From contig CAZSEU010000004.1 of NCBI GenBank assembly GCA_964606005.1, forward strand, positions 1 to 51,377: a DNA stretch of 51,377 nucleotides. Reading direction: 5' to 3'. The translations under genes and the position numbers were made by a program. Below are positions 1-51,377 of this stretch, one piece after another. The DNA is from an uncultured Staphylococcaceae bacterium (lineage in GTDB: Bacteria; Bacillota_I; Bacilli_A; RFN20; CAG-826). The number at the start of each line of letters is the position of its first letter. Within the stretch, counting starts at the first letter, position 1. The notes under the pieces are model-generated. The model was given only the letters and a program-made list of their open reading frames with translations. It was not told where the DNA came from and did not search any database.

Positions 1-97
1 TTTTTTATTAATAATTTAATAATTGGTGTGTTAAAATGACTTTGATTTGGGCTTTTTATAGAAAATAAGCTCGTGTCGATTATGGAGGTAAGAAATT

Positions 98-1780
98 ATG
101 TCAACAAAAGCGTTTTATCCGATTAACGAAATTGGAAAAGGGAAACCCGGTTTTTCCAAAACAAGAAGCATCATCGAAGCTGCTTTTTATGGAAATAACG
201 TCGTTAAAATTAACTCACTCAAAGAAGCTTATCTATTAGCAAAAAATTCTCCAGGCACAGTCGTCACTGATATGCCAGTATTCGGAGCAGAAAAACTCGG
301 TCTCGATAGAGACACTAAAGTTTTGCTCTTTAATGATGGTGCTATTACTGGTCGTTATGCCGCGGCGAGAAGAATTCAAGGCCAACCTGGTGTTAATGCC
401 GATGAATTAGACAAGTTATTAATGGAAGCGATTTACTTTACTCGCTTCAAAAAGTTATATCACGCTGAAGCATACATCGGTTTAGATCCAGAATTTATGA
501 TCAAAGCCCACTTGTTAATACCAGAAGGCTTCGAAATGGTTGCCTATAACTGGTTGCTAAACTTCCAATATATTAATGATGAATATTTAAAGATGTACCA
601 AAAGAGTAAGCCAATCGGTAACGAACCAGATATCTATATCCTCTCCGACCCATCTTGGACTGGTACTGATAGAACCGATATTTGTGAAGGCAAAACTTTG
701 GCGTACTTCTCTACTGAAACAAACTGCGCTGCTATCTTGGGTATGAGATATTTCGGCGAACACAAGAAGGGTACTTTAACCATTGCTTGGGCAATTGCCA
801 ATAGAAATGGTTATGCTTCTTGCCATGGTGGCCAAAAAGAATTCATCCTTAAAGATGATAAGAAATTCGTCGCCTCTGTTTATGGTTTATCAGGCAGTGG
901 CAAATCAACCATTACCCACGCTAAGCATGATGGCAAATATCCTGGCATCAAGGTTTTACACGACGACGCATTCATTATCAACGATGAAACATGTTCGTCA
1001 ATTGCTTTAGAGCCAACTTATTTTGATAAAACTCAAGACTATCCAACCGATAGCCCAGATAATAAATTTTTAGTGACTGTTCAAAACTGCTCTGCAACTA
1101 GAGATAGCGAAGGCAGAGTTGTATTAGTTACAGACGACATCAGAAACGGCAATGGTCGTGCGATTAAATCCAAACTTTGGAGCCCAAACCGCGTCGATAA
1201 AATCGAAGCACCAGTTAACGCCATTTTCTGGATAATGAAAGATCCAACCATTCCTCCAATCGTCAAATTAAAAGGTGCGTCTTTAGCCGCCGTCATGGGT
1301 GCAACTTTAGCCACCAAACGTAGTTCTGCTGAAAGATTAGCACCTGGCGTCGACCCTAACGCTTTAGTCGTCGAACCATATGCTAACCCATTTAGAACTT
1401 ATCCTTTAACCAATGACTACTTAAAGTTCAAAAAGTTAGTGGCTGAAAAGAATGTCGATTGCTACATCATCAATACTGGTGATTTCATGGGTAAAAAGAT
1501 TAAAAAAGAAGACACTCTCGGCGTTATTGAAGCCGTTGTTGATGGCACTGCAAAATTCGAAAAATGGGGTCCTTTCTCTGATATCGAAATCTTACCTTGG
1601 GATGGTTTTGTACCAAACTTACAGGACAAAGAATACGTCGGCCAACTTAAAGCACGTATGCTTGATAGAGCCAACTTTGTCAAATCTAGAGAAACGGAGA
1701 GAGGCGGTTACGACAAGTTACCAGCTGATGCACTTGAAGCTATTGAAAAAGTCGTTAAAGAAGCCCACATCTTAGAATAA
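98..1780 (+). CDS. pckA: Phosphoenolpyruvate carboxykinase (ATP-dependent)
   Basis: 560-aa ORF with GGAGG SD at 84-88. It has the kinase-1a P-loop GLSGSGKST and ATP-PEPCK-like sequence throughout. Its stop lies 1 nt before the next ATG. Confidence 0.9.
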   Translation: MSTKAFYPINEIGKGKPGFSKTRSIIEAAFYGNNVVKINSLKEAYLLAKNSPGTVVTDMPVFGAEKLGLDRDTKVLLFNDGAITGRYAAARRIQGQPGVNADELDKLLMEAIYFTRFKKLYHAEAYIGLDPEFMIKAHLLIPEGFEMVAYNWLLNFQYINDEYLKMYQKSKPIGNEPDIYILSDPSWTGTDRTDICEGKTLAYFSTETNCAAILGMRYFGEHKKGTLTIAWAIANRNGYASCHGGQKEFILKDDKKFVASVYGLSGSGKSTITHAKHDGKYPGIKVLHDDAFIINDETCSSIALEPTYFDKTQDYPTDSPDNKFLVTVQNCSATRDSEGRVVLVTDDIRNGNGRAIKSKLWSPNRVDKIEAPVNAIFWIMKDPTIPPIVKLKGASLAAVMGATLATKRSSAERLAPGVDPNALVVEPYANPFRTYPLTNDYLKFKKLVAEKNVDCYIINTGDFMGKKIKKEDTLGVIEAVVDGTAKFEKWGPFSDIEILPWDGFVPNLQDKEYVGQLKARMLDRANFVKSRETERGGYDKLPADALEAIEKVVKEAHILE

Positions 1781-1781
1781 T

Positions 1782-3152
1782 ATGGGAGTCAAAGTAGTAG
1801 AAACGGGCCTAAGAGATGGCCATCAATCCTTATTCGCGACCAGAATGAACACCGAAGAAGTGCTCAGCGCGTTAAAGGAATTAGACCAAGTTGGGTATCA
1901 CGCTCTTGAAATATGGGGCGGTGCAACTTTTGACGCATGCTTACGTTTCTTAAACGAAGACCCTTGGGACAGATTACGTCAAGCAAGAAAAGTTTGTAAG
2001 AAAACAAAATTACAAATGTTATTACGTGGACAAAATCTTCTCGGCTATCGTCACTATGCTGATGATGTGGTTGAAAAGTTCGTCCAAAAATCTATTAAAA
2101 ACGGTATTGATATTGTCCGTTTATTTGATGCGCTTAACGATTTACGCAACTTAGAAGCTGCCGTTAAAGCAGTTAAAAAATATCGCGGTGAATGCCAAAT
2201 CGCATTGAGTTATACAACTTCTCCAGTCCACACAATCGAATACTATGTTGATTTAGCAAAACAAATCGAAAAAATGGGCGCGGACAGTATTTGTATCAAA
2301 GATATGGCCGGCGTTTTACTTCCAATGGCTGCTTTTGAATTAGTTAGCGCTTTGAAGAAAAACACGAAATTACCGATTGAAGTCCATAGTCATTGTACCG
2401 GTGGTCTTTGTGAAATGACTTATTTAAAAGCCATTGAAGCAGGCGCCGATATCGTCGACTGTGCGATTTCTCCTTTAAGTGGTGGCACTTCACAATCATG
2501 TACTGAATCATTGAACTTTGCCCTTCAAGGCACGCAATATGATCCAAAATTAAACGTGGAAATGTTAGATGCTGCTGCTGAAAAATTAGAAAAAGTTAAA
2601 GCAAAATATGTCGCCAATGGTTTATTGAGTCCTAAAGTCATGGGTGTCAATCCAAACATTGTGAAATATCAAGTACCTGGAGGGATGCTATCTAACTTAA
2701 TCAGTCAATTAAAACAACAAGATGCGTCTGATCGCTTGAACGAAGTTTTATCGGAAGTACCAAATGTCCGTAAGGATTTAGGTTATCCTCCACTCGTTAC
2801 CCCGATGTCACAAATCGTCGGCACACAAGCGGTTTTGAATGTCCTCTCAGGTGAGAGATATAAAATTGTTCCTAAAGAAATCAACGAGTATCTCCATGGA
2901 AAATATGGCGCTTCACCAGCGCCAGTTAATGAAGAAGTGCGCGCAAAAATTATTGGCAACGATCCAGTTATTACCCATCGTCCAGCCGATGATTTAAAAC
3001 CTGAATTTGATGGCTTGAAAAAACAATATCAAGATATCGCTAAGAGCGATGAAGATGTTTTATCAATCGCTTTATTTGGCGATGTTGCGATTAAGTTTAT
3101 TAAGCAAAGAAACGAGGACGCGATTCCGGAAGTTGTTAAGGTCGAGGCGTAA
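1782..3152 (+). CDS. oadA: Oxaloacetate decarboxylase alpha-type carboxyltransferase subunit (HMGL-like / PYC_OADA type), without a fused biotinyl domain
   Basis: 456 aa. The N-terminal ETGLRDGHQS motif is typical of pyruvate/oxaloacetate carboxyltransferases (5S/OadA/PycB). The protein ends before any AMKM/AMKL biotinylation motif. Confidence 0.8.
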   Translation: MGVKVVETGLRDGHQSLFATRMNTEEVLSALKELDQVGYHALEIWGGATFDACLRFLNEDPWDRLRQARKVCKKTKLQMLLRGQNLLGYRHYADDVVEKFVQKSIKNGIDIVRLFDALNDLRNLEAAVKAVKKYRGECQIALSYTTSPVHTIEYYVDLAKQIEKMGADSICIKDMAGVLLPMAAFELVSALKKNTKLPIEVHSHCTGGLCEMTYLKAIEAGADIVDCAISPLSGGTSQSCTESLNFALQGTQYDPKLNVEMLDAAAEKLEKVKAKYVANGLLSPKVMGVNPNIVKYQVPGGMLSNLISQLKQQDASDRLNEVLSEVPNVRKDLGYPPLVTPMSQIVGTQAVLNVLSGERYKIVPKEINEYLHGKYGASPAPVNEEVRAKIIGNDPVITHRPADDLKPEFDGLKKQYQDIAKSDEDVLSIALFGDVAIKFIKQRNEDAIPEVVKVEA

Positions 3153-3154
3153 TT

Positions 3155-3454
3155 ATGGTTTTAGCAATCTGGAAAAACTGGGAAGCAATGACAGTTGGCG
3201 AGGCTCTATTAGTAGCGCTCATCGCCATGATCATTGTTTTCTCCTCCTTGTTAATTATCATTTTTATCACTTGGGTAATGCAAAAGGGCATGGAAAAAAT
3301 TGATGCTTCAACCAACATTTTACCTCGTGAAGAAAACAAGATTTTAAGTGAAGATGAAAAAGCAGTGGTGGCATCAATTGTGGCTACACTCGAATTACAT
3401 CGCGAAACCGGAAAAGACGTACGCATTGTCTCAATTAAGAGAATAGAGGACTAA
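3155..3454 (+). CDS. OadG-like small membrane (gamma) subunit of Na+-translocating decarboxylase
   Basis: 99 aa with a single N-terminal TM helix (ALLVALIAMIIVFSSLLIIIFITWV). The acidic tail with EDEKAVVASIVATL resembles OadG/MmdD-type subunits. It sits between the alpha and biotin-carrier genes. Confidence 0.55.
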   Translation: MVLAIWKNWEAMTVGEALLVALIAMIIVFSSLLIIIFITWVMQKGMEKIDASTNILPREENKILSEDEKAVVASIVATLELHRETGKDVRIVSIKRIED

Positions 3455-3457
3455 AAT

Positions 3458-3802
3458 ATGAAAATTTATAAAATTAAAGTTAATGGCAAATCCTACCGCG
3501 TGGAGCTTGAAACAATCGAACAAATTTCCACTGCACCAGTAGAAGAAAAGAAAAAAGAAGAATCTAAAAAAATCGTGAGCAACGAGGGTGGCAAACAAGT
3601 CGTTTCTCCAATTCAAGGTCAAGTCGTAAACATTAAAGTCAAAGTTGGTAATAAGGTGAAAAAAGGCGATGTACTTCTCATCGTTGAAGCAATGAAACTC
3701 GAAAACGAAATCGTCTCCACTTTTGACGGAGAGGTTACACAAATTTTGGTTACAAAAGGCCAAAATGTTAAAGCTAACGAACCTGTCGTCGTTATTGATT
3801 AA
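3458..3802 (+). CDS. Free-standing biotin carboxyl carrier protein (biotinyl/lipoyl domain)
   Basis: 114 aa. The C-terminal biotinyl domain has the motif VEAMKLENEI (AMK biotin-lysine). A K/E-rich linker (EEKKKEESKK) lies upstream. SD AGAGGA precedes the ATG. Confidence 0.8.
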   Translation: MKIYKIKVNGKSYRVELETIEQISTAPVEEKKKEESKKIVSNEGGKQVVSPIQGQVVNIKVKVGNKVKKGDVLLIVEAMKLENEIVSTFDGEVTQILVTKGQNVKANEPVVVID

Positions 3803-3813
3803 CGGACGTATTT

Positions 3814-5241
3814 ATGGGTAAATTTTGGGAAATAATTGTCGCTTTTATGCAGGATTCGGGCATCGCCGGTTTTTTTGCCGACGGTGGTTGGCGCAACCTC
3901 ATCATGATTTTGATTGCCCTCGTCCTCTTATTCCTCGCGATTAAAAAAGACTTTGAACCTTATCTACTTTTGCCAATCGCTTTCGGGATGTTGCTCGTCA
4001 ACCTCCCATTCGTAGCTAGTGAAGTGTTCATCAAAGGCTCAACCGCTTATAATTCCATTACTTTAGCGGCTAATGCCGGAATTACTTCTTCGCAAAGCGA
4101 TTTCATTTTTGAACAATTCGCGGTATTTGCTGGTCAACTCGGATTCACTATCACCGATGGTCAAGCAACCACCGCACAACTACACCAACTCGTCATGTTG
4201 CCTGATTTCCAAACCGCCATGCAAAATCAGCTTGGCCTTAATGCGGATATGACCAAGGCTATCGTGAGCGAAGTTGAACATTTATACAATTACGATTATT
4301 CAGGCATTTTTGGTTACTTATATTACGGAGTTAAATGGGGTATTTATCCTTGTTTAATTTTCTTATGTATCGGTGCGACTACTGACTTTGGACCATTAAT
4401 CGCTAATAAGAAAACAATGTTGCTCGGCGCTGCTGCCCAACTCGGTATTTTTATTACTTTTGTTGGTGCAATCGCTATAGGAACTAACGGTTTGGGTTGG
4501 ACACAATTCGACGCTAGAATCGCTTCTTCTATTGGCATCATCGGTGGCGCTGACGGGCCAACTGCTATCTTGGTTACTTCTAAGCTAGCTCCTGAATACT
4601 TATCATCTATCGCCGTTGTTGCTTACTCATATATGGCGTTAGTACCAGTTATTCAGCCACCAATCATTAGAGCGTTAACCACAAAAAAAGAACGTCTTAT
4701 TAAGATGGAAACTCTTCGTGAAGTTTCTAAAACTGAAAAGATTATGTTCCCAATTGCGGTGACCATTATTACTGTTTTAATCGTTCCTAGTGCAGGCGCC
4801 TTAATCGGTTGCTTAATGCTTGGTAACTTAGTTAAAGAAAGTGGCGTCGTACCAAAAATTACCGAAACACTTTCCAATTCGTTGCTCTATATTGTCACTA
4901 TTTTATTAGGCGTTTGTGTTGGTTGTACCGCTGATGCGGCCACCTTCTTGACACTCGATACTATTATTATCTTTGTTCTTGGCATTCTTGCCTTCTCAGT
5001 AGCGACTGCGGGAGGTGTCTTGAGTGGCAAACTCATGTGCTATTTAACAAAGGGCAAAGTCAATCCAATGATTGGTGCGGCTGGCGTTTCCGCTGTTCCA
5101 ATGGCAGCACGTGTTGTCCACAAAGAAGGCGTCAGAGAAGATCCAACAAACTTCTTGCTCATGCACGCAATGGGTCCTAACGTTGCTGGTGTTATCGGCT
5201 CCGCCATAGCTGCCGGCGTGTTATTGCTCTTATTCCTTTAA
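3814..5241 (+). CDS. oadB: Na+-translocating decarboxylase beta subunit (OadB/GcdB/MmdB family)
   Basis: 475-aa polytopic membrane protein with family-typical blocks DFGPLIANKKTMLLGAAAQLGIF, IGIIGGADGPTAI, AYSYMALVPVIQPPI and MHAMGPNVAGVIGSA. Confidence 0.85.
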   Translation: MGKFWEIIVAFMQDSGIAGFFADGGWRNLIMILIALVLLFLAIKKDFEPYLLLPIAFGMLLVNLPFVASEVFIKGSTAYNSITLAANAGITSSQSDFIFEQFAVFAGQLGFTITDGQATTAQLHQLVMLPDFQTAMQNQLGLNADMTKAIVSEVEHLYNYDYSGIFGYLYYGVKWGIYPCLIFLCIGATTDFGPLIANKKTMLLGAAAQLGIFITFVGAIAIGTNGLGWTQFDARIASSIGIIGGADGPTAILVTSKLAPEYLSSIAVVAYSYMALVPVIQPPIIRALTTKKERLIKMETLREVSKTEKIMFPIAVTIITVLIVPSAGALIGCLMLGNLVKESGVVPKITETLSNSLLYIVTILLGVCVGCTADAATFLTLDTIIIFVLGILAFSVATAGGVLSGKLMCYLTKGKVNPMIGAAGVSAVPMAARVVHKEGVREDPTNFLLMHAMGPNVAGVIGSAIAAGVLLLLFL

Positions 5242-5258
5242 TATTTATTAACAATAAT

Positions 5259-5293
5259 AAAAGACGGGTTTGCTTATATGCGCCCGTCTTTTT
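5259..5293 (+). terminator. Rho-independent terminator ending the pckA-oad operon
   Basis: A 10-bp stem (AAAAGACGGG 5259-5268 / CCCGTCTTTT 5283-5292), whose four outer A-T pairs use the first Ts of the downstream T-run, with a 14-nt loop. Confidence 0.7.
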
Positions 5294-5298
5294 ATAAT
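5270..5298 (+). promoter_or_regulatory. Putative sigma-70 promoter of birA embedded in the terminator
   Basis: TTGCTT (5270-5275), a 17-nt spacer, then TATAAT (5293-5298). The birA ATG at 5304 is 5 nt after the -10 box and no SD is present. Confidence 0.35.
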
Positions 5299-5303
5299 GT
5301 GGT

Positions 5304-6020
5304 ATGTACTATAGTTGCTTACATTTTCCCGAGATTGATTCGACCAACAATTATTTGAAAAATAGTTATACCTTATTAGATAATTTCACCTTTGTTTCTA
5401 CTGATTACCAAAGCAAAGGCAAAGGTAGAGAAGCACGTTCTTGGATTAGTAATATGGGAGAAAATCTCATGTTTTCGCTTTTAATTAAAGAAGAGAAATT
5501 ATTAGCAAAAGCCCCCTTCTTTTCTTTTTATATGGCAGTAGAAATAGCCAACTTTTTAATAAAAAGTGATATTAATAATGTCAGTATAAAATGGCCGAAT
5601 GACATTTATGTAAACAATAAAAAAATATGCGGCATTCTTTTAGAAAGTCAATTACCTAATTATTTAGTTGTGGGTGTAGGAATAAATGTTAATCAAAAAG
5701 AGTTTCCTACGGATTTAAGAAAGCCCGCTACTTCAATGTCGTTAGAAAAAAGGAAAACGTTCGACTTAGATATATTAAAAAATCAACTCTATGAACAAAT
5801 AATAAAAAACTTCCTAGATATAAATCACGATCGTTATCTTGAGTTTGTAAAGCAACATAACTACTTATTAAATAAAAAAGTAAAAACAAATTTTGCCGGC
5901 CAAGACTATATTGGCGAAGTGGTAGGAATAGATGAAAACTTCTCTCTTCAAGTGAGAATTGAAAATCTCTTATTGCATATAGAAAGTGGGGAAATAACCA
6001 TTTATGAAAATACTAAATAA
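5304..6020 (+). CDS. birA: Biotin-[acetyl-CoA-carboxylase] ligase (group I, no HTH domain)
   Basis: 238 aa with the N-terminal EIDSTNNYLK and the biotin/ATP-binding loop KGKGREARSW (GRGRxGRxW-type). Confidence 0.8.
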   Translation: MYYSCLHFPEIDSTNNYLKNSYTLLDNFTFVSTDYQSKGKGREARSWISNMGENLMFSLLIKEEKLLAKAPFFSFYMAVEIANFLIKSDINNVSIKWPNDIYVNNKKICGILLESQLPNYLVVGVGINVNQKEFPTDLRKPATSMSLEKRKTFDLDILKNQLYEQIIKNFLDINHDRYLEFVKQHNYLLNKKVKTNFAGQDYIGEVVGIDENFSLQVRIENLLLHIESGEITIYENTK

Positions 6021-6669
6021 AGACATTCGCGCGGTCATTTTTGATATGGATGGCACCCTGATAGATTCAACCGGTATTTGGCACGCAATTGATGAAGCGT
6101 TTTTTGCAAGAAGAAACATGACCATTCCGGACGACTACGCACAAAAAATTGTTCACTTAGGTTTAAAACAAGCCGCAATTTATACCAAAGAAACGTACGG
6201 CATTAAAGATGAACCAGACCAAATCATGGCGGAATGGCACGATATGTCGCGACAAATGTATCACCATCAAGTCCCTTTAAAAGACGATGCTTTAACTTTG
6301 TTGAATTTATTAAAAAGTCGCGGTGTAAAAATGGGTATTGCGACGGCTAATGATGAGCATCTTTATCTTCCTTGTTTGAAAAGATTAGGTATTGAAGACT
6401 ACTTTGACTTTGTCGCTGATGTAAATTTAGTTAAAGAAGGCAAGCAAAGTGGAAAGATATACCTATTTCTCGCGGATAAACTCGGTTTTAAGCCCGAAAA
6501 CATTATGGTGCTTGAAGATATGCCTACTTGCATCAAAACAGCCCATGAACACGGTTTTTTAACAATTGCCGTTGCTGATAATGCTTCCAAAGCTTTTGAT
6601 GACGAAAAAAGATCCAATTCGGATCTTTATATCGATGGCTTCGAACAGTTATTAGCAATTTTAAAGTAA
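6004..6669 (+). CDS. HAD-superfamily hydrolase (beta-phosphoglucomutase/phosphatase-like, subfamily IA)
   Basis: 221 aa. Motif I is FDMDGTLIDS and motif IV is LEDMPTCI. It overlaps the birA 3' end by 17 nt. Confidence 0.75.
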   Translation: MKILNKDIRAVIFDMDGTLIDSTGIWHAIDEAFFARRNMTIPDDYAQKIVHLGLKQAAIYTKETYGIKDEPDQIMAEWHDMSRQMYHHQVPLKDDALTLLNLLKSRGVKMGIATANDEHLYLPCLKRLGIEDYFDFVADVNLVKEGKQSGKIYLFLADKLGFKPENIMVLEDMPTCIKTAHEHGFLTIAVADNASKAFDDEKRSNSDLYIDGFEQLLAILK

Positions 6670-7659
6670 GAATACGTTCGCCTCTTTGAAGGCTTCAATA
6701 TCTTCTTTAGACCAATATGAAGCTTGAACCTCACCGATGTGAATCTTTTTGAGTAAGTACATACATAAGCGAGATTGACCAATTCCCCCACCGATTGAAA
6801 GAGGCAATTCATCATTTAAAATAGCTTGGTGATATGGAAGTTCTAATTTATACTCTTCGCCCCGAGCCTTAAGTTGATTGATTAAGGATTGTTTGTTAAC
6901 TCTAATGCCCATTGAAGAAAGTTCAAAAGCAATTTGAAGTGGTGCGTACCACAAAATAATATCACCGTTTAACTCCCAATCATCGTAGTCAGCCGCGCGT
7001 CCATCGTGCGCTAAACCATCACCGAGAGGACCGCCGATTTTCATTAAGAAAACAGCGCCACATTTTTTTGCGATAAGATTTTCTCTTTCTTTGCGATCAA
7101 CGTCAGGATATAAAGCTTCTAATTCATTCGTGGTAATAAACGTAATTTTTTTTGGAAAACCATTTTTCAATATTGGATATTCCTTAATCAGTAATTCATA
7201 TGTTTGTATAAAAACTCGATAAATAGCTTCAACGATGCTTTTTAAAGTGGCAACAGTTCTTTCTTGAGGTTTTAAACTTTTTTCCCAGTCCCATTGATCA
7301 ACATACAAAGAATGTAAATTATCTAATTCTTCAAAACGTCTGACCGCGTTCATATCGGTATATAAACCAGTAATTTGGTATTTTGCTAATGCATAGCGTT
7401 TCCATTTTGCTAAAGATTGAACAATTTCCAATTCTTTTTGGTTCTCATTCACAACAAAAGAGACGGCTTTTTCATAGCCATTTAAATTATCGTTTAATCC
7501 GGTGCTTGGTTCGACAAAAAGTGGAGCGGATACGCGAGTTAAATTAAGCTCTTTTGCTAATAAGTCTTCAAATGTGTCTTTAATTAACTTAATTGCTTTT
7601 TGCGTATCTAAAACGTTGAGTAAGCTCTCATATTGGGTGGGAATAATATTGTTTTTCAT
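6661..7659 (-). CDS. asnA: Aspartate-ammonia ligase (asparagine synthetase A)
   Basis: 332 aa with close AsnA-type blocks SLAKWKR, VDQWDWE, LNGDIILW, FELSSMGIRV and GGGIGQSRL. Confidence 0.9.
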   Translation of the reverse strand: MKNNIIPTQYESLLNVLDTQKAIKLIKDTFEDLLAKELNLTRVSAPLFVEPSTGLNDNLNGYEKAVSFVVNENQKELEIVQSLAKWKRYALAKYQITGLYTDMNAVRRFEELDNLHSLYVDQWDWEKSLKPQERTVATLKSIVEAIYRVFIQTYELLIKEYPILKNGFPKKITFITTNELEALYPDVDRKERENLIAKKCGAVFLMKIGGPLGDGLAHDGRAADYDDWELNGDIILWYAPLQIAFELSSMGIRVNKQSLINQLKARGEEYKLELPYHQAILNDELPLSIGGGIGQSRLCMYLLKKIHIGEVQASYWSKEDIEAFKEANVFLL

Positions 7660-8171
7660 TAGTCAATTTCCTTTTTATTTAAGTTTTTATAAATTGTGAA
7701 TTTAATTTCTAAATCTCCGTCCATTGTTGGTGCGCTTTCTTGTATTAATTTGAAGTCAGGTTGTTCGTCTAAATTAACAAAGAAAACTTCAGCTTTGCCA
7801 TCAGCTTTAACCTTAGTTAAATGTACTTCATCGACATATGGTAAGGTTTGGCGATAAATCGAAGCGCCCCCGATGATAAATACCTTATCGTCTTTTTCAT
7901 ATTGTTTTATTTTCTTTAAAAAGTCATCGAAAGTGTGAACGTTGATAACACCTTCATAATTATGAGTGGGGTCTTGCGATAAAACGATGTGAGTGCGATT
8001 TTTTAATGGTTTTGCATTAGGAAAAGACAGCAAAGTGTTCTCACCCATACAAACAACATGACCAAGCGTGGTTTCGCGGAAATATTTCATGTCTAAAGGT
8101 AAATTGAAAAGCAAACCGTTTCTTTTACCAACTCCATATTTAATATCACAATTTAAAATCGAAATAATCAT
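7659..8171 (-). CDS. folA: Dihydrofolate reductase
   Basis: 170 aa with DHFR blocks (VGKRNGLLFNLPLDMKYFRETT, IIGGASIY). It lies directly downstream of thyA, and its stop overlaps the asnA start by 1 nt. Confidence 0.85.
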   Translation of the reverse strand: MIISILNCDIKYGVGKRNGLLFNLPLDMKYFRETTLGHVVCMGENTLLSFPNAKPLKNRTHIVLSQDPTHNYEGVINVHTFDDFLKKIKQYEKDDKVFIIGGASIYRQTLPYVDEVHLTKVKADGKAEVFFVNLDEQPDFKLIQESAPTMDGDLEIKFTIYKNLNKKEID

Positions 8172-8173
8172 AA

Positions 8174-9013
8174 TTAAACCGCCACGGGGATTTTCTTGTT
8201 TAATGGTTCGTATTCGTAGTCGACCAATTCAAAGTCTTCAACCCTGAAATCATAAAAGTTTTTTACATTAAGATTTACTTTAAGCTTAGGTGCTGGGTGT
8301 TGTGGTTTATCAATCACTTCTTTAACGATATCTACGTGTCTGTCGTAGATATGAGCATCAGCGATAACGTGGACTAGTTCCCCTGCTTTTAATCCAGAAA
8401 CTTGTGCAAACATAATGAGTAACAAAGAATATTGAAGCACATTCCAATTGTTAGCAGTGAGCATGTCGTTGCTTCTTTGGTTTAAAATGCCATTTAGGGT
8501 ATCGCCAGTCACATTAAAAGTCATTGAATAGGCACACGGATATAAACGCATTTCATTTAAATCATCAAAGTTATAAATATTAGTCATAATCCGACGAGAT
8601 TGAGGATTATTTTTTAAGTCAAATAAAACGCGATCGACTTGGTCAAATTCCCCTTCTGGATATTTGGATTTTTTGCCTAATTGATAGCCATAAGCTTTTC
8701 CAATGGTGCCGTTCTCATCCGCCCATGCATCCCAGATATGGGAGTTTAAATCTTGTACGCGATTGGATTTCTTTTGCCAAATCCAAAGTAATTCATCTAA
8801 GCAACTCTTAAAAGCTGTTTTTCTAATCGTAAGAATTGGCAATTCTTCTTGTAAATTATAACGATTGACGATGCAGAATTTTTTAACAGTGTGTGCTGGA
8901 GTTCCATCTTCCCAGCGTGGTCTAACTGGTAAGTTAGTATCCCAAAAACCATTCTCTAAGATTTCTTTCATATTTGCGACAAAGATTTGATCTGCTTTTG
9001 ACATAAACTCCAC
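8174..9013 (-). CDS. thyA: Thymidylate synthase (ThyA type)
   Basis: 279 aa with ThyA blocks including the catalytic-Cys context LYPCAYSMTFNV and DAHIYDRH. The SD GAGGTGGAG favours the ORF-track ATG at 9013. Confidence 0.92.
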   Translation of the reverse strand: MEFMSKADQIFVANMKEILENGFWDTNLPVRPRWEDGTPAHTVKKFCIVNRYNLQEELPILTIRKTAFKSCLDELLWIWQKKSNRVQDLNSHIWDAWADENGTIGKAYGYQLGKKSKYPEGEFDQVDRVLFDLKNNPQSRRIMTNIYNFDDLNEMRLYPCAYSMTFNVTGDTLNGILNQRSNDMLTANNWNVLQYSLLLIMFAQVSGLKAGELVHVIADAHIYDRHVDIVKEVIDKPQHPAPKLKVNLNVKNFYDFRVEDFELVDYEYEPLNKKIPVAV

Positions 9014-9127
9014 CTCACATTTGCACCATTATATTAGATTATAGATGGTTCTTAAACCATAAAATCACAATTAATGGCATTGAGTTGATGCGTGTAAACA
9101 CAAAAATCTTTTATAATGAGTTAGGCT

Positions 9128-9841
9128 ATGAATATGAACATATCTGAATATATTATTTACGAAGATAAAAATATCATGATTATTAATAAGTCACGCGGTT
9201 TATTAAGCGAAAGAGATGGCGATGTTTCCCATCCATCTTTAGATCAAGAAGTTGAAAAATATTTAAGCAATAAACAACCAGCGATGCCGGTTAATCGTCT
9301 CGATAAAGACACTTCTGGTTTAATAATTTTTGCAAAAACCAATATTGCTACGACTGAAATGAGCAAAATTTTAAATGAGCATAAAAATGTGGAAAAGCAC
9401 TATTTAACCTTGGTGGTGGGAAATATTTGTGAATCAGGAGTAGTAGAGGCTCCTTTAAGAAAAAGTATTGAGCGCAAAAAAATGATTGTCGCACCTATAA
9501 AAAGCGGAGCGAAAACAGCAATTACTAAATATCAAGTCATAGAAAACTATCAAAACTACACACTTCTAGATGTGGAATTATTGACCGGAAGAACACACCA
9601 AATTAGAGCACACATGTCTTATATTCGCCATCACGTTGTGGGCGACAGTAAGTACGGAGACTATAAAATAAATAACGAATTTAAAAAGAATTTTGGTTTT
9701 GAAAATCAGTTTTTACATTCTTATAAACTCATTTTTAAAGAGATTAAAGGTGTGTTTTCATACCTCAATAATCGTGAATTTTACGTGCCATTACCTCTTG
9801 AAATGCAAGACATTTTAAGAAAACTAAATAATCTTATTTAG
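9128..9841 (+). CDS. RluA-family pseudouridine synthase (no S4 domain)
   Basis: 237 aa with the catalytic-Asp motif NRLDKDTSGLIIF and GRTHQIRAH. Confidence 0.8.
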   Translation: MNMNISEYIIYEDKNIMIINKSRGLLSERDGDVSHPSLDQEVEKYLSNKQPAMPVNRLDKDTSGLIIFAKTNIATTEMSKILNEHKNVEKHYLTLVVGNICESGVVEAPLRKSIERKKMIVAPIKSGAKTAITKYQVIENYQNYTLLDVELLTGRTHQIRAHMSYIRHHVVGDSKYGDYKINNEFKKNFGFENQFLHSYKLIFKEIKGVFSYLNNREFYVPLPLEMQDILRKLNNLI

Positions 9842-9862
9842 AAATAAAGATGCTCACAAAAA

Positions 9863-9889
9863 ATAGCACTCCTATTGACACACTGCTAA
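9863..9889 (+). promoter_or_regulatory. CIRCE-like inverted repeat 1 (degenerate), overlapping the -35 box
   Basis: ATAGCACTC-N9-CACTGCTAA compared with the consensus TTAGCACTC-N9-GAGTGCTAA (15/18 positions match). TTGACA lies inside its 9-nt spacer. Confidence 0.45.
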
Positions 9890-9902
9890 TTTTGCTTATA
9901 AT
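9875..9902 (+). promoter_or_regulatory. Sigma-70 promoter of the hsp20-htpG operon
   Basis: TTGACA (9875-9880), a 16-nt spacer, then TATAAT (9897-9902). Confidence 0.6.
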
Positions 9903-9909
9903 GTAATTG

Positions 9910-9936
9910 TTAGCAGACGTTATCAACGAGTGCTAA
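9910..9936 (+). promoter_or_regulatory. CIRCE operator 2 (HrcA binding site) at or just after the predicted transcription start
   Basis: TTAGCAGAC-N9-GAGTGCTAA. The right arm is perfect, the left arm matches 7/9 and the spacing is exact. It starts 8 nt after the -10 box and ends 25 nt before the ATG. Confidence 0.65.
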
Positions 9937-9960
9937 AATGTAATACAGGAGGTATATAAT

Positions 9961-10371
9961 ATGAGAAATTACATTACTACATTTGATCCATTTTTCGATA
10001 ATATCGACAAATTATTCCTTGAGGCAAGCAATTGCAAAGCCCCACACACCATGAAAACCGACATTAAAGAGCTTGACGACTCTTATGAATTAGAAATCGA
10101 ATTACCAAAAATTAAAAAAGAGGACGTCAAGATTACTCTTAAAGAAGGCTATTTAACTATTGGCGTCACTTATAATGAAGAAAAAGAAGATAATAAGAAA
10201 TACTTACATCGCGAAAGACGCTATGGTGAATTCTCTCGTTCCTATTATGTTGGCGATTATGTGAAACTCGAGGACATTAATGCCTCATTGAAAGATGGAG
10301 TTTTAACTGTCAATATCAAGAAAGTTGATGAAAAAGAAAAAGAAAAAGAATATCTTGTCACTATCGATTAG
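9961..10371 (+). CDS. Small heat-shock protein, Hsp20/alpha-crystallin family
   Basis: 136 aa with an alpha-crystallin domain (DIKELDDSYELEIELP ... GEFSRSY ... LKDGVLTVNI). SD AGGAGG precedes the ATG. Confidence 0.85.
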   Translation: MRNYITTFDPFFDNIDKLFLEASNCKAPHTMKTDIKELDDSYELEIELPKIKKEDVKITLKEGYLTIGVTYNEEKEDNKKYLHRERRYGEFSRSYYVGDYVKLEDINASLKDGVLTVNIKKVDEKEKEKEYLVTID

Positions 10372-10383
10372 TGAGGCATCATT

Positions 10384-12300
10384 ATGAAAGAAGTTAAACA
10401 ATTTCAAACCGAATCAAAAGAATTATTAAGTCTGATGATTAACTCCATTTATAGCAATAAGGAAATCTTCTTGCGAGAGTTAATTAGTAACGCGAGTGAC
10501 GCCATCGACAAGTACCGCTATAAAGCGCTAACCAGCGGTGGCGCCATTCCTTTAAATGACTTTGGGATTGAACTTAAAGCCGACAAAAAGAAACGCACAA
10601 TTACTATTGTTGATAATGGTATTGGCATGAGCAAGAATGACCTAATTGAAAACTTAGGAACGATTGCAAGAAGTGGCAGTAAAGATTTTGCTAGTCGCTT
10701 AAAAGAAGCCAAAGAGAAACAAGACTTAAACATTATTGGTCAATTTGGCGTCGGCTTTTATAGCGCTTTCATGGTTTCTTCAAAAGTCGAAGTATTAACA
10801 AAAACATTAGATGACGAAGCTTATTTATTTGCTTCTGATGGCCAAGATTCTTATTCCATTGAAAGTGCTAAAAAGAATGATGTTGGTACCGAAATTACCA
10901 TCTATTTAAAAAAATCTAGCAAAGAAGAAGATTACGATGGTTTCTTAGAAGAATATCGCATCAAAAATTTGGTCAAAAAATATAGCGATTATATTCGTTA
11001 CCCAATCAAGATGTTGACCAAGAAAAAAGAACAAGAAAAAGACGCCGAAGGAAAGCCCATCGAAGGAAAATATATCGAAAGTGAGATTATGGAAACTTTA
11101 AACTCCATGATTCCACTTTGGAAAAAGAATAAAAACGAAGTGACAAGCGAAGAACTTGATGGTTTTTATAAAGATAAGTTCTACGATTATCAAGATCCTT
11201 TCACCTCTTTATTTGTGAGAGTGGATGGAAAAATTACTTATGACGCATTGCTTTTTATTCCAAGTCATACGCCACATAACTTATATAGTGATTCATATGA
11301 AAAGGGCTTACAGCTTTTTAGCAAAGGTATCTTTATCAAAGATAAATGCGCTGAGCTGGTACCAGACTACTTAAAGTTTGTGAAAGGCTTGGTCGATAGT
11401 GCAGACTTCTCGCTTAATATTTCGCGTGAAATGTTGCAACAATCGCCAATTTTACAGAAAATTAGTGAAAATGTTGAGAAGAAAATTCTCGATAAATTAA
11501 AAGATATTAAGAAAACTGATTTTGAAAAATACACTGGTTTTTGGAAAAACTTCGGGGAACATCTCAAGTACGGGCTATACGCCACGTATGGAAGTAAAAA
11601 GGATCTTTTGCAAGATTTATTAATCTTCCGTTCGATTAAAAACGACGATGCTTTCATTTCATTAAATGACTATAAAGAGAAAATGGCCAAAGGCCAAAAA
11701 TACATCTATTATGCTTCTGGCGAAAACTTAGATGCGATTAAGTTATTACCACAAATGGAAAAATTCAAAAAAGAAGGCATTGATGTCTTGATGCTTGATC
11801 AAAAAATCGATGAATTTGCTTTAATGATGCTCCATGACTACGACAAGGTTGAATTTAAGTCCATTAGTGACGAAACCGCGACCGAATTAAGTAAAGAAGA
11901 CAAAGAAAAAGTAGAACAAATTTCCACAGACAATAAGCGTTTGCTTGATACTTTGAAAGAGTCTTTGTCTGAAGAAGTGAGTGACGTTGTTATTTCTACA
12001 AAACTCGTCGATGCACCGGTTTGTTTCTCCACCAAAGATGGCTTATCGTTAGAAATGGAAAAAACTTTAAACGAACAGCCAGGTATGGAAGAAAATGTCA
12101 AAGCGCAGAAGGTTTTAGAACTAAACCCAGATCACCCATTATTTAAGGCGTTTGCCGCTATCCAAAATAGCGATGATTTAGTCAAAGCATATGCTTCAAT
12201 TCTCTACGAAGAAGCTATGCTGCTTGAAGGACGAGAAATTACGAATAAGCAACGTTTCGTCGAAAAAATTAATGAGCTTCTAGTAAAAGCGCTTAATTAA
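10384..12300 (+). CDS. htpG: Molecular chaperone HtpG (Hsp90)
   Basis: 638 aa with the GHKL ATPase motifs ELISNASDAIDK, DNGIGM and GQFGVGFYS. It starts 12 nt after hsp20. Confidence 0.93.
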   Translation: MKEVKQFQTESKELLSLMINSIYSNKEIFLRELISNASDAIDKYRYKALTSGGAIPLNDFGIELKADKKKRTITIVDNGIGMSKNDLIENLGTIARSGSKDFASRLKEAKEKQDLNIIGQFGVGFYSAFMVSSKVEVLTKTLDDEAYLFASDGQDSYSIESAKKNDVGTEITIYLKKSSKEEDYDGFLEEYRIKNLVKKYSDYIRYPIKMLTKKKEQEKDAEGKPIEGKYIESEIMETLNSMIPLWKKNKNEVTSEELDGFYKDKFYDYQDPFTSLFVRVDGKITYDALLFIPSHTPHNLYSDSYEKGLQLFSKGIFIKDKCAELVPDYLKFVKGLVDSADFSLNISREMLQQSPILQKISENVEKKILDKLKDIKKTDFEKYTGFWKNFGEHLKYGLYATYGSKKDLLQDLLIFRSIKNDDAFISLNDYKEKMAKGQKYIYYASGENLDAIKLLPQMEKFKKEGIDVLMLDQKIDEFALMMLHDYDKVEFKSISDETATELSKEDKEKVEQISTDNKRLLDTLKESLSEEVSDVVISTKLVDAPVCFSTKDGLSLEMEKTLNEQPGMEENVKAQKVLELNPDHPLFKAFAAIQNSDDLVKAYASILYEEAMLLEGREITNKQRFVEKINELLVKALN

Positions 12301-12318
12301 CCCCTAAAGTCCCCCATT

Positions 12319-12346
12319 GGCTTGTCGTTATCGGCAAGCCTTTTTT
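12319..12346 (+). terminator. Rho-independent terminator after htpG
   Basis: 9-bp stem GGCTTGTCG / CGGCAAGCC (one G-U pair), a 4-nt loop, then TTTTTT. Confidence 0.65.
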
Positions 12347-12500
12347 ATTGCCTCATCAACAATTTATGTTGTTTTTTTGTCAACTTATTCATTTTGGAAC
12401 ACTTTATAAGTGTGTTATTGTAAGATTAGTTTAGATTCTGCCTTAATTGTTTGAAATAATTTTTATTATGTAAAAACATAGTGCAACCAAGGAGATTTTT

Positions 12501-14954
12501 ATGCATAGAAAATATCAAGATTTAATTAATCAAATGACGCTAAAAGAAAAAGCGAGTCTTACCAGCGGTAAAGATTTTTGGCAGTCCAAAAACATCGACC
12601 GCTTATCTATCCCCAGTATATTTTTGGCCGATGGTCCTCACGGAGTGAGAAGACAAGCTGCTGCGGCCGATCACCTCGGCCTAAACGCCTCAATTCCTGC
12701 CACTTGTTACCCAACCGCCGTGACGATGGCCAATTCTTGGGATGAAGCACTTGGCGAAAAACTCGGTTATTTATTAGGACAAGAAGCCGTCGTGCAAAAG
12801 GTCAATGTTTTATTAGGACCTGGTCTTAACTTAAAAAGAAATCCACTTTGCGGTCGTAACTTTGAGTATTTTTCTGAAGATCCATATTTATCAGGCAAAA
12901 TGGCTGCAAGTTATGTAAGAGGCATTCAAGAAAATGGCATTTCCGCTTGTATTAAGCACTTTGCGTGTAATAACCAAGAAGAAAACCGCATGACTCTTGA
13001 CAGTATCGTTGACGAAAGAACTTATAGAGAACTATATCTCACCGGTTTTGAAATTGCTGTAAAAGAAGGGCAAGCCAAAAGTGTTATGTCTTCTTACAAC
13101 TTAGTTAATGGTGCTTACACCAACGAAAACAAACACCTTTTGGTCGATATTTTAAGAGAAGAATGGGGCTTTAAGGGAATGCTTGTTACTGACTGGGGTG
13201 GCAACAATGATTCTATTGAATCTTTAAAATGTTACAACCAATTAGAAATGCCTGGCACTCCAGATCGTCCTGAAGAAATCATGAAAGCAATCGAAAAAGG
13301 CGAACTAGATGAGGAAATATTAAATGATAATGTTGATACAATGCTTGACCTTATCTTTGATACCACCGAAAACGGCGTCAATAAAGCATTCGCCAAATTC
13401 GATGAAGACGAGCACCATTTATTTGCTCGTAAGTGTGCACAAGAAAGCGCAGTTTTACTCAAAAACAATGGTGTCTTACCATTAGTTAGCACTAAGAAAA
13501 CCGCTTTTATTGGTGATTTCTTATACAACCCTCGCTACCAAGGTGCAGGCAGCTCAATTGTTAATCCAACTAGACTCGATGCTACAATTGGGATTATCAA
13601 TAATTACAAAATCGACTTAGTTGGGTGCGCACGTGGCTTTAATAGATTTGGCAAAAAGAATAAAAAACTTTATAAAGAAGCCATGGCTCTTGCTAAAAAA
13701 GCGGAAGTTGTCGTCTTATATCTCGGCTTAGACGAAGTTACTGAAGCCGAAGGCTTAGATAGAATAGACTTGAAATTAAAAAACAACCAACTCGAACTAT
13801 TAAAAAGTATTAAGGCTTTAGATAAGCAAGTTGTTGTTGTTCTTTCGTGCGGTAGCGCGATTGAAATGCCTTTCGCGGACGATGTAGATGCGATCTTACA
13901 TGGCTATTTAAGCGGTCAAGCAGGAGCAGCGGCTATGCTTGACATCTTGGTGGGCGATGTTAATCCTTCTGGTAAGTTAACCGAAACTATTTCTGTTAAA
14001 TATGAAGACGTTGCTACTAGCGACAATTTCCCAAGCAAAACTAGAACCATCGAATATCGTGAAGCGTATGGTGTTGGCTATCGTTATTTTGAAAAAGCCA
14101 AAGTCCCAGTTTGTTTTCCGTTTGGGTTTGGTTTATCCTACACAACCTTTGCTTATAACAATTTGCTCATCACTGAAGAAGGCGTCACTTTTGATATTAC
14201 TAATACCGGAAAAATCGTCGGTAAAGAAGTCGCTCAACTTTATGTTGGCTTAAAAAAGAGCAAAGTCATTAGACCAGTCAAAGAGTTAAAAGGCTTCGTT
14301 AAAGTTGATCTAAAACCGAACGAAACCAAAGCCGTTACCATTCCTTTTGATGATAAAACGTTTAGATATTTCAATGTTCTAACTAATAAGTGGGAAGTAG
14401 AAAAAGGCGTTTACGATATTTATGTTGGCGCTTCTAGTGCAAATATACTATTGACTGGAAAACTTGACAAAGAAGGTGTGACAGCCAGCGCTCCATACGA
14501 TTTAAAACAATTGCCACATTATGTTGAAGGAAATTTAAGAAATATTCCTGCTGAACAATTTGAAATTTTATTAGGCCACAAAATTCCTGATGGATCCTTG
14601 CCATTTTATAAGAAAAATCGTTTAAAAGTGGATTACAATACTACAATTAAGGAATTAAGATACGCCCCAGGTTGGGTCGGTCGTTTACTTGGTAAAGCGT
14701 TACCATGGTTCACCAGAGTTTTGACTAAGCTTGGCAATCGTGAGTTGGCTAATACTTTAATTATGGGCGTTGTTCATCAACCAATGCGCGGCATTGCTCG
14801 CTTTAGTAGTGGCGGCACGAGAATGAGCCAATTGGATGGTTTGATCATGATATTTAATGGCCATCTGTTTAAAGGTTTAAATCACTTCCTAAAAGAAGGC
14901 AAGAAGTATAAGAAACTTGCCAAAGCTGAAAAGAAAGGCAAAGCAAAAGCTTAA
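12501..14954 (+). CDS. Glycoside hydrolase family 3 beta-glucosidase-like enzyme, cytoplasmic, with an extended C-terminal tail
   Basis: 817 aa with GH3 N-terminal blocks (ADGPHGVR, RNFEYFSEDPYL), the nucleophile context MLVTDWGG and an Fn3-like region. No signal peptide is visible. SD AAGGAG precedes the ATG. Confidence 0.85.
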   Translation: MHRKYQDLINQMTLKEKASLTSGKDFWQSKNIDRLSIPSIFLADGPHGVRRQAAAADHLGLNASIPATCYPTAVTMANSWDEALGEKLGYLLGQEAVVQKVNVLLGPGLNLKRNPLCGRNFEYFSEDPYLSGKMAASYVRGIQENGISACIKHFACNNQEENRMTLDSIVDERTYRELYLTGFEIAVKEGQAKSVMSSYNLVNGAYTNENKHLLVDILREEWGFKGMLVTDWGGNNDSIESLKCYNQLEMPGTPDRPEEIMKAIEKGELDEEILNDNVDTMLDLIFDTTENGVNKAFAKFDEDEHHLFARKCAQESAVLLKNNGVLPLVSTKKTAFIGDFLYNPRYQGAGSSIVNPTRLDATIGIINNYKIDLVGCARGFNRFGKKNKKLYKEAMALAKKAEVVVLYLGLDEVTEAEGLDRIDLKLKNNQLELLKSIKALDKQVVVVLSCGSAIEMPFADDVDAILHGYLSGQAGAAAMLDILVGDVNPSGKLTETISVKYEDVATSDNFPSKTRTIEYREAYGVGYRYFEKAKVPVCFPFGFGLSYTTFAYNNLLITEEGVTFDITNTGKIVGKEVAQLYVGLKKSKVIRPVKELKGFVKVDLKPNETKAVTIPFDDKTFRYFNVLTNKWEVEKGVYDIYVGASSANILLTGKLDKEGVTASAPYDLKQLPHYVEGNLRNIPAEQFEILLGHKIPDGSLPFYKKNRLKVDYNTTIKELRYAPGWVGRLLGKALPWFTRVLTKLGNRELANTLIMGVVHQPMRGIARFSSGGTRMSQLDGLIMIFNGHLFKGLNHFLKEGKKYKKLAKAEKKGKAKA

Positions 14955-14992
14955 TAATTTGCACAATAGAAATTAACCTAAATAACAAACAT

Positions 14993-15029
14993 AAAAAAAG
15001 TTCATCACACAAGGCGATGAACTTTTTGT
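14993..15029. terminator. Bidirectional terminator between the convergent GH3 gene and ppdK
   Basis: 12-bp stem AAAAAGTTCATC / GATGAACTTTTT with a 9-nt loop. An A-run on one side and a T-run on the other would serve both strands. Confidence 0.65.
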
Positions 15030-15043
15030 TTATCTAGAAATGT

Positions 15044-17680
15044 TTATTTTCTAGGGTTTTTAATGTTGGCTTGAGCGGCGGCTAATCTAGCAACTGGCAC
15101 ACGGAATGGTGAGCAGGATACGTAGTCTAAACCGACTTTGTGATAGAATTCGATGGATTTGGCATCGCCACCAGTTTCACCACAGACACCAATGTGGAGT
15201 TCTGGGCGAGCGGAGCGACCTAAGTCAACGGCTAATTTCACTAATTTGCCAACACCGTTTTGATCCAAGGTTTTGAATGGATCTTCTTCAAAGATTTTTG
15301 TCTTGTAATAAGCTGGCAAGAATACACCGGCATCATCACGAGAGAAACCAAAGGTCATTTGTGTTAAGTCATTAGTACCGAAAGAGAAGAATTCGGCGTG
15401 TTTTGCAATTTCATCAGCCAATAAAGCAGCACGTGGGATTTCGATCATTGTACCAACTTCATATTCCATTTCTAAGCCAGCATCTTTGATGAGCTTATCA
15501 GCGGTTTCAACGATGATGTTCTTAACAAATTTGAGCTCTTTTTCTTCTAAAATTAATGGCACCATGATTTCTGGTTTGACCTTAATACCAAGTTTTTTGG
15601 AAACATTGATGGCCGCTTGAACAATCGCGGTGGTTTGCATTTTGCAAATTTCAGGATATGTGACGGCTAAACGGCAACCACGATGGCCCATCATTGGGTT
15701 AGCTTCGTGAAGCTCTTCAATGCGGTCATGAATTGCATCGGCAGTAATGCCTAAAGCTACTGCTAATTCTTCAATCGCACCTTCTTCTTGTGGTAAGAAT
15801 TCGTGTAACGGTGGGTCCAATAAACGCACAGTCACGCTATAAGGAGCGGTAGTTTCATACAAAGCCTCGAAGTCGTCTTGTTGCATTGGAAGAATTTCTG
15901 CCAAGGCCTTTTCACGAGCTTCGGTTGTTTGTGCAAGAATCATTTTTCTCATAGAGAAGATTCTATCTTTTGCAAAGAACATGTGTTCAGTACGGCATAA
16001 GCCAATACCTTCGGCACCAAATTCTTTGGCTTGTTTGGCATCTCTTGGAGTGTCGGCGTTTGTTCTAACTTTTAAGGCTCTAAATTGGTCAACCCAACCC
16101 ATTAAACGACCGAAGTAACCGGATGTTAAGTCTGGTTCAACTGTCTTAATAGAACCTTCATAAATCTTTCCGGTGCTACCATCTAAAGAAATGACGTCAT
16201 TTTCACCATAGACTTTGCCACCAACAGTAAGGGTGCGTTCTTCTTCGTCAATAACGGCAGTGGAACAACCACAAACGCAACATTTGCCCATACCACGGGC
16301 AACGACAGCGGCATGAGAAGTCATACCACCACGAGTGGTAAGAATGCCTTGAGCGGCGACCATGCCAACGATATCTTCTGGGGAAGTTTCGGATCTGACT
16401 AAGATAACTTTTTCACCGGCTAAATGACGTTTTTCAGCTTCTTCAGCAGTAAACGCAAGTTTGCCTGTAGCAGCGCCTGGGCCAGCTGGTAAACCAACGG
16501 CAAGAGGTTCGAGTTTGGCTAATGCGTCTTTATCAAATTCTGGTAAGAGTAATTTATCGAAGCTGAATGGATCGATGCGGGAAACAGCTTCTTTTTCATT
16601 GATTAAGCCTTCATCGACTAAATCACATGCAATTTTTAATGCGGCTGCTGGAGTTCTTTTACCATTACGAGTTTGTAAGAAATATAATTTTTCGTCTTCA
16701 ACGGTGAATTCCATATCTTGCATATCGCGATAGTGTTCTTCCATTAAATGGATGGTTTTGACGAATTGTTCGTAGACCTTTGGCATACGAGTATTTAATT
16801 CTTCGATATGTAGTGGAGTACGGATACCTGCGACTACGTCTTCTCCTTGAGCGTTTGGCAAATACTCAGCTGAAATGGCTCTATCACCTGTACCTGGGTC
16901 ACGTGAGAATGCAACACCTGTACCTGAAGTTTCGCCTTTATTACCGAACACCATTGATTGGACGTTAACGGCGGTTCCCCATGAGTATGGGATGTTGTTC
17001 ATCATACGATAAACGTTAGCTCTTTCGTTGTCCCAGCTTCTGAATACTGCGGCAACAGCTTCTAATAATTGAACTTTTGGATCAGTTGGGAATTCTTCAC
17101 CAAAGACTTTTTTGTAGTAATCTTTGTAACGAGCGACTAAGTCTCTTAATTGATCGGTAGTCACTTCTGTATCTAACTTATAACCGTTGTCTTTTTTTAA
17201 TTTTTCAAGCATTTTGTCCATGGCATCTCTTGGATGACCCTTGGCGATGTTGGTGAACATTAAGATAAAACGACGATAGCTGTCTAAAGCGAAACGTTCA
17301 TTGCCAGTTTCGTTAGCTAGAGCATTAGCAGTGACATCATTTAAACCTAAGTTTAAGATTGTGTCCATCATACCAGGCATACTAACTCTAGCGCCAGAAC
17401 GGACTGAGACTAATAATGGATTTTTATCTCCACCAAAGTTTTTGCCAGTTTGTTTTTCAATTTTATTAATATTTGCAAAAATTTGGTTAATGAGAAAATC
17501 GGGGAGTTTTTTGCCACTTTCATAATAAAGTGCGCAAGCTTCTGTTGAGATTGTGAAACCTTCTGGAACAGGAACACCTATGTGGACCATTTCTGCTAAA
17601 CCAGCACCTTTTCCACCTAGTAATTCTTTACCTAGCCCATAAGCTTCATCGAAAGCATATACATATTTCTTTTCTGCCAT
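15044..17680 (-). CDS. ppdK: Pyruvate, phosphate dikinase
   Basis: PPDK blocks include the phospho-His loop GGMTSHAAVVARGMGK and the C-terminal PEP-utilising domain (CGE). The start is placed at Met14 of the ORF-track protein (MAEKKYVYAFDE) because AGGAGG lies 7 nt upstream. Confidence 0.93.
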   Translation of the reverse strand: MAEKKYVYAFDEAYGLGKELLGGKGAGLAEMVHIGVPVPEGFTISTEACALYYESGKKLPDFLINQIFANINKIEKQTGKNFGGDKNPLLVSVRSGARVSMPGMMDTILNLGLNDVTANALANETGNERFALDSYRRFILMFTNIAKGHPRDAMDKMLEKLKKDNGYKLDTEVTTDQLRDLVARYKDYYKKVFGEEFPTDPKVQLLEAVAAVFRSWDNERANVYRMMNNIPYSWGTAVNVQSMVFGNKGETSGTGVAFSRDPGTGDRAISAEYLPNAQGEDVVAGIRTPLHIEELNTRMPKVYEQFVKTIHLMEEHYRDMQDMEFTVEDEKLYFLQTRNGKRTPAAALKIACDLVDEGLINEKEAVSRIDPFSFDKLLLPEFDKDALAKLEPLAVGLPAGPGAATGKLAFTAEEAEKRHLAGEKVILVRSETSPEDIVGMVAAQGILTTRGGMTSHAAVVARGMGKCCVCGCSTAVIDEEERTLTVGGKVYGENDVISLDGSTGKIYEGSIKTVEPDLTSGYFGRLMGWVDQFRALKVRTNADTPRDAKQAKEFGAEGIGLCRTEHMFFAKDRIFSMRKMILAQTTEAREKALAEILPMQQDDFEALYETTAPYSVTVRLLDPPLHEFLPQEEGAIEELAVALGITADAIHDRIEELHEANPMMGHRGCRLAVTYPEICKMQTTAIVQAAINVSKKLGIKVKPEIMVPLILEEKELKFVKNIIVETADKLIKDAGLEMEYEVGTMIEIPRAALLADEIAKHAEFFSFGTNDLTQMTFGFSRDDAGVFLPAYYKTKIFEEDPFKTLDQNGVGKLVKLAVDLGRSARPELHIGVCGETGGDAKSIEFYHKVGLDYVSCSPFRVPVARLAAAQANIKNPRK

Positions 17681-17728
17681 AAAATACCTCCTTGCAGGCT
17701 TATTGTGAGACTTGCTCACAGCGTTTCA

Positions 17729-17756
17729 ATATTAGCACACATGCGCGAAAATACAA
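17729..17756 (-). promoter_or_regulatory. Putative ppdK promoter
   Basis: On the minus strand: TTGTAT, a 16-nt spacer, then an extended -10 TGcTAATAT. Confidence 0.35.
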
Positions 17757-17857
17757 ACAATAAGCCTTCTTTTTCTACTTTTTTTAAAAAAAGTGGCGCT
17801 TAAGCGTTTTTAGTATAAACTATAGACATACATTTTCAGTATGGTGGTGGTTATTTT

Positions 17858-19408
17858 ATGAGTCATAATCCTTTAGTACTTACTTTAGATTTCGGCACTC
17901 AATCTGTAAGAACAACTTTAATCAATAAACAAGGTGAAATCGTATATTTATCCAAAAAAATATATGAACCTTTGTATTTTTCACCCAAAAAAGGTTATGC
18001 AGAACAACATGCTGATTTTTATTGGGATAATTTAATTGCATGTATTAAAAAAATGGTCAAAGAGGCCAAAGACAAACTTAAAGATGTCGTCGCGATGGCG
18101 GTGACAACTTTTCGCGATTCGGCAGTTTTGCTTGATGATAAAAATAAACCTTTAAGACCGGTGATTTTGTGGCTCGACCAACGCTTGGCAAAAGCTAGAG
18201 AAAAGCTTCCTTTACTCCATCGCATCGCATTCAAAGTTGTCGGCATGATGGATACAATCAACATGAACCGCACTCGCACCCCAGCTCATTGGGTTAAAGA
18301 AAATGAACCTGATATTTGGGCAAAAACAGAAAAATATGTGAATATTTCTACTTATATTAATTATCGTTTAACTGGTGAGCTCGCCGATTCTCCTGGTGGT
18401 TTGACTGGTCATTTTCCAATTCACTTTAAGAAATCAAAGTGGTACAAAGAAGGAGCGATGAAGGGTCGCATTTTTGGTATTCCTAATCGTATGTTACCAA
18501 AAATTGTGGTTTCAGGTGGGGAGATAGGAGTGTTATTAGATCAGGTTGCTGATCAACTAGGTTTACCTAGAGGTTTAAAATTAATCGCTACTGGTAGTGA
18601 TAAGGGTTGTGAAACCATAGGTTTGGGTTGTTTAACTCCAAATATGGCTGCCATTTCATATGGAACAGCATGTTCTATCGAAGTGAGCAATCCCGTTTAT
18701 CATGAACCAGAAAAATTTTTACCAGCTTATTCTGGCGCAGTGCCTGGTTTATATAGTCTAGATGTACAAATTTATCGTGGCTACTGGATGCTAAGATGGT
18801 TTGCTAACGAATTTGCATCTGAAATAGAAAAAGAATCCAACTTAAAGAAAGTTCCAGTCGAAGCTGTTCTAAATGAATGGCTTGACGATGTTTCTCCGGG
18901 TTCAGACGGCTTGATTTTACAGCCATATTGGGGTCCTGGTTTATCACGACCTTTAGCAAAAGGCGCGATTGTTGGTTTTTCTAGCATTCACTCCCGTAAA
19001 CATATTTACCGGGCAATCGTGGAAGGCATTGCTTTTGAGCTAAGAGAAGGCTTAGAAGGAATTGAGCGCTCGCAAAAGCAAAAAGTGAAAACCATGAGAA
19101 TTTCTGGTGGCGGTTCAATAAGTGATAAGATTTGTCAAATTACCGCAGATATTTTCGGTAGGGAAATTTCAAGAATTCAAACTAGTGAGTCTACCTCGCT
19201 GGGCGCAGCGGTTGCCACATTTACGGCAATTAAGGAATTCGAAACTGTCCATGATGCGGTTGATAGTATGGTTAAAGTTTCAAAAACCTTTAAACCAAAT
19301 ATGCAAAACCATGCAAGATACAACCAAATATTTAAAGAATTATACCAAAAAGTTCATAAAAGAATTAACCCACTTAATCGAAAAATAAATAAATTATTTA
19401 AACGTTAA
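17858..19408 (+). CDS. FGGY-family carbohydrate kinase (sugar specificity unknown)
   Basis: 516 aa with the N-terminal LDFGTQSVR phosphate-1 motif, TGSDKGCE and the C-terminal ISGGGS motif. The SD is GGTGGTGG. Confidence 0.8.
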   Translation: MSHNPLVLTLDFGTQSVRTTLINKQGEIVYLSKKIYEPLYFSPKKGYAEQHADFYWDNLIACIKKMVKEAKDKLKDVVAMAVTTFRDSAVLLDDKNKPLRPVILWLDQRLAKAREKLPLLHRIAFKVVGMMDTINMNRTRTPAHWVKENEPDIWAKTEKYVNISTYINYRLTGELADSPGGLTGHFPIHFKKSKWYKEGAMKGRIFGIPNRMLPKIVVSGGEIGVLLDQVADQLGLPRGLKLIATGSDKGCETIGLGCLTPNMAAISYGTACSIEVSNPVYHEPEKFLPAYSGAVPGLYSLDVQIYRGYWMLRWFANEFASEIEKESNLKKVPVEAVLNEWLDDVSPGSDGLILQPYWGPGLSRPLAKGAIVGFSSIHSRKHIYRAIVEGIAFELREGLEGIERSQKQKVKTMRISGGGSISDKICQITADIFGREISRIQTSESTSLGAAVATFTAIKEFETVHDAVDSMVKVSKTFKPNMQNHARYNQIFKELYQKVHKRINPLNRKINKLFKR

Positions 19409-19419
19409 GAGGTGCTATT

Positions 19420-19572
19420 GTGAGTGATTATATGGAAGAAAATAAAAAGCGCAAACGCCCACATCAAAAGTATTATGGCGGCGAAGACATTGAAATGTTC
19501 AAGGAACGCGAACGCAATAATAAGCGAGAAGGCGATAAGAATATTTGCGATGACCATGTTGATGGTGCATAA
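19420..19572 (+). CDS. Small hypothetical highly charged protein (50 codons from GTG, 46 from the internal ATG at 19432); absent from the ORF track
   Basis: My translation is (V)SDYMEENKKRKRPHQKYYGGEDIEMFKERERNNKREGDKNICDDHVDGA*. AAGAGGTG lies 5-12 nt upstream of the GTG. The ORF starts 12 nt after the FGGY kinase stop. Confidence 0.3.
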   Translation: MSDYMEENKKRKRPHQKYYGGEDIEMFKERERNNKREGDKNICDDHVDGA

Positions 19573-19697
19573 ATAATTAGTGATCGTTTTTATAAAATAA
19601 TAAGTGACACTAGAAACATCTTGTCACGACAATAATTACATAAGTTCTAGTTATTAACCCGTATTTTTGCAAAAATACACCTATACGAGGTGACTTT

Positions 19698-20597
19698 ATG
19701 GCGATATATCAAATCTTTACTGATTCAAGCTGTGATTTAAGTACAGAAATACGCAAGGCCAATAATCTGGAGTATTTTTATTGTGGCTTAGTAGTGGATG
19801 GCGTCGAATATCGCGCCGATCTTGACTGGAAAGATTATACTGCCGAGCAATTTTATGATTGGTTAGTACAAGGTAAGAAAATAAAAACCACCCAACTTTC
19901 TATGAAAGAAGTAATTGAAAAAGTTACTCCCTACTTCGAAAAAGGTATTGACATCATTTATGTTGGCTGTTCAAGCGCTTTGACAGGTTCGATGAATTTG
20001 TTCGAACTTGCCAAAAGACAACTACTTGAAGAGTACCCTGAACGCAAGATGGTTGGTGTTGATACATTAACTGCCAGTGTGGCTTTGGGTATGCTGGTGT
20101 TGGATGCTAAAAAGAAACAAGAAGAGGGTTTGACGATCGAACAATTAGAAAAGTGGGTATTAGATAATCGCTTTTTTTACAATCAATTTGCAACAGTTGA
20201 TACTTTAACCTATTTACGCGCTTCTGGACGCATTAAAGGCTTGGCCGCTTTCTTGGGTAATATCATGGCAGTTAAACCAATATTTATTAGCGATAGAAAA
20301 GGCAACAATTATACAATCAACAAAGTTAAGGGTACCAAAGCTTCTTTGAATGAATTATTCGAAGGAGTAAAAAACGCTTATGTTGAAGGCGAAACCAAAG
20401 AAATATATATCGGTCATGGTCGTGCGATTGATCGCGCTGAAATGCTTAAAAAGCGCATTGAAGAAGAACTAAAAATTCCTGCACATATTCTTTGGATTGG
20501 ACCAATCGTTGGTACCACTTGTGGGCCAGGTGTATTAGGTACATTTTGTCGCGGTAAAGAAGTTACTCGTTACGAAGGCGAACCAAAGAACCAATAA
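19698..20597 (+). CDS. DegV-family fatty-acid-binding protein
   Basis: 299 aa with the N-terminal IFTDSSCDL and DegV-like sequence throughout. The SD is GAGGTGA. Confidence 0.85.
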   Translation: MAIYQIFTDSSCDLSTEIRKANNLEYFYCGLVVDGVEYRADLDWKDYTAEQFYDWLVQGKKIKTTQLSMKEVIEKVTPYFEKGIDIIYVGCSSALTGSMNLFELAKRQLLEEYPERKMVGVDTLTASVALGMLVLDAKKKQEEGLTIEQLEKWVLDNRFFYNQFATVDTLTYLRASGRIKGLAAFLGNIMAVKPIFISDRKGNNYTINKVKGTKASLNELFEGVKNAYVEGETKEIYIGHGRAIDRAEMLKKRIEEELKIPAHILWIGPIVGTTCGPGVLGTFCRGKEVTRYEGEPKNQ

Positions 20598-20617
20598 TCA
20601 AAAAAGTTATAAACAAT

Positions 20618-20648
20618 AAGGCATCTATTTAGGTGCCTTTTATTTTTC
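20618..20648 (+). terminator. Rho-independent terminator after degV
   Basis: AAGGCATCT / AGGTGCCTT stem (one mismatch) followed by TTTTATTTTT. Confidence 0.55.
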
Positions 20649-20670
20649 TCGTGTGTATAATAATAGCGCT

Positions 20671-21639
20671 ATGAAAAAGATTCCAAATAAAAAAACTAAT
20701 AAAAACAAAAATAAAGGCAATGTTAAACAAGCTCCTCTCAAAAAGAATTATCGTAATTTAAAAGAATTTAAAGTGACAGAGGAAAATGAACTTTTATTAT
20801 TCCTTTTAGAACAATTTAAGAGCCAATCACGCAACTCGGTTAAGTCTCTACTTTCATCACACCGTGTATCGGTAGATGGGGCACCCGTGACACAATTTAA
20901 CTTCAAATTATATCCAGGAGACACGGTAATAATTACTACTAGCGCAATCAAAAGAAAAATTAGAAGTAAATTACCAATTATTTATGAAGATGACGATTTA
21001 ATTGTAATTAATAAACCAAGTGGACTTTTATCAATTGCTTCAGATAACGAAAAGAGTTCTACTGCCTATAGAATGCTCTCAGATTATGTGCAACAAAAAG
21101 ACAAACACAACCGAATTTTCGTGGTCCATCGTTTGGACGAAGATACTTCTGGTGTATTAATGGTTGCAAAAAACATTGAAATACAGCAGGCGTTACAAGA
21201 AAAATGGAACGAAATCGTCACCAAACGTGGTTATTTTGCCATTGTTGAAGGTGTAATGGAAAATCAGGAAGGTACATTTAAGACTTACTTAAAGAAAAAT
21301 AATCAAAACTTAATGTATTCCTCAAAAAAATCTGGAGACGGACAATTGGCCATTACACATTATAAAGAAATTAAAACTAATGGCGTTTATTCGCTATTAG
21401 ACGTCAATATCGACACAGGAAGAAAAAACCAAATTCGCGTGCACTTAGGTGAAAGCGGTCACTATGTCATTGGTGATGATAAATATGGAAAACCCGCCAA
21501 TCCAATTGGTCGTCTCGGACTTCACGCCTATGCTTTGGAATTTATTCACCCATTTACGGGCAAAAAAATGTCGTTCTCAACCCCAATGCCTAAAGATTTT
21601 TTGAAACTAATTGATAAAGTCGACAAAAAACAGAAGTGA
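20671..21639 (+). CDS. RluA-family pseudouridine synthase with an S4 RNA-binding domain and a Lys/Asn-rich N-terminal extension (RluD/RluC-like)
   Basis: Motifs HRLDEDTSGVLMVAK and GRKNQIRVH are present, with an S4-like region upstream. The ATG at 20671 is preferred over the ORF-track GTG at 20653, because TATAAT (20656-20661) lies inside that extension. Confidence 0.8.
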   Translation: MKKIPNKKTNKNKNKGNVKQAPLKKNYRNLKEFKVTEENELLLFLLEQFKSQSRNSVKSLLSSHRVSVDGAPVTQFNFKLYPGDTVIITTSAIKRKIRSKLPIIYEDDDLIVINKPSGLLSIASDNEKSSTAYRMLSDYVQQKDKHNRIFVVHRLDEDTSGVLMVAKNIEIQQALQEKWNEIVTKRGYFAIVEGVMENQEGTFKTYLKKNNQNLMYSSKKSGDGQLAITHYKEIKTNGVYSLLDVNIDTGRKNQIRVHLGESGHYVIGDDKYGKPANPIGRLGLHAYALEFIHPFTGKKMSFSTPMPKDFLKLIDKVDKKQK

Positions 21640-21699
21640 TAAATTAATACTTTGCGCCATGAGGTTGGAATAAACTTCGTTTTCGTGTAAAGTATTTAT

Positions 21700-23310
21700 A
21701 TGAAAAATCGTTATTTTGATGCATTATTTACATCATTATTATCAATTGGACCAATTATCCTACTGGTCTGCATTTTATCTTGGACACCTTTGCTAAATTT
21801 TAGTGGTAATGATTACGCGATGCTATTGTTTGGTGGTGTGGCTCTGATTTTAGGTTTAGCCTTATTCCAAATTGGCGCTTTAACAGGCTTGACAAAGGTC
21901 GGAGAATATATGGGTAGTTCCTTATCCCGCCAAAAGCAGCTTTTTGTTATTGTTATATTTACCTTCGCACTCGGAGTGCTTATTACTTGCGCCGAACCAT
22001 CACTTCTTATTGTTTCGAAACAAGTGACAATTGTTCCAAATAACGAGGCATTAAATGCTGTCATCTTAATCGGTAGTATTGCTATCGGTGTTGGTGCATT
22101 TGTCGTCATCGGTGTATTAAGAATTATTTTGCATAAACCACTAAAAATGTGGGTCATGTTTTTCTATTTAATTACTTTTTTGCTAGTTTGCTTAGTGGCG
22201 GTTGATCCAGAAAAAGCAGAAATGTTGCCCTTTATCTTTGATAGCGGCGGAGTTACTACTGGCGCGGCAATTATACCTTTTGTATTATCGCTCGGTCTTG
22301 GTGTTGCGATTGTTCGCGGTGGAAAAACTGCTAACAGCGACAGTTTTGGACTTGCGGGCTTAGTCGCCATCGGACCAGTCATTGCTATGTCGGTTAGTAT
22401 TTTAATTCAATCAAATGTTCCTGAATACATTTATGAAGCACCAGCTCCATTTGGTAATGATTTCTTAGGTCGTTTATTTAACGCTATGATTCCCCATAAT
22501 GGACAATTAGGGTCAATGATAGAGGTGCTGATTGCCATTTCACCAATTCTAATTGTTTTCTTCGTTTACGAGCTGATTTTCATCAAACTACCACTTTCAA
22601 AAGTCCTGACTTTATTGGTGGGCTTTGGTTTCTGTTTTGTTGGGCTGTCATTTTTCTTGGCATCTGCAAATGCAATTATGGGACCAATGGGTGGCATGGT
22701 TGGACAATCACTTGGCGAATTTTGGCAAAGTCATCAATGGGTTGTCATCTTAGTGGCATTTACTATTGGCCTAGTAACAATTCTTTGCGAACCCGCAGTT
22801 CATGTATTGACCACACAAATCGAAAATATTTCCTCCGGACAAATCAAAAAAAGTACAGTTTTAATCGTTCTTTCTTTGGCGGTAGGTTCTGCCATTATGC
22901 TTGCAGCAATACGCACGATTTATGATTTTTCAATTTTATATTACCTAGTTCCAGGATATATAATTTCGTTAACACTGATGCTTTTTTCTCCAGATATTTT
23001 TGCGGCTATGGCCATTGACTCAGGCAGCACAGCCTCTGGTCCTATGGCAGCGTCATTTGTCATGCCTTTTGTCATTGGTATGTATTCAATTATTTCCACT
23101 GATAAACTCAATCTAGATAGTTCTTATCGTGTCAGTTTCTACGGACAAGCTTTTGGTGTTGTGGCACTGGTAACTTTGATGCCAGTTATCGCAATCCAAC
23201 TCTTGGGCATTATAATCGAATTAAAACAGTATCGTCGTCTTGCTTTGGCTCGCAAGGCGATCATCGAACAGGACGATGTCCAAGTTATCCATTTTAATAA
23301 GGGGGTGTAA
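21700..23310 (+). CDS. Polytopic membrane protein with two homologous halves (DUF1538-like), unknown function
   Basis: 536 aa with at least 12 hydrophobic segments. The duplication is visible by eye: ITCAEPSLLIVSKQV / ILCEPAVHVLTTQI and IFDSGGVTTGAAIIPFVLSLGLG / AIDSGSTASGPMAASFVMPFVIG. The family name is assigned from memory and is not verified. Confidence 0.6.
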   Translation: MKNRYFDALFTSLLSIGPIILLVCILSWTPLLNFSGNDYAMLLFGGVALILGLALFQIGALTGLTKVGEYMGSSLSRQKQLFVIVIFTFALGVLITCAEPSLLIVSKQVTIVPNNEALNAVILIGSIAIGVGAFVVIGVLRIILHKPLKMWVMFFYLITFLLVCLVAVDPEKAEMLPFIFDSGGVTTGAAIIPFVLSLGLGVAIVRGGKTANSDSFGLAGLVAIGPVIAMSVSILIQSNVPEYIYEAPAPFGNDFLGRLFNAMIPHNGQLGSMIEVLIAISPILIVFFVYELIFIKLPLSKVLTLLVGFGFCFVGLSFFLASANAIMGPMGGMVGQSLGEFWQSHQWVVILVAFTIGLVTILCEPAVHVLTTQIENISSGQIKKSTVLIVLSLAVGSAIMLAAIRTIYDFSILYYLVPGYIISLTLMLFSPDIFAAMAIDSGSTASGPMAASFVMPFVIGMYSIISTDKLNLDSSYRVSFYGQAFGVVALVTLMPVIAIQLLGIIIELKQYRRLALARKAIIEQDDVQVIHFNKGV

Positions 23311-23312
23311 TT

Positions 23313-23720
23313 ATGGCTCGTGGCATTAAATCAGATCTGATAAAAAAAGAAACAAAAGTTAATAAAAAGCAATCATTTGATAAAACCCATGATATCAAAC
23401 CACTTTATATTTATATTGCTGTTGTTGATTATGGTGATGGGGCAGAAGTTGTGGAAATATTCAAAAACGCAGGTTCTTCTCTTCAATTCGTGCAAATAGG
23501 CGAAGGAACTGCCTCAAGACATGTTCTTGAAATTTTGGGCATTGAAGACAGTAGAAAAGAAATCGTATTTTCTTTAATTAAAGGTGAAGATTTACAAAAA
23601 GCAACCACTGAATTAGAGGTTTATTTTACCGCTAATCATAAAAGTAGAGGAATTGGTTTCTCAATTGCACTAACCGGTTTAGCGGGTGTGAAAATGTATC
23701 AATTTCTCACACAGTTTTAG
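23313..23720 (+). CDS. PII-like (GlnB-fold) signalling protein, divergent, with a 30-aa basic N-terminal extension
   Basis: 135 aa. Its pattern suggests a beta-alpha-beta x2 fold (LYIYIAVVDYGDGAEVVEIFKNAG ... EIVFSLIKGEDLQKATTEL ... RGIGFSIAL). The SD is GGGGGTG and the gene starts 2 nt after the membrane gene. Confidence 0.5.
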   Translation: MARGIKSDLIKKETKVNKKQSFDKTHDIKPLYIYIAVVDYGDGAEVVEIFKNAGSSLQFVQIGEGTASRHVLEILGIEDSRKEIVFSLIKGEDLQKATTELEVYFTANHKSRGIGFSIALTGLAGVKMYQFLTQF

Positions 23721-23732
23721 GAGGGTATTAAT

Positions 23733-24107
23733 ATGGCGAAAATGGAACTCATTATTGCAATATGCAATGTTGGATTTGCCGAAGCGGTAATGGATGTCGC
23801 AAAACTTAATGGAGCACGTGGTGGGACAATTTCCCATGCTCGTGGTTCAACCACACCAGAAATCGAAAAAAAATATGGTGTCTATGTCACTCCTGACAAA
23901 GAAATGGTTTTTATTGTTGTGCCAACAAGAATTAGAGATAAAATCTTAAACGCAATTTACGCATCAGTAGCAAAAGGCAAGCCAGGCAACTGCGTGGCAT
24001 TTTCATTACCAGTCGAAAACACTTTAGGAATCCGTTATGCCGAAGAAGCAGAAACAAAAAAAGAGGCTCCGAAAGAAGCCCCTAATCCTGATAAAAAAGC
24101 TTTATAA
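23733..24107 (+). CDS. PII-family (GlnB-like) signalling protein
   Basis: 124 aa that aligns by eye with GlnB/GlnK. It has beta1 MELIIAICN, a T-loop-length insert after HARGS and the B-loop-like GKPGNCVAFSLPVE (compare GKIGDGKIFVSPVE). The SD is TAGGAGGG. Confidence 0.65.
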   Translation: MAKMELIIAICNVGFAEAVMDVAKLNGARGGTISHARGSTTPEIEKKYGVYVTPDKEMVFIVVPTRIRDKILNAIYASVAKGKPGNCVAFSLPVENTLGIRYAEEAETKKEAPKEAPNPDKKAL

Positions 24108-25931
24108 ATCACCTTTGCGCGCTCTAGAATCAAATTTCTTGCGTTCACCAGTATTTAGGATCTTTTTGCGCATTCTATAGGTGAGCGGGGTAATTTCCAC
24201 CAACTCATCAGTGTTAATATAATCTAAACACGCCTCGAGAGACATTCTGCGAGGTGTTTTTAATACGACCGTATTGTCTTTACCAGCACTTCTCATGTTG
24301 GTTAAGGCTTTCTTTAATACCACATTGACCGCTAAGTCGAAATCATAACGGTTTTCACCAACAATCATGCCTTCATACACCTCGGTACCTGGTTCAATAA
24401 ACATCGTACCTCTTTCTTCAACATGCTGAATAGCATAAGGTGTGGATTGGCCGCTTTCTGTAGCAACTAATACACCAACTATTCTTTCTCCTAAACCAGT
24501 ATTGCTTGAAGTAGGGCGATATTCTTTATAAGTATGGGAAATAATGCCATAACCTTTCGTTAAAGTCATGAAATTGGTCATAAAACCAAGCAAACCACGA
24601 GAAGGAATTACGTAGGTAAGAATTGTTGTTGTATCTTTGGCGTCCATATTAATTAATTCCGCTGATCTAACACCCAAAGAAGTCATAATATCGCCGACGA
24701 ATTCGTTAGGAACATCGATCAATAAATCTTCATATGGCTCATGTTTTACGCCATCAATTTCTTGGATGATTACTTGCGGTTTGCTGACTTCTAATTCAAA
24801 ACCTTCGCGGCGCATGTTTTCAATTAATATTGATAAGTGCAATTCGCCTCTACCAGAAACAATCCAAGATTCTTTCTCTGGGATTCTTTTTACTCTTAAA
24901 GCAACGTCTTTTTGCATTTCGCGGTAAAGTCTTTCTTCAATTTTTCTTGCGGTTAAGATCTTACCCTCTTTGCCGGAAAGTGGCGAAGAGTTAGTGCCAA
25001 AAGTCATCTGTAAGGTTGGCTCATCTAACTTAATAGGAGGAAGAGGAACAACGTGCTGAGAACTACAAATAGTTTCGCCAACATTAATATCGGTCAAACC
25101 GGCAACAGCGACGATTTCGCCTGCAACAGCTTCTTCAATTTCTAAACGCTTTAAGCCTTGGTAACCAAATAATTTCATGACGTGGAAATTGACGGTGCTA
25201 CCATTGTTACGTGAGACAGTGACATTATCGTTAACATGTATTTTACCTTTTTTAATGGTGCCAATGCCAATGCGACCAACAAAGTCGTTGTAATCAAGCA
25301 AAGCCACTTGCATTTGAAGTGGGGCATTTATATCGACATTTGGAGCAGGAATTTCTTTTATAATGGTGTCTAATACTGCGTCCATACCAGGCTTTTGGGT
25401 ATTAACATTAGCTTGTAATGAACTGGTACCTTTTAAACCAGAAGTATAAATAACTGGGAACTCTAAAAATTGTTCTGGAGCGCCTAGTTCAATAAATAAT
25501 TCTAAAACCTCATCGAGAGAGCCCTCGATATCGATGTTGTTGCGATCCACTTTATTAATAATAACAATCGGTTTGATGCCTGCTTGTAAGGCCTTTTTTA
25601 AGACAAAGCGTGTTTGAGGCATCGTGCCTTCGAAAGCGTCAACGAGTAATAAACAACCATCGACCATATTCATAATACGTTCGACTTCGCCACCAAAATC
25701 AGCGTGTCCTGGAGTATCAAGAATATTGATTTTTGTGTCTTTATAAATAATTGAAGTAGTTTTGGCGAGAATGGTAATACCTCTTTCTCTTTCGAGATCG
25801 TTACTATCCATAGCGCGAACATTGACTTCTTCGTTCACGCGAAAAGCGCCGGCAGATTTCAATAATTGATCAACTAGAGTGGTTTTGCCGTGGTCAACGT
25901 GCGCGATAATGGCGACATTACGAATATTCAT
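24102..25931 (-). CDS. typA: Translational GTPase TypA/BipA
   Basis: 609 aa with G-domain motifs [14 protein letters not shown] and NKVD and BipA-like C-terminal domains. The SD is AGGAGG. Confidence 0.93.
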
Positions 25932-25944
25932 AAATACGACCTCC

Positions 25945-25978
25945 TAAAAAACCCTTACTATCTTAGAAGAGTAAGGGT
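25945..25978 (-). terminator. Rho-independent terminator after the YfhO-like gene, immediately upstream of the typA SD
   Basis: On the minus strand: ACCCTTACT-N10-AGTAAGGGT followed by TTTTTT, then AGGAGG of typA. Confidence 0.6.
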
Positions 25979-26001
25979 CAAAACGCAATAAAAATGAATT
26001 G

Positions 26002-29000
26002 TTAATTGTAATCGCGATAAATCGCATCGATATGTGGACGTTTTTTGCTTTCTACATAAAGGTAATACCCTATTAGGGAAGCGAAAAACATAGTGGTGGA
26101 TACTGCAGTCACTAAATATGAAATACCAAGATAAGGCGTCTCATAATACATAGTGTAGGAAATATCGCCCACCGGTGCGACAAATGAAACAAAGCCGCCA
26201 TTGCCTTTGATGACATCGATATCAACGGGTTGGCCAGTAACATTATCAAAAGCCTTTATTTTCCAACCGACATCGTAAGCTGTATGAGAAACAACCAATT
26301 TGTTACTCGTATAGTTGGTTTTGAAGGTGAATTTATCAGATTGATATTTCACATCTTCTACAGGATAAGCATTTTTTGCTGAGCGACGTGCTTCATAGTC
26401 TGCACCGTCTTCGTTATAAAGAAGTAAAGTCGAACTTCCCAAATAACTTTGATAGTATTTACCAACAACTGCAATTTTGTAAACGTCTTTGCGTGGGTAG
26501 AAACCGCGCATATAAGAAGTATTGTCTGACGTATCGTCATCGTGGGCGTCAAACATGAAAATTTTGTCATTCTCATCAAGGAAATAGAAATCATATTTCT
26601 GAGAGCCTGTAAAAGGAGCTTTGACATAGAAAGCCGAATTCGCGGTAATGAGTGGTTGATCTAAAGTTCTAGATTCCCAAAATACCCAGAAATCCATCGC
26701 TCGATTATTATCGAAAGTTGTCGGAGTAAAAATGTTAGGAATGTTAGGAATATCCTTAAACTCATAATATTTAGCCTCAGAAACTAAACTTGAAACATCA
26801 TAGAAATATTGGCCGTAATCAACATTAACCGCTAATTGTTTGATTGAAGTGTTTTGTGGTTCGGCATCTAATAATGTGATATTTGGATATTGTTGAGCGA
26901 TGTTTAAGCCTTCTTCTTCATCAACAAAAGCAATCTCGGACAAAGTGACAGCGTTTTTGACTACATCAACTTCGCCGCGATTATAATTAGAAATTTTGCC
27001 GTTATAGATGGTGTCATAGGCGTAACCAAAGCCATTCATTATTGGGTTTTCATAAACAAAGAATTCATCATTACCTAAGTCATTTCTTCTGACAAAATCA
27101 AACGGCACGTTCGCCGTAAATTCACCTGGATTGTTTGCTTCAATTTGTGCATAACGACTCTTTTCTGGCGCAATGACATAATATTTAATGCCTAGTAAAT
27201 TATCCAAGTCTTGGTATTTGCCGCGATAAGAACCAGCAACTGATTTTCTATCGCTTCTCATACCCATCCATAGCGAAAAATCATCAATTTCAAAATTATA
27301 AAGTGAATGGAAGAAGTTTGGTGAGTTATAGCCACCAATGAAACTGTTGTTAATACTCCAAGCATCGTTTAATGATGTGAACATCCGATAAAAGGAAGGG
27401 TCATTACTTTGAATAGAACTGACCACCTGCCTTAATCTTTCATTTTTTGCATAGCCATTGTTATAAGTAGTATCCCAACCATGTCCCAATGTAACAAAGT
27501 TACCCATACAAACAGCTTCTGCTGCGATGAAAATAAACATCATGTTGTGGAAAAACTTTTTGTTATATAAAAACATGAGTAAAAAATAAACAACGGTGAC
27601 ATAAATTAATTCTATCGAAAAAGCGATATTGGTAAACTCGATATCACCTTCTTGGAAACGATAAATAAAATCGTTATAAGTTAAGTTTTCAGTTTTGGCT
27701 AATTTGTTGGTAAGTATCCAAGCAGTCACAATGCCCACGACCGCGAACAAAAAGCCAACGTGCATATGCCATTTAGCGACATTAGGAATCTTGTCGATAT
27801 AAATGCCGACATAGGCGATTAAAGAAGTAGCGATAAATAATGTCCACCTAGCATAGGCATTAGTGAAACCCATAGTTAAGAAATACATCACAGGGGTAAA
27901 TAAAGTCAGCACCAATAGAGCAAAACCGACATACGCGGACCATTTCTTTTCTTTGCCAGATTGAATTAATGCCGGCACTAAAAACATGATAAATGGTACA
28001 TAAACCCATAATGAAACGGCGATATCGTCAAAGTCCCAACCATAAATTTCTAGCGTTGGCAAAGAACGGCAAGTAGTGGCTGGGAAGAAAAATTCCAAAA
28101 TTGGATACAAGTGGCGCACTTTCCAAATACGACCGTGTTGATCAGGTGCGCTGCCCCAAGAGAAGAGCAACTTAAAGAATTCACCATATTTCTTATCAAC
28201 CAAATAGTTCTTTAATTCGCCAATATATGAGTAATTGTCTAGTTTTGGCGAAGTAAGGGTGGCCATAAAAGCGGGTGCAAAAACAAACAAGCCCATGCAC
28301 ATACCAAGCGCAAAGCCTAGCACGCCCCAACCGAGCATTCTAAGATTCGTTTTGGCATTATTTAATGGGACACGTTGGAAAAAACGAAAAACGGCGTAGA
28401 AGAAGGCGCAAATGATGTAAGGAACCATCAATACGTAGTTACATATAGCTAGGAAACAAACGCCTACCGCTAATATCCATGGTTTTTCTTCTTGTAATAC
28501 TTTTTCAATGCCTAGTAAAACGATTGGAAAGAACACCAAAATGTCTTGATAGTTGTTATACCATAAGTAAAAAGCACCCCAGCCAGCAAAAGCATAAGCC
28601 GCACCGCATATTTGAGCGACGTTTTCTTTTACTTTGAATGCTTGGCGCATGTATAAGGAGAAAAATAAACCCGCACAGGCTATCTTAATCATCGAGGCAA
28701 TAGCTACAGATTGCGGAACCATTACGCGAGGTAAAAGTACGATAATAATATTAAACGGAGAGAACAAACCATAATAAGCGTTAGAACCAAATGAGTTTGC
28801 TCCCAAATATAGTTCGGTATCAAATAAAGTAAAATGGCCAGTTTGTATCCATTCATGATAGTAGTCCCAGATGTGATAACCCATTGGAATATATTGCGCG
28901 CTATAGTCACCACCATATGCCAAAGAGAAGCCGTTTTCGACAAGCATGATCATATAAAAGCCAATGCTGATGGCGAGCAGGATAAAAAAGTAATAAACGG

Positions 29001-29100
29001 TATCCGAAATTTTATAGTTTTTCACCCTCTTAAATAACTGTTTAATTTTGTCGTTAATTGAAGGTTTTTTTTGTTGATCTTTTTCAAATAATATTTCCAT
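26002..29100 (-). CDS. YfhO-family (GT-C type) integral membrane glycosyltransferase-like protein
   Basis: 1032 aa. The N-terminal ~560 aa hold many TM helices. A ~430-aa hydrophilic domain follows, then a final C-terminal TM (YLVTAVSTTMFFASLIGYYLYV). The architecture and N-terminal sequence resemble Bacillus YfhO. The assignment is from memory. Confidence 0.65.
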   Translation of the reverse strand: MEILFEKDQQKKPSINDKIKQLFKRVKNYKISDTVYYFFILLAISIGFYMIMLVENGFSLAYGGDYSAQYIPMGYHIWDYYHEWIQTGHFTLFDTELYLGANSFGSNAYYGLFSPFNIIIVLLPRVMVPQSVAIASMIKIACAGLFFSLYMRQAFKVKENVAQICGAAYAFAGWGAFYLWYNNYQDILVFFPIVLLGIEKVLQEEKPWILAVGVCFLAICNYVLMVPYIICAFFYAVFRFFQRVPLNNAKTNLRMLGWGVLGFALGMCMGLFVFAPAFMATLTSPKLDNYSYIGELKNYLVDKKYGEFFKLLFSWGSAPDQHGRIWKVRHLYPILEFFFPATTCRSLPTLEIYGWDFDDIAVSLWVYVPFIMFLVPALIQSGKEKKWSAYVGFALLVLTLFTPVMYFLTMGFTNAYARWTLFIATSLIAYVGIYIDKIPNVAKWHMHVGFLFAVVGIVTAWILTNKLAKTENLTYNDFIYRFQEGDIEFTNIAFSIELIYVTVVYFLLMFLYNKKFFHNMMFIFIAAEAVCMGNFVTLGHGWDTTYNNGYAKNERLRQVVSSIQSNDPSFYRMFTSLNDAWSINNSFIGGYNSPNFFHSLYNFEIDDFSLWMGMRSDRKSVAGSYRGKYQDLDNLLGIKYYVIAPEKSRYAQIEANNPGEFTANVPFDFVRRNDLGNDEFFVYENPIMNGFGYAYDTIYNGKISNYNRGEVDVVKNAVTLSEIAFVDEEEGLNIAQQYPNITLLDAEPQNTSIKQLAVNVDYGQYFYDVSSLVSEAKYYEFKDIPNIPNIFTPTTFDNNRAMDFWVFWESRTLDQPLITANSAFYVKAPFTGSQKYDFYFLDENDKIFMFDAHDDDTSDNTSYMRGFYPRKDVYKIAVVGKYYQSYLGSSTLLLYNEDGADYEARRSAKNAYPVEDVKYQSDKFTFKTNYTSNKLVVSHTAYDVGWKIKAFDNVTGQPVDIDVIKGNGGFVSFVAPVGDISYTMYYETPYLGISYLVTAVSTTMFFASLIGYYLYVESKKRPHIDAIYRDYN

Positions 29101-29120
29101 AAATTACCCCAATAAATGCG

Positions 29121-29963
29121 CTAAAATAATACTAATTTTTTGACATAATTTTTATTTAAAGAAAATTGTTCCGCAGTGACATTAATTGCGTCTTTCTTAG
29201 ACAGTCCTAAGGACATTAAATAATTAACGCGTTTAATAATTTTATCGTCATCAATTATTATTTCATTTTTATTGCCTTCGATTAATAAGACAATTTCCCC
29301 CCTAATTGTTGCGTAATCTATTTCAACAATTTCTTCTAAATATCCGCGAATATACTCTTCATTAATTTTCGTTAATTCGCGAGCCAAACAAATCCGTCTA
29401 TTTCCAATATTTTCGAGCAACAGTTTTAAAGTGCGGCCAATTCGGTGTGGTGCTTCGTATAAAATAACCGTATATGGTAAATTCTTGAAACTTGAAATTT
29501 CATCCACGGCCTCGCTATCTTTTGCGGACAAAAATCCGTAGAAAAAGAAATGGTCGGTGTCTAATCCGGAGGCGACAAGTGCGTTTAATAATGCTGAACT
29601 ACCAGACACTGTTGAAACCGGAATATCATTAGCGATAACTTCTTTGACCAACAAACAACCAGGATCACTAATGCCGGGATATCCAGCATCAGACATATAA
29701 GCTACTTTCTTACCGTTTTTTAGAAGTTCAACAATATGTCTGCTTCCTTCTTTTTCATTATGTTCCCTTAAAGAATAGAGCTCTTTTTTAACACCGAAAT
29801 GGTTAAGCAAAAAACCAGCATTACGTGTATCTTCAGCAGCTACAATATCAACTTGAGATAAAACATCTAAAGCGCGAGATGAAAATTCCTGTAAGTTACC
29901 GATTGGGGTAGCAATCAGGTATAGGAGTGGACCATCAGCACGAAAAGATTTATTTCTTGTCAT
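29121..29963 (-). CDS. rsmI: 16S rRNA (cytidine1402-2'-O)-methyltransferase
   Basis: 280 aa with the N-terminal LYLIATPIGNLQEFSSRALDVL and tetrapyrrole-methylase-fold blocks. It occupies the conserved position after ricT. Confidence 0.88.
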   Translation of the reverse strand: MTRNKSFRADGPLLYLIATPIGNLQEFSSRALDVLSQVDIVAAEDTRNAGFLLNHFGVKKELYSLREHNEKEGSRHIVELLKNGKKVAYMSDAGYPGISDPGCLLVKEVIANDIPVSTVSGSSALLNALVASGLDTDHFFFYGFLSAKDSEAVDEISSFKNLPYTVILYEAPHRIGRTLKLLLENIGNRRICLARELTKINEEYIRGYLEEIVEIDYATIRGEIVLLIEGNKNEIIIDDDKIIKRVNYLMSLGLSKKDAINVTAEQFSLNKNYVKKLVLF

Positions 29964-30834
29964 TTTTCTTATCTTGGCGTTTGGTGAAATTAGTCTGTTT
30001 CATAAACTCTTCTAATGATAAGAACTTCACCGCATCATCGCTTTCGATTTTAATTGTGCGCGATAGAATATTGGTGCCGGTGACGGTGTAACTGATTTTG
30101 TCGATAAAGAAGCGCAAACCTAATTCAGGGAATGCTTTTTTCTCTTCAGTATAAGCATCGTCTTCATATTTTAAGCAACAGATTAATTTGCCGCATTGCC
30201 CACTTAATTTTGGAATATTAATGGCTAACATTTGGTTTTTCGCACGGTTGATTGAAATGCCGTCAAACTCATTTAAGAAAGTCGAACAGCAAAGTGTTAA
30301 GCCACAAACACCGAGACCACCAATCATCTTGGCTTTATCTCTTGCGCCAATTTGTCTAAGTTCAATACGTGTGTGAAGTTTGCCCGCCAAGACTTTTAGT
30401 AATTCACGGAAGTCAACACGGTCATCGGCAAGATAAGAAAATAGTACTTTTGATTTGTCTAAAGTATATTCACAGGAAATAAGGTTCATGTTCAAATTAA
30501 GTTTTTTAACCTCAGCTTGACAAATGGTCATGGCAAACGCGGCATCTTTTTGGTTAATTTCATCTAACTTGATGTCGACATCTGTTGCCTTGCGAATAAT
30601 TGGTTTTAAATATAAACCAGTACTATATTTTTCAATGGTAATTGGTTCAATGGCGATAGTGCCGAGTTCCAAACCCCTAACGGTTTCAACGACGACGAAT
30701 TCACCAAGTTTATAATCATCACTTTGTGTGCCAAAAAAATAGGAGCGCGGTGTGCTACTAAATTTCACGCCGACAAAGTGCGTATATTCGTTTGGAATTT
30801 GATTTGCTGTATTGTTATCTTGTATTTCAGGCAT
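29950..30834 (-). CDS. ricT: PSP1-domain protein RicT/YaaT
   Basis: 294 aa with a PSP1 C-terminal domain containing the Cys cluster GVCGLTLCCSTFL ... QCGKLICCLKYE. It overlaps rsmI by 14 nt. Confidence 0.85.
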   Translation of the reverse strand: MPEIQDNNTANQIPNEYTHFVGVKFSSTPRSYFFGTQSDDYKLGEFVVVETVRGLELGTIAIEPITIEKYSTGLYLKPIIRKATDVDIKLDEINQKDAAFAMTICQAEVKKLNLNMNLISCEYTLDKSKVLFSYLADDRVDFRELLKVLAGKLHTRIELRQIGARDKAKMIGGLGVCGLTLCCSTFLNEFDGISINRAKNQMLAINIPKLSGQCGKLICCLKYEDDAYTEEKKAFPELGLRFFIDKISYTVTGTNILSRTIKIESDDAVKFLSLEEFMKQTNFTKRQDKKNDKK

Positions 30835-30836
30835 AA

Positions 30837-31832
30837 TTAGTCCTCTTTTTTGATTGTGTAAAAGATGTGATCGATTAATAAGGCAATGTTTACATTGGTG
30901 TTAACTGCAGTCGAACATTTTAACAACTCAATCAAACTTTCATCTAAATGATAAAGTTTGTTAACGAGATGATGTAATATTGTAGCATAAGTTTGTAGAA
31001 AAGGTGGCTTATCATTTTTAATAGCTATTAAATCTTCAAATGCCACAATTAACATATTGATAAAATAACGGGCTGTTTCTTTGTTTTTAATTTGATTAGT
31101 TACTTGGCTTTGAGCAAAATAGGTCAAATCATCATTTGAACCACTAGCAATAACTTCCATCGTTGCTTCAAAACAAGCTTTCGCTGTTATGAAAGCAGAG
31201 TTTTCGTCAGGATTATCAAGAATGTCTTTGATTAGTTCACCGTCATTATAAAAACAAGCTAGTAATTCAGCATCCTTTTCGTTAACACCAAGACCAATGG
31301 CCTCGTTCATCACAATAGTGCGATCAATTTGTTTGAGATGTAAGACTTGGCAGCGGGAAATAATCGTTGTAAGAACACTGTTTTCATTATTAGTGGTCAA
31401 AAAAGCATAAATTTGTTTTCCAGGCTCTTCAAGAATTTTTAAAATGCTATTGATAGCTTCTGCTGTCATGTTTTCCACTAGGTGCAAAATGTATATACGG
31501 ATGCCCTTATTTTCAAATGCTTCCTTATCGAATGCCGATTCAATCGCGGTGACGGCTTCTTTTTTAATTGTGGCTTTACTACCATCAAAAAGTAAAAAAT
31601 CTGGATAGTTATCGTCTTCTACTCTTAAACAAGAGATACATTTGCCGCAAGCTAAAGGATTAGGATTATCGCAAAGAATTGATTTTCCAAAGTATTTGGC
31701 TACTTCTAATAGCGGCGCACCATTATGGCCGACAATCAAATATGCGTGATTCAAACGACTCATTGTTAAAGAATTAACAAAAGTTTGATAAATCACTGGT
31801 TGATAATTTTTTAAATAGTTTTCTACTCTCAT
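30837..31832 (-). CDS. holB: DNA polymerase III delta-prime subunit
   Basis: 331 aa. It has an AAA+-like N-terminal domain with the zinc module CGKCISCLRV and the SRC motif (ISRCQVL). Its start overlaps the tmk stop. Confidence 0.8.
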   Translation of the reverse strand: MRVENYLKNYQPVIYQTFVNSLTMSRLNHAYLIVGHNGAPLLEVAKYFGKSILCDNPNPLACGKCISCLRVEDDNYPDFLLFDGSKATIKKEAVTAIESAFDKEAFENKGIRIYILHLVENMTAEAINSILKILEEPGKQIYAFLTTNNENSVLTTIISRCQVLHLKQIDRTIVMNEAIGLGVNEKDAELLACFYNDGELIKDILDNPDENSAFITAKACFEATMEVIASGSNDDLTYFAQSQVTNQIKNKETARYFINMLIVAFEDLIAIKNDKPPFLQTYATILHHLVNKLYHLDESLIELLKCSTAVNTNVNIALLIDHIFYTIKKED

Positions 31833-32443
31833 AACCTGGTAAGTATGGCATTCAAGGTGGCTTCCGCTACTGCCTGACGGTCTTTGGAAGCGTCAATAAT
31901 GACATAACGCTCAGGATAGCGTTTGGCTAAGTCCAAGAATGTGCTTCTTACCATTCTATGGAACTCTAATTTCTCTAAATCTAAACGATTGACTTCGCGA
32001 TTGGCATTAGCCTGGATGCGCGCTAAACCGATTTCTGGGTCGAGATCAAACAAAAGAGTCAAGTCAGGAAAAGTGCCTTCAGTAGCAAATAAATTAACAT
32101 TTAATACATTATCAATTCCAAGCTCTCTAGCGCCACCTTGATAGGCTAAAGATGAATCTAAATAACGATCACAAACAACTATTTTGCCTTCTTTTAATGC
32201 TGGCCAAATCTTTTCGACGAGATGTTGTCTTCTAGAAGCAGCATAAAGAAGTGCTTCGGTTCTTTTATCCATCGCGATATTACTCTTATCAAGGATAACA
32301 TTGCGAATTTGCTCGGCTATTGGGGTACCACCAGGCTCACGAGTGCGGACAATTTGATAGTTCATTTCTAATAACTTATTAACTGCGTAATCAACAGCAG
32401 TAGTTTTGCCAGAACCTTCTGGACCTTCGATTGTTATAAACAT
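31829..32443 (-). CDS. tmk: Thymidylate kinase
   Basis: 204 aa with the P-loop EGPEGSGKTT, the DRY motif (CDRYLDSSLAYQG) and a lid region. Confidence 0.92.
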   Translation of the reverse strand: MFITIEGPEGSGKTTAVDYAVNKLLEMNYQIVRTREPGGTPIAEQIRNVILDKSNIAMDKRTEALLYAASRRQHLVEKIWPALKEGKIVVCDRYLDSSLAYQGGARELGIDNVLNVNLFATEGTFPDLTLLFDLDPEIGLARIQANANREVNRLDLEKLEFHRMVRSTFLDLAKRYPERYVIIDASKDRQAVAEATLNAILTRL

Positions 32444-32458
32444 TTTTTTGTCCTCACT

Positions 32459-33055
32459 TTATAATTTTCTACGTCCTTCGACGGCTTTGGATAAAGTCAA
32501 TGCGTCAGTATAATCAAGATTGCCACCCATCGGTAGACCATAAGCTAAACGAGTAACCGCCTCGACTTTATCAGCAATCATTTTCGCTACATATAAAGCA
32601 GTCGTTTCGCCTTCGATGGTTGGTTGGGTGGCGATAATCACTTCTTTATAGTGGTGTGCGTCTAAACGCTTGAGCAAAGAATCAATATTTAGGTCGTTAA
32701 CGCTGACACCTTTACTTAAAGAAATAACACCATTTAATACATGGTATGCACCATGATATGATTCGGCATTTTCAAAAGCGATGACATCTTTTGGAAAAGA
32801 AACAATCATTAAGGTACTTGTATCGCGTTCATGATCAGAACATATAACACATTGTTCGGTTTCAGTTAAAAATCCACAGGTTGGACATACTTTAATGGAG
32901 TTTTTTAGGTTACTAATGGCTTCAGCAAATTCATTTAAATCTTCATCATCCATGTTTAACATAGCGTAGGCCATTCTTTCGGCACTGCGCTTGCCAACGC
33001 TAGGCAATTTTGCTAGCGATTCCTCTAACCTTACTAACGCTTTAAGTTTTTCCAT
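32459..33055 (-). CDS. recR: Recombination protein RecR
   Basis: 198 aa with an HhH region, the C4 zinc finger CPTCGFLTETEQCVIC and a Toprim domain. Confidence 0.93.
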   Translation of the reverse strand: MEKLKALVRLEESLAKLPSVGKRSAERMAYAMLNMDDEDLNEFAEAISNLKNSIKVCPTCGFLTETEQCVICSDHERDTSTLMIVSFPKDVIAFENAESYHGAYHVLNGVISLSKGVSVNDLNIDSLLKRLDAHHYKEVIIATQPTIEGETTALYVAKMIADKVEAVTRLAYGLPMGGNLDYTDALTLSKAVEGRRKL

Positions 33056-33357
33056 TAAAAGCCCAAACCTCCCGCTTTACCGGTGATGCGTTCATTAATC
33101 GCTTCTTCCTCTGCTTGAACTTGTGAAAGGGCTTCATTAATCGCTAAAGCAATTAATTCTTCAATCATCTCTTTGTTTTCAGCATCAAAAGCATCTTTAT
33201 CGACACTGACTGATTTAACAGTTTTGTTACCTAAAACAGTTACAGTAACAGCGCCGCTTTTGTTGACTATAAATTCTTTTTCAGTAAGCTCGCCCAAAGC
33301 TTTCTTTAATTCTCTTTGCATCTTTTGGGCTTGTAGCATCATTTGTTGGATGTTCAT
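33055..33357 (-). CDS. ybaB: Nucleoid-associated protein YbaB/EbfC
   Basis: 100 aa with MNIQQMMLQAQKMQRELKK ... GAVTVTVLG, typical of the family. It lies between dnaX and recR. Confidence 0.9.
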   Translation of the reverse strand: MNIQQMMLQAQKMQRELKKALGELTEKEFIVNKSGAVTVTVLGNKTVKSVSVDKDAFDAENKEMIEELIALAINEALSQVQAEEEAINERITGKAGGLGF

Positions 33358-33363
33358 GTTTAC

Positions 33364-35079
33364 TTATTCTCCTTCGTATTCAATTTTTACATCGATTACT
33401 TTTGGTAATCTATTGACTTGAAGTCTATTCATGTAATTTTGTTGTAGTCTGACTGATTCTTTTCGCGAAACAGCGTAGACAAACATCTTATTATTAAAGA
33501 TTGTTTGGATAACGTTTTGCATATCCTCTTGATTAGCAATAAGATTAGCTTTTTCAGCAATGTTTTGGAATTGATATTCTATTACCAACACCTTAGTTGA
33601 GGCCACTAATGGACGACCATCAATTAATGTAGTCGCGGCCTTGCCGAGCGTTGGGTGAGTGATAAGTTTTTTGATGTTGGACCAGTTTTCGATTAATTGG
33701 TTTTTGATTTCTTTTTTTGCAGTGACCATGACATCAATCATTAACTCATCATCTATATAAAACGAATCTCCCTTTACAGCACCTTTGAGTGATATCACGT
33801 TCTTAGATAAAACGATTTGTGATTCCTCAAGTTCGGGTTGCTCAAATAGTGAAATTGTTTCTTCCACTTTCGGTGTCTCTACTTTTCCTACCTCGGGTTT
33901 GACAACTTCCGGTTGTGGTTTGGTTGTTTCTGGAAGTGGCGCAAAGATGGGTGTAGGTTCATCATCTTCAATTGGTGTCTCTATTTGCTTAATTTCTCCG
34001 CCTTTTCTTTTAGCGACAAGTTTTAAGATGGTAACTTGAAATAATGGCACGATAGAAGGAACGACTTTGTAGTTTTTTTGTGCATCCATTATGACATCAA
34101 TCATGTCCATTGTTTCATCTAAACTTAAGTTTTTAAGAAATGCTTTTGCTTCTTGTTCATTAAGTGTTTCTAAACAATTGCTCATCCTTGAAGATTGGTA
34201 GATTAATATATCTTTTAATATAATTAACAAGTCATCAGTTAGACGCTTAATGTCGGTTCCTAATGAGACATAATGATTAATTCTTTCCAAGACATTAGCA
34301 ACATCTTTATTAATGATCGCATTTAATAAAGCAATTTTTTCTTCCTTAGATTCCAAAGCAAAAATGTCGAGAATATCTTTTACTTCTAAACGATTATTTG
34401 AATAGGCAAGCACTTGATCGAGCATAGATAAAGCATCGCGCATACCACCGTCTGCTAATGAAACAATAATTTTGACAGCTTCTTCGCTATAGGCGACATC
34501 TTCACGCATTAAAACTTCTTTTAATCGTCCTTGGATATCTGCATCACTTAACTTGTTAAAGTCATATCTTTGGCATCTTGATAAAATTGTTGGCAAAATT
34601 TTGTGTGGTTCGGTGGTTGCTAGTATGAAAATAACATGTTCCGGTGGTTCTTCTAATGTTTTAAGTAAAGCATTAAAAGCTCCGGTCGAAAGCATGTGGA
34701 CCTCGTCTATTATATATACTTTGTATCGGCCCAAAATAGTGCCGTATTTGACTTTGTCAATTAGTTCTCTAATTTCATCTACGCCATTATTGGAAGCAGC
34801 GTCCAGTTCGAGAACATCTGGATGTGAACCATCATTGATGGCGCGGCAGTTTTTACATTCGTTACAAATGTGACCAAAGCCTTCATCGCAGTTCATTGCT
34901 TTGGCTAAAATCTTTGCCATACTGGTTTTACCAGTACCTCTTGGGCCAGCAAATAAATAAGCATGCGCCAGTTTATTAGTCGCTAAAGCATTTTTCAAAG
35001 TTTTGACGATATGTTCTTGACCGGCAACTTCGTCAAAATTGCTCGGACGATATGTTCGATATAATGCTTTATAAGCCAC
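33364..35079 (-). CDS. dnaX: DNA polymerase III subunit gamma/tau
   Basis: It has the Walker A GPRGTGKTS, the zinc module CNECKNCRAI, DEVHML and SRCQRY. The start is placed at GTG 35079 (MAYKALYRTYRP), with AGGGTGA 5 nt upstream, rather than the ORF-track GTG at 35088. Confidence 0.9.
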   Translation of the reverse strand: MAYKALYRTYRPSNFDEVAGQEHIVKTLKNALATNKLAHAYLFAGPRGTGKTSMAKILAKAMNCDEGFGHICNECKNCRAINDGSHPDVLELDAASNNGVDEIRELIDKVKYGTILGRYKVYIIDEVHMLSTGAFNALLKTLEEPPEHVIFILATTEPHKILPTILSRCQRYDFNKLSDADIQGRLKEVLMREDVAYSEEAVKIIVSLADGGMRDALSMLDQVLAYSNNRLEVKDILDIFALESKEEKIALLNAIINKDVANVLERINHYVSLGTDIKRLTDDLLIILKDILIYQSSRMSNCLETLNEQEAKAFLKNLSLDETMDMIDVIMDAQKNYKVVPSIVPLFQVTILKLVAKRKGGEIKQIETPIEDDEPTPIFAPLPETTKPQPEVVKPEVGKVETPKVEETISLFEQPELEESQIVLSKNVISLKGAVKGDSFYIDDELMIDVMVTAKKEIKNQLIENWSNIKKLITHPTLGKAATTLIDGRPLVASTKVLVIEYQFQNIAEKANLIANQEDMQNVIQTIFNNKMFVYAVSRKESVRLQQNYMNRLQVNRLPKVIDVKIEYEGE

Positions 35080-35210
35080 AAAAATCACCCTAATAAAGTA
35101 TACTACAAAAGATAGAAATGGTGAAACCTTAATATTCTATTAATGCAAATATTTCTCTCTTTTTATGAAAAGTCATGTATGCTACAATACTTAAGGTTAG
35201 AGGGACTATT

Positions 35211-36284
35211 ATGGAAGAAATCATGTATCAACGTCTTGCAATCGCAGAAAGAAGGCTCAAGGAAATCGATGATGAGTTAGCCTCTGATAATGCAGTTAAA
35301 GACATTCGTAGATTCAAAGAAATCTCAAAAGAAAGAGCGGTTCTTGAACCTCAAGTAACTGCTTTTATTAAATATAAAAACAATGAAGTCGCTATTGCGG
35401 AAGCAAAAGAATTAATTCGTGACCCTGACCCAGAACTTGTCGATATGGGGAAAGATGAATTGAAACGTTTAGAACGCGATCAAGAAAAATTAGAAGAAGA
35501 ATTAAGAGAATTATTGTTGCCTCGCGATCCCAATGATGATAAAAACATCATCGTAGAAGTTAGGGGTGCTGTCGGCGGAGATGAAGCCAATATTTTCGCT
35601 GGTGATTTATTCAGGATGTACACCCGTTATGCGGAATTACAAGGATGGAAAATTCAAATTCTTGATGAGAATTACTCAGAATCTGGTGGCTTTGCCATGG
35701 TTTCATTCAAGATCAGTGGCAAAAGAGTTTATTCAAAACTTAAATTTGAAAGTGGTGCACATCGCGTGCAAAGAGTTCCTAAGACTGAAGCATCTGGTCG
35801 CATTCACACTAGTACCGCGACCGTCCTGGTCATGCCTGAAGCGGAAGAAATTGATGTGCAAATTAATCCAAATGATTTACAAGTCGATACTTACCATTCT
35901 CAAGGTGCAGGCGGTCAAAACGTTAATAAAACCGAGTCCGCGGTCCGCATTACTCACGTTCCAACTGGTACAGTTGTTGCATGCCAAACCGAAAAATCAC
36001 AAATTCAAAACCGTGAAATTGCTATGCAAATGTTAAGAGCGAAAATATATGCCAATATGCTCGCAGAGCAGCAAGAAAAAATTGGCAACGAAAGAAAAAT
36101 AAAAGTTGGCACTGGCGAACGCTCAGAAAAAATTAGAACTTATAATTATCCACAAAATAGAGTCACTGATCACCGCATCGGTTTTACATTACAAAAGCTC
36201 GACCGTATTATCGAAGGCGATTTAGATGATGTTATTGAAGCACTCATTCATTTCGATCAATCGCAAAAAATCGCGGGTGAATAA
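35211..36284 (+). CDS. prfA: Peptide chain release factor 1
   Basis: It has the PKT (PxT) tripeptide in RVPKTEASGRIHTS and the GGQ motif in GAGGQNVNK. The start is placed at ATG 35211 (MEEIMYQR), preceded by AGAGGGA. The ORF-track extension from 35175 is unsupported. Confidence 0.93.
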   Translation: MEEIMYQRLAIAERRLKEIDDELASDNAVKDIRRFKEISKERAVLEPQVTAFIKYKNNEVAIAEAKELIRDPDPELVDMGKDELKRLERDQEKLEEELRELLLPRDPNDDKNIIVEVRGAVGGDEANIFAGDLFRMYTRYAELQGWKIQILDENYSESGGFAMVSFKISGKRVYSKLKFESGAHRVQRVPKTEASGRIHTSTATVLVMPEAEEIDVQINPNDLQVDTYHSQGAGGQNVNKTESAVRITHVPTGTVVACQTEKSQIQNREIAMQMLRAKIYANMLAEQQEKIGNERKIKVGTGERSEKIRTYNYPQNRVTDHRIGFTLQKLDRIIEGDLDDVIEALIHFDQSQKIAGE

Positions 36285-36286
36285 TC

Positions 36287-37120
36287 ATGCCCACTAATCG
36301 CGAACTATTTTTTCGCTACCAAAAAGAAGGCATTCCATCAAGCGTAATCAATTTTGCACTTCAGCACATTAATGCTTTTGATCATGCGCAATTAACCTTA
36401 AATTTTGATCAAGAAGTAAAAAATTATACCTACTTTTGCGATGTGATGGAGCGCTATCAAAATGGCGAGATGATCGAATATATTTTCGAAAAAGCACACT
36501 TTTTAGGCAGGATTTTTTATGTTAACAAAGAAGTGCTCATTCCTCGTCAAGAAACTGAACAACTGGTTCTCTTATCTTTAGGAAAAATACTAAAGAAGTT
36601 TGGTCGTGACACCTTAACTATTGCCGACATATGCACTGGCAGTGGTGTAATTGGTATAAGTATGGCGTTAGATCAACCGCAGCATAAATACTATTTGGTC
36701 GATATTGATGATAAAGCGATTGAAGTTGCTTTAGATAATATTGGACATTATGGAACTCCACAGTGTCAGACTATTGTCGGAGATATGCTTAAACCACTAC
36801 TTAAGCGTTATATTAAGCTAGACATCTTGGTGTGTAATCCACCCTACATTGAAGATATTGCATCAATTGATAATAGAACATGGAAACAAGAACCACACTT
36901 AGCTTTGCTGGCTACTCCATCTACAAGATTTTACGAAATCATTTTTCAAGACATCGATAAAATTATGAATGAGCAATTCCTACTTTGCTTTGAAATAGGA
37001 GAAGACATGGAAGAAGCGCTGACAAAAATACTAAAGAAATATTGCCCGGAAGCAAAATATTCATTTGAAAAAGATATTTATGGCAAAACCAGATTTTTAT
37101 TTGTTGAAAACAAAGATTAA
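36287..37120 (+). CDS. prmC: Release-factor glutamine N5-methyltransferase
   Basis: 277 aa with the SAM motif DICTGSG and the catalytic NPPY. It lies directly after prfA. Confidence 0.85.
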   Translation: MPTNRELFFRYQKEGIPSSVINFALQHINAFDHAQLTLNFDQEVKNYTYFCDVMERYQNGEMIEYIFEKAHFLGRIFYVNKEVLIPRQETEQLVLLSLGKILKKFGRDTLTIADICTGSGVIGISMALDQPQHKYYLVDIDDKAIEVALDNIGHYGTPQCQTIVGDMLKPLLKRYIKLDILVCNPPYIEDIASIDNRTWKQEPHLALLATPSTRFYEIIFQDIDKIMNEQFLLCFEIGEDMEEALTKILKKYCPEAKYSFEKDIYGKTRFLFVENKD

Positions 37121-37178
37121 TGTCTTTTTGGTGGAAAATTACACAGATTGGGTTAAGATAAAAAAGAGGTGAACAAAT

Positions 37179-37628
37179 ATGAAAATTGCCCTTGCTAGTG
37201 ATCATTTCGGTTATCCATTAAAAGAACAACTTAAACAATATTTATTCGATTTAGGTTATGAAATTGAAGATGTTGGCACATATTCTACTGAATCATGCCA
37301 TTATCCTGTTTTTTCTATTAGAGCGGCTAATTTGGTAAAAGATGGCACTGCCAAATTTGGCATCATCGTCTGTACTACGGGCGAAGGTGTCGCTATGACA
37401 GCAAACAAAGTTAAAGGCATTCGCGCAGGTGTTGCTTATAATCAAACCGCGACACGTTTGATGCGCGAACATAATGACGCCAACGTTATGACAATGGGCG
37501 CAAAATTTACTACTTTTGAACAAGCCAAAAAAAGAGTTGATATCTTTTTAAAAGCTGAATTTCAAGGCGGTAGACACGCTATTCGCGTTAAGATGATGGA
37601 AGACTTAGAAAACGGCATAAAACTATAA
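37179..37628 (+). CDS. rpiB: Ribose-5-phosphate isomerase B (RpiB/LacAB family)
   Basis: 149 aa with MKIALASDH, CTTGEGVAMTANK and GGRH. The SD is AAGAGGTGA. Confidence 0.88.
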   Translation: MKIALASDHFGYPLKEQLKQYLFDLGYEIEDVGTYSTESCHYPVFSIRAANLVKDGTAKFGIIVCTTGEGVAMTANKVKGIRAGVAYNQTATRLMREHNDANVMTMGAKFTTFEQAKKRVDIFLKAEFQGGRHAIRVKMMEDLENGIKL

Positions 37629-37639
37629 CGAAAAACGAT

Positions 37640-37674
37640 AACCGCGAAGAAAACATAAAAATCGCGGTTTTTTA
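37640..37674 (+). terminator. Rho-independent terminator after rpiB
   Basis: AACCGCGA-N14-TCGCGGTT followed by TTTTT. Confidence 0.7.
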
Positions 37675-37769
37675 ATGCAAAAATAACTTTATTTATGCCT
37701 TAATATTTTTCTAAAATATTGAAATACTGCATTTTTCATGAAACACTATTGGTGTAAATATTGTTATTT

Positions 37770-38807
37770 ATGAAGATATATTTGAAAAGCTTACTTTTGG
37801 TTTCTTTAACTACGCTACTTGTAGCGTGTTCAAATTTAACTAACTCTTCAACACTTACTTCCTCCAATCCATTAACTTCCTCCAAACAATCTACAACCTC
37901 CTCTAAAAAACCAAGTTCTTCTAGTAAAGATTCAAGTAGTAGTGGGGGAAATGTTACTGTACAATTAGCTACTTCCTCGGGTTTAACCTTTAATTTCGAT
38001 GCTAAAGGCGCTCGAATTACCACTGTTGAATGGGGTGGTAAACGAATTGGTAAAGATGGTTTCATTGCGGGAAGAGTAGCAAATAGAATTGCTAATGCCC
38101 AATTTGAATTAAATGGTCAAACATGGAACTTGGAAAAAGGTTCTTGGGAAAAACATCAATTACATGGCGGTCCTAACATGAATGGTTGGAGTAATGATAA
38201 TTGGACATTAATGGATCAAACTGCCAACAAAATTATATATTCTTTGCATTCCCCTCACCTTGATAAAGGATATCCAGGAGCTGTTGATATTACTGTCACT
38301 TACACATTAAGTGATGCTGGAGAATTGACGATAGAATATGATGCTGTTACCGACCAAGACACCATCATCAACCCAATCAATCATCTCTACATGAGTTTAA
38401 ATGGCAATAATTCTTCAGCCAATCATAAGCTTTGGCTAAATGCTGATTCGTATACTGAAAAAGACAGCGAGTTAATTCCAACGGGTAGCATTCTCTCTGT
38501 CGAAGGAAATAAATTTGACTTTAGTACCGAAAAAAATATTCCTCAAAATAGTTATGATGATAACTACGTACTTAATGGTGAAGGTTACCGTAAAGTTGCC
38601 ACAATGACTGGAACACTTTCTGGTATTAGTGTTGATGTATATACTGATCGTCCAGGCTTACAGTTATATAACACCAATACAGATATTTGCCTGGAAACTC
38701 AAAATTTTCCAGACGCAATTAATCATGATAACTTTCCATCTCCGATATTAAGAAAAGATGAAAGATTTTATTCGAAAACAGCATACGTATTTACAAAAGC
38801 AGAATAA
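37770..38807 (+). CDS. Aldose 1-epimerase (galactose mutarotase-like) predicted lipoprotein
   Basis: The signal peptide MKIYLKSLLLVSLTTLLVAC carries the lipobox L-V-A-C. A 40-aa Ser/Thr-rich linker follows, then a mutarotase-like domain (ANRIANAQFELNGQTW, HLHGGP, NHLYMSL, ETQNFPDA). The ATG at 37770 is preferred over the ORF-track TTG at 37761. Confidence 0.75.
   Translation: MKIYLKSLLLVSLTTLLVACSNLTNSSTLTSSNPLTSSKQSTTSSKKPSSSSKDSSSSGGNVTVQLATSSGLTFNFDAKGARITTVEWGGKRIGKDGFIAGRVANRIANAQFELNGQTWNLEKGSWEKHQLHGGPNMNGWSNDNWTLMDQTANKIIYSLHSPHLDKGYPGAVDITVTYTLSDAGELTIEYDAVTDQDTIINPINHLYMSLNGNNSSANHKLWLNADSYTEKDSELIPTGSILSVEGNKFDFSTEKNIPQNSYDDNYVLNGEGYRKVATMTGTLSGISVDVYTDRPGLQLYNTNTDICLETQNFPDAINHDNFPSPILRKDERFYSKTAYVFTKAE
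37830..37949 (+). repeat. Degenerate 18-nt (hexapeptide) tandem repeats encoding the Ser/Thr-rich linker
   Basis: The peptide units are TSSNPL / TSSKQS / TTSSKK / PSSSSK / DSSSSG. At the DNA level ACTTCCTCCAA occurs twice, 18 nt apart. Confidence 0.5.
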
Positions 38808-38856
38808 AGAATCGTAATTTTTTAGAAACAACACCGACAATCTCCCTATCTAGTTA

Positions 38857-40026
38857 ATGGAGAGATTTTTTATTACTGAGTTTATTTGTTCTATATGTGG
38901 CAACACTGATTCTAGATTTATTGGACACAAAAACGGACAACCTTACTGCCGAAAGTGCATCATTTTTCGGGGACAAGAAGCCCACAATGACTATGTCATT
39001 AAAAAGAATGCTGACTATCAGTTAGCTTATGAATTATCAACTGATCAAAAACGATTGTCTGCCCAACTATTAAATAATTATTTAAATGGCGTTGATAGTC
39101 TGGTACATGCTGTTTGTGGATCAGGAAAGACAGAAATATGTCTAGAAGTGATTGCATATTGTATTAATAACAAACTAAGAGTTGGTTTCGCCGTACCGCG
39201 GAAGGATGTGGTGGTAGAACTAACTTATCGTTTTATTGATATTTTTAAGAACAACCGAATAATTGCTGTATATGGTGGCCACACAGCCGTGCTTGAAGGC
39301 GAATTGGTAGTTTTAACAACTCATCAACTATATCGTTACAAACATTATTTTGATTTATTAATTGCGGATGAGATAGATGCTTTTCCTTATAAGGGTAGTG
39401 AAATACTTGAAGCCTTTTTCAAACGCAGTATCAAGAATAACTATATTTTAATGACCGCGACTCCCACTCCCGAATTACTTGAACAATTCAAAATGCCCAA
39501 TCGTGATATTGCCCAATTATATTCGCGCTTTCACCATCACCCTTTGCCTGTACCAAAAATCATTGGTGGTAACTTATTATATTTAAACTACAAACTAGTA
39601 ACTGAAGTTTCGAGATTTCTGAACAAATTTAAGCAGATATTTATTTTTGTTCCGACCATTGATTTATCGAAAAAAGTATATCGCTTTTTAAGTTTGTTTT
39701 TTACCCATGGATATTACATAAATTCAAAGATTGATAATCGGGAAGAAGTTATAAAAAGGTTCAGAGCAAAAAAATATCGTTACCTTGTAACAACTGCAGT
39801 ATTGGAAAGAGGAGTGACTGTATCAGATTTACAGGTCATTGTTTATTTAAGTGATCACCCTATATATGATTCCCATTCATTAATTCAAATTGCTGGTAGA
39901 GTGGGTAGAAAAAAAGATGCGCCAGAAGGAGAGGTGATTTTTCTTGCAAAACGAAAAAATAAAGAAATTGAAAGAGCAATTAACGAAATTAAATTCGCCA
40001 ATAACCAACTGCAAAATATGTTGTAA
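38857..40026 (+). CDS. comFA: ComFA-like DEAD/DEAH-box helicase (DNA-uptake ATPase)
   Basis: 389 aa with the N-terminal zinc finger CSICG...CRKC, the Walker A AVCGSGKTE, the DEID box (LIADEIDAF) and helicase motif VI QIAGRVGR. Confidence 0.75.
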   Translation: MERFFITEFICSICGNTDSRFIGHKNGQPYCRKCIIFRGQEAHNDYVIKKNADYQLAYELSTDQKRLSAQLLNNYLNGVDSLVHAVCGSGKTEICLEVIAYCINNKLRVGFAVPRKDVVVELTYRFIDIFKNNRIIAVYGGHTAVLEGELVVLTTHQLYRYKHYFDLLIADEIDAFPYKGSEILEAFFKRSIKNNYILMTATPTPELLEQFKMPNRDIAQLYSRFHHHPLPVPKIIGGNLLYLNYKLVTEVSRFLNKFKQIFIFVPTIDLSKKVYRFLSLFFTHGYYINSKIDNREEVIKRFRAKKYRYLVTTAVLERGVTVSDLQVIVYLSDHPIYDSHSLIQIAGRVGRKKDAPEGEVIFLAKRKNKEIERAINEIKFANNQLQNML

Positions 40027-40618
40027 AGCTATTGATGATAAAGACGTATGTCGTATTATTAACAAGAAAATTAACATTTGTTCTTTATGCCAAAAAGCAA
40101 TGAATCCATTGTTTATTGCTTTTAAGGTTTTAACATATGATGCAATAGCAATCTATGAATATAACGATTTTATCCGTCAGTTAGTTTATCAATTTAAAGG
40201 TTGCTATGATTATGAACTAGCGGCTTCTTTTGTTTCAAATTTTGCCAAAGAAATCAAACTGATTTTCAAAGATTATTTGGCAATTCCTATACCCTCTTTT
40301 ATTGAAGATGATGAAATAAGAGGTTTCAATCATGTGCATGAAATATTCAAAACAATCGGTTTAATAATGCACCCAATTTTAGAAAAAACCGAACAGCAAA
40401 AACAAGCAACAAGCAATGTTAAAACTAGAGAAAAGATTTATAACTTCATGCGGTTGAAAAAGACCTTTGATTTGAGCAATAAAAAAGTAATAATTGTTGA
40501 TGATATTTACACTACAGGTTCAACAATGAAGGCGGCAATTAACCTCGTTGAAAAATTAAATCCAAAAACAATCAAGGTGCTAGTTGTGGCCAAAACCAGG
40601 TCGAAAAGGGCCAAATAG
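39944..40618 (+). CDS. comFC: ComFC-like phosphoribosyltransferase-domain protein
   Basis: 224 aa with the N-terminal Cys pairs CKICC ... CSLC and the PRT motif VIIVDDIYTTGSTM. It starts at TTG 39944, 6 nt after AAGGAGAGGTGA, and overlaps comFA by 83 nt. Confidence 0.72.
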   Translation: MQNEKIKKLKEQLTKLNSPITNCKICCKAIDDKDVCRIINKKINICSLCQKAMNPLFIAFKVLTYDAIAIYEYNDFIRQLVYQFKGCYDYELAASFVSNFAKEIKLIFKDYLAIPIPSFIEDDEIRGFNHVHEIFKTIGLIMHPILEKTEQQKQATSNVKTREKIYNFMRLKKTFDLSNKKVIIVDDIYTTGSTMKAAINLVEKLNPKTIKVLVVAKTRSKRAK

Positions 40619-40739
40619 ACCACCAATCTACTAAGATTGTATTAGACAACAATGCGGTTGATTGGTATTATAGTTAAGCGAATGTTTGACATTCTTTTAC
40701 AAAGAAAGGCACACCATTTGATGTGGTCGGTATTAAATT

Positions 40740-43124
40740 ATGGGATTTTTTGATAAAAGAGCTTTGAAAAAATATCAGCGTGAAGCTGAAAAAGTTGTTG
40801 CTTTTGAAAAAATAATGGCAGCACTTAGCGATGAAGAATTACGCGCTAAAACAGTTTATTTCAAAGAAAAATTAGCTAATGGAGCCACTCTTGAAGATAT
40901 TAAATATGAAGCTTTTGCTGTTGCTAGAGAAGCTGGCAAACGGACAATCGGTGAATTTCCTTACAAAGTTCAAATTATTGGTTCTTTAGTTTTACACAAT
41001 GGTGACGTTGCTGAAATGAAAACCGGTGAAGGTAAAACCTTAACCGCCACAATGGCTGTATATCTTAATGCTTTGGCGGGAAAAGGTGTACATGTCATCA
41101 CTGTTAACGAATACTTGTCTGCTCGTGACGCTGAATGGATGGGCCAAATTTATCGTTTCTTGGGTTTAACGGTTGGCGTTAATGTCAGAACCAAAACCAC
41201 CAGAGAAAAACAAGAAGCTTATCTATGTGATATTACATATACCACTAACTCAGAGTTGGGTTTCGACTACTTGAGAGACAACATGGCCAGCGACATGCAA
41301 CATCGTGTCCTTAGAGGTCTTAATTTCTGTATCGTTGACGAAGCTGACTCCATTTTAATCGACGAAAGTAGAACTCCGTTAATTATTTCCGGTGGCGCAG
41401 CGACAAGCCCATCACAATATACTGTTGCAGATAGATTCTGCAAGACGTTGAAAAAAGAAATCGATGTTAAAATCGATGTTAAAGATAAAACTGTCAACTT
41501 AACTGAAGCTGGACAAACAAAAGCAGAACGGATGTTTGGTATCAAAAACTTATACGATCCCGAATATTCTGATTTGGTTCACCGCATTCATAATGCGTTA
41601 AAAGCCAATTTCATCATGGCTAGAGACGTCGATTATCTCGTTGATCCTGCGGGGGAAGTACAAATTATTGACCCGTTTACTGGTCGTGTTTTGCCGGGTC
41701 GTGAATGGTCTGATGGTTTGCACCAAGCAGTTCAAGCTAAAGAAAACGTCAAAATCAAACAAGAAACCGTCACTATGGCGACGATTACTTATCAAAACTT
41801 CTTCCGTTTATATATCAAGGTTGCTGGCATGACCGGCACCGCCAAAACCGAGGAAGAAGAATTCAGAAAAATATATAATATGCGCGTTGTTTGTATTCCA
41901 ACGAACAGACCCGTTATTCGTATCGATGCGCTTGATTATGTTTATGCGCACAAAGGGCCTAAATTAGCCGCGCTCATCAAAGAAATAAAAGAACGTCATG
42001 AGAAAGGACAACCAATTCTAATTGGTACTGTCTCAGTTGAATCTTCCGAAGAAATCTCTGCTTTACTCACCCAGGCGGGTCTCAGACACGAGATGCTCAA
42101 CGCGAAAAACCACGCTCGCGAAGCTGAAATCATCTCGCATGCCGGTGATAAAGGTTCAATTACATTAGCAACCAACATGGCCGGCCGTGGTACTGATATT
42201 AAAATTAATGACGAAATTAGAGCCTTGGGAGGCTTATGTGTTTTCGGTACCGAAAGACATGAATCTCGCCGTATTGATAACCAATTACGTGGTAGAAGTG
42301 GTCGTCAAGGCGACCCTGGTTTCTCCAGATTCTATGTTTCTTTTGAAGATACTTTGTTAGTTCGTTTTGCAGCGGATTCTATTAAAAATTATATCGAAAA
42401 GAACTTTGGCGACGAGCCATTAGAAGCCAGAATGATTACTAATGTCATCACATCTGCACAAAAGAAAATTGAAGGTCAAAACTTTGATACCCGTAAGAGT
42501 TTGCTTGAATACGATGACGTTTTAGCCAAACAAAGACAAATTGTCTACGATAAGAGAGATCGCATTATTGAAGGTAAAAATATTGATGATATTGTTGAGG
42601 ATATTTTTAATACTACTGGCAACTTCTTAGCCAAAAAAGGTATCCCAACCGGCAGCAACGATCAGTTGGTGCATGGTGAACAACTCGCCAAAGCGGTCGA
42701 ACCAAGATTCCTTCCGGCTGGAACAATCAAACCAAATTTATTTGATGATGCTCCGATTGAAGATATTGCTCCAGATTTAGCAATCTTGCTCAAGGAAAGA
42801 TTTGCAGATCTTGAAACTTCATGGCCAATCGAACAAGAAGAAAAAGACAAAATTAAACGTTCGGTTATTTTGCGTTGCATCGACCAAAACTGGACAAAAC
42901 ACATCGACTCAATGGCGAGATTAAGAGAAGCAATCTTCTTGAGAAGTTATGCGAATGTTAACCCACTTCAAGACTATGTGAATGAAGGTTATGCGATGTT
43001 TAGAGAGTGTTTGGAGCTAGCTTCTGTAGATGCGGTTTTAAATTTAGTTAACATTAGACCTCAAAGAAAAGTGGTGGTGGAAGATACCGCTCCACAACAA
43101 CCCCAGGATATAATAGAAAAGTAA
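40740..43124 (+). CDS. secA: Preprotein translocase ATPase SecA
   Basis: 794 aa with MKTGEGKTL, the DEAD-like VDEADSILIDE and TNMAGRGTDI. The C-terminus has no Cys-rich zinc finger. Confidence 0.95.
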   Translation: MGFFDKRALKKYQREAEKVVAFEKIMAALSDEELRAKTVYFKEKLANGATLEDIKYEAFAVAREAGKRTIGEFPYKVQIIGSLVLHNGDVAEMKTGEGKTLTATMAVYLNALAGKGVHVITVNEYLSARDAEWMGQIYRFLGLTVGVNVRTKTTREKQEAYLCDITYTTNSELGFDYLRDNMASDMQHRVLRGLNFCIVDEADSILIDESRTPLIISGGAATSPSQYTVADRFCKTLKKEIDVKIDVKDKTVNLTEAGQTKAERMFGIKNLYDPEYSDLVHRIHNALKANFIMARDVDYLVDPAGEVQIIDPFTGRVLPGREWSDGLHQAVQAKENVKIKQETVTMATITYQNFFRLYIKVAGMTGTAKTEEEEFRKIYNMRVVCIPTNRPVIRIDALDYVYAHKGPKLAALIKEIKERHEKGQPILIGTVSVESSEEISALLTQAGLRHEMLNAKNHAREAEIISHAGDKGSITLATNMAGRGTDIKINDEIRALGGLCVFGTERHESRRIDNQLRGRSGRQGDPGFSRFYVSFEDTLLVRFAADSIKNYIEKNFGDEPLEARMITNVITSAQKKIEGQNFDTRKSLLEYDDVLAKQRQIVYDKRDRIIEGKNIDDIVEDIFNTTGNFLAKKGIPTGSNDQLVHGEQLAKAVEPRFLPAGTIKPNLFDDAPIEDIAPDLAILLKERFADLETSWPIEQEEKDKIKRSVILRCIDQNWTKHIDSMARLREAIFLRSYANVNPLQDYVNEGYAMFRECLELASVDAVLNLVNIRPQRKVVVEDTAPQQPQDIIEK

Positions 43125-43134
43125 TAATAAGACT

Positions 43135-44242
43135 ATGAAAGACATTGTTACCTTAAAACAGGAACTATGGGCAGTTGGCGAGCGAATCCGCCAACTCGGG
43201 TCTTCTCTTTGACCTCGAAGAGTTGGATAAACAAATAGCGTTTCTTACTGAAAAAAGCGAGTCTGAAAACTTTTGGGAAAATCAAAGAGAAGCTTTGGAA
43301 GTTATCAATCGCCTAAATCGCATGCGCGATATTGTTATAACATATCGTTCTCTTTTGCATGGTGTCCAAGATCTCGAGGAATTATTGTCTTTTGATGATG
43401 AATCGCTTTTGGGCGAAATGGAAAACCACCTTAGACAATTGAAAACAGGCATTAAGGAATTAGAAATGGATATTTTGTTTACTGGTGAATTTGATAGTCT
43501 GAATGCCATCGTTGAAATTCATCCTGGTGCTGGCGGCACCGAAGCACAAGATTGGGCTGATATGCTTTATCGTATGTATGTGTTATATGCAGAAGCACAT
43601 CGTTTGAAAATGTCGCTTATTTCTTTTGAACCAGGTGAAGAGGCTGGCTTAAAAAGTGTCACATTACAAATTAATGGCAAATATGTTTATGGCTTACTAA
43701 AAGGTGAAAAGGGTGTTCATCGTTTAGTGAGAATTTCACCTTTTGATTCAAACAAAAGAAGGCATACATCTTTTGCGTCGGTAAATGTTATTCCTGAATT
43801 TAAAGATGATTCAATTAATATTGAATTAAATGAATCTGATTTAAAGATTGATACATATCGGAGTGGCGGTGCTGGCGGACAAAACGTAAATAAAGTAGAA
43901 ACAGCAGTACGTATTACCCATTTACCCACAGGCATTGTTGTTGCTTGCCAAATTGAAAGAAGCCAATTGCTGAACAAAGAAACAGCATTAAAAATGTTAA
44001 AAAATAAATTATATTTGCTCGAATTAGAAGCGAGAAAAAATAAATTAAATACCATCGTCGGCGAAAAGAAAAATATCGAATGGGGAAGTCAAATTCGTTC
44101 ATATGTTTTCTGCCCTTATACCCTTGTCAAAGACAACCGCACAAATTTTGAAGTTACCGATGTAGAAGCGGTGATGAATGGCGACTTGGATGGTCTCATT
44201 TATGCTTACTTACGTAGTGAAGCTGAGATTAACACAAAATAG
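43135..44242 (+). CDS. prfB: Peptide chain release factor 2, with a programmed +1 frameshift (join 43135..43209, 43211..44242)
   Basis: Frame 0 from ATG 43135 reads [25 protein letters not shown] and then TGA at 43210. Shifting +1 on CTT TGA C continues DLEELDKQ... in the ORF-track frame. The SPF motif (RISPFDS) and GGQ motif ([10 protein letters not shown]) are present. Confidence 0.9.
43198..43213 (+). promoter_or_regulatory. RF2 autoregulatory +1 frameshift site
   Basis: GGG TCT TCT CTT TGA C contains the canonical CTT TGA C slippery/stop context. Only a weak SD-like GGG lies upstream. Confidence 0.8.
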
Positions 44243-44258
44243 AGGGGGCGTTGAGTAA

Positions 44259-46241
44259 ATGGATACATCTCACAAATTTGAAATAATTTCAAATTTCAAG
44301 CCTACGGGCGACCAACCAAAAGCTATTGAAAAGCTGGCAAGTGGCATTTTAAGTGGAGATCGCTTTCAAGTGCTTTTAGGGGCGACTGGTACGGGCAAAA
44401 CTTTCACCATGGCGAACATTATTCAAAAGATCCAGAAACCTGTATTAGTGCTCGTCCATAATAAAACTTTAGCGGGCCAATTATATTCGGAATTTAAAGA
44501 ATTATTTCCTAATAATAGAGTCGAATATTTTGTCTCTAATTTCGATTTTTATCAACCAGAAGCGTATATCCCAAAAAGTGACACTTATATTGATAAAAAT
44601 GCTGTTATGAACGAAGAAATAGAGATGCTTCGCACCTCAGCAATTAATTCTGTTTTGGAAAGAAGGGATACAATTGTCGTTGCCTCTGTTGCGTCAATTT
44701 ATGGATTAACTGATCCTGATGAATATCGTAATTTAGTATTTAATGTTCGCGTTGGCGAAACAATAAATAGAAAAGATTTTTATCTTAAATTAATTGATGC
44801 GCAATATAAAAGAAATAATCTGGATTTAGCACCCGGCAGTTTTAGAGTAAGGGGTGACATTATTGAAATTGTTCCTCCGGCTTTTTTTGATAATGATGTG
44901 CTAAGAATTGATACTTTTGGTGACGAGGTGGAAAAAATCGTTCACATTAACGCGATAACTGGTGAAATAAAGCACACGTATCACACTTTTCCAATTTTCC
45001 CTGCTTATGATCATGCTTCCACACGCGAAAGAACCAAACAAGCTTGTGAAACTATAAAAATTGAGCTCGAAGAAAGACTTAGATTTTTAAAAGAAAATGA
45101 TAAATTACTAGAAGCCGAAAGACTACAAATGCGCACCAATCAAGATATTGAAAGTTTATTAGAATTTGGCATGTGCCCCGGAATTGAAAATTACTCGAGA
45201 CACATTGATAAACGTCAACCTGGAGAAAGACCATGGTGTTTATTGGATTATTTCCCCAAGAACGATTTTCTATTAATCGTTGATGAATCCCATGCTACAT
45301 TTCCACAAATTAGGGGGATGTATAATGGCGATAGGGCAAGAAAAACAACTCTTGTAGAATATGGTTTTAGACTGCCTTCTGCTTTAGATAATCGCCCATT
45401 GAATTTTGCAGAATTTGAAACTGTTATGCCATATGTTTTGTGCACTAGCGCGACTCCTGGCGATTACGAACTAGGAAAAATCGGACAAGTGTCTGCCGAA
45501 CAAATTATTCGACCAACCGGTCTGCTTGATCCTCAAATTGAAGTTAGAAGAACACTCGGTCAGGTTGATGATTTGGTATCAGAAATCAAAAAACGCATCG
45601 CCCGCAATGAAAAAACAATGGTCGTTACTTTGACTATTAGAATGGCGGAAGATCTCACTTCATTCTTAAAAGATAAGGGTATAAAAACTGTTTATTTGCA
45701 TCATGAAACCAAAACATTGGAGCGTAGTGAAATAATTTATCAACTAAGAAAAGGTAAATATGACGTGTTAGTTGGTATTAACCTACTGAGAGAAGGTTTG
45801 GATATTCCTGAAGTTTCTTTAATTGCGATTTTTGATGCTGATAAGGAAGGTTTCTTAAGGAGCAAACGCTCATTAATTCAAATTACTGGTCGAGCGGCGA
45901 GAAATGCTAATGGTCTAGTCGTCATGTATGCTGATAAAATGACTGATTCTATGCGTGCTTGTATTGAAGAAACCGATCGTCGACGTAATATTCAAGAAGC
46001 ATATAATATTGAAAACGGAATTATCCCTCGCACCATCATTAAAGAAGTGCGCCCACCGATTCACAACAGTGACGATGAGATTAGCGATATGGTTAATATA
46101 ACCAAACATGGGAGTCGCGCTCAAATCGAGGCTAAGATTAAAGAACTGGAAAAACAAATGCGCCAAGCTGCTAAAGAGTTTGACTTTGAAAGAGCGGCAG
46201 AACTACGCGATATTGTCCTTGAAATGAAGGCCGCTCTATAA
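44259..46241 (+). CDS. uvrB: Excinuclease ABC subunit B
   Basis: 660 aa with the Walker A GATGTGKTF, the DESH box (VDESHAT), helicase motif VI and the C-terminal UVR domain (FDFERAAELRD). Confidence 0.95.
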   Translation: MDTSHKFEIISNFKPTGDQPKAIEKLASGILSGDRFQVLLGATGTGKTFTMANIIQKIQKPVLVLVHNKTLAGQLYSEFKELFPNNRVEYFVSNFDFYQPEAYIPKSDTYIDKNAVMNEEIEMLRTSAINSVLERRDTIVVASVASIYGLTDPDEYRNLVFNVRVGETINRKDFYLKLIDAQYKRNNLDLAPGSFRVRGDIIEIVPPAFFDNDVLRIDTFGDEVEKIVHINAITGEIKHTYHTFPIFPAYDHASTRERTKQACETIKIELEERLRFLKENDKLLEAERLQMRTNQDIESLLEFGMCPGIENYSRHIDKRQPGERPWCLLDYFPKNDFLLIVDESHATFPQIRGMYNGDRARKTTLVEYGFRLPSALDNRPLNFAEFETVMPYVLCTSATPGDYELGKIGQVSAEQIIRPTGLLDPQIEVRRTLGQVDDLVSEIKKRIARNEKTMVVTLTIRMAEDLTSFLKDKGIKTVYLHHETKTLERSEIIYQLRKGKYDVLVGINLLREGLDIPEVSLIAIFDADKEGFLRSKRSLIQITGRAARNANGLVVMYADKMTDSMRACIEETDRRRNIQEAYNIENGIIPRTIIKEVRPPIHNSDDEISDMVNITKHGSRAQIEAKIKELEKQMRQAAKEFDFERAAELRDIVLEMKAAL

Positions 46242-46310
46242 AAATTATTGCGTTATCGCTGCCATTCTAATATTATTTATTAGCAGCGACTAAGAAAGGG
46301 AGAGTAAGTT

Positions 46311-46547
46311 ATGTTAAATTGGTATGACTGGATTATGTTAGCTGTTGCTATCATCATCATTATCTTATGTTTGCTTCAAGGCGGTAAATCAGAAGGTGCT
46401 TCCGGCGCTATTACTGGTGGCGGTTTAAATATTTTCGTTAAGACCAAAGAAAGAGGCGCTGAAAAAGTAATTTCAATTCTCACTCTTGTTTGCGCTATAA
46501 TTTTCTTCTTCGTCGCCATTTTAATTGAGATTTACGCTCATATCTAA
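46311..46547 (+). CDS. secG: Preprotein translocase subunit SecG
   Basis: 78 aa with two TM helices flanking a Gly-rich loop (LLQGGKSEGASGAITGGG). The SD is GGGAGAG. Confidence 0.75.
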   Translation: MLNWYDWIMLAVAIIIIILCLLQGGKSEGASGAITGGGLNIFVKTKERGAEKVISILTLVCAIIFFFVAILIEIYAHI

Positions 46548-46570
46548 TATTGGCAACTAGCAAAACAATC

Positions 46571-46600
46571 AAAAAAGGACATTGAACGATGTCCTTTTTT
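46571..46600. terminator. Bidirectional terminator between secG and the convergent membrane-protein gene
   Basis: AAAAAAGGACAT-N6-ATGTCCTTTTTT is perfectly symmetric, with an A-run and a T-run. Confidence 0.7.
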
Positions 46601-46615
46601 AGTGATTATTTATTA

Positions 46616-47362
46616 CTATTTTTTTTCAAGAGCTTTTGTTTCGGTGAAATCAAGTTCTTTTATTTCTGGTTCTTCTGGAACTTCTTCGGCTTTTACCTCA
46701 GCAACAACTGCATCTTTTTGAGGTTCCTTTTTAGCAGGAGCTTTCTTTTCCTTCTTTTTAGCAGAAACGCCAGTTTTGTCGATTGGAGCCTTTTTAACAG
46801 AGCCGACCATTTGAATAATACCAATTACTAATTGATAAATACCAGCGGCAACAAGCAAGACACCAGCGAGAATTGAGAAGCTTTTTTCAATAATATCGCG
46901 GAAAGAAACAGGTAGTAACGCTAAGATGCCGATAGCAATAAAAATAGCGGAAACGATATATGTGATTATGATTGGAGCAAGTTTTGAACGATCAATCACT
47001 GTTAACACAATTGCCTTAATAAGCTCGATGCCGCCAACGACAATAAAGAATATAGCAAGCAATTTAACTATGTAATCTAGTAAAACAATTTCTTTTGTTA
47101 AAAGGAAAATGCCTAAAGCAACAGAGGCAGATCCATACAATAAACCATTGGTAAATACTTTCTTTGGTTCAAAGACGAACGCAGCCACAATTGCAAATAT
47201 ACCGAATAAGAACAAAATTACTGTTGCAATGATGTTTAAAGCGATTTCGAGAATGCCTTCTTCGCCTGTGGCGACAAAAACGATTATGAGCGCCCCGCCA
47301 AAGAGCAAGAGAATGGAGAGAATTAATTGGAGCCAAATGTATTTGCCGAATAAACTTTTCAT
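46616..47362 (-). CDS. HdeD/DUF308-like multi-pass membrane protein with a charged C-terminal tail
   Basis: 248 aa with about 6 evenly spaced TM helices and a ~60-aa Lys/Glu/Pro-rich tail. The SD is GGGAGGAA. The family call is tentative. Confidence 0.5.
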   Translation of the reverse strand: MKSLFGKYIWLQLILSILLLFGGALIIVFVATGEEGILEIALNIIATVILFLFGIFAIVAAFVFEPKKVFTNGLLYGSASVALGIFLLTKEIVLLDYIVKLLAIFFIVVGGIELIKAIVLTVIDRSKLAPIIITYIVSAIFIAIGILALLPVSFRDIIEKSFSILAGVLLVAAGIYQLVIGIIQMVGSVKKAPIDKTGVSAKKKEKKAPAKKEPQKDAVVAEVKAEEVPEEPEIKELDFTETKALEKK

Positions 47363-47421
47363 GTGGATTTCCTCCCTAAATATTATTATATTAGTTTCGG
47401 AAGGAAAATATTACAAATATT

Positions 47422-48648
47422 ATGGAAGAAAAATTATTAAGAGACTATGCGCGTTTAATCGCGGTTCAGGGCGGGCATATTGTTAAAGGTGACGAGGTGT
47501 GGATTAACGCCGGATTAGACCAGCCTGAATTTGTTACATTAGTCGTTGAAGAATGTTATAAAGCTGGTGCCAAAAGTGTGACAGTTTATTGGCACCATGA
47601 CCCAATCAACAAGTTTGGTTATAAATACGAAAGTGTATCAACTTTAGGTAAAGTTAGTCCAATGATGATAACTAAGTACAAATATTGGGTGAAAAAACTA
47701 CCAACTGTATTGCATATTATTTCTGATGACCCAGATGCAATGAAAGGCGTAAACCAAGCAAAAGTGGCGAAAATTCAAGCCAAACGTTATCCACAAATTA
47801 AGAAATATCGTAATGCTTTTGATGGCAAATACAAATGGTGTATTGCAGCAGTACCAGGAAAAGCTTGGGCGAAAAAGGTTTTTCCCAAATTGGACGAAAC
47901 AGCAGCAGTTGAAGCTTTATGGGCAGCAATTTTAAAAACATCACGCGTTGATGGAAATGATCCAGTCAAGAACTGGGACGACCATAATTCTTTCTTAGTT
48001 AAACAAAAAGAAAAATTAGAAAGTTTGAATTTAAAAGAGCTTCATTATAAATCAGCAAACGGCACTGATTTCTCTGTTGAATTAATCGATGGTATGCCGT
48101 GGGGTGCCGGTATTGAATACGCACCAAATAAGGGCCAATTCAACCCAAACATTCCAACTGAAGAAGTGTTCACTACACCAATGAAAGGCAAAGCAGAAGG
48201 CACATTAGTGGCCTCCAAACCTCTTTCTTATAATGGTGAACTAATTGAAGATTTCTCGGTTACTTTTAAAGATGGTAAAGTCGTTGAAGTCAAAGCAAGA
48301 AAGAAGCAAGAGTTATTAGAAAAACTTGTCAGCATGGATGCGGGCGCAGGAATGCTTGGAGAAGTCGCTATTGTTCCATTTGAATCTCCAATTAACCAAA
48401 CAGGCATTTTGTTTTATAACACCTTGTTCGATGAAAATGCTTGCTGTCATTTCGCTTTAGGTTTTGGATTTCCTGAATTATATCCAGGTGCATTGGAAAT
48501 GAATATGGAACAAAGAGCGGCACTTGGTATTAACGACTCTATGATCCACGTTGACTTTATGGTTGGTACGGCCGATTTATCAATTGTTGGTGTAACAAAA
48601 AATGGAGAAAAAATTCACATATTTAAAGACGGTACTTGGGCCATATAA
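47422..48648 (+). CDS. Aminopeptidase, M29 family (AmpS/PepS-like)
   Basis: 408 aa. The N-terminal LLRDYARLIAVQGGHIVKGDEV and the C-terminal blocks EEVFTTP, FDENACCHFALG and HVDFM are typical of thermophilic-metalloprotease M29 enzymes. Confidence 0.85.
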   Translation: MEEKLLRDYARLIAVQGGHIVKGDEVWINAGLDQPEFVTLVVEECYKAGAKSVTVYWHHDPINKFGYKYESVSTLGKVSPMMITKYKYWVKKLPTVLHIISDDPDAMKGVNQAKVAKIQAKRYPQIKKYRNAFDGKYKWCIAAVPGKAWAKKVFPKLDETAAVEALWAAILKTSRVDGNDPVKNWDDHNSFLVKQKEKLESLNLKELHYKSANGTDFSVELIDGMPWGAGIEYAPNKGQFNPNIPTEEVFTTPMKGKAEGTLVASKPLSYNGELIEDFSVTFKDGKVVEVKARKKQELLEKLVSMDAGAGMLGEVAIVPFESPINQTGILFYNTLFDENACCHFALGFGFPELYPGALEMNMEQRAALGINDSMIHVDFMVGTADLSIVGVTKNGEKIHIFKDGTWAI

Positions 48649-48667
48649 TAAATAATAAATTATTGAA

Positions 48668-48979
48668 TTAATTCTCTATTAAATTAATAATTTCATGCAT
48701 TAAAATTGTCTTCCGATTTGCGAGGACAATTTTTTTGTTTATTGGGTCAATTTTACTTATAATTGCCACCACGGTATTGACTTTTTCTTCTCTCCAATAG
48801 TATATAGTCAATTCTTGTCCTTGATATTTTGTAAGAATATTATTAATTATTTCAGCTTCGTCTGAAGATATAATTGGCCTACTAATTTTTTGGTTTTTTT
48901 CATGTAATTTTTTTAAATAATTATCCTGTTCATTTAACGATTTAAAAGGAGCCCATTTTTTCATTCCGCGTTCACTCAT
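48668..48979 (-). CDS. YolD-like protein
   Basis: 103 aa with the N-terminal RGMKKWAPF and the C-terminal pattern KIDPINKKIVL...ILMHEIINL, resembling Bacillus YolD/YozL. Its start overlaps the polymerase stop by 4 nt. Confidence 0.65.
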   Translation of the reverse strand: MSERGMKKWAPFKSLNEQDNYLKKLHEKNQKISRPIISSDEAEIINNILTKYQGQELTIYYWREEKVNTVVAIISKIDPINKKIVLANRKTILMHEIINLIEN

Positions 48980-50220
48980 TTGCGATGTCCTCCGATGTAT
49001 TTATTACGTTCTCTAACAGTGCTTTCTTTTAGTAAAGAGGAGCCACGTAGCACCGCATTTTTACCAAATTTTCTTTGTAACATGTCGACTGTTTTTTGTA
49101 AATCACGTCTACGTACCTGCTCTTTGTCATCTTCAAAAAGATTCAATTGTTGGTGAGAAGCCACAGATAATTGACCAAAAGAGATACCGATACGTCTAAT
49201 TGGCAAGTCTTTTGCATGGTGCTCATATAATTCCATAAGTACATTTAATAATACTTCACTATCATCAGTTGGAGAAAGCAAAGTAGTGCGTCTAGCAAAC
49301 CCTCCGAGATTTTTGGAATAACCGATGTAAAGCGATACCACACCAGCCATTTTCCCGTCTGCTCGCATTCTTGAGGCTAAAGCATCAGCCATTTCTCGTA
49401 TTATGGTCGTTGTCTCGCCTTTTTCATAGTCTCTAAATAACACTTGCCCTAAAGAAAAGCTCTTTTCGGTTGGTTCATATGTTTCATGAATATCGGCCTC
49501 ATCGATACCATTTGCGTGCCGCCAAAGTTGTTCGCCAATAATACCAAATTTTGTTTTTAAGAAATTGATATCAGAAACAGCGATATCACGTAAGCAAAAC
49601 ATGCCGAGAGCATTCAACTTTGTTTCTGTTCTAGAACCAATGCCCCATACTTTGCTTAAAGGAGTGATTGGCCAAAGCTTTTCTTTTATCTCTTCGCTAG
49701 TCACTCTTGCAATGCCGTTTTTTTCGCTTTTTGCGTATATATCAAGAGCGATTTTGGCGAGAAAAAAGTTATCGCCAATACCGGCGGTAGCTTGTAGACC
49801 AGTGTCTTCTTTGATTTGATTAATAATCGCCGTAACCATTTGCAGAGGTGTCTTGTTATAGTATGAAAGATAAGTAGTTAAATCGACAAACGCCTCATCA
49901 ATGGAATATACATGAACATCTTCTTCTGAAACAAATTGATATAAGACATTAATAACATCGGCGCTTTTTTCCAAATATCTTTCCATACGTGGTACTGCAT
50001 ATATATAATCGAATTTTTTTGGCAACTCTTTAATGCGACAGCGCGATGGTATTCCTTGTTTTTTAAGAAAAGGCGAAACACTTAAAACAATCGTATTAGT
50101 GCCACGCTCCTTATCAGCGACGACTAGTGGAGATTTCCAAGGGTCTAGGCCGCGGTCGAGACATTCTACATATGAATAAAAAGCTTTTAAGTCAATAACA
50201 GCAATTGTTCGCTTACTCAT
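48976..50220 (-). CDS. Y-family (translesion) DNA polymerase, UvrX/YqjW-like
   Basis: It has IAVIDLKAFYSYVECLDRGLDP, SIDEAFVDLT, the little-finger region and an HhH (VWGIGSRT). The start is placed at Met27 of the ORF-track protein (MSKRTIAV). The upstream extension has no support. Confidence 0.85.
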   Translation of the reverse strand: MSKRTIAVIDLKAFYSYVECLDRGLDPWKSPLVVADKERGTNTIVLSVSPFLKKQGIPSRCRIKELPKKFDYIYAVPRMERYLEKSADVINVLYQFVSEEDVHVYSIDEAFVDLTTYLSYYNKTPLQMVTAIINQIKEDTGLQATAGIGDNFFLAKIALDIYAKSEKNGIARVTSEEIKEKLWPITPLSKVWGIGSRTETKLNALGMFCLRDIAVSDINFLKTKFGIIGEQLWRHANGIDEADIHETYEPTEKSFSLGQVLFRDYEKGETTTIIREMADALASRMRADGKMAGVVSLYIGYSKNLGGFARRTTLLSPTDDSEVLLNVLMELYEHHAKDLPIRRIGISFGQLSVASHQQLNLFEDDKEQVRRRDLQKTVDMLQRKFGKNAVLRGSSLLKESTVRERNKYIGGHRK

Positions 50221-50361
50221 GGTAATTGTATTATACAAAAGAAAATTGTTCCTTTTCAGTCTTGACAGTGATTTTTTAAATTTATTTTTTAGGCGCACTA
50301 ATGTGCCTTAAACTTGTATATTCGTGCTCGCGACACGATAATAGTAGAGGAGGCAGTAATT

Positions 50362-51377
50362 ATGCAAGAAGCAATCCTAACAATTTTAATCGTCCTATCA
50401 GTTTTATTTTTAGCCGCATTGGTGGCTGGTGTATTTTTTATCGTCAAGTATTCGAAAAAACCAGCAACTGCTTCGTCTGAACAATTAAAAGAAATCGGCG
50501 CCTTACAGCAACAAATTGGTTCTGTAACTGAGCAAATAAAAACAAATCTCAAATTATCGGTAGCCGAAGAGATGAACCGAGTAATTGAACAAAGTGGCAA
50601 AGCTAGCGAAACAAATAACGAGAAGTTAGAGCGCTTCCAAAAGAATATTACCGAATCTTTGAGTAATCGATTTGATGCTTTGAACAAGCAGATCGATGAC
50701 AAATTAATAGAAATTAACAAAAGAGTCGACGAAAGATTGTCTGAAGGCTTTAAGAATACAAGCGAAACAATGACTCAAGTTCGTGAAAGACTGCAAGCAA
50801 TTGATGCCGCTCAACAAAACATTGAAAAACTTTCAAAAGATGTTGTGTCTTTAAGAAGTGTTTTAGAAGGCAACCAAAGTCGTGGACAATTTGGCGAATA
50901 TCAACTATCGATGGTACTTCATAACGTTTTTGGTGATACAACCGGCTGTTATGAAGAGCAATATACTTTAAAAAAAGCAAGAGATGGCAATGATGTTCGT
51001 GCCGATGCGGTTGTTTTTATGCCAGAACCAAAGAAAATGATTTGCATTGACTCTAAGTTCCCATTCCAAGACTATCAACGTATTTCTGATACCGATGATA
51101 ATGACGAAAAAGCCAAATTAACCAAAGAATTTGGTGCTGCGGTTAAAAAACACATTACTGCAATCAAAGATAAATACATTATCGCTGGAAAAACAGCGCC
51201 AGAAGCGCTAATGTTTATTCCTAATGATGGCGTGTTCGCCTTTATTCACCACAACTTAGAAGATGTGGTTGACTATTCTCGTAGCCAAAAAGTCATCATT
51301 ACAAGTCCATCGACCCTGCCCGCTATTTTGGTCACTATTAATATGGTTAGAATCGAAGTCGAAAGAAGTAAAAACGC
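50362..51377 (+). CDS. rmuC: DNA recombination protein RmuC (5' part; continues beyond the window)
   Basis: It is open from ATG 50362 (SD AGAGGAGG) to the window end and is not in the ORF track. It has an N-terminal TM, a coiled coil, then the RmuC blocks SRGQFGEYQL, DAVVFMPE, CIDSKFP and MFIPNDGVF. Confidence 0.8.
   Translation, partial: MQEAILTILIVLSVLFLAALVAGVFFIVKYSKKPATASSEQLKEIGALQQQIGSVTEQIKTNLKLSVAEEMNRVIEQSGKASETNNEKLERFQKNITESLSNRFDALNKQIDDKLIEINKRVDERLSEGFKNTSETMTQVRERLQAIDAAQQNIEKLSKDVVSLRSVLEGNQSRGQFGEYQLSMVLHNVFGDTTGCYEEQYTLKKARDGNDVRADAVVFMPEPKKMICIDSKFPFQDYQRISDTDDNDEKAKLTKEFGAAVKKHITAIKDKYIIAGKTAPEALMFIPNDGVFAFIHHNLEDVVDYSRSQKVIITSPSTLPAILVTINMVRIEVERSKN

What the first reader, a model, noticed from the sequence alone, without database searches (positions are those of the whole stretch)
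98..5241. ATP-PEP carboxykinase translationally coupled to a Na+-pumping oxaloacetate decarboxylase: a possible energy-conserving bypass of pyruvate kinase
SEEN: pckA, oadA, oadG, a BCCP gene and oadB are packed with gaps of 1, 2, 3 and 11 nt. A strong terminator closes the set at 5259. birA, which would biotinylate the carrier, follows directly. ESTABLISHED: PEPCK(ATP) interconverts PEP + CO2 + ADP and oxaloacetate + ATP. Membrane OAD decarboxylates oxaloacetate to pyruvate while exporting Na+, and is classically linked to citrate lyase in citrate fermentation. INFERENCE: no citrate lyase or carrier gene is present in this operon. The coupling instead suggests PEP -> OAA -> pyruvate, with CO2 recycled. 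The net reaction equals pyruvate kinase but adds a sodium-motive force. The window also encodes PPDK (15044-17680), a second non-pyruvate-kinase link between PEP and pyruvate.
Basis: partly seen in the sequence, partly recalled or inferred. Interest (0 to 1): 0.6.

Follow-up and report, generated by a model that had tools for sequence, protein, structure and literature searches.

The report
PEPCK fused to sodium-pumping oxaloacetate decarboxylase operon
A small-genome gut bacterium that has no detectable pyruvate kinase keeps a PEP carboxykinase gene in one operon with a sodium-pumping oxaloacetate decarboxylase, and related genomes gain and lose the two together, so PEP is probably turned into pyruvate by a route that yields ATP and also pumps sodium; the route has been proposed before, but this genetic wiring has not been described in the papers I could search.

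Summary
Five ORFs (98-5241) sit 1, 2, 3 and 11 nt apart, a strong terminator follows, then birA.

The "pckA" is the Clostridia-type PEPCK clade, about 18-25% identical to E. coli Pck. It keeps the PEPCK fold and all phosphoryl-transfer and OAA/PEP-binding residues, but its adenine pocket differs.

In 151 genomes of the same order:
- PEPCK and OAD-beta occur together in 49, alone in 1 each, and in neither in 100.
- About 34 have them clustered.
- Three unrelated PEPCK lineages have been recruited to the same oad-birA cluster: two Clostridia-type clades upstream of oadA, and an E. coli-type (68-69% identical) downstream of birA.

This genome shows no pyruvate kinase, PTS enzyme I, malic enzyme, MDH/LDH, citrate lyase, PEP carboxylase or biotin carboxylase. 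It does have PPDK, PPi-PFK, PFOR and an F1Fo c subunit with the two-carboxylate Na+ motif.

Best reading (about 0.6): a PEP to OAA to pyruvate shunt parallel to PPDK, giving ATP plus Na+ export.

Caveats:
- The module's distribution is unrelated to pyk loss.
- PPDK alone suffices in relatives.
- There are no expression or enzyme data.
- The pathway idea is already published.

The scan noted the same linkage before on other DNA.

The parts
8..37 (+). promoter-like site: TTAATA, 18 nt, TAAAAT, with TG before the -10 box
   Evidence: sequence. This is a consensus match only. The contig starts at base 1, so the upstream part may be cut off.
42..79 (+). 5' leader hairpin opening with the conserved box TTGATTTGG
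   Evidence: The fold is -11.1 kcal/mol. The same box plus a hairpin with a different but still complementary distal arm occurs in about 10 relatives. Its role is unknown.
84..89 (+). Shine-Dalgarno GGAGGT, 8 nt before the pckL ATG
98..1780 (+). pckL: Clostridia-type PEP carboxykinase, 560 aa
   Evidence: Family and structure: Pfam PF01293, 81.5 bits. AlphaFold model pLDDT 88.8; the best PDB matches are ATP-PEPCKs, TM about 0.7, E 1e-30.

Active site: E. coli Pck residues R65, Y207, K212, K213, H232, S250, K254, D268, D269, K288 and R333 are conserved. R449 and I452 are not.

Relatives: 71-77% identical to the PEPCKs of Lachnospiraceae, Oscillospiraceae and Fusobacterium.
1782..3152 (+). oadA: oxaloacetate/pyruvate carboxyltransferase (alpha), 456 aa, without association and biotin domains
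   Evidence: NF008985, 745 bits against a cut-off of 718; Pfam HMGL-like plus PYC_OADA
3155..3454 (+). oadG-like membrane anchor, 99 aa, one N-terminal TM helix
   Evidence: Pfam OAD_gamma, 29.4 bits against 27. NCBIfam TIGR01195 is below its cut-off.
3458..3802 (+). stand-alone biotin carrier, 114 aa, EAMKL biotinylation motif
   Evidence: Biotin_lipoyl, 66 bits. Residues 2-113 align to the C-terminal 120 residues of full-length OadA models.
3814..5241 (+). oadB: Na+-translocating carboxybiotin decarboxylase (beta), 475 aa
   Evidence: TIGR01109, 463 bits against a cut-off of 191. E 1.8e-108 to Salmonella OadB 6IVA, with the GGADGPT, GSAGVSAVPMAAR and HAMGPNVAG blocks kept. It has extra residues in the loop around residues 70-160.
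5259..5295 (+). intrinsic terminator
   Evidence: -18.7 kcal/mol, z -4.4, followed by a U run
5304..6020 (+). birA: class I biotin-protein ligase without an HTH
   Evidence: TIGR00121, 138 bits against 83. It follows oadB in 12 of the 16 configuration-A relatives fetched and in all 8 configuration-B loci. No biotin carboxylase is found in the genome, so the carrier at 3458-3802 is the only evident client.
15044..17719 (-). pyruvate phosphate dikinase. Together with the pckL-oad route it is one of the only two PEP-to-pyruvate routes detected.
   Evidence: TIGR01828, 1338 bits against a cut-off of 843. It is the only PEP-utilizers_C hit in the genome. ORF.

Best explanation
The five genes form one operon that encodes a two-step shunt.

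Step 1: the PEP carboxykinase carboxylates glycolytic PEP to oxaloacetate and makes ATP, or possibly another NTP.

Step 2: the split, Firmicute-type oxaloacetate decarboxylase converts oxaloacetate to pyruvate. OadA is the carboxyltransferase. A free biotin carrier is charged by the adjacent BirA. An OadG-like protein is the anchor and OadB is the pump. The carboxyl group passes through carboxybiotin and its release drives Na+ out of the cell.

The net reaction is that of pyruvate kinase plus sodium export, with CO2 recycled. The shunt runs in parallel with PPDK in a PPi-dependent glycolysis. The sodium gradient feeds a Na+-type F1Fo ATPase/synthase and Na+-coupled transport.

Shown: gene content, gene order, conserved catalytic residues, co-occurrence and clustering across genomes.

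Inferred: single transcript, direction of flux, nucleotide used, Na+ stoichiometry.
For: 1. The five genes are tightly packed behind one promoter-like site and end in one strong terminator.

2. All 16 relatives fetched that carry this PEPCK type have pckL-oadA-(oadG)-carrier-oadB. birA follows in 12 of them.

3. In 151 genomes of the order, PEPCK and OAD-beta co-occur in 49, occur alone in 1 each, and are both missing in 100.

4. Three PEPCK lineages are attached to the same oad cluster:
- two Clostridia-type clades about 55% identical to each other, placed 5' of oadA;
- an E. coli-type enzyme, 68-69% identical to E. coli Pck, placed 3' of birA;
- in one genome (G116), the E. coli type placed upstream of oadA.
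The recurrent partner is therefore PEPCK activity itself.

5. Only the sequence PEP to OAA to pyruvate needs both enzymes.

6. In the own genome I found no pyk, PTS EI, malic enzyme, Ldh/Mdh, CitF, PEPC, biotin carboxylase or GTP-PEPCK. I did find PPDK, PPi-PFK and PFOR.

7. With this query, 13 of 18 configuration-A genomes lack an AspC-like transaminase, so aspartate is not the general feed.

8. The F1Fo c subunit has E20, E53, T54, T55 and Y58. This matches the two-carboxylate Na+ site of F. nucleatum.

9. Thermodynamics from PMC8100219: PEPCK runs near equilibrium, OAD has about -34 kJ/mol, and up to 2 Na+ are moved per turnover.
Against: - There are no transcript, enzyme or flux data.
- The module is unrelated to pyk status: 5 of 49 module genomes lack pyk, against 11 of 102 without the module. 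It is therefore not a replacement for pyruvate kinase.
- PPDK is in 138 of 151 genomes and must suffice alone in the pyk-less relatives without the module. The shunt is thus not required here.
- The Na+ motif of the c subunit is order-wide, in OAD-less genomes too, so it does not discriminate.
- This genome has an AspC-like transaminase next to an NADP-GDH, which could supply or drain oxaloacetate.
- The genome is 92% complete, so absences are provisional.
- The adenine-pocket residues of pckL differ from those of ATP-PEPCKs.
- The genomes are related, so the co-occurrence statistics overstate independence.
Confidence: 0.6

Rival explanations
1. Oxaloacetate-utilisation operon for aspartate or asparagine catabolism. 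Aspartate is transaminated to oxaloacetate by the AspC-like enzyme together with NADP-GDH. OAD takes most of the oxaloacetate to pyruvate for energy and Na+ export. PEPCK takes a share to PEP for gluconeogenesis. The two enzymes would then be branches from one pool, not consecutive steps.
For: An AspC-like aminotransferase and NADP-GDH are adjacent on contig C34. asnA lies next to the operon and near it in two relatives. The closest orthologues of the transaminase (49-59% identical) all lie in module-bearing genomes of one genus. An earlier scan note describes an aminotransferase-PEPCK pair beside a decarboxylase operon (untested).
Against: With this query, 13 of 18 configuration-A genomes have no such transaminase at E 1e-40. 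PPDK, present nearly everywhere, already allows pyruvate to PEP, so PEPCK would be redundant. That would not predict the near-perfect co-occurrence of PEPCK and OAD. No aspartate transporter or transaminase sits in the cluster in any of the roughly 30 loci examined.
Confidence: 0.15
2. PEPCK is mainly anaplerotic, making oxaloacetate for aspartate and asparagine synthesis. OAD acts only as an overflow valve or oxaloacetate-homeostasis device, and little glycolytic flux passes through the pair.
For: PckL is the only oxaloacetate-forming enzyme detected apart from the transaminase. AsnA, AspC-like and GDH genes are present. 100 of 151 relatives manage without the module, so it is accessory.
Against: Anaplerosis alone does not need a four-subunit membrane pump plus a dedicated biotin ligase. 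It does not explain why PEPCK is almost never kept without OAD (1 of 50). It also does not explain why three PEPCK lineages were each placed in the oad cluster.
Confidence: 0.1
3. The pair runs in reverse, as a gluconeogenic route. The sodium gradient drives OAD backwards to carboxylate pyruvate, and PEPCK then makes PEP from oxaloacetate and ATP.
For: No biotin carboxylase or pyruvate carboxylase is present. PEPCK is classically gluconeogenic (PMC8100219).
Against: OAD is strongly exergonic in the forward direction, about -34 kJ/mol. PPDK already provides pyruvate to PEP in nearly every genome of the order. These are sugar-fermenting, reduced genomes with PPi-PFK and PFOR.
Confidence: 0.05
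4. PckL is not a PEP carboxykinase in the usual sense. It might use a different phosphoryl donor or acceptor, or a different substrate, and the gene order might reflect something other than an oxaloacetate hand-over.
For: It is only 17-25% identical to characterised PEPCKs. It scores below all NCBIfam cut-offs. Its adenine-pocket residues R449 and I452 are replaced, and the RSPKDK and DDEH motifs are altered. I found no solved structure or biochemical paper for this clade.
Against: All residues for Mn2+/Mg2+, phosphoryl transfer and OAA/PEP/CO2 binding are conserved across the clade. It has the full-length PEPCK fold. In sister genomes a bona fide E. coli-type PckA occupies the same cluster, which argues that PEPCK activity is what is selected.
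Confidence: 0.05

Closest known systems
Na+-translocating oxaloacetate decarboxylase OadGAB of Klebsiella, Salmonella and Vibrio (EC 7.2.4.2; structure 6IVA/6IWW)
   Same: It has the same carboxyltransferase, gamma anchor, biotin carrier and beta pump. OadB aligns over its full length to Salmonella OadB at E 1.8e-108.
   Different: The classical enzyme sits with citrate lyase and the citrate carrier and serves citrate or tartrate fermentation (PMC8100219). Here no CitF is found, the biotin carrier is a separate gene, and the operon starts with a PEPCK.
Split Firmicute-type OAD of Enterococcus faecalis (OadA, OadB, OadD biotin carrier, OadH; Repizo et al. 2013, cited in PMC8100219)
   Same: The carboxyltransferase lacks a biotin domain and the biotin carrier protein is free-standing.
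   Different: The E. faecalis genes belong to the cit cluster. I did not compare OadH with the OadG-like protein here. No PEPCK is linked there, as far as the review states.
Malate shunt of Clostridium thermocellum (PEPCK, MDH, malic enzyme) running beside PPDK in a pyruvate-kinase-less glycolysis (Olson et al. 2016, via PMC8100219)
   Same: The organism has no pyruvate kinase, has PPi-PFK and PPDK, and has a second PEP-to-pyruvate route that starts with PEPCK.
   Different: MDH and malic enzyme are not found here. Oxaloacetate would be decarboxylated directly by a sodium pump, so the by-product is an ion gradient instead of NADH-to-NADPH transhydrogenation.
PEPCK to oxaloacetate to Na+-OAD scheme proposed for Ca. 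Epulopiscium viviparus (PMC10756260), and the 'PEPCK and OAADC' bypass listed by Carere et al. 2012 (PMC3561251)
   Same: The chemistry and the energetic idea are the same, including a Na+-specific F1Fo ATP synthase in Epulopiscium.
   Different: Those proposals rest on gene presence and expression, and Epulopiscium also has citrate lyase. In 76 Clostridia and Fusobacteria loci carrying this PEPCK type, 75 have no oad gene within about 7 kb and one has an oadA-like fragment about 6 kb away. Here the two are fused into one operon and co-inherited.
ATP-dependent PEP carboxykinase of E. coli (PckA, 1AQ2/1OS1)
   Same: It shares the fold, P-loop, metal ligands and OAA/PEP/CO2-binding residues.
   Different: It is about 18% identical in structure-based alignments, the adenine pocket is changed, and NCBIfam cut-offs are not reached.

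Membership tests
PEP carboxykinase, ATP type (Pfam PF01293; EC 4.1.1.49) | Family profile matched above its curated threshold | tested here: inconclusive
   Pfam gives 81.5 bits against a gathering score of 26.5, which is met. All NCBIfam pckA models fall far below their cut-offs; the best is 127 against 369.
PEP carboxykinase, ATP type (Pfam PF01293; EC 4.1.1.49) | Kinase-1a P-loop and metal ligands (E. coli S250, K254, T255, K213, H232, D268, D269) | tested here: met
   The motifs GLSGSGKS, GEHKKG, SCHGG and HDDA are present. All these positions are conserved in 13 of 15 clade representatives; T255 is replaced by S.
PEP carboxykinase, ATP type (Pfam PF01293; EC 4.1.1.49) | OAA/PEP/CO2-binding residues (R65, Y207, R333, K288) | tested here: met
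   R86, Y218, R354 and K311 of PckL align to them and are conserved across the clade.
PEP carboxykinase, ATP type (Pfam PF01293; EC 4.1.1.49) | Adenine-binding pocket (R449, I452, T455) | tested here: not met
   R449 is replaced by K, and the position is variable in the clade. I452 is replaced by K. Only T455 is kept. The nucleotide used is therefore open.
PEP carboxykinase, ATP type (Pfam PF01293; EC 4.1.1.49) | PEPCK fold | tested here: met
   The AlphaFold model has pLDDT 88.8. The top 35 PDB matches are ATP-PEPCKs (TM 0.66-0.78, E about 1e-30), and GTP-PEPCKs come next.
PEP carboxykinase, ATP type (Pfam PF01293; EC 4.1.1.49) | Catalytic activity: PEP + ADP + CO2 = OAA + ATP | not testable with these tools
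   This needs the purified enzyme.
Na+-translocating oxaloacetate decarboxylase (EC 7.2.4.2) | OadA-type carboxyltransferase | tested here: met
   NF008985 equivalog, 745 bits against a cut-off of 718.
Na+-translocating oxaloacetate decarboxylase (EC 7.2.4.2) | Beta subunit of the Na+-decarboxylase family | tested here: met
   TIGR01109, 463 bits against 191; Pfam OAD_beta, 495 bits; full-length alignment to 6IVA.
Na+-translocating oxaloacetate decarboxylase (EC 7.2.4.2) | Gamma anchor subunit | tested here: inconclusive
   Pfam OAD_gamma gives 29.4 against 27. TIGR01195 gives 20 against 36. The protein has a single N-terminal TM helix.
Na+-translocating oxaloacetate decarboxylase (EC 7.2.4.2) | Biotin carrier with a biotinylatable lysine, and a biotin ligase | tested here: met
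   There is a separate 114-aa carrier with EAMKL, and birA is adjacent.
Na+-translocating oxaloacetate decarboxylase (EC 7.2.4.2) | Na+ export coupled to decarboxylation | not testable with these tools
   This needs proteoliposome or vesicle assays.
Citrate-fermentation OAD context (citCDEF/citS with oad) | Citrate lyase encoded with or near the oad genes | tested here: not met
   No CitF match in the genome. None of the upstream neighbours in 10 relatives is a citrate or malate gene.
Malate shunt (PEPCK, MDH, malic enzyme) | MDH and malic enzyme present | tested here: not met
   No PF00056 or PF00390 match in the genome, which is 92% complete.
Na+-coupled F1Fo with two-carboxylate c-ring site (F. 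nucleatum type) | Residues equivalent to E32, E65, S/T66, T67 and Y70, with 33-residue spacing between the two carboxylates | tested here: met
   E20, E53, T54, T55 and Y58 in the 71-aa c subunit on contig C9. The motif is present in 38 of the 40 relatives checked, with or without OAD.

The most novel reading that the evidence does not exclude
The PEPCK-OAD cluster is a portable energy-conservation cassette. It would turn the last glycolytic step into an ion-pumping step in organisms that have no respiratory chain, Rnf or malate shunt. Roughly 2 Na+ per PEP would be exported and, through the Na+ F1Fo, up to about one extra ATP per hexose would be gained. The PEPCK might work against the OadA carboxyltransferase as a metabolon, so that unstable oxaloacetate never equilibrates with the cytoplasm. 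Repeated in-situ replacement of the PEPCK by three unrelated lineages would then mark strong selection for the coupled activity.
Probability: 0.15. Interest if true: 0.75.

Novelty: new variant of a known kind. Interest (0 to 1): 0.55.

Why it matters
A 2020 review of the PEP-pyruvate-oxaloacetate node states that it is unclear whether Na+-pumping OAD has roles outside citrate and tartrate fermentation. It also says that only a few sugar fermenters without pyruvate kinase are known (PMC8100219).

This operon and its phyletic pattern bear on both points.
- They give a clear, testable case in which OAD is fed by PEPCK, not by citrate lyase.
- The case lies in a widespread, uncultured group of small-genome gut and rumen Bacilli.
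- Glycolysis in this group looks PPi-dependent (PPi-PFK, PPDK), and its membrane energetics look sodium-based.

If the shunt carries real flux, it raises the ATP yield of fermentation in organisms with no electron-transport options. It would also help explain how such reduced genomes energise their membranes. The three-fold recruitment of different PEPCKs to one cluster is a clean example of non-orthologous displacement under constant functional demand.

Tried and rejected
1. I tested whether the module replaces pyruvate kinase. Across 151 genomes, pyk is missing in 5 of 49 module genomes and in 11 of 102 others. There is no association, so I dropped "replacement" in favour of "parallel route".

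2. I tested whether a Na+-type c subunit tracks OAD. The two-carboxylate motif is present in 20 of 20 OAD genomes and in 18 of 20 OAD-less genomes checked, with conservative variants in the rest. It is consistent with a sodium economy but does not discriminate.

3. I tested whether an AspC-like transaminase travels with the module. It is absent from 13 of 18 configuration-A genomes and present in many module-less genomes. It is not a general component.

4. At first I suspected that the divergent PEPCK was an OAD-specific paralogue. I rejected this. It is the ordinary PEPCK of Lachnospiraceae, Oscillospiraceae and Fusobacteria. Among 76 such loci, 75 have no oad gene within about 7 kb and one has an oadA-like fragment about 6 kb away.

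5. A cre-like operator search upstream of pckL gave one weak hit in one relative. I did not pursue it.

6. Literature searches for a pck-oad operon, or for OAD in RF39-type bacteria, found nothing.

I therefore obtained no RNA evidence for a single transcript, and read laying was not used.

8. Complex prediction was not run. I do not claim that PckL binds OadA, and three unrelated PEPCKs in the same cluster argue against a specific interface.

9. A membrane pyrophosphatase, as a further sodium-cycle element, was not found.

Full report
**What is in the window.**
The window is an entire contig (C4) of a 1.05-Mb, 44-contig genome estimated at 91.9% complete. Five + strand ORFs lie at 98-1780, 1782-3152, 3155-3454, 3458-3802 and 3814-5241, separated by 1, 2, 3 and 11 nt. 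Upstream are a promoter-like site with an extended -10 box (8-37) and a GGAGGT Shine-Dalgarno 8 nt before the first ATG. Downstream is a hairpin of -18.7 kcal/mol (z -4.4) followed by a U run at 5259-5295. birA follows at 5304.

The products are:
- a PEPCK_ATP-family protein;
- an OadA-type carboxyltransferase without a biotin domain (NF008985 above its cut-off);
- an OadG-like single-helix protein;
- a free biotin carrier with EAMKL;
- OadB (TIGR01109 above its cut-off; E 1.8e-108 to the solved Salmonella OadB).

**What the PEPCK is.**
The first gene is not a canonical pckA. It scores 81.5 bits on Pfam and lies far below all NCBIfam pckA cut-offs. It matches PDB PEPCK sequences only at E 7e-6. 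It belongs to a large clade that is 71-77% identical in Lachnospiraceae, Oscillospiraceae, Eubacteriaceae and Fusobacterium. It is therefore the ordinary "Clostridia-type" PEPCK.

An alignment with E. coli Pck shows conservation of R65, Y207, K212, K213, H232, S250, K254, D268, D269, K288 and R333. These are the metal, phosphoryl-transfer and OAA/PEP/CO2 positions. The adenine-pocket residues R449 and I452 are replaced. An AlphaFold model (pLDDT 88.8) matches ATP-PEPCK structures over the full length (TM about 0.7, E about 1e-30), with GTP-PEPCKs close behind. I conclude that it does PEPCK chemistry. Which nucleotide it uses is open.

**Comparative genomics, the main result.**
I used a fixed sample of 151 genomes of the same order. 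The Clostridia-type gene occurs in 18 of them. All 16 loci I fetched have pckL-oadA-(oadG)-carrier-oadB, with short intergenic gaps, and birA follows in 12.

Upstream neighbours in ten of these loci are unrelated: a pseudouridine synthase, MatE, MnmA, GMP synthase, an ABC-F protein and so on. Several lie on the opposite strand, so the unit starts at the PEPCK.

A tree splits the 18 into two well-supported clades about 55% identical to each other. One of them is nested among Clostridia and Fusobacteria sequences (quick tree).

Another set of genomes carries oadA-(oadG)-carrier-oadB-birA followed by a pckA that is 68-69% identical to E. coli Pck (10 loci confirmed; 15 by coordinates). One genome has the E. 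coli-type gene about 0.8 kb upstream of oadA.

Overall, 49 genomes have both PEPCK and OAD-beta. One has only PEPCK. One has only OAD-beta, and that genome is 59% complete. The other 100 have neither. The genomes are related, so the nominal Fisher p value (1e-37) overstates independence. Even so, the pattern spans five families and three PEPCK lineages.

By contrast, among 76 Clostridia and Fusobacteria loci with the same PEPCK type, 75 have no oad gene within about 7 kb and one has an oadA-like fragment about 6 kb away. The fusion is a trait of this small-genome Bacilli order. Close relatives are labelled Bacilli bacterium, Erysipelotrichaceae bacterium, Ca. Enteromonas and Ca. Onthovivens, from rumen and gut.

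**Metabolic context of this genome.**
Not found:
- pyruvate kinase
- a second PEP-utilising enzyme, so no PTS enzyme I
- malic enzyme
- Ldh/Mdh
- CitF
- PEP carboxylase
- biotin carboxylase
- GTP-PEPCK
- membrane pyrophosphatase

Found:
- PPDK
- a PPi-dependent phosphofructokinase next to the atp operon
- a soluble pyrophosphatase
- a NifJ-type PFOR
- an AspC-like transaminase adjacent to an NADP-GDH

PEP can therefore reach pyruvate only through PPDK or through PEPCK plus OAD. The only oxaloacetate sources detected are PckL and possibly transamination of aspartate. The biotin carrier in the operon is the only evident client of BirA.

The F1Fo c subunit has E20, E53, T54, T55 and Y58 with the 33-residue spacing of the two-carboxylate Na+ site solved for F. 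nucleatum. That fits a sodium economy. However, the motif is present in relatives with and without OAD, so it is not specific evidence.

**Mechanism and its rivals.**
Only the sequence PEP to oxaloacetate to pyruvate needs both enzymes. Anaplerosis needs only PEPCK. Aspartate or citrate breakdown needs only OAD. PPDK already covers pyruvate to PEP. The near-perfect co-inheritance and the threefold recruitment of PEPCKs therefore favour a consecutive two-step shunt.

The energetics allow it. PEPCK runs near equilibrium. OAD releases about 34 kJ/mol and can move up to two Na+ (PMC8100219). The layout parallels Clostridium thermocellum, where PPDK and a PEPCK-started malate shunt share the flux in a pyruvate-kinase-less glycolysis. 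Here a sodium pump would stand in place of MDH plus malic enzyme.

I give this reading about 0.6. The rivals are:
- an oxaloacetate branch point for aspartate catabolism (0.15). It is weakened because 13 of 18 configuration-A genomes lack the transaminase with my query;
- anaplerosis with OAD as an overflow valve (0.1);
- reverse, gluconeogenic operation (0.05);
- a non-PEPCK activity for PckL (0.05).

**What tempers the claim.**
The module is not a substitute for pyruvate kinase. 44 of 49 module genomes keep pyk, and pyk loss is equally frequent with and without the module. PPDK is present in 138 of 151 genomes, including all pyk-less ones, so it can evidently carry the step alone.

I have no biochemistry, and the absences rest on a 92%-complete draft.

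**Relation to what is known.**
The enzymes are known kinds. A split OAD with a free biotin carrier is described for Enterococcus faecalis (via PMC8100219). A PEPCK plus OAD bypass of pyruvate kinase is listed by Carere et al. 2012 (PMC3561251). PEPCK-derived oxaloacetate feeding a Na+-OAD and a Na+ F1Fo has been proposed for Ca. Epulopiscium (PMC10756260).

I found no paper describing PEPCK and oad genes in one operon, their co-inheritance, or the PEPCK displacement. Earlier notes of this scan record the same linkage on other DNA: the same order of genes, the oadB-birA-pckA form, a divergent pckA, and a GTP-PEPCK beside an OAD operon in an alphaproteobacterium. I confirmed the first two forms independently and did not test the others.

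I class the finding as a new variant of a known kind, of moderate to good interest. It turns an open question about the role of Na+-OAD outside citrate fermentation into a directly testable one.

Noticed in passing
window 38-79; relatives L014, L016, L017, L019, L020, L025, L043, L121, L125: Three to seven nt after the -10 box of the operon promoter lies a conserved box TTGATTT(C/T)GG. It opens a hairpin whose distal arm differs between genomes but stays complementary. Single-sequence folds are -6 to -12 kcal/mol, z -1.3 to -3.5. No U tract follows, so it is not a terminator. It could be a 5' stabiliser or an operator. It is present before pckL (both clades) and before oadA in two configuration-B genomes, and absent in one family.
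   Followed up: partly
G000 contig C9 (L038:8671-8886, minus strand) and 40 relatives (L128-L167): The F1Fo c subunit carries the two-carboxylate Na+-binding motif (E...E-T/S-T...Y) of Fusobacterium nucleatum. It is present in essentially the whole order, with or without OAD, which suggests sodium-based membrane energetics as an order-wide trait.
   Followed up: yes
G000 contig C9 (L038:10031-11236 and 2862-3425, minus strand): A PPi-dependent phosphofructokinase (NF010675 above its cut-off) lies directly upstream of the atp operon, and a soluble inorganic pyrophosphatase directly downstream. With PPDK this points to a PPi-dependent glycolysis. The source of PPi is unclear.
   Followed up: partly
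order sample: 16 of 151 genomes show no pyruvate kinase; 13 of these are at least 90% complete. All 16 have PPDK. Sugar fermenters without pyruvate kinase are said to be rare, so this order may add many.
   Followed up: partly
G000 contig C34 (L039:1990-3219 and 540-1886, minus strand): An AspC/TyrB-like aminotransferase sits next to an NADP-specific glutamate dehydrogenase. The closest orthologues of the transaminase (49-59% identical) are all in module-bearing genomes of one genus. This may be shared ancestry and not a functional link.
   Followed up: partly
window 3814-5241 (OadB residues about 70-160): OadB is 475 aa against 433 in Salmonella. The extra residues lie in the poorly aligned loop after the first transmembrane helix. 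Relatives vary between about 395 and 480 aa in the same region.
   Followed up: no
window 5304-6669: birA (5304-6020) overlaps a HAD-family phosphatase gene (6004-6669) by 17 nt, so the two are probably co-translated. asnA lies convergent at 6661-7659.
   Followed up: no
L014 (G008:C26) and window 15044-17719: PPDK lies within about 2-10 kb of the pck-oad operon both in the window and in a relative from another family. This may be conserved synteny of the PEP-pyruvate node genes.
   Followed up: no

Follow-up and report, generated by a model that had tools for sequence, protein, structure and literature searches.

A fused DUF1538 membrane protein and two diverged PII-like proteins encoded in tandem: a candidate PII-gated transport module in an uncultured Staphylococcaceae bacterium

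The three genes considered here follow one another on the forward strand of a 51,377-nucleotide stretch of DNA from an uncultured Staphylococcaceae bacterium (contig CAZSEU010000004.1 of assembly GCA_964606005.1), the whole of which was analysed and is referred to below as the window. They encode a polytopic membrane protein and two small proteins, ORF2 and ORF3 (Table 1). The membrane gene and ORF2 are separated by 2 nt and ORF2 and ORF3 by 12 nt; these gaps, as well as the coordinates, the lengths and the strong Shine-Dalgarno sequences given in an initial annotation of this DNA, were all reproduced from the sequence, and the trio is a self-contained operon whose genes are probably translationally coupled. 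A search for riboswitches returned none in the window and, in 31 related loci, none immediately ahead of the transporter gene. Two elements in other loci were considered as clues to a substrate and rejected, namely an M-box (locus L030), which stands before a 465-aa ORF two genes upstream, and a glycine riboswitch (locus L066), which lies on the opposite strand.

Table 1. Genes, translation signals and protein motifs of the three-gene module (positions are those of the window)
Feature	Positions	Strand	Description	Basis
Membrane protein gene	21700..23310	+	536 aa, polytopic, two fused DUF1538 (UmpA/UmpB-like) repeats	ORF, PF07556 x2
CAEP, half 1	21988..21999	+	aa 97-100, end of hydrophobic segment 3; A98, E99 and P100 invariant	
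FDSGG, half 1	22237..22251	+	aa 180-184; invariant D181, with T187 and G188 beyond the motif also invariant	
CEPA, half 2	22786..22797	+	aa 363-366 (CEP 363-365); E364 and P365 invariant	
IDSGS, half 2	23014..23028	+	aa 439-443; D440, S441 and G442 invariant	
DDVQVIHF	23272..23295	+	aa 525-532, motif of the cytoplasmic C-terminal tail, peptide on which the PII-like proteins may dock	
Shine-Dalgarno for ORF2	23299..23307	+	AAGGGGGTG, within the final codons of the membrane gene	
ORF2	23313..23720	+	135 aa, divergent PII-like protein with basic N-terminal extension	predicted fold, family profile
Shine-Dalgarno for ORF3	23719..23725	+	AGGAGGG	
ORF3	23733..24107	+	124 aa, PII-family protein of the DUF1538-associated type; C-terminal tail disordered and variable	Pfam P-II

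The membrane protein had been described as an orphan built from two homologous halves. The halves are homologous indeed: Pfam finds PF07556 (DUF1538) twice in the 536-aa chain (E 1.3e-97; 325.7 bits, cutoff 22.6), and BLASTP aligns the N-terminal with the C-terminal half at 22% identity across 193 aa (E 1e-9). The orphan label, on the other hand, is contradicted by more than 2,800 relatives of the fused DUF1538 protein at E<=1e-10 and by at least 578 metagenome matches. Hydropathy analysis indicates about 7+7 hydrophobic segments, and the (C/A)EP and DSG(G/S) motifs that were claimed to lie within such segments are found inside or adjoining them. When judged on relatives of the membrane protein down to 37% identity, the invariant motif residues listed in Table 1 are joined by S446 and G447 of half 2, and the acidic residues E99, D181, E364 and D440, all situated in hydrophobic segments, are likewise invariant. 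An (A/C)EP motif, acidic and buried, would be present in each half together with a DSGGxT(T/S)G motif, and the two halves are probably inserted into the membrane in opposite orientations. PDB sequence searches with the single sequence and with a profile returned no relative of the membrane protein and, since Pfam finds DUF1538 only, the protein is neither AmtB nor SbtA, as the initial annotation had stated. The sole NCBIfam models that match it are UmpA (NF041627; 125.5 bits against an equivalog cutoff of 490) and UmpB (NF041628; 119 bits against 500). On these scores it is a member of the DUF1538 family and yet no UmpAB equivalog, and because they fall so far under the cutoffs, its substrate may differ from that of UmpAB.

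What, then, are the two small proteins? Both had been proposed to adopt the PII fold. For ORF3, this is borne out by its match to Pfam P-II (PF00543; 28.9 bits, cutoff 25), a family to which its homologs carry a precomputed assignment, and by an AlphaFold2 model (pLDDT 80) that shows a double beta-alpha-beta arrangement in which a T-loop links strands 2 and 3. The best Foldseek matches of this model are GlnK and GlnB (E about 1e-6), and GlnK is also what the PDB sequence search returns, whereas the score against the NCBIfam P-II (GlnB/K) equivalog is 15.7 bits for a cutoff of 202. When hhalign comparison with a GlnB reference sequence was combined with family conservation, ORF3 was seen to retain GlnB G27, T29, G35 and G87, a Lys beside K58 and an R103-like K/R, and to have R38, Q39, G89, K90 and R101 replaced. 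Going by this alignment, the residues that canonically contact the triphosphate and 2-oxoglutarate are missing from ORF3, and nucleotide binding is hence not assured. Its T-loop, aligned to GlnB, is PII-like and of near-canonical length, and G30, G31, T32, G38, K56 and E57 are strongly conserved across its family.

ORF2 has no match in either Pfam or NCBIfam; of the Pfam matches predicted earlier, the double PF07556 and the PF00543 of ORF3 were thus recovered, and a PF00543-like match in ORF2 was not. Its PII fold emerges instead from the AlphaFold2 model (pLDDT 88), with a beta-alpha-beta x2 core and with SbtB, CPII and TTHA0516 as nearest structures in Foldseek (E 5e-6 to 1e-4, target-normalised TM 0.65-0.80), and from the match between the ORF2- and ORF3-family profiles in hhalign (98.5%, E 3.5e-15, 107 columns). 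The ORF2 family comprises 1,134 representatives; its profile also matches the P-II half of tandem fusions, and weak Pfam P-II matches occur in 14 of 87 members (best E 8.2e-5). The family does not align with the single GlnB sequence in hhalign, and its link to PII therefore runs via ORF3, intermediate sequences and the fold only; the single ORF2 sequence found nothing meaningful among PDB sequences. The basic N-terminal extension of 30 aa noted earlier is confirmed by count (9 K/R versus 4 D/E), and model confidence is lower there. Strong conservation is seen at G65, T66 and K82, and the family has an invariant Gly at the position of GlnB G89, with a consensus K/R just ahead of it. The helices equivalent to a T-loop span residues 65-80 of ORF2 and 37-55 of ORF3. 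We conclude that ORF2 is a diverged paralog of ORF3, the product of a duplication in Firmicutes.

Another small PII-like protein of Firmicutes is DarA/PstA (YaaQ), a c-di-AMP receptor whose gene usually lies between tmk and holB. ORF2 resembles it in size class, fold and taxonomic range, but the match of the ORF2 family profile to 4RLE, the sole PDB sequence that it weakly picks up, is not significant (E 0.3, 13.9 bits), and to our knowledge DarA is not linked to a transporter in the manner of ORF2 and ORF3. In the window, no gene intervenes between tmk and holB, which share positions 31829-31832, in line with the earlier remark that the DarA gene is missing from that position. ORF2 and ORF3 are the only ORFs of the window matched by the two small-protein family profiles and a GlnB query and, by these searches, its sole PII-fold genes, again as annotated.

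How firmly are the two PII-like genes tied to the transporter? Among metagenome loci gathered by an alignment query on metagenome contigs, the transporter gene is immediately followed by an ORF2-like and then an ORF3-like gene in 63 of 63 informative cases, at 35-57% identity and with varied flanks, and the trio recurs in further loci outside this set. ORF2-like and ORF3-like genes are both present at loci L052 and L090, and a single-sequence scan of genome contigs returned one locus, in an Erysipelotrichaceae MAG (89% identity). The genes also fuse: in P0195 the transporter is joined to ORF2 and followed by a P-II gene, and fusions of ORF2 with a P-II domain occur as well. This adjacency and these Rosetta-stone fusions uphold the initial annotation in its view of the small proteins as two paralogs with a coupling to the membrane protein. 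In Proteobacteria, split DUF1538 genes are accompanied by a single ORF3-type P-II gene, the split form being present in Methylocystis and Chelativorans. Within this transporter family, ORF3 represents the ancestral type of PII partner, and the module is common in gut Firmicutes. When the flanking ORFs of 80 loci were clustered, the only recurrent one was an RluD-like gene, shared by 7 related loci, and genes of carbon or nitrogen assimilation showed no recurrence near the module. It is likely that the two small proteins are regulators or partners of the transporter. The pairing of DUF1538 with PII is real and extends a known principle; a search of the searchable literature found no paper tying the two together, and the pairing appears unstudied.

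A possible point of contact lies at the very end of the transporter. Tails from 78 loci yield the consensus DD(E/D)QII(Y/N/D/H)F near the C-terminus, in which the positions of D526, I530 and F532 are near-invariant. The motif is present at 57 of 60 loci with separate ORF2 and ORF3 genes versus none of the four with a fused pair, loci being counted singly and irrespective of kinship; by this count it tracks with a separate ORF2 gene. None of the split proteobacterial DUF1538 homologs examined has a DDxQIIxF tail. Judged from its conservation and distribution, the tail is a candidate docking site for the PII-like proteins.

The docking, gating, ligand and substrate that we infer would fit together as follows. 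The transporter would unite in a single chain what the UmpA/UmpB (DUF1538) transporter distributes over two subunits. ORF2 and ORF3, in equal amounts, would form a joint cytoplasmic PII-like assembly that docks on the cytoplasmic face of the transporter, probably including its DDxQIIxF tail, and that opens or plugs the transport path depending on the small molecule bound. This ligand would most likely be an adenine nucleotide, held in a manner other than the canonical ATP/2-oxoglutarate mode. GlnK-AmtB and SbtB-SbtA could serve as models for the gating step, and there is a precedent for PII proteins that plug secondary transporters (10.1101/2023.08.10.552651). On balance we lean towards this model as a whole, i.e. 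a secondary transporter of the cation/proton type gated by a PII-like pair.

Both reference systems resemble the module only in part. With SbtA-SbtB it shares a secondary transporter co-encoded with a PII-like protein, an ORF2 model nearest to SbtB structures and the same proposed plug or valve logic (10.1101/2023.08.10.552651); here, however, the membrane partner is unrelated in sequence, two PII-like paralogs take the place of one, and there is no carbon-concentrating context. The likeness to AmtB-GlnK consists in the PII gene lying immediately 3' of the transporter gene and in ORF3, which belongs to Pfam P-II and has a model nearest to GlnK/GlnB. Unlike GlnK, ORF3 has lost the R38, Q39, G89, K90 and R101 equivalents and scores far below the GlnB/K equivalog cutoff; moreover, the module includes a second, divergent paralog and is found outside any nitrogen-assimilation context. 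A separate matter is geometry: a three-fold PII trimer has no obvious fit to a pseudo-two-fold transporter.

Which substrate would such a module control? UmpAB of Halomonas zhaodongensis, a DUF1538 pair, has Na+(Li+,K+)/H+ antiport activity, which was demonstrated both in E. coli KNabc and with membrane vesicles and is the only experimental datum for DUF1538 (PMC5484666). With UmpAB characterised and UmpA/UmpB models in NCBIfam, the earlier statement that the family has no assigned substrate is outdated; and because the initial annotation itself counted membership of a family with a known substrate against its idea, its description of the module as uncharacterised is weakened on its own terms. 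The two systems belong to the same Pfam family, consist of two homologous DUF1538 units with about 7 hydrophobic segments each, and have conserved Asp, Glu, Gly and Phe residues in common. They differ in that UmpAB is a heterodimer of two subunits and the present protein a single 536-aa chain, and in the two PII-like genes that always lie downstream here, PII being nowhere mentioned in the UmpAB study (PMC5484666). The 4.2-kb fragment cloned in that study has no ORF beyond umpB. By analogy with UmpAB, the exchange of monovalent cations (Na+/K+/Li+) for protons would be the likeliest activity of the transporter, an assignment that we offer tentatively and with some doubt.

It is also conceivable, if rather unlikely, that the same PII-gated architecture handles something other than an alkali cation, such as an anion or a small metabolite, e.g. 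bicarbonate, and that UmpAB is unrepresentative of this clade. The UmpA and UmpB scores (125 and 119 bits versus 490 and 500) would agree with this, as would the fact that known PII-like/transporter pairs carry ammonium or bicarbonate; the UmpAB assignment, moreover, goes back to one heterologous screen, a complementation and vesicle study of 2017 (PMC5484666). The nearest structures to ORF2, the carbon-linked SbtB and CPII, seem to point the same way, but this likeness reflects the common PII fold and says nothing about a substrate. The sole experimental result for DUF1538 is cation/proton antiport (PMC5484666), the invariant buried Glu and Asp residues of both halves suit the binding of a cation or proton, and the flanks are devoid of recurrent carbon- or nitrogen-assimilation genes.

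Or could ORF2 and ORF3 be obligate structural or assembly subunits, i.e. degenerate PII folds without any ligand sensing? Such subunits might be expected to co-occur with the transporter in 63 of 63 loci and, like ORF2 in some lineages, to become covalently fused to it, and the missing canonical contacts of ORF3 and the even greater divergence of ORF2 would suit them too. Nevertheless, UmpAB is active in E. coli from its two membrane genes alone (PMC5484666), and both small-protein families strongly conserve residues at the base of the T-loop and in loops, a pattern typical of sites that bind ligands or partners. SbtB and CPII bind nucleotides despite non-canonical sites, the solved structures containing, according to PDB entry titles, AMP, ADP, ATP, cAMP or c-di-AMP, and we regard a purely structural role as very unlikely. 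Less probable still is a transceptor role, in which the membrane protein would chiefly sense or anchor and would sequester at the membrane PII-like proteins whose real targets are cytoplasmic enzymes or regulators: canonical PII has many soluble targets, AmtB-dependent membrane sequestration of GlnK is established and the T-loop of ORF3 is PII-like and near-canonical in length, but the module moves alone through many contexts with no recurrent third partner, and the ORF2-transporter fusion would hold ORF2 at the membrane permanently.

Returning to the favoured reading of a transporter gated by its PII-like pair, what could be gained from two paralogs? The tandem fusions imply that ORF2 and ORF3 would act in equal amounts. 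Taken to its most specific form, which we put forward as speculative and unlikely, the pair would be an obligate hetero-oligomer with composite sites that clamps the DDxQIIxF tail and gates a cation/proton exchanger in response to a second messenger of Firmicutes, e.g. c-di-AMP, or to the adenylate state. In that form, the sites would consist of complementary, partly degenerate halves, to which ORF3 would contribute its GGT strand-2 face and ORF2 its invariant Gly at the GlnB G89 position, preceded by the consensus K/R.

Few signalling proteins are as widespread as those of the PII type. Of their partnerships with transporters only a handful are understood: AmtB-GlnK, SbtA-SbtB and PII with the nitrate transporter NrtABCD. 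A further partnership is that of DUF1538/UmpAB, a poorly studied transporter family, with a PII lineage of its own that invariably accompanies it. In Firmicutes, duplication of this lineage has given rise to two specialised paralogs, and domain databases miss one of them. The module suggests that UmpAB-type antiporters are regulated, supplies a specific hypothesis about thousands of proteins that are annotated merely as 'hypothetical protein' in metagenomes of gut and rumen, and provides a natural system for testing whether PII-like proteins act as heteromers. Should the composite ORF2/ORF3 sensor prove true, PII sensors would have their first heteromeric example, and the ion homeostasis of gut bacteria a control point that is both new and widespread.

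The three ORFs of the initial annotation, a membrane protein gene followed by two small genes, ORF2 and ORF3, were found exactly where and as long as described, co-directional and separated by gaps of only 2 nt (membrane gene/ORF2) and 12 nt (ORF2/ORF3), and the observation of the trio is confirmed (see table). Unlike both small genes, the membrane gene lacks a recognisable Shine-Dalgarno sequence in 21640-21699, before its ATG at 21700 (…cgtgtaaagtatttatATG); sequence comparison nevertheless supports this start, as the MKNRY N-terminus is kept in homologs. The convergent typA/bipA gene overlaps ORF3 by 6 nt, stop codon to stop codon, and its terminator-like hairpin (9 pairs plus a T-run) sits within the stretch of ORF3 coding for a disordered, variable C-terminal tail; a plus-strand terminator for the trio, sought up to 24500, was not found. 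As had also been noted, no darA/yaaQ-like gene lies between tmk and holB, which overlap by 4 nt.

Features of the trio and its surroundings in the window
Feature	Position	Strand	Type or detail
FGGY gene	17858-19408		
DegV gene	19698-20597		
Membrane protein gene	21700-23310	+	ORF, 536 aa
Shine-Dalgarno-type AAGGGGGTG before ORF2	23299-23307	+	sequence
ORF2	23313-23720	+	ORF, 135 aa
FDK-x3-IK segment	23376-23399		ORF2 residues 22-29
AGGAGGG before ORF3	23719-23725	+	sequence
ORF3	23733-24107	+	ORF, 124 aa
Y48 codon of ORF3	23874-23876		
typA hairpin	24083-24062	-	terminator-like
typA/bipA	24102-25931	-	
holB	30837-31832	-	
tmk	31829-32443	-	

The proposed coupling of the small proteins to the membrane protein is strongly borne out by related loci. 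An Erysipelotrichaceae MAG, at 89% identity the nearest genome, matches the window in trio and flanks, and the trio is kept beside homologs at 66%, 56% and 54% identity, one of them in another context. Scanning metagenome contigs with a diverse alignment yielded 80 loci (35-57% identity), 63 of which were informative, i.e. had at least 850 nt of sequence downstream; with HMMs of both small-protein families, an ORF2-like and then an ORF3-like gene was detected immediately downstream of the transporter gene in all 63 (58 separate and three fused pairs by script, plus L052 and L090, two loci where both genes were seen on inspection). Elsewhere the flanks of the metagenome loci gave essentially no HMM signal of either family, and clustering of flanking ORFs revealed no other recurrent neighbour, save an RluD-like gene in seven related loci; the trio therefore acts as a self-contained module. 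Two of the metagenome loci, L002 (589-1927) and L005 (1519-2867), carry an ATP-grasp gene (398 aa) and an ORF of 46-50 aa, possibly a peptide ligase and small peptide pair, between FGGY kinase and DegV; both are absent from the window, where DegV directly follows FGGY. Absent from the window, too, is a RimK/ATP-grasp-type gene that overlaps the 3' end of the P-II gene in L005 (6273-7172) and extends the operon.

Gene fusions likewise attest to the coupling. P0195, a 654-aa protein from the ORF2 family search, combines two DUF1538 domains with a C-terminal ORF2-like domain and is followed 2 nt later by a separate P-II gene, and tandems of an ORF2-like and a P-II domain make up many proteins of 220-280 aa, one encoded directly after a DUF1538 gene. 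In Paraclostridium and Peptoclostridium, RefSeq labels 222-aa tandems of this kind 'P-II family nitrogen regulator', adjoining a 'DUF1538 domain-containing protein'; their N-domain matches the ORF2 profile best and their C-domain the ORF3 profile. By a Rosetta-stone-type argument, such fusions imply that transporter, ORF2 and ORF3 are physically close and present in equal amounts. Methylocystis and Chelativorans, both Alphaproteobacteria, carry DUF1538 split into two genes that are equivalent to the N- and C-halves and precede a single P-II gene of ORF3 type (90 vs 50 bits). The simplest history would begin with a split transporter and one PII partner; in Firmicutes the transporter halves would then have fused and the PII partner duplicated, the duplicate later joining its paralog or the transporter in some lineages and staying or becoming a separate gene in others, including the window.

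The PII folds originally proposed for both small proteins are supported by structural models, by Pfam for ORF3 and by profiles for ORF2. ORF3 exceeds the Pfam P-II gathering score (28.9 vs 25 bits), picks up archaeal GlnK chains in a PDB sequence search, and its AlphaFold2 model (pLDDT 80, last 20 residues disordered) is nearest to GlnK/GlnB structures at 22-29% identity; it belongs to Pfam P-II, yet is not a canonical GlnB/GlnK. ORF2 matched nothing in Pfam, NCBIfam or PDB sequences, an exhaustive profile search collected 1,134 representatives of its family, and 14 of 87 family members gave weak Pfam P-II matches. Its confident AlphaFold2 model (pLDDT 88, from an 87-sequence alignment) finds the PII-like SbtB, CPII and TTHA0516 as best PDB matches (E 5e-6 to 1e-4), and ORF2 can be called PII-like by predicted fold and profile homology only. 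No direct alignment of its family to GlnB was obtained, which is why databases missed it; where sources name ORF2/ORF3-type proteins at all, it is as 'hypothetical protein'. Profile-profile comparison of the two families (98.5% probability, E 3.5e-15, 107 columns) produced a single gap, one residue long, and the two are therefore paralogs with equally long loops. The FDK-x3-IK segment, part of the basic N-terminal extension of ORF2, is invariant in close homologs and immediately precedes strand 1; in the model its residues 22-25 form a short helix, and the segment may offer a second site of contact.

What might this pair sense? Mapped on E. coli GlnB (hhalign 91%, E 9e-7), ORF3 retains equivalents of G27, T29, G35, G87 and F92, a Lys beside K58 and K/R at R103, most of them invariant in its family, and carries substitutions at R38, Q39, G89, K90 and R101. 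The latter are contacts for triphosphate, Mg and 2-oxoglutarate, and their loss makes canonical MgATP/2-oxoglutarate sensing unlikely. Chaining the ORF2/ORF3 and ORF3/GlnB alignments puts three ORF2 residues onto GlnB: the invariant G65 at G35 and, both near-invariant, K82 beside K58 and G113 at G89; T66 is near-invariant as well, and the GGT strand is missing. The T-loop position is a short helix in both models (ORF2 residues 69-75, ORF3 residues 42-48), conserved in sequence. Y48 of ORF3, a conserved Tyr/Phe in KKYGV or KRFGV, aligns with GlnB Y51, where proteobacterial PII is uridylylated. SbtB and CPII have been solved with AMP, ADP, ATP, cAMP or c-di-AMP (PDB entry titles); given that non-canonical PII-like proteins bind adenine nucleotides, such a nucleotide would, by analogy, be the best guess for the pair, though only a guess.

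The membrane protein is not the 'orphan' it had been called, having >2,800 relatives. Its halves are homologous (E 1e-9, 22% identity over 193 aligned residues), and Pfam places DUF1538 (PF07556) twice (E 1.3e-97). A crude hydropathy scan suggests ~7+7 hydrophobic segments, with a basic N-terminus and, at the C-terminus, a strongly basic tail, fitting the 7 TMS predicted in each of UmpA and UmpB (PMC5484666); provided every segment spans the membrane, the halves would be mutually inverted. Each half contains (A/C)EP and DSGGxT(T/S)G motifs, whose acidic residues (E99, D181, E364, D440) are invariant among relatives down to 37% identity. The view that the family has no assigned substrate is likewise out of date: among DUF1538 proteins, UmpA and UmpB (Halomonas zhaodongensis) alone are characterised, and when co-expressed they rescue E. 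coli KNabc and show Na+(Li+,K+)/H+ antiport that depends on pH (PMC5484666). The membrane protein matches the NCBIfam equivalog models for both, far under their cutoffs, and is hence a DUF1538 member but no UmpAB equivalog. The invariant Glu/Asp buried in each of its halves are compatible with binding of cations or protons and, together with the UmpAB precedent, make a monovalent cation/proton antiporter the most likely class, with modest confidence. Further substrate clues were sought in riboswitches, none of which could be tied to the trio in the window or related loci, and in flank clustering, which offered no recurrent neighbour. An M-box (Mg2+) riboswitch in a single metagenome locus (L030, 1283-1442, 109 bits) is probably unrelated to the trio; it precedes a 465-aa ORF, after which come first an RluD-like ORF and next the DUF1538 gene (at 3974).

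How could the PII-like pair reach the transporter? A feature that had escaped the initial annotation is the tail motif DDVQVIHF (aa 525-532), with the family consensus DD(E/D)QII(Y/N/D/H)F a few residues from the C-terminus; it follows a K/R run beyond the last hydrophobic segment and so should be cytoplasmic. A strict II-x-F tail occurs in 57 of 60 loci where ORF2 and ORF3 are separate genes (of the three exceptions, two are near-matches) and in none of four with a fused pair, a raw correlation over loci that ignores kinship; neither the Clostridial fused-pair nor the split proteobacterial systems examined have the motif. The tail is a candidate docking peptide for the pair.

Of the interpretation first offered, most stands: the PII folds, the coupling and a partner that is neither AmtB nor SbtA. 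The trio would resemble AmtB-GlnK and SbtA-SbtB in its logic, pairing a secondary transporter with a PII-type plug or valve encoded alongside it, but falls outside both because its membrane partner is unrelated to theirs. None of the six papers whose full text was found to mention DUF1538 deals with PII signalling, no literature joining PII-like proteins with UmpAB was found, and the UmpAB paper does not mention PII (PMC5484666). Although the DUF1538/P-II adjacency is already visible in RefSeq annotation, this transporter/PII partnership is widespread and apparently undescribed in the literature. It brings together the duplicated, specialised PII pair, a PII-like family missed by databases and the candidate docking tail; for PII specialists, it would be a natural yet useful, and directly testable, extension of the field.
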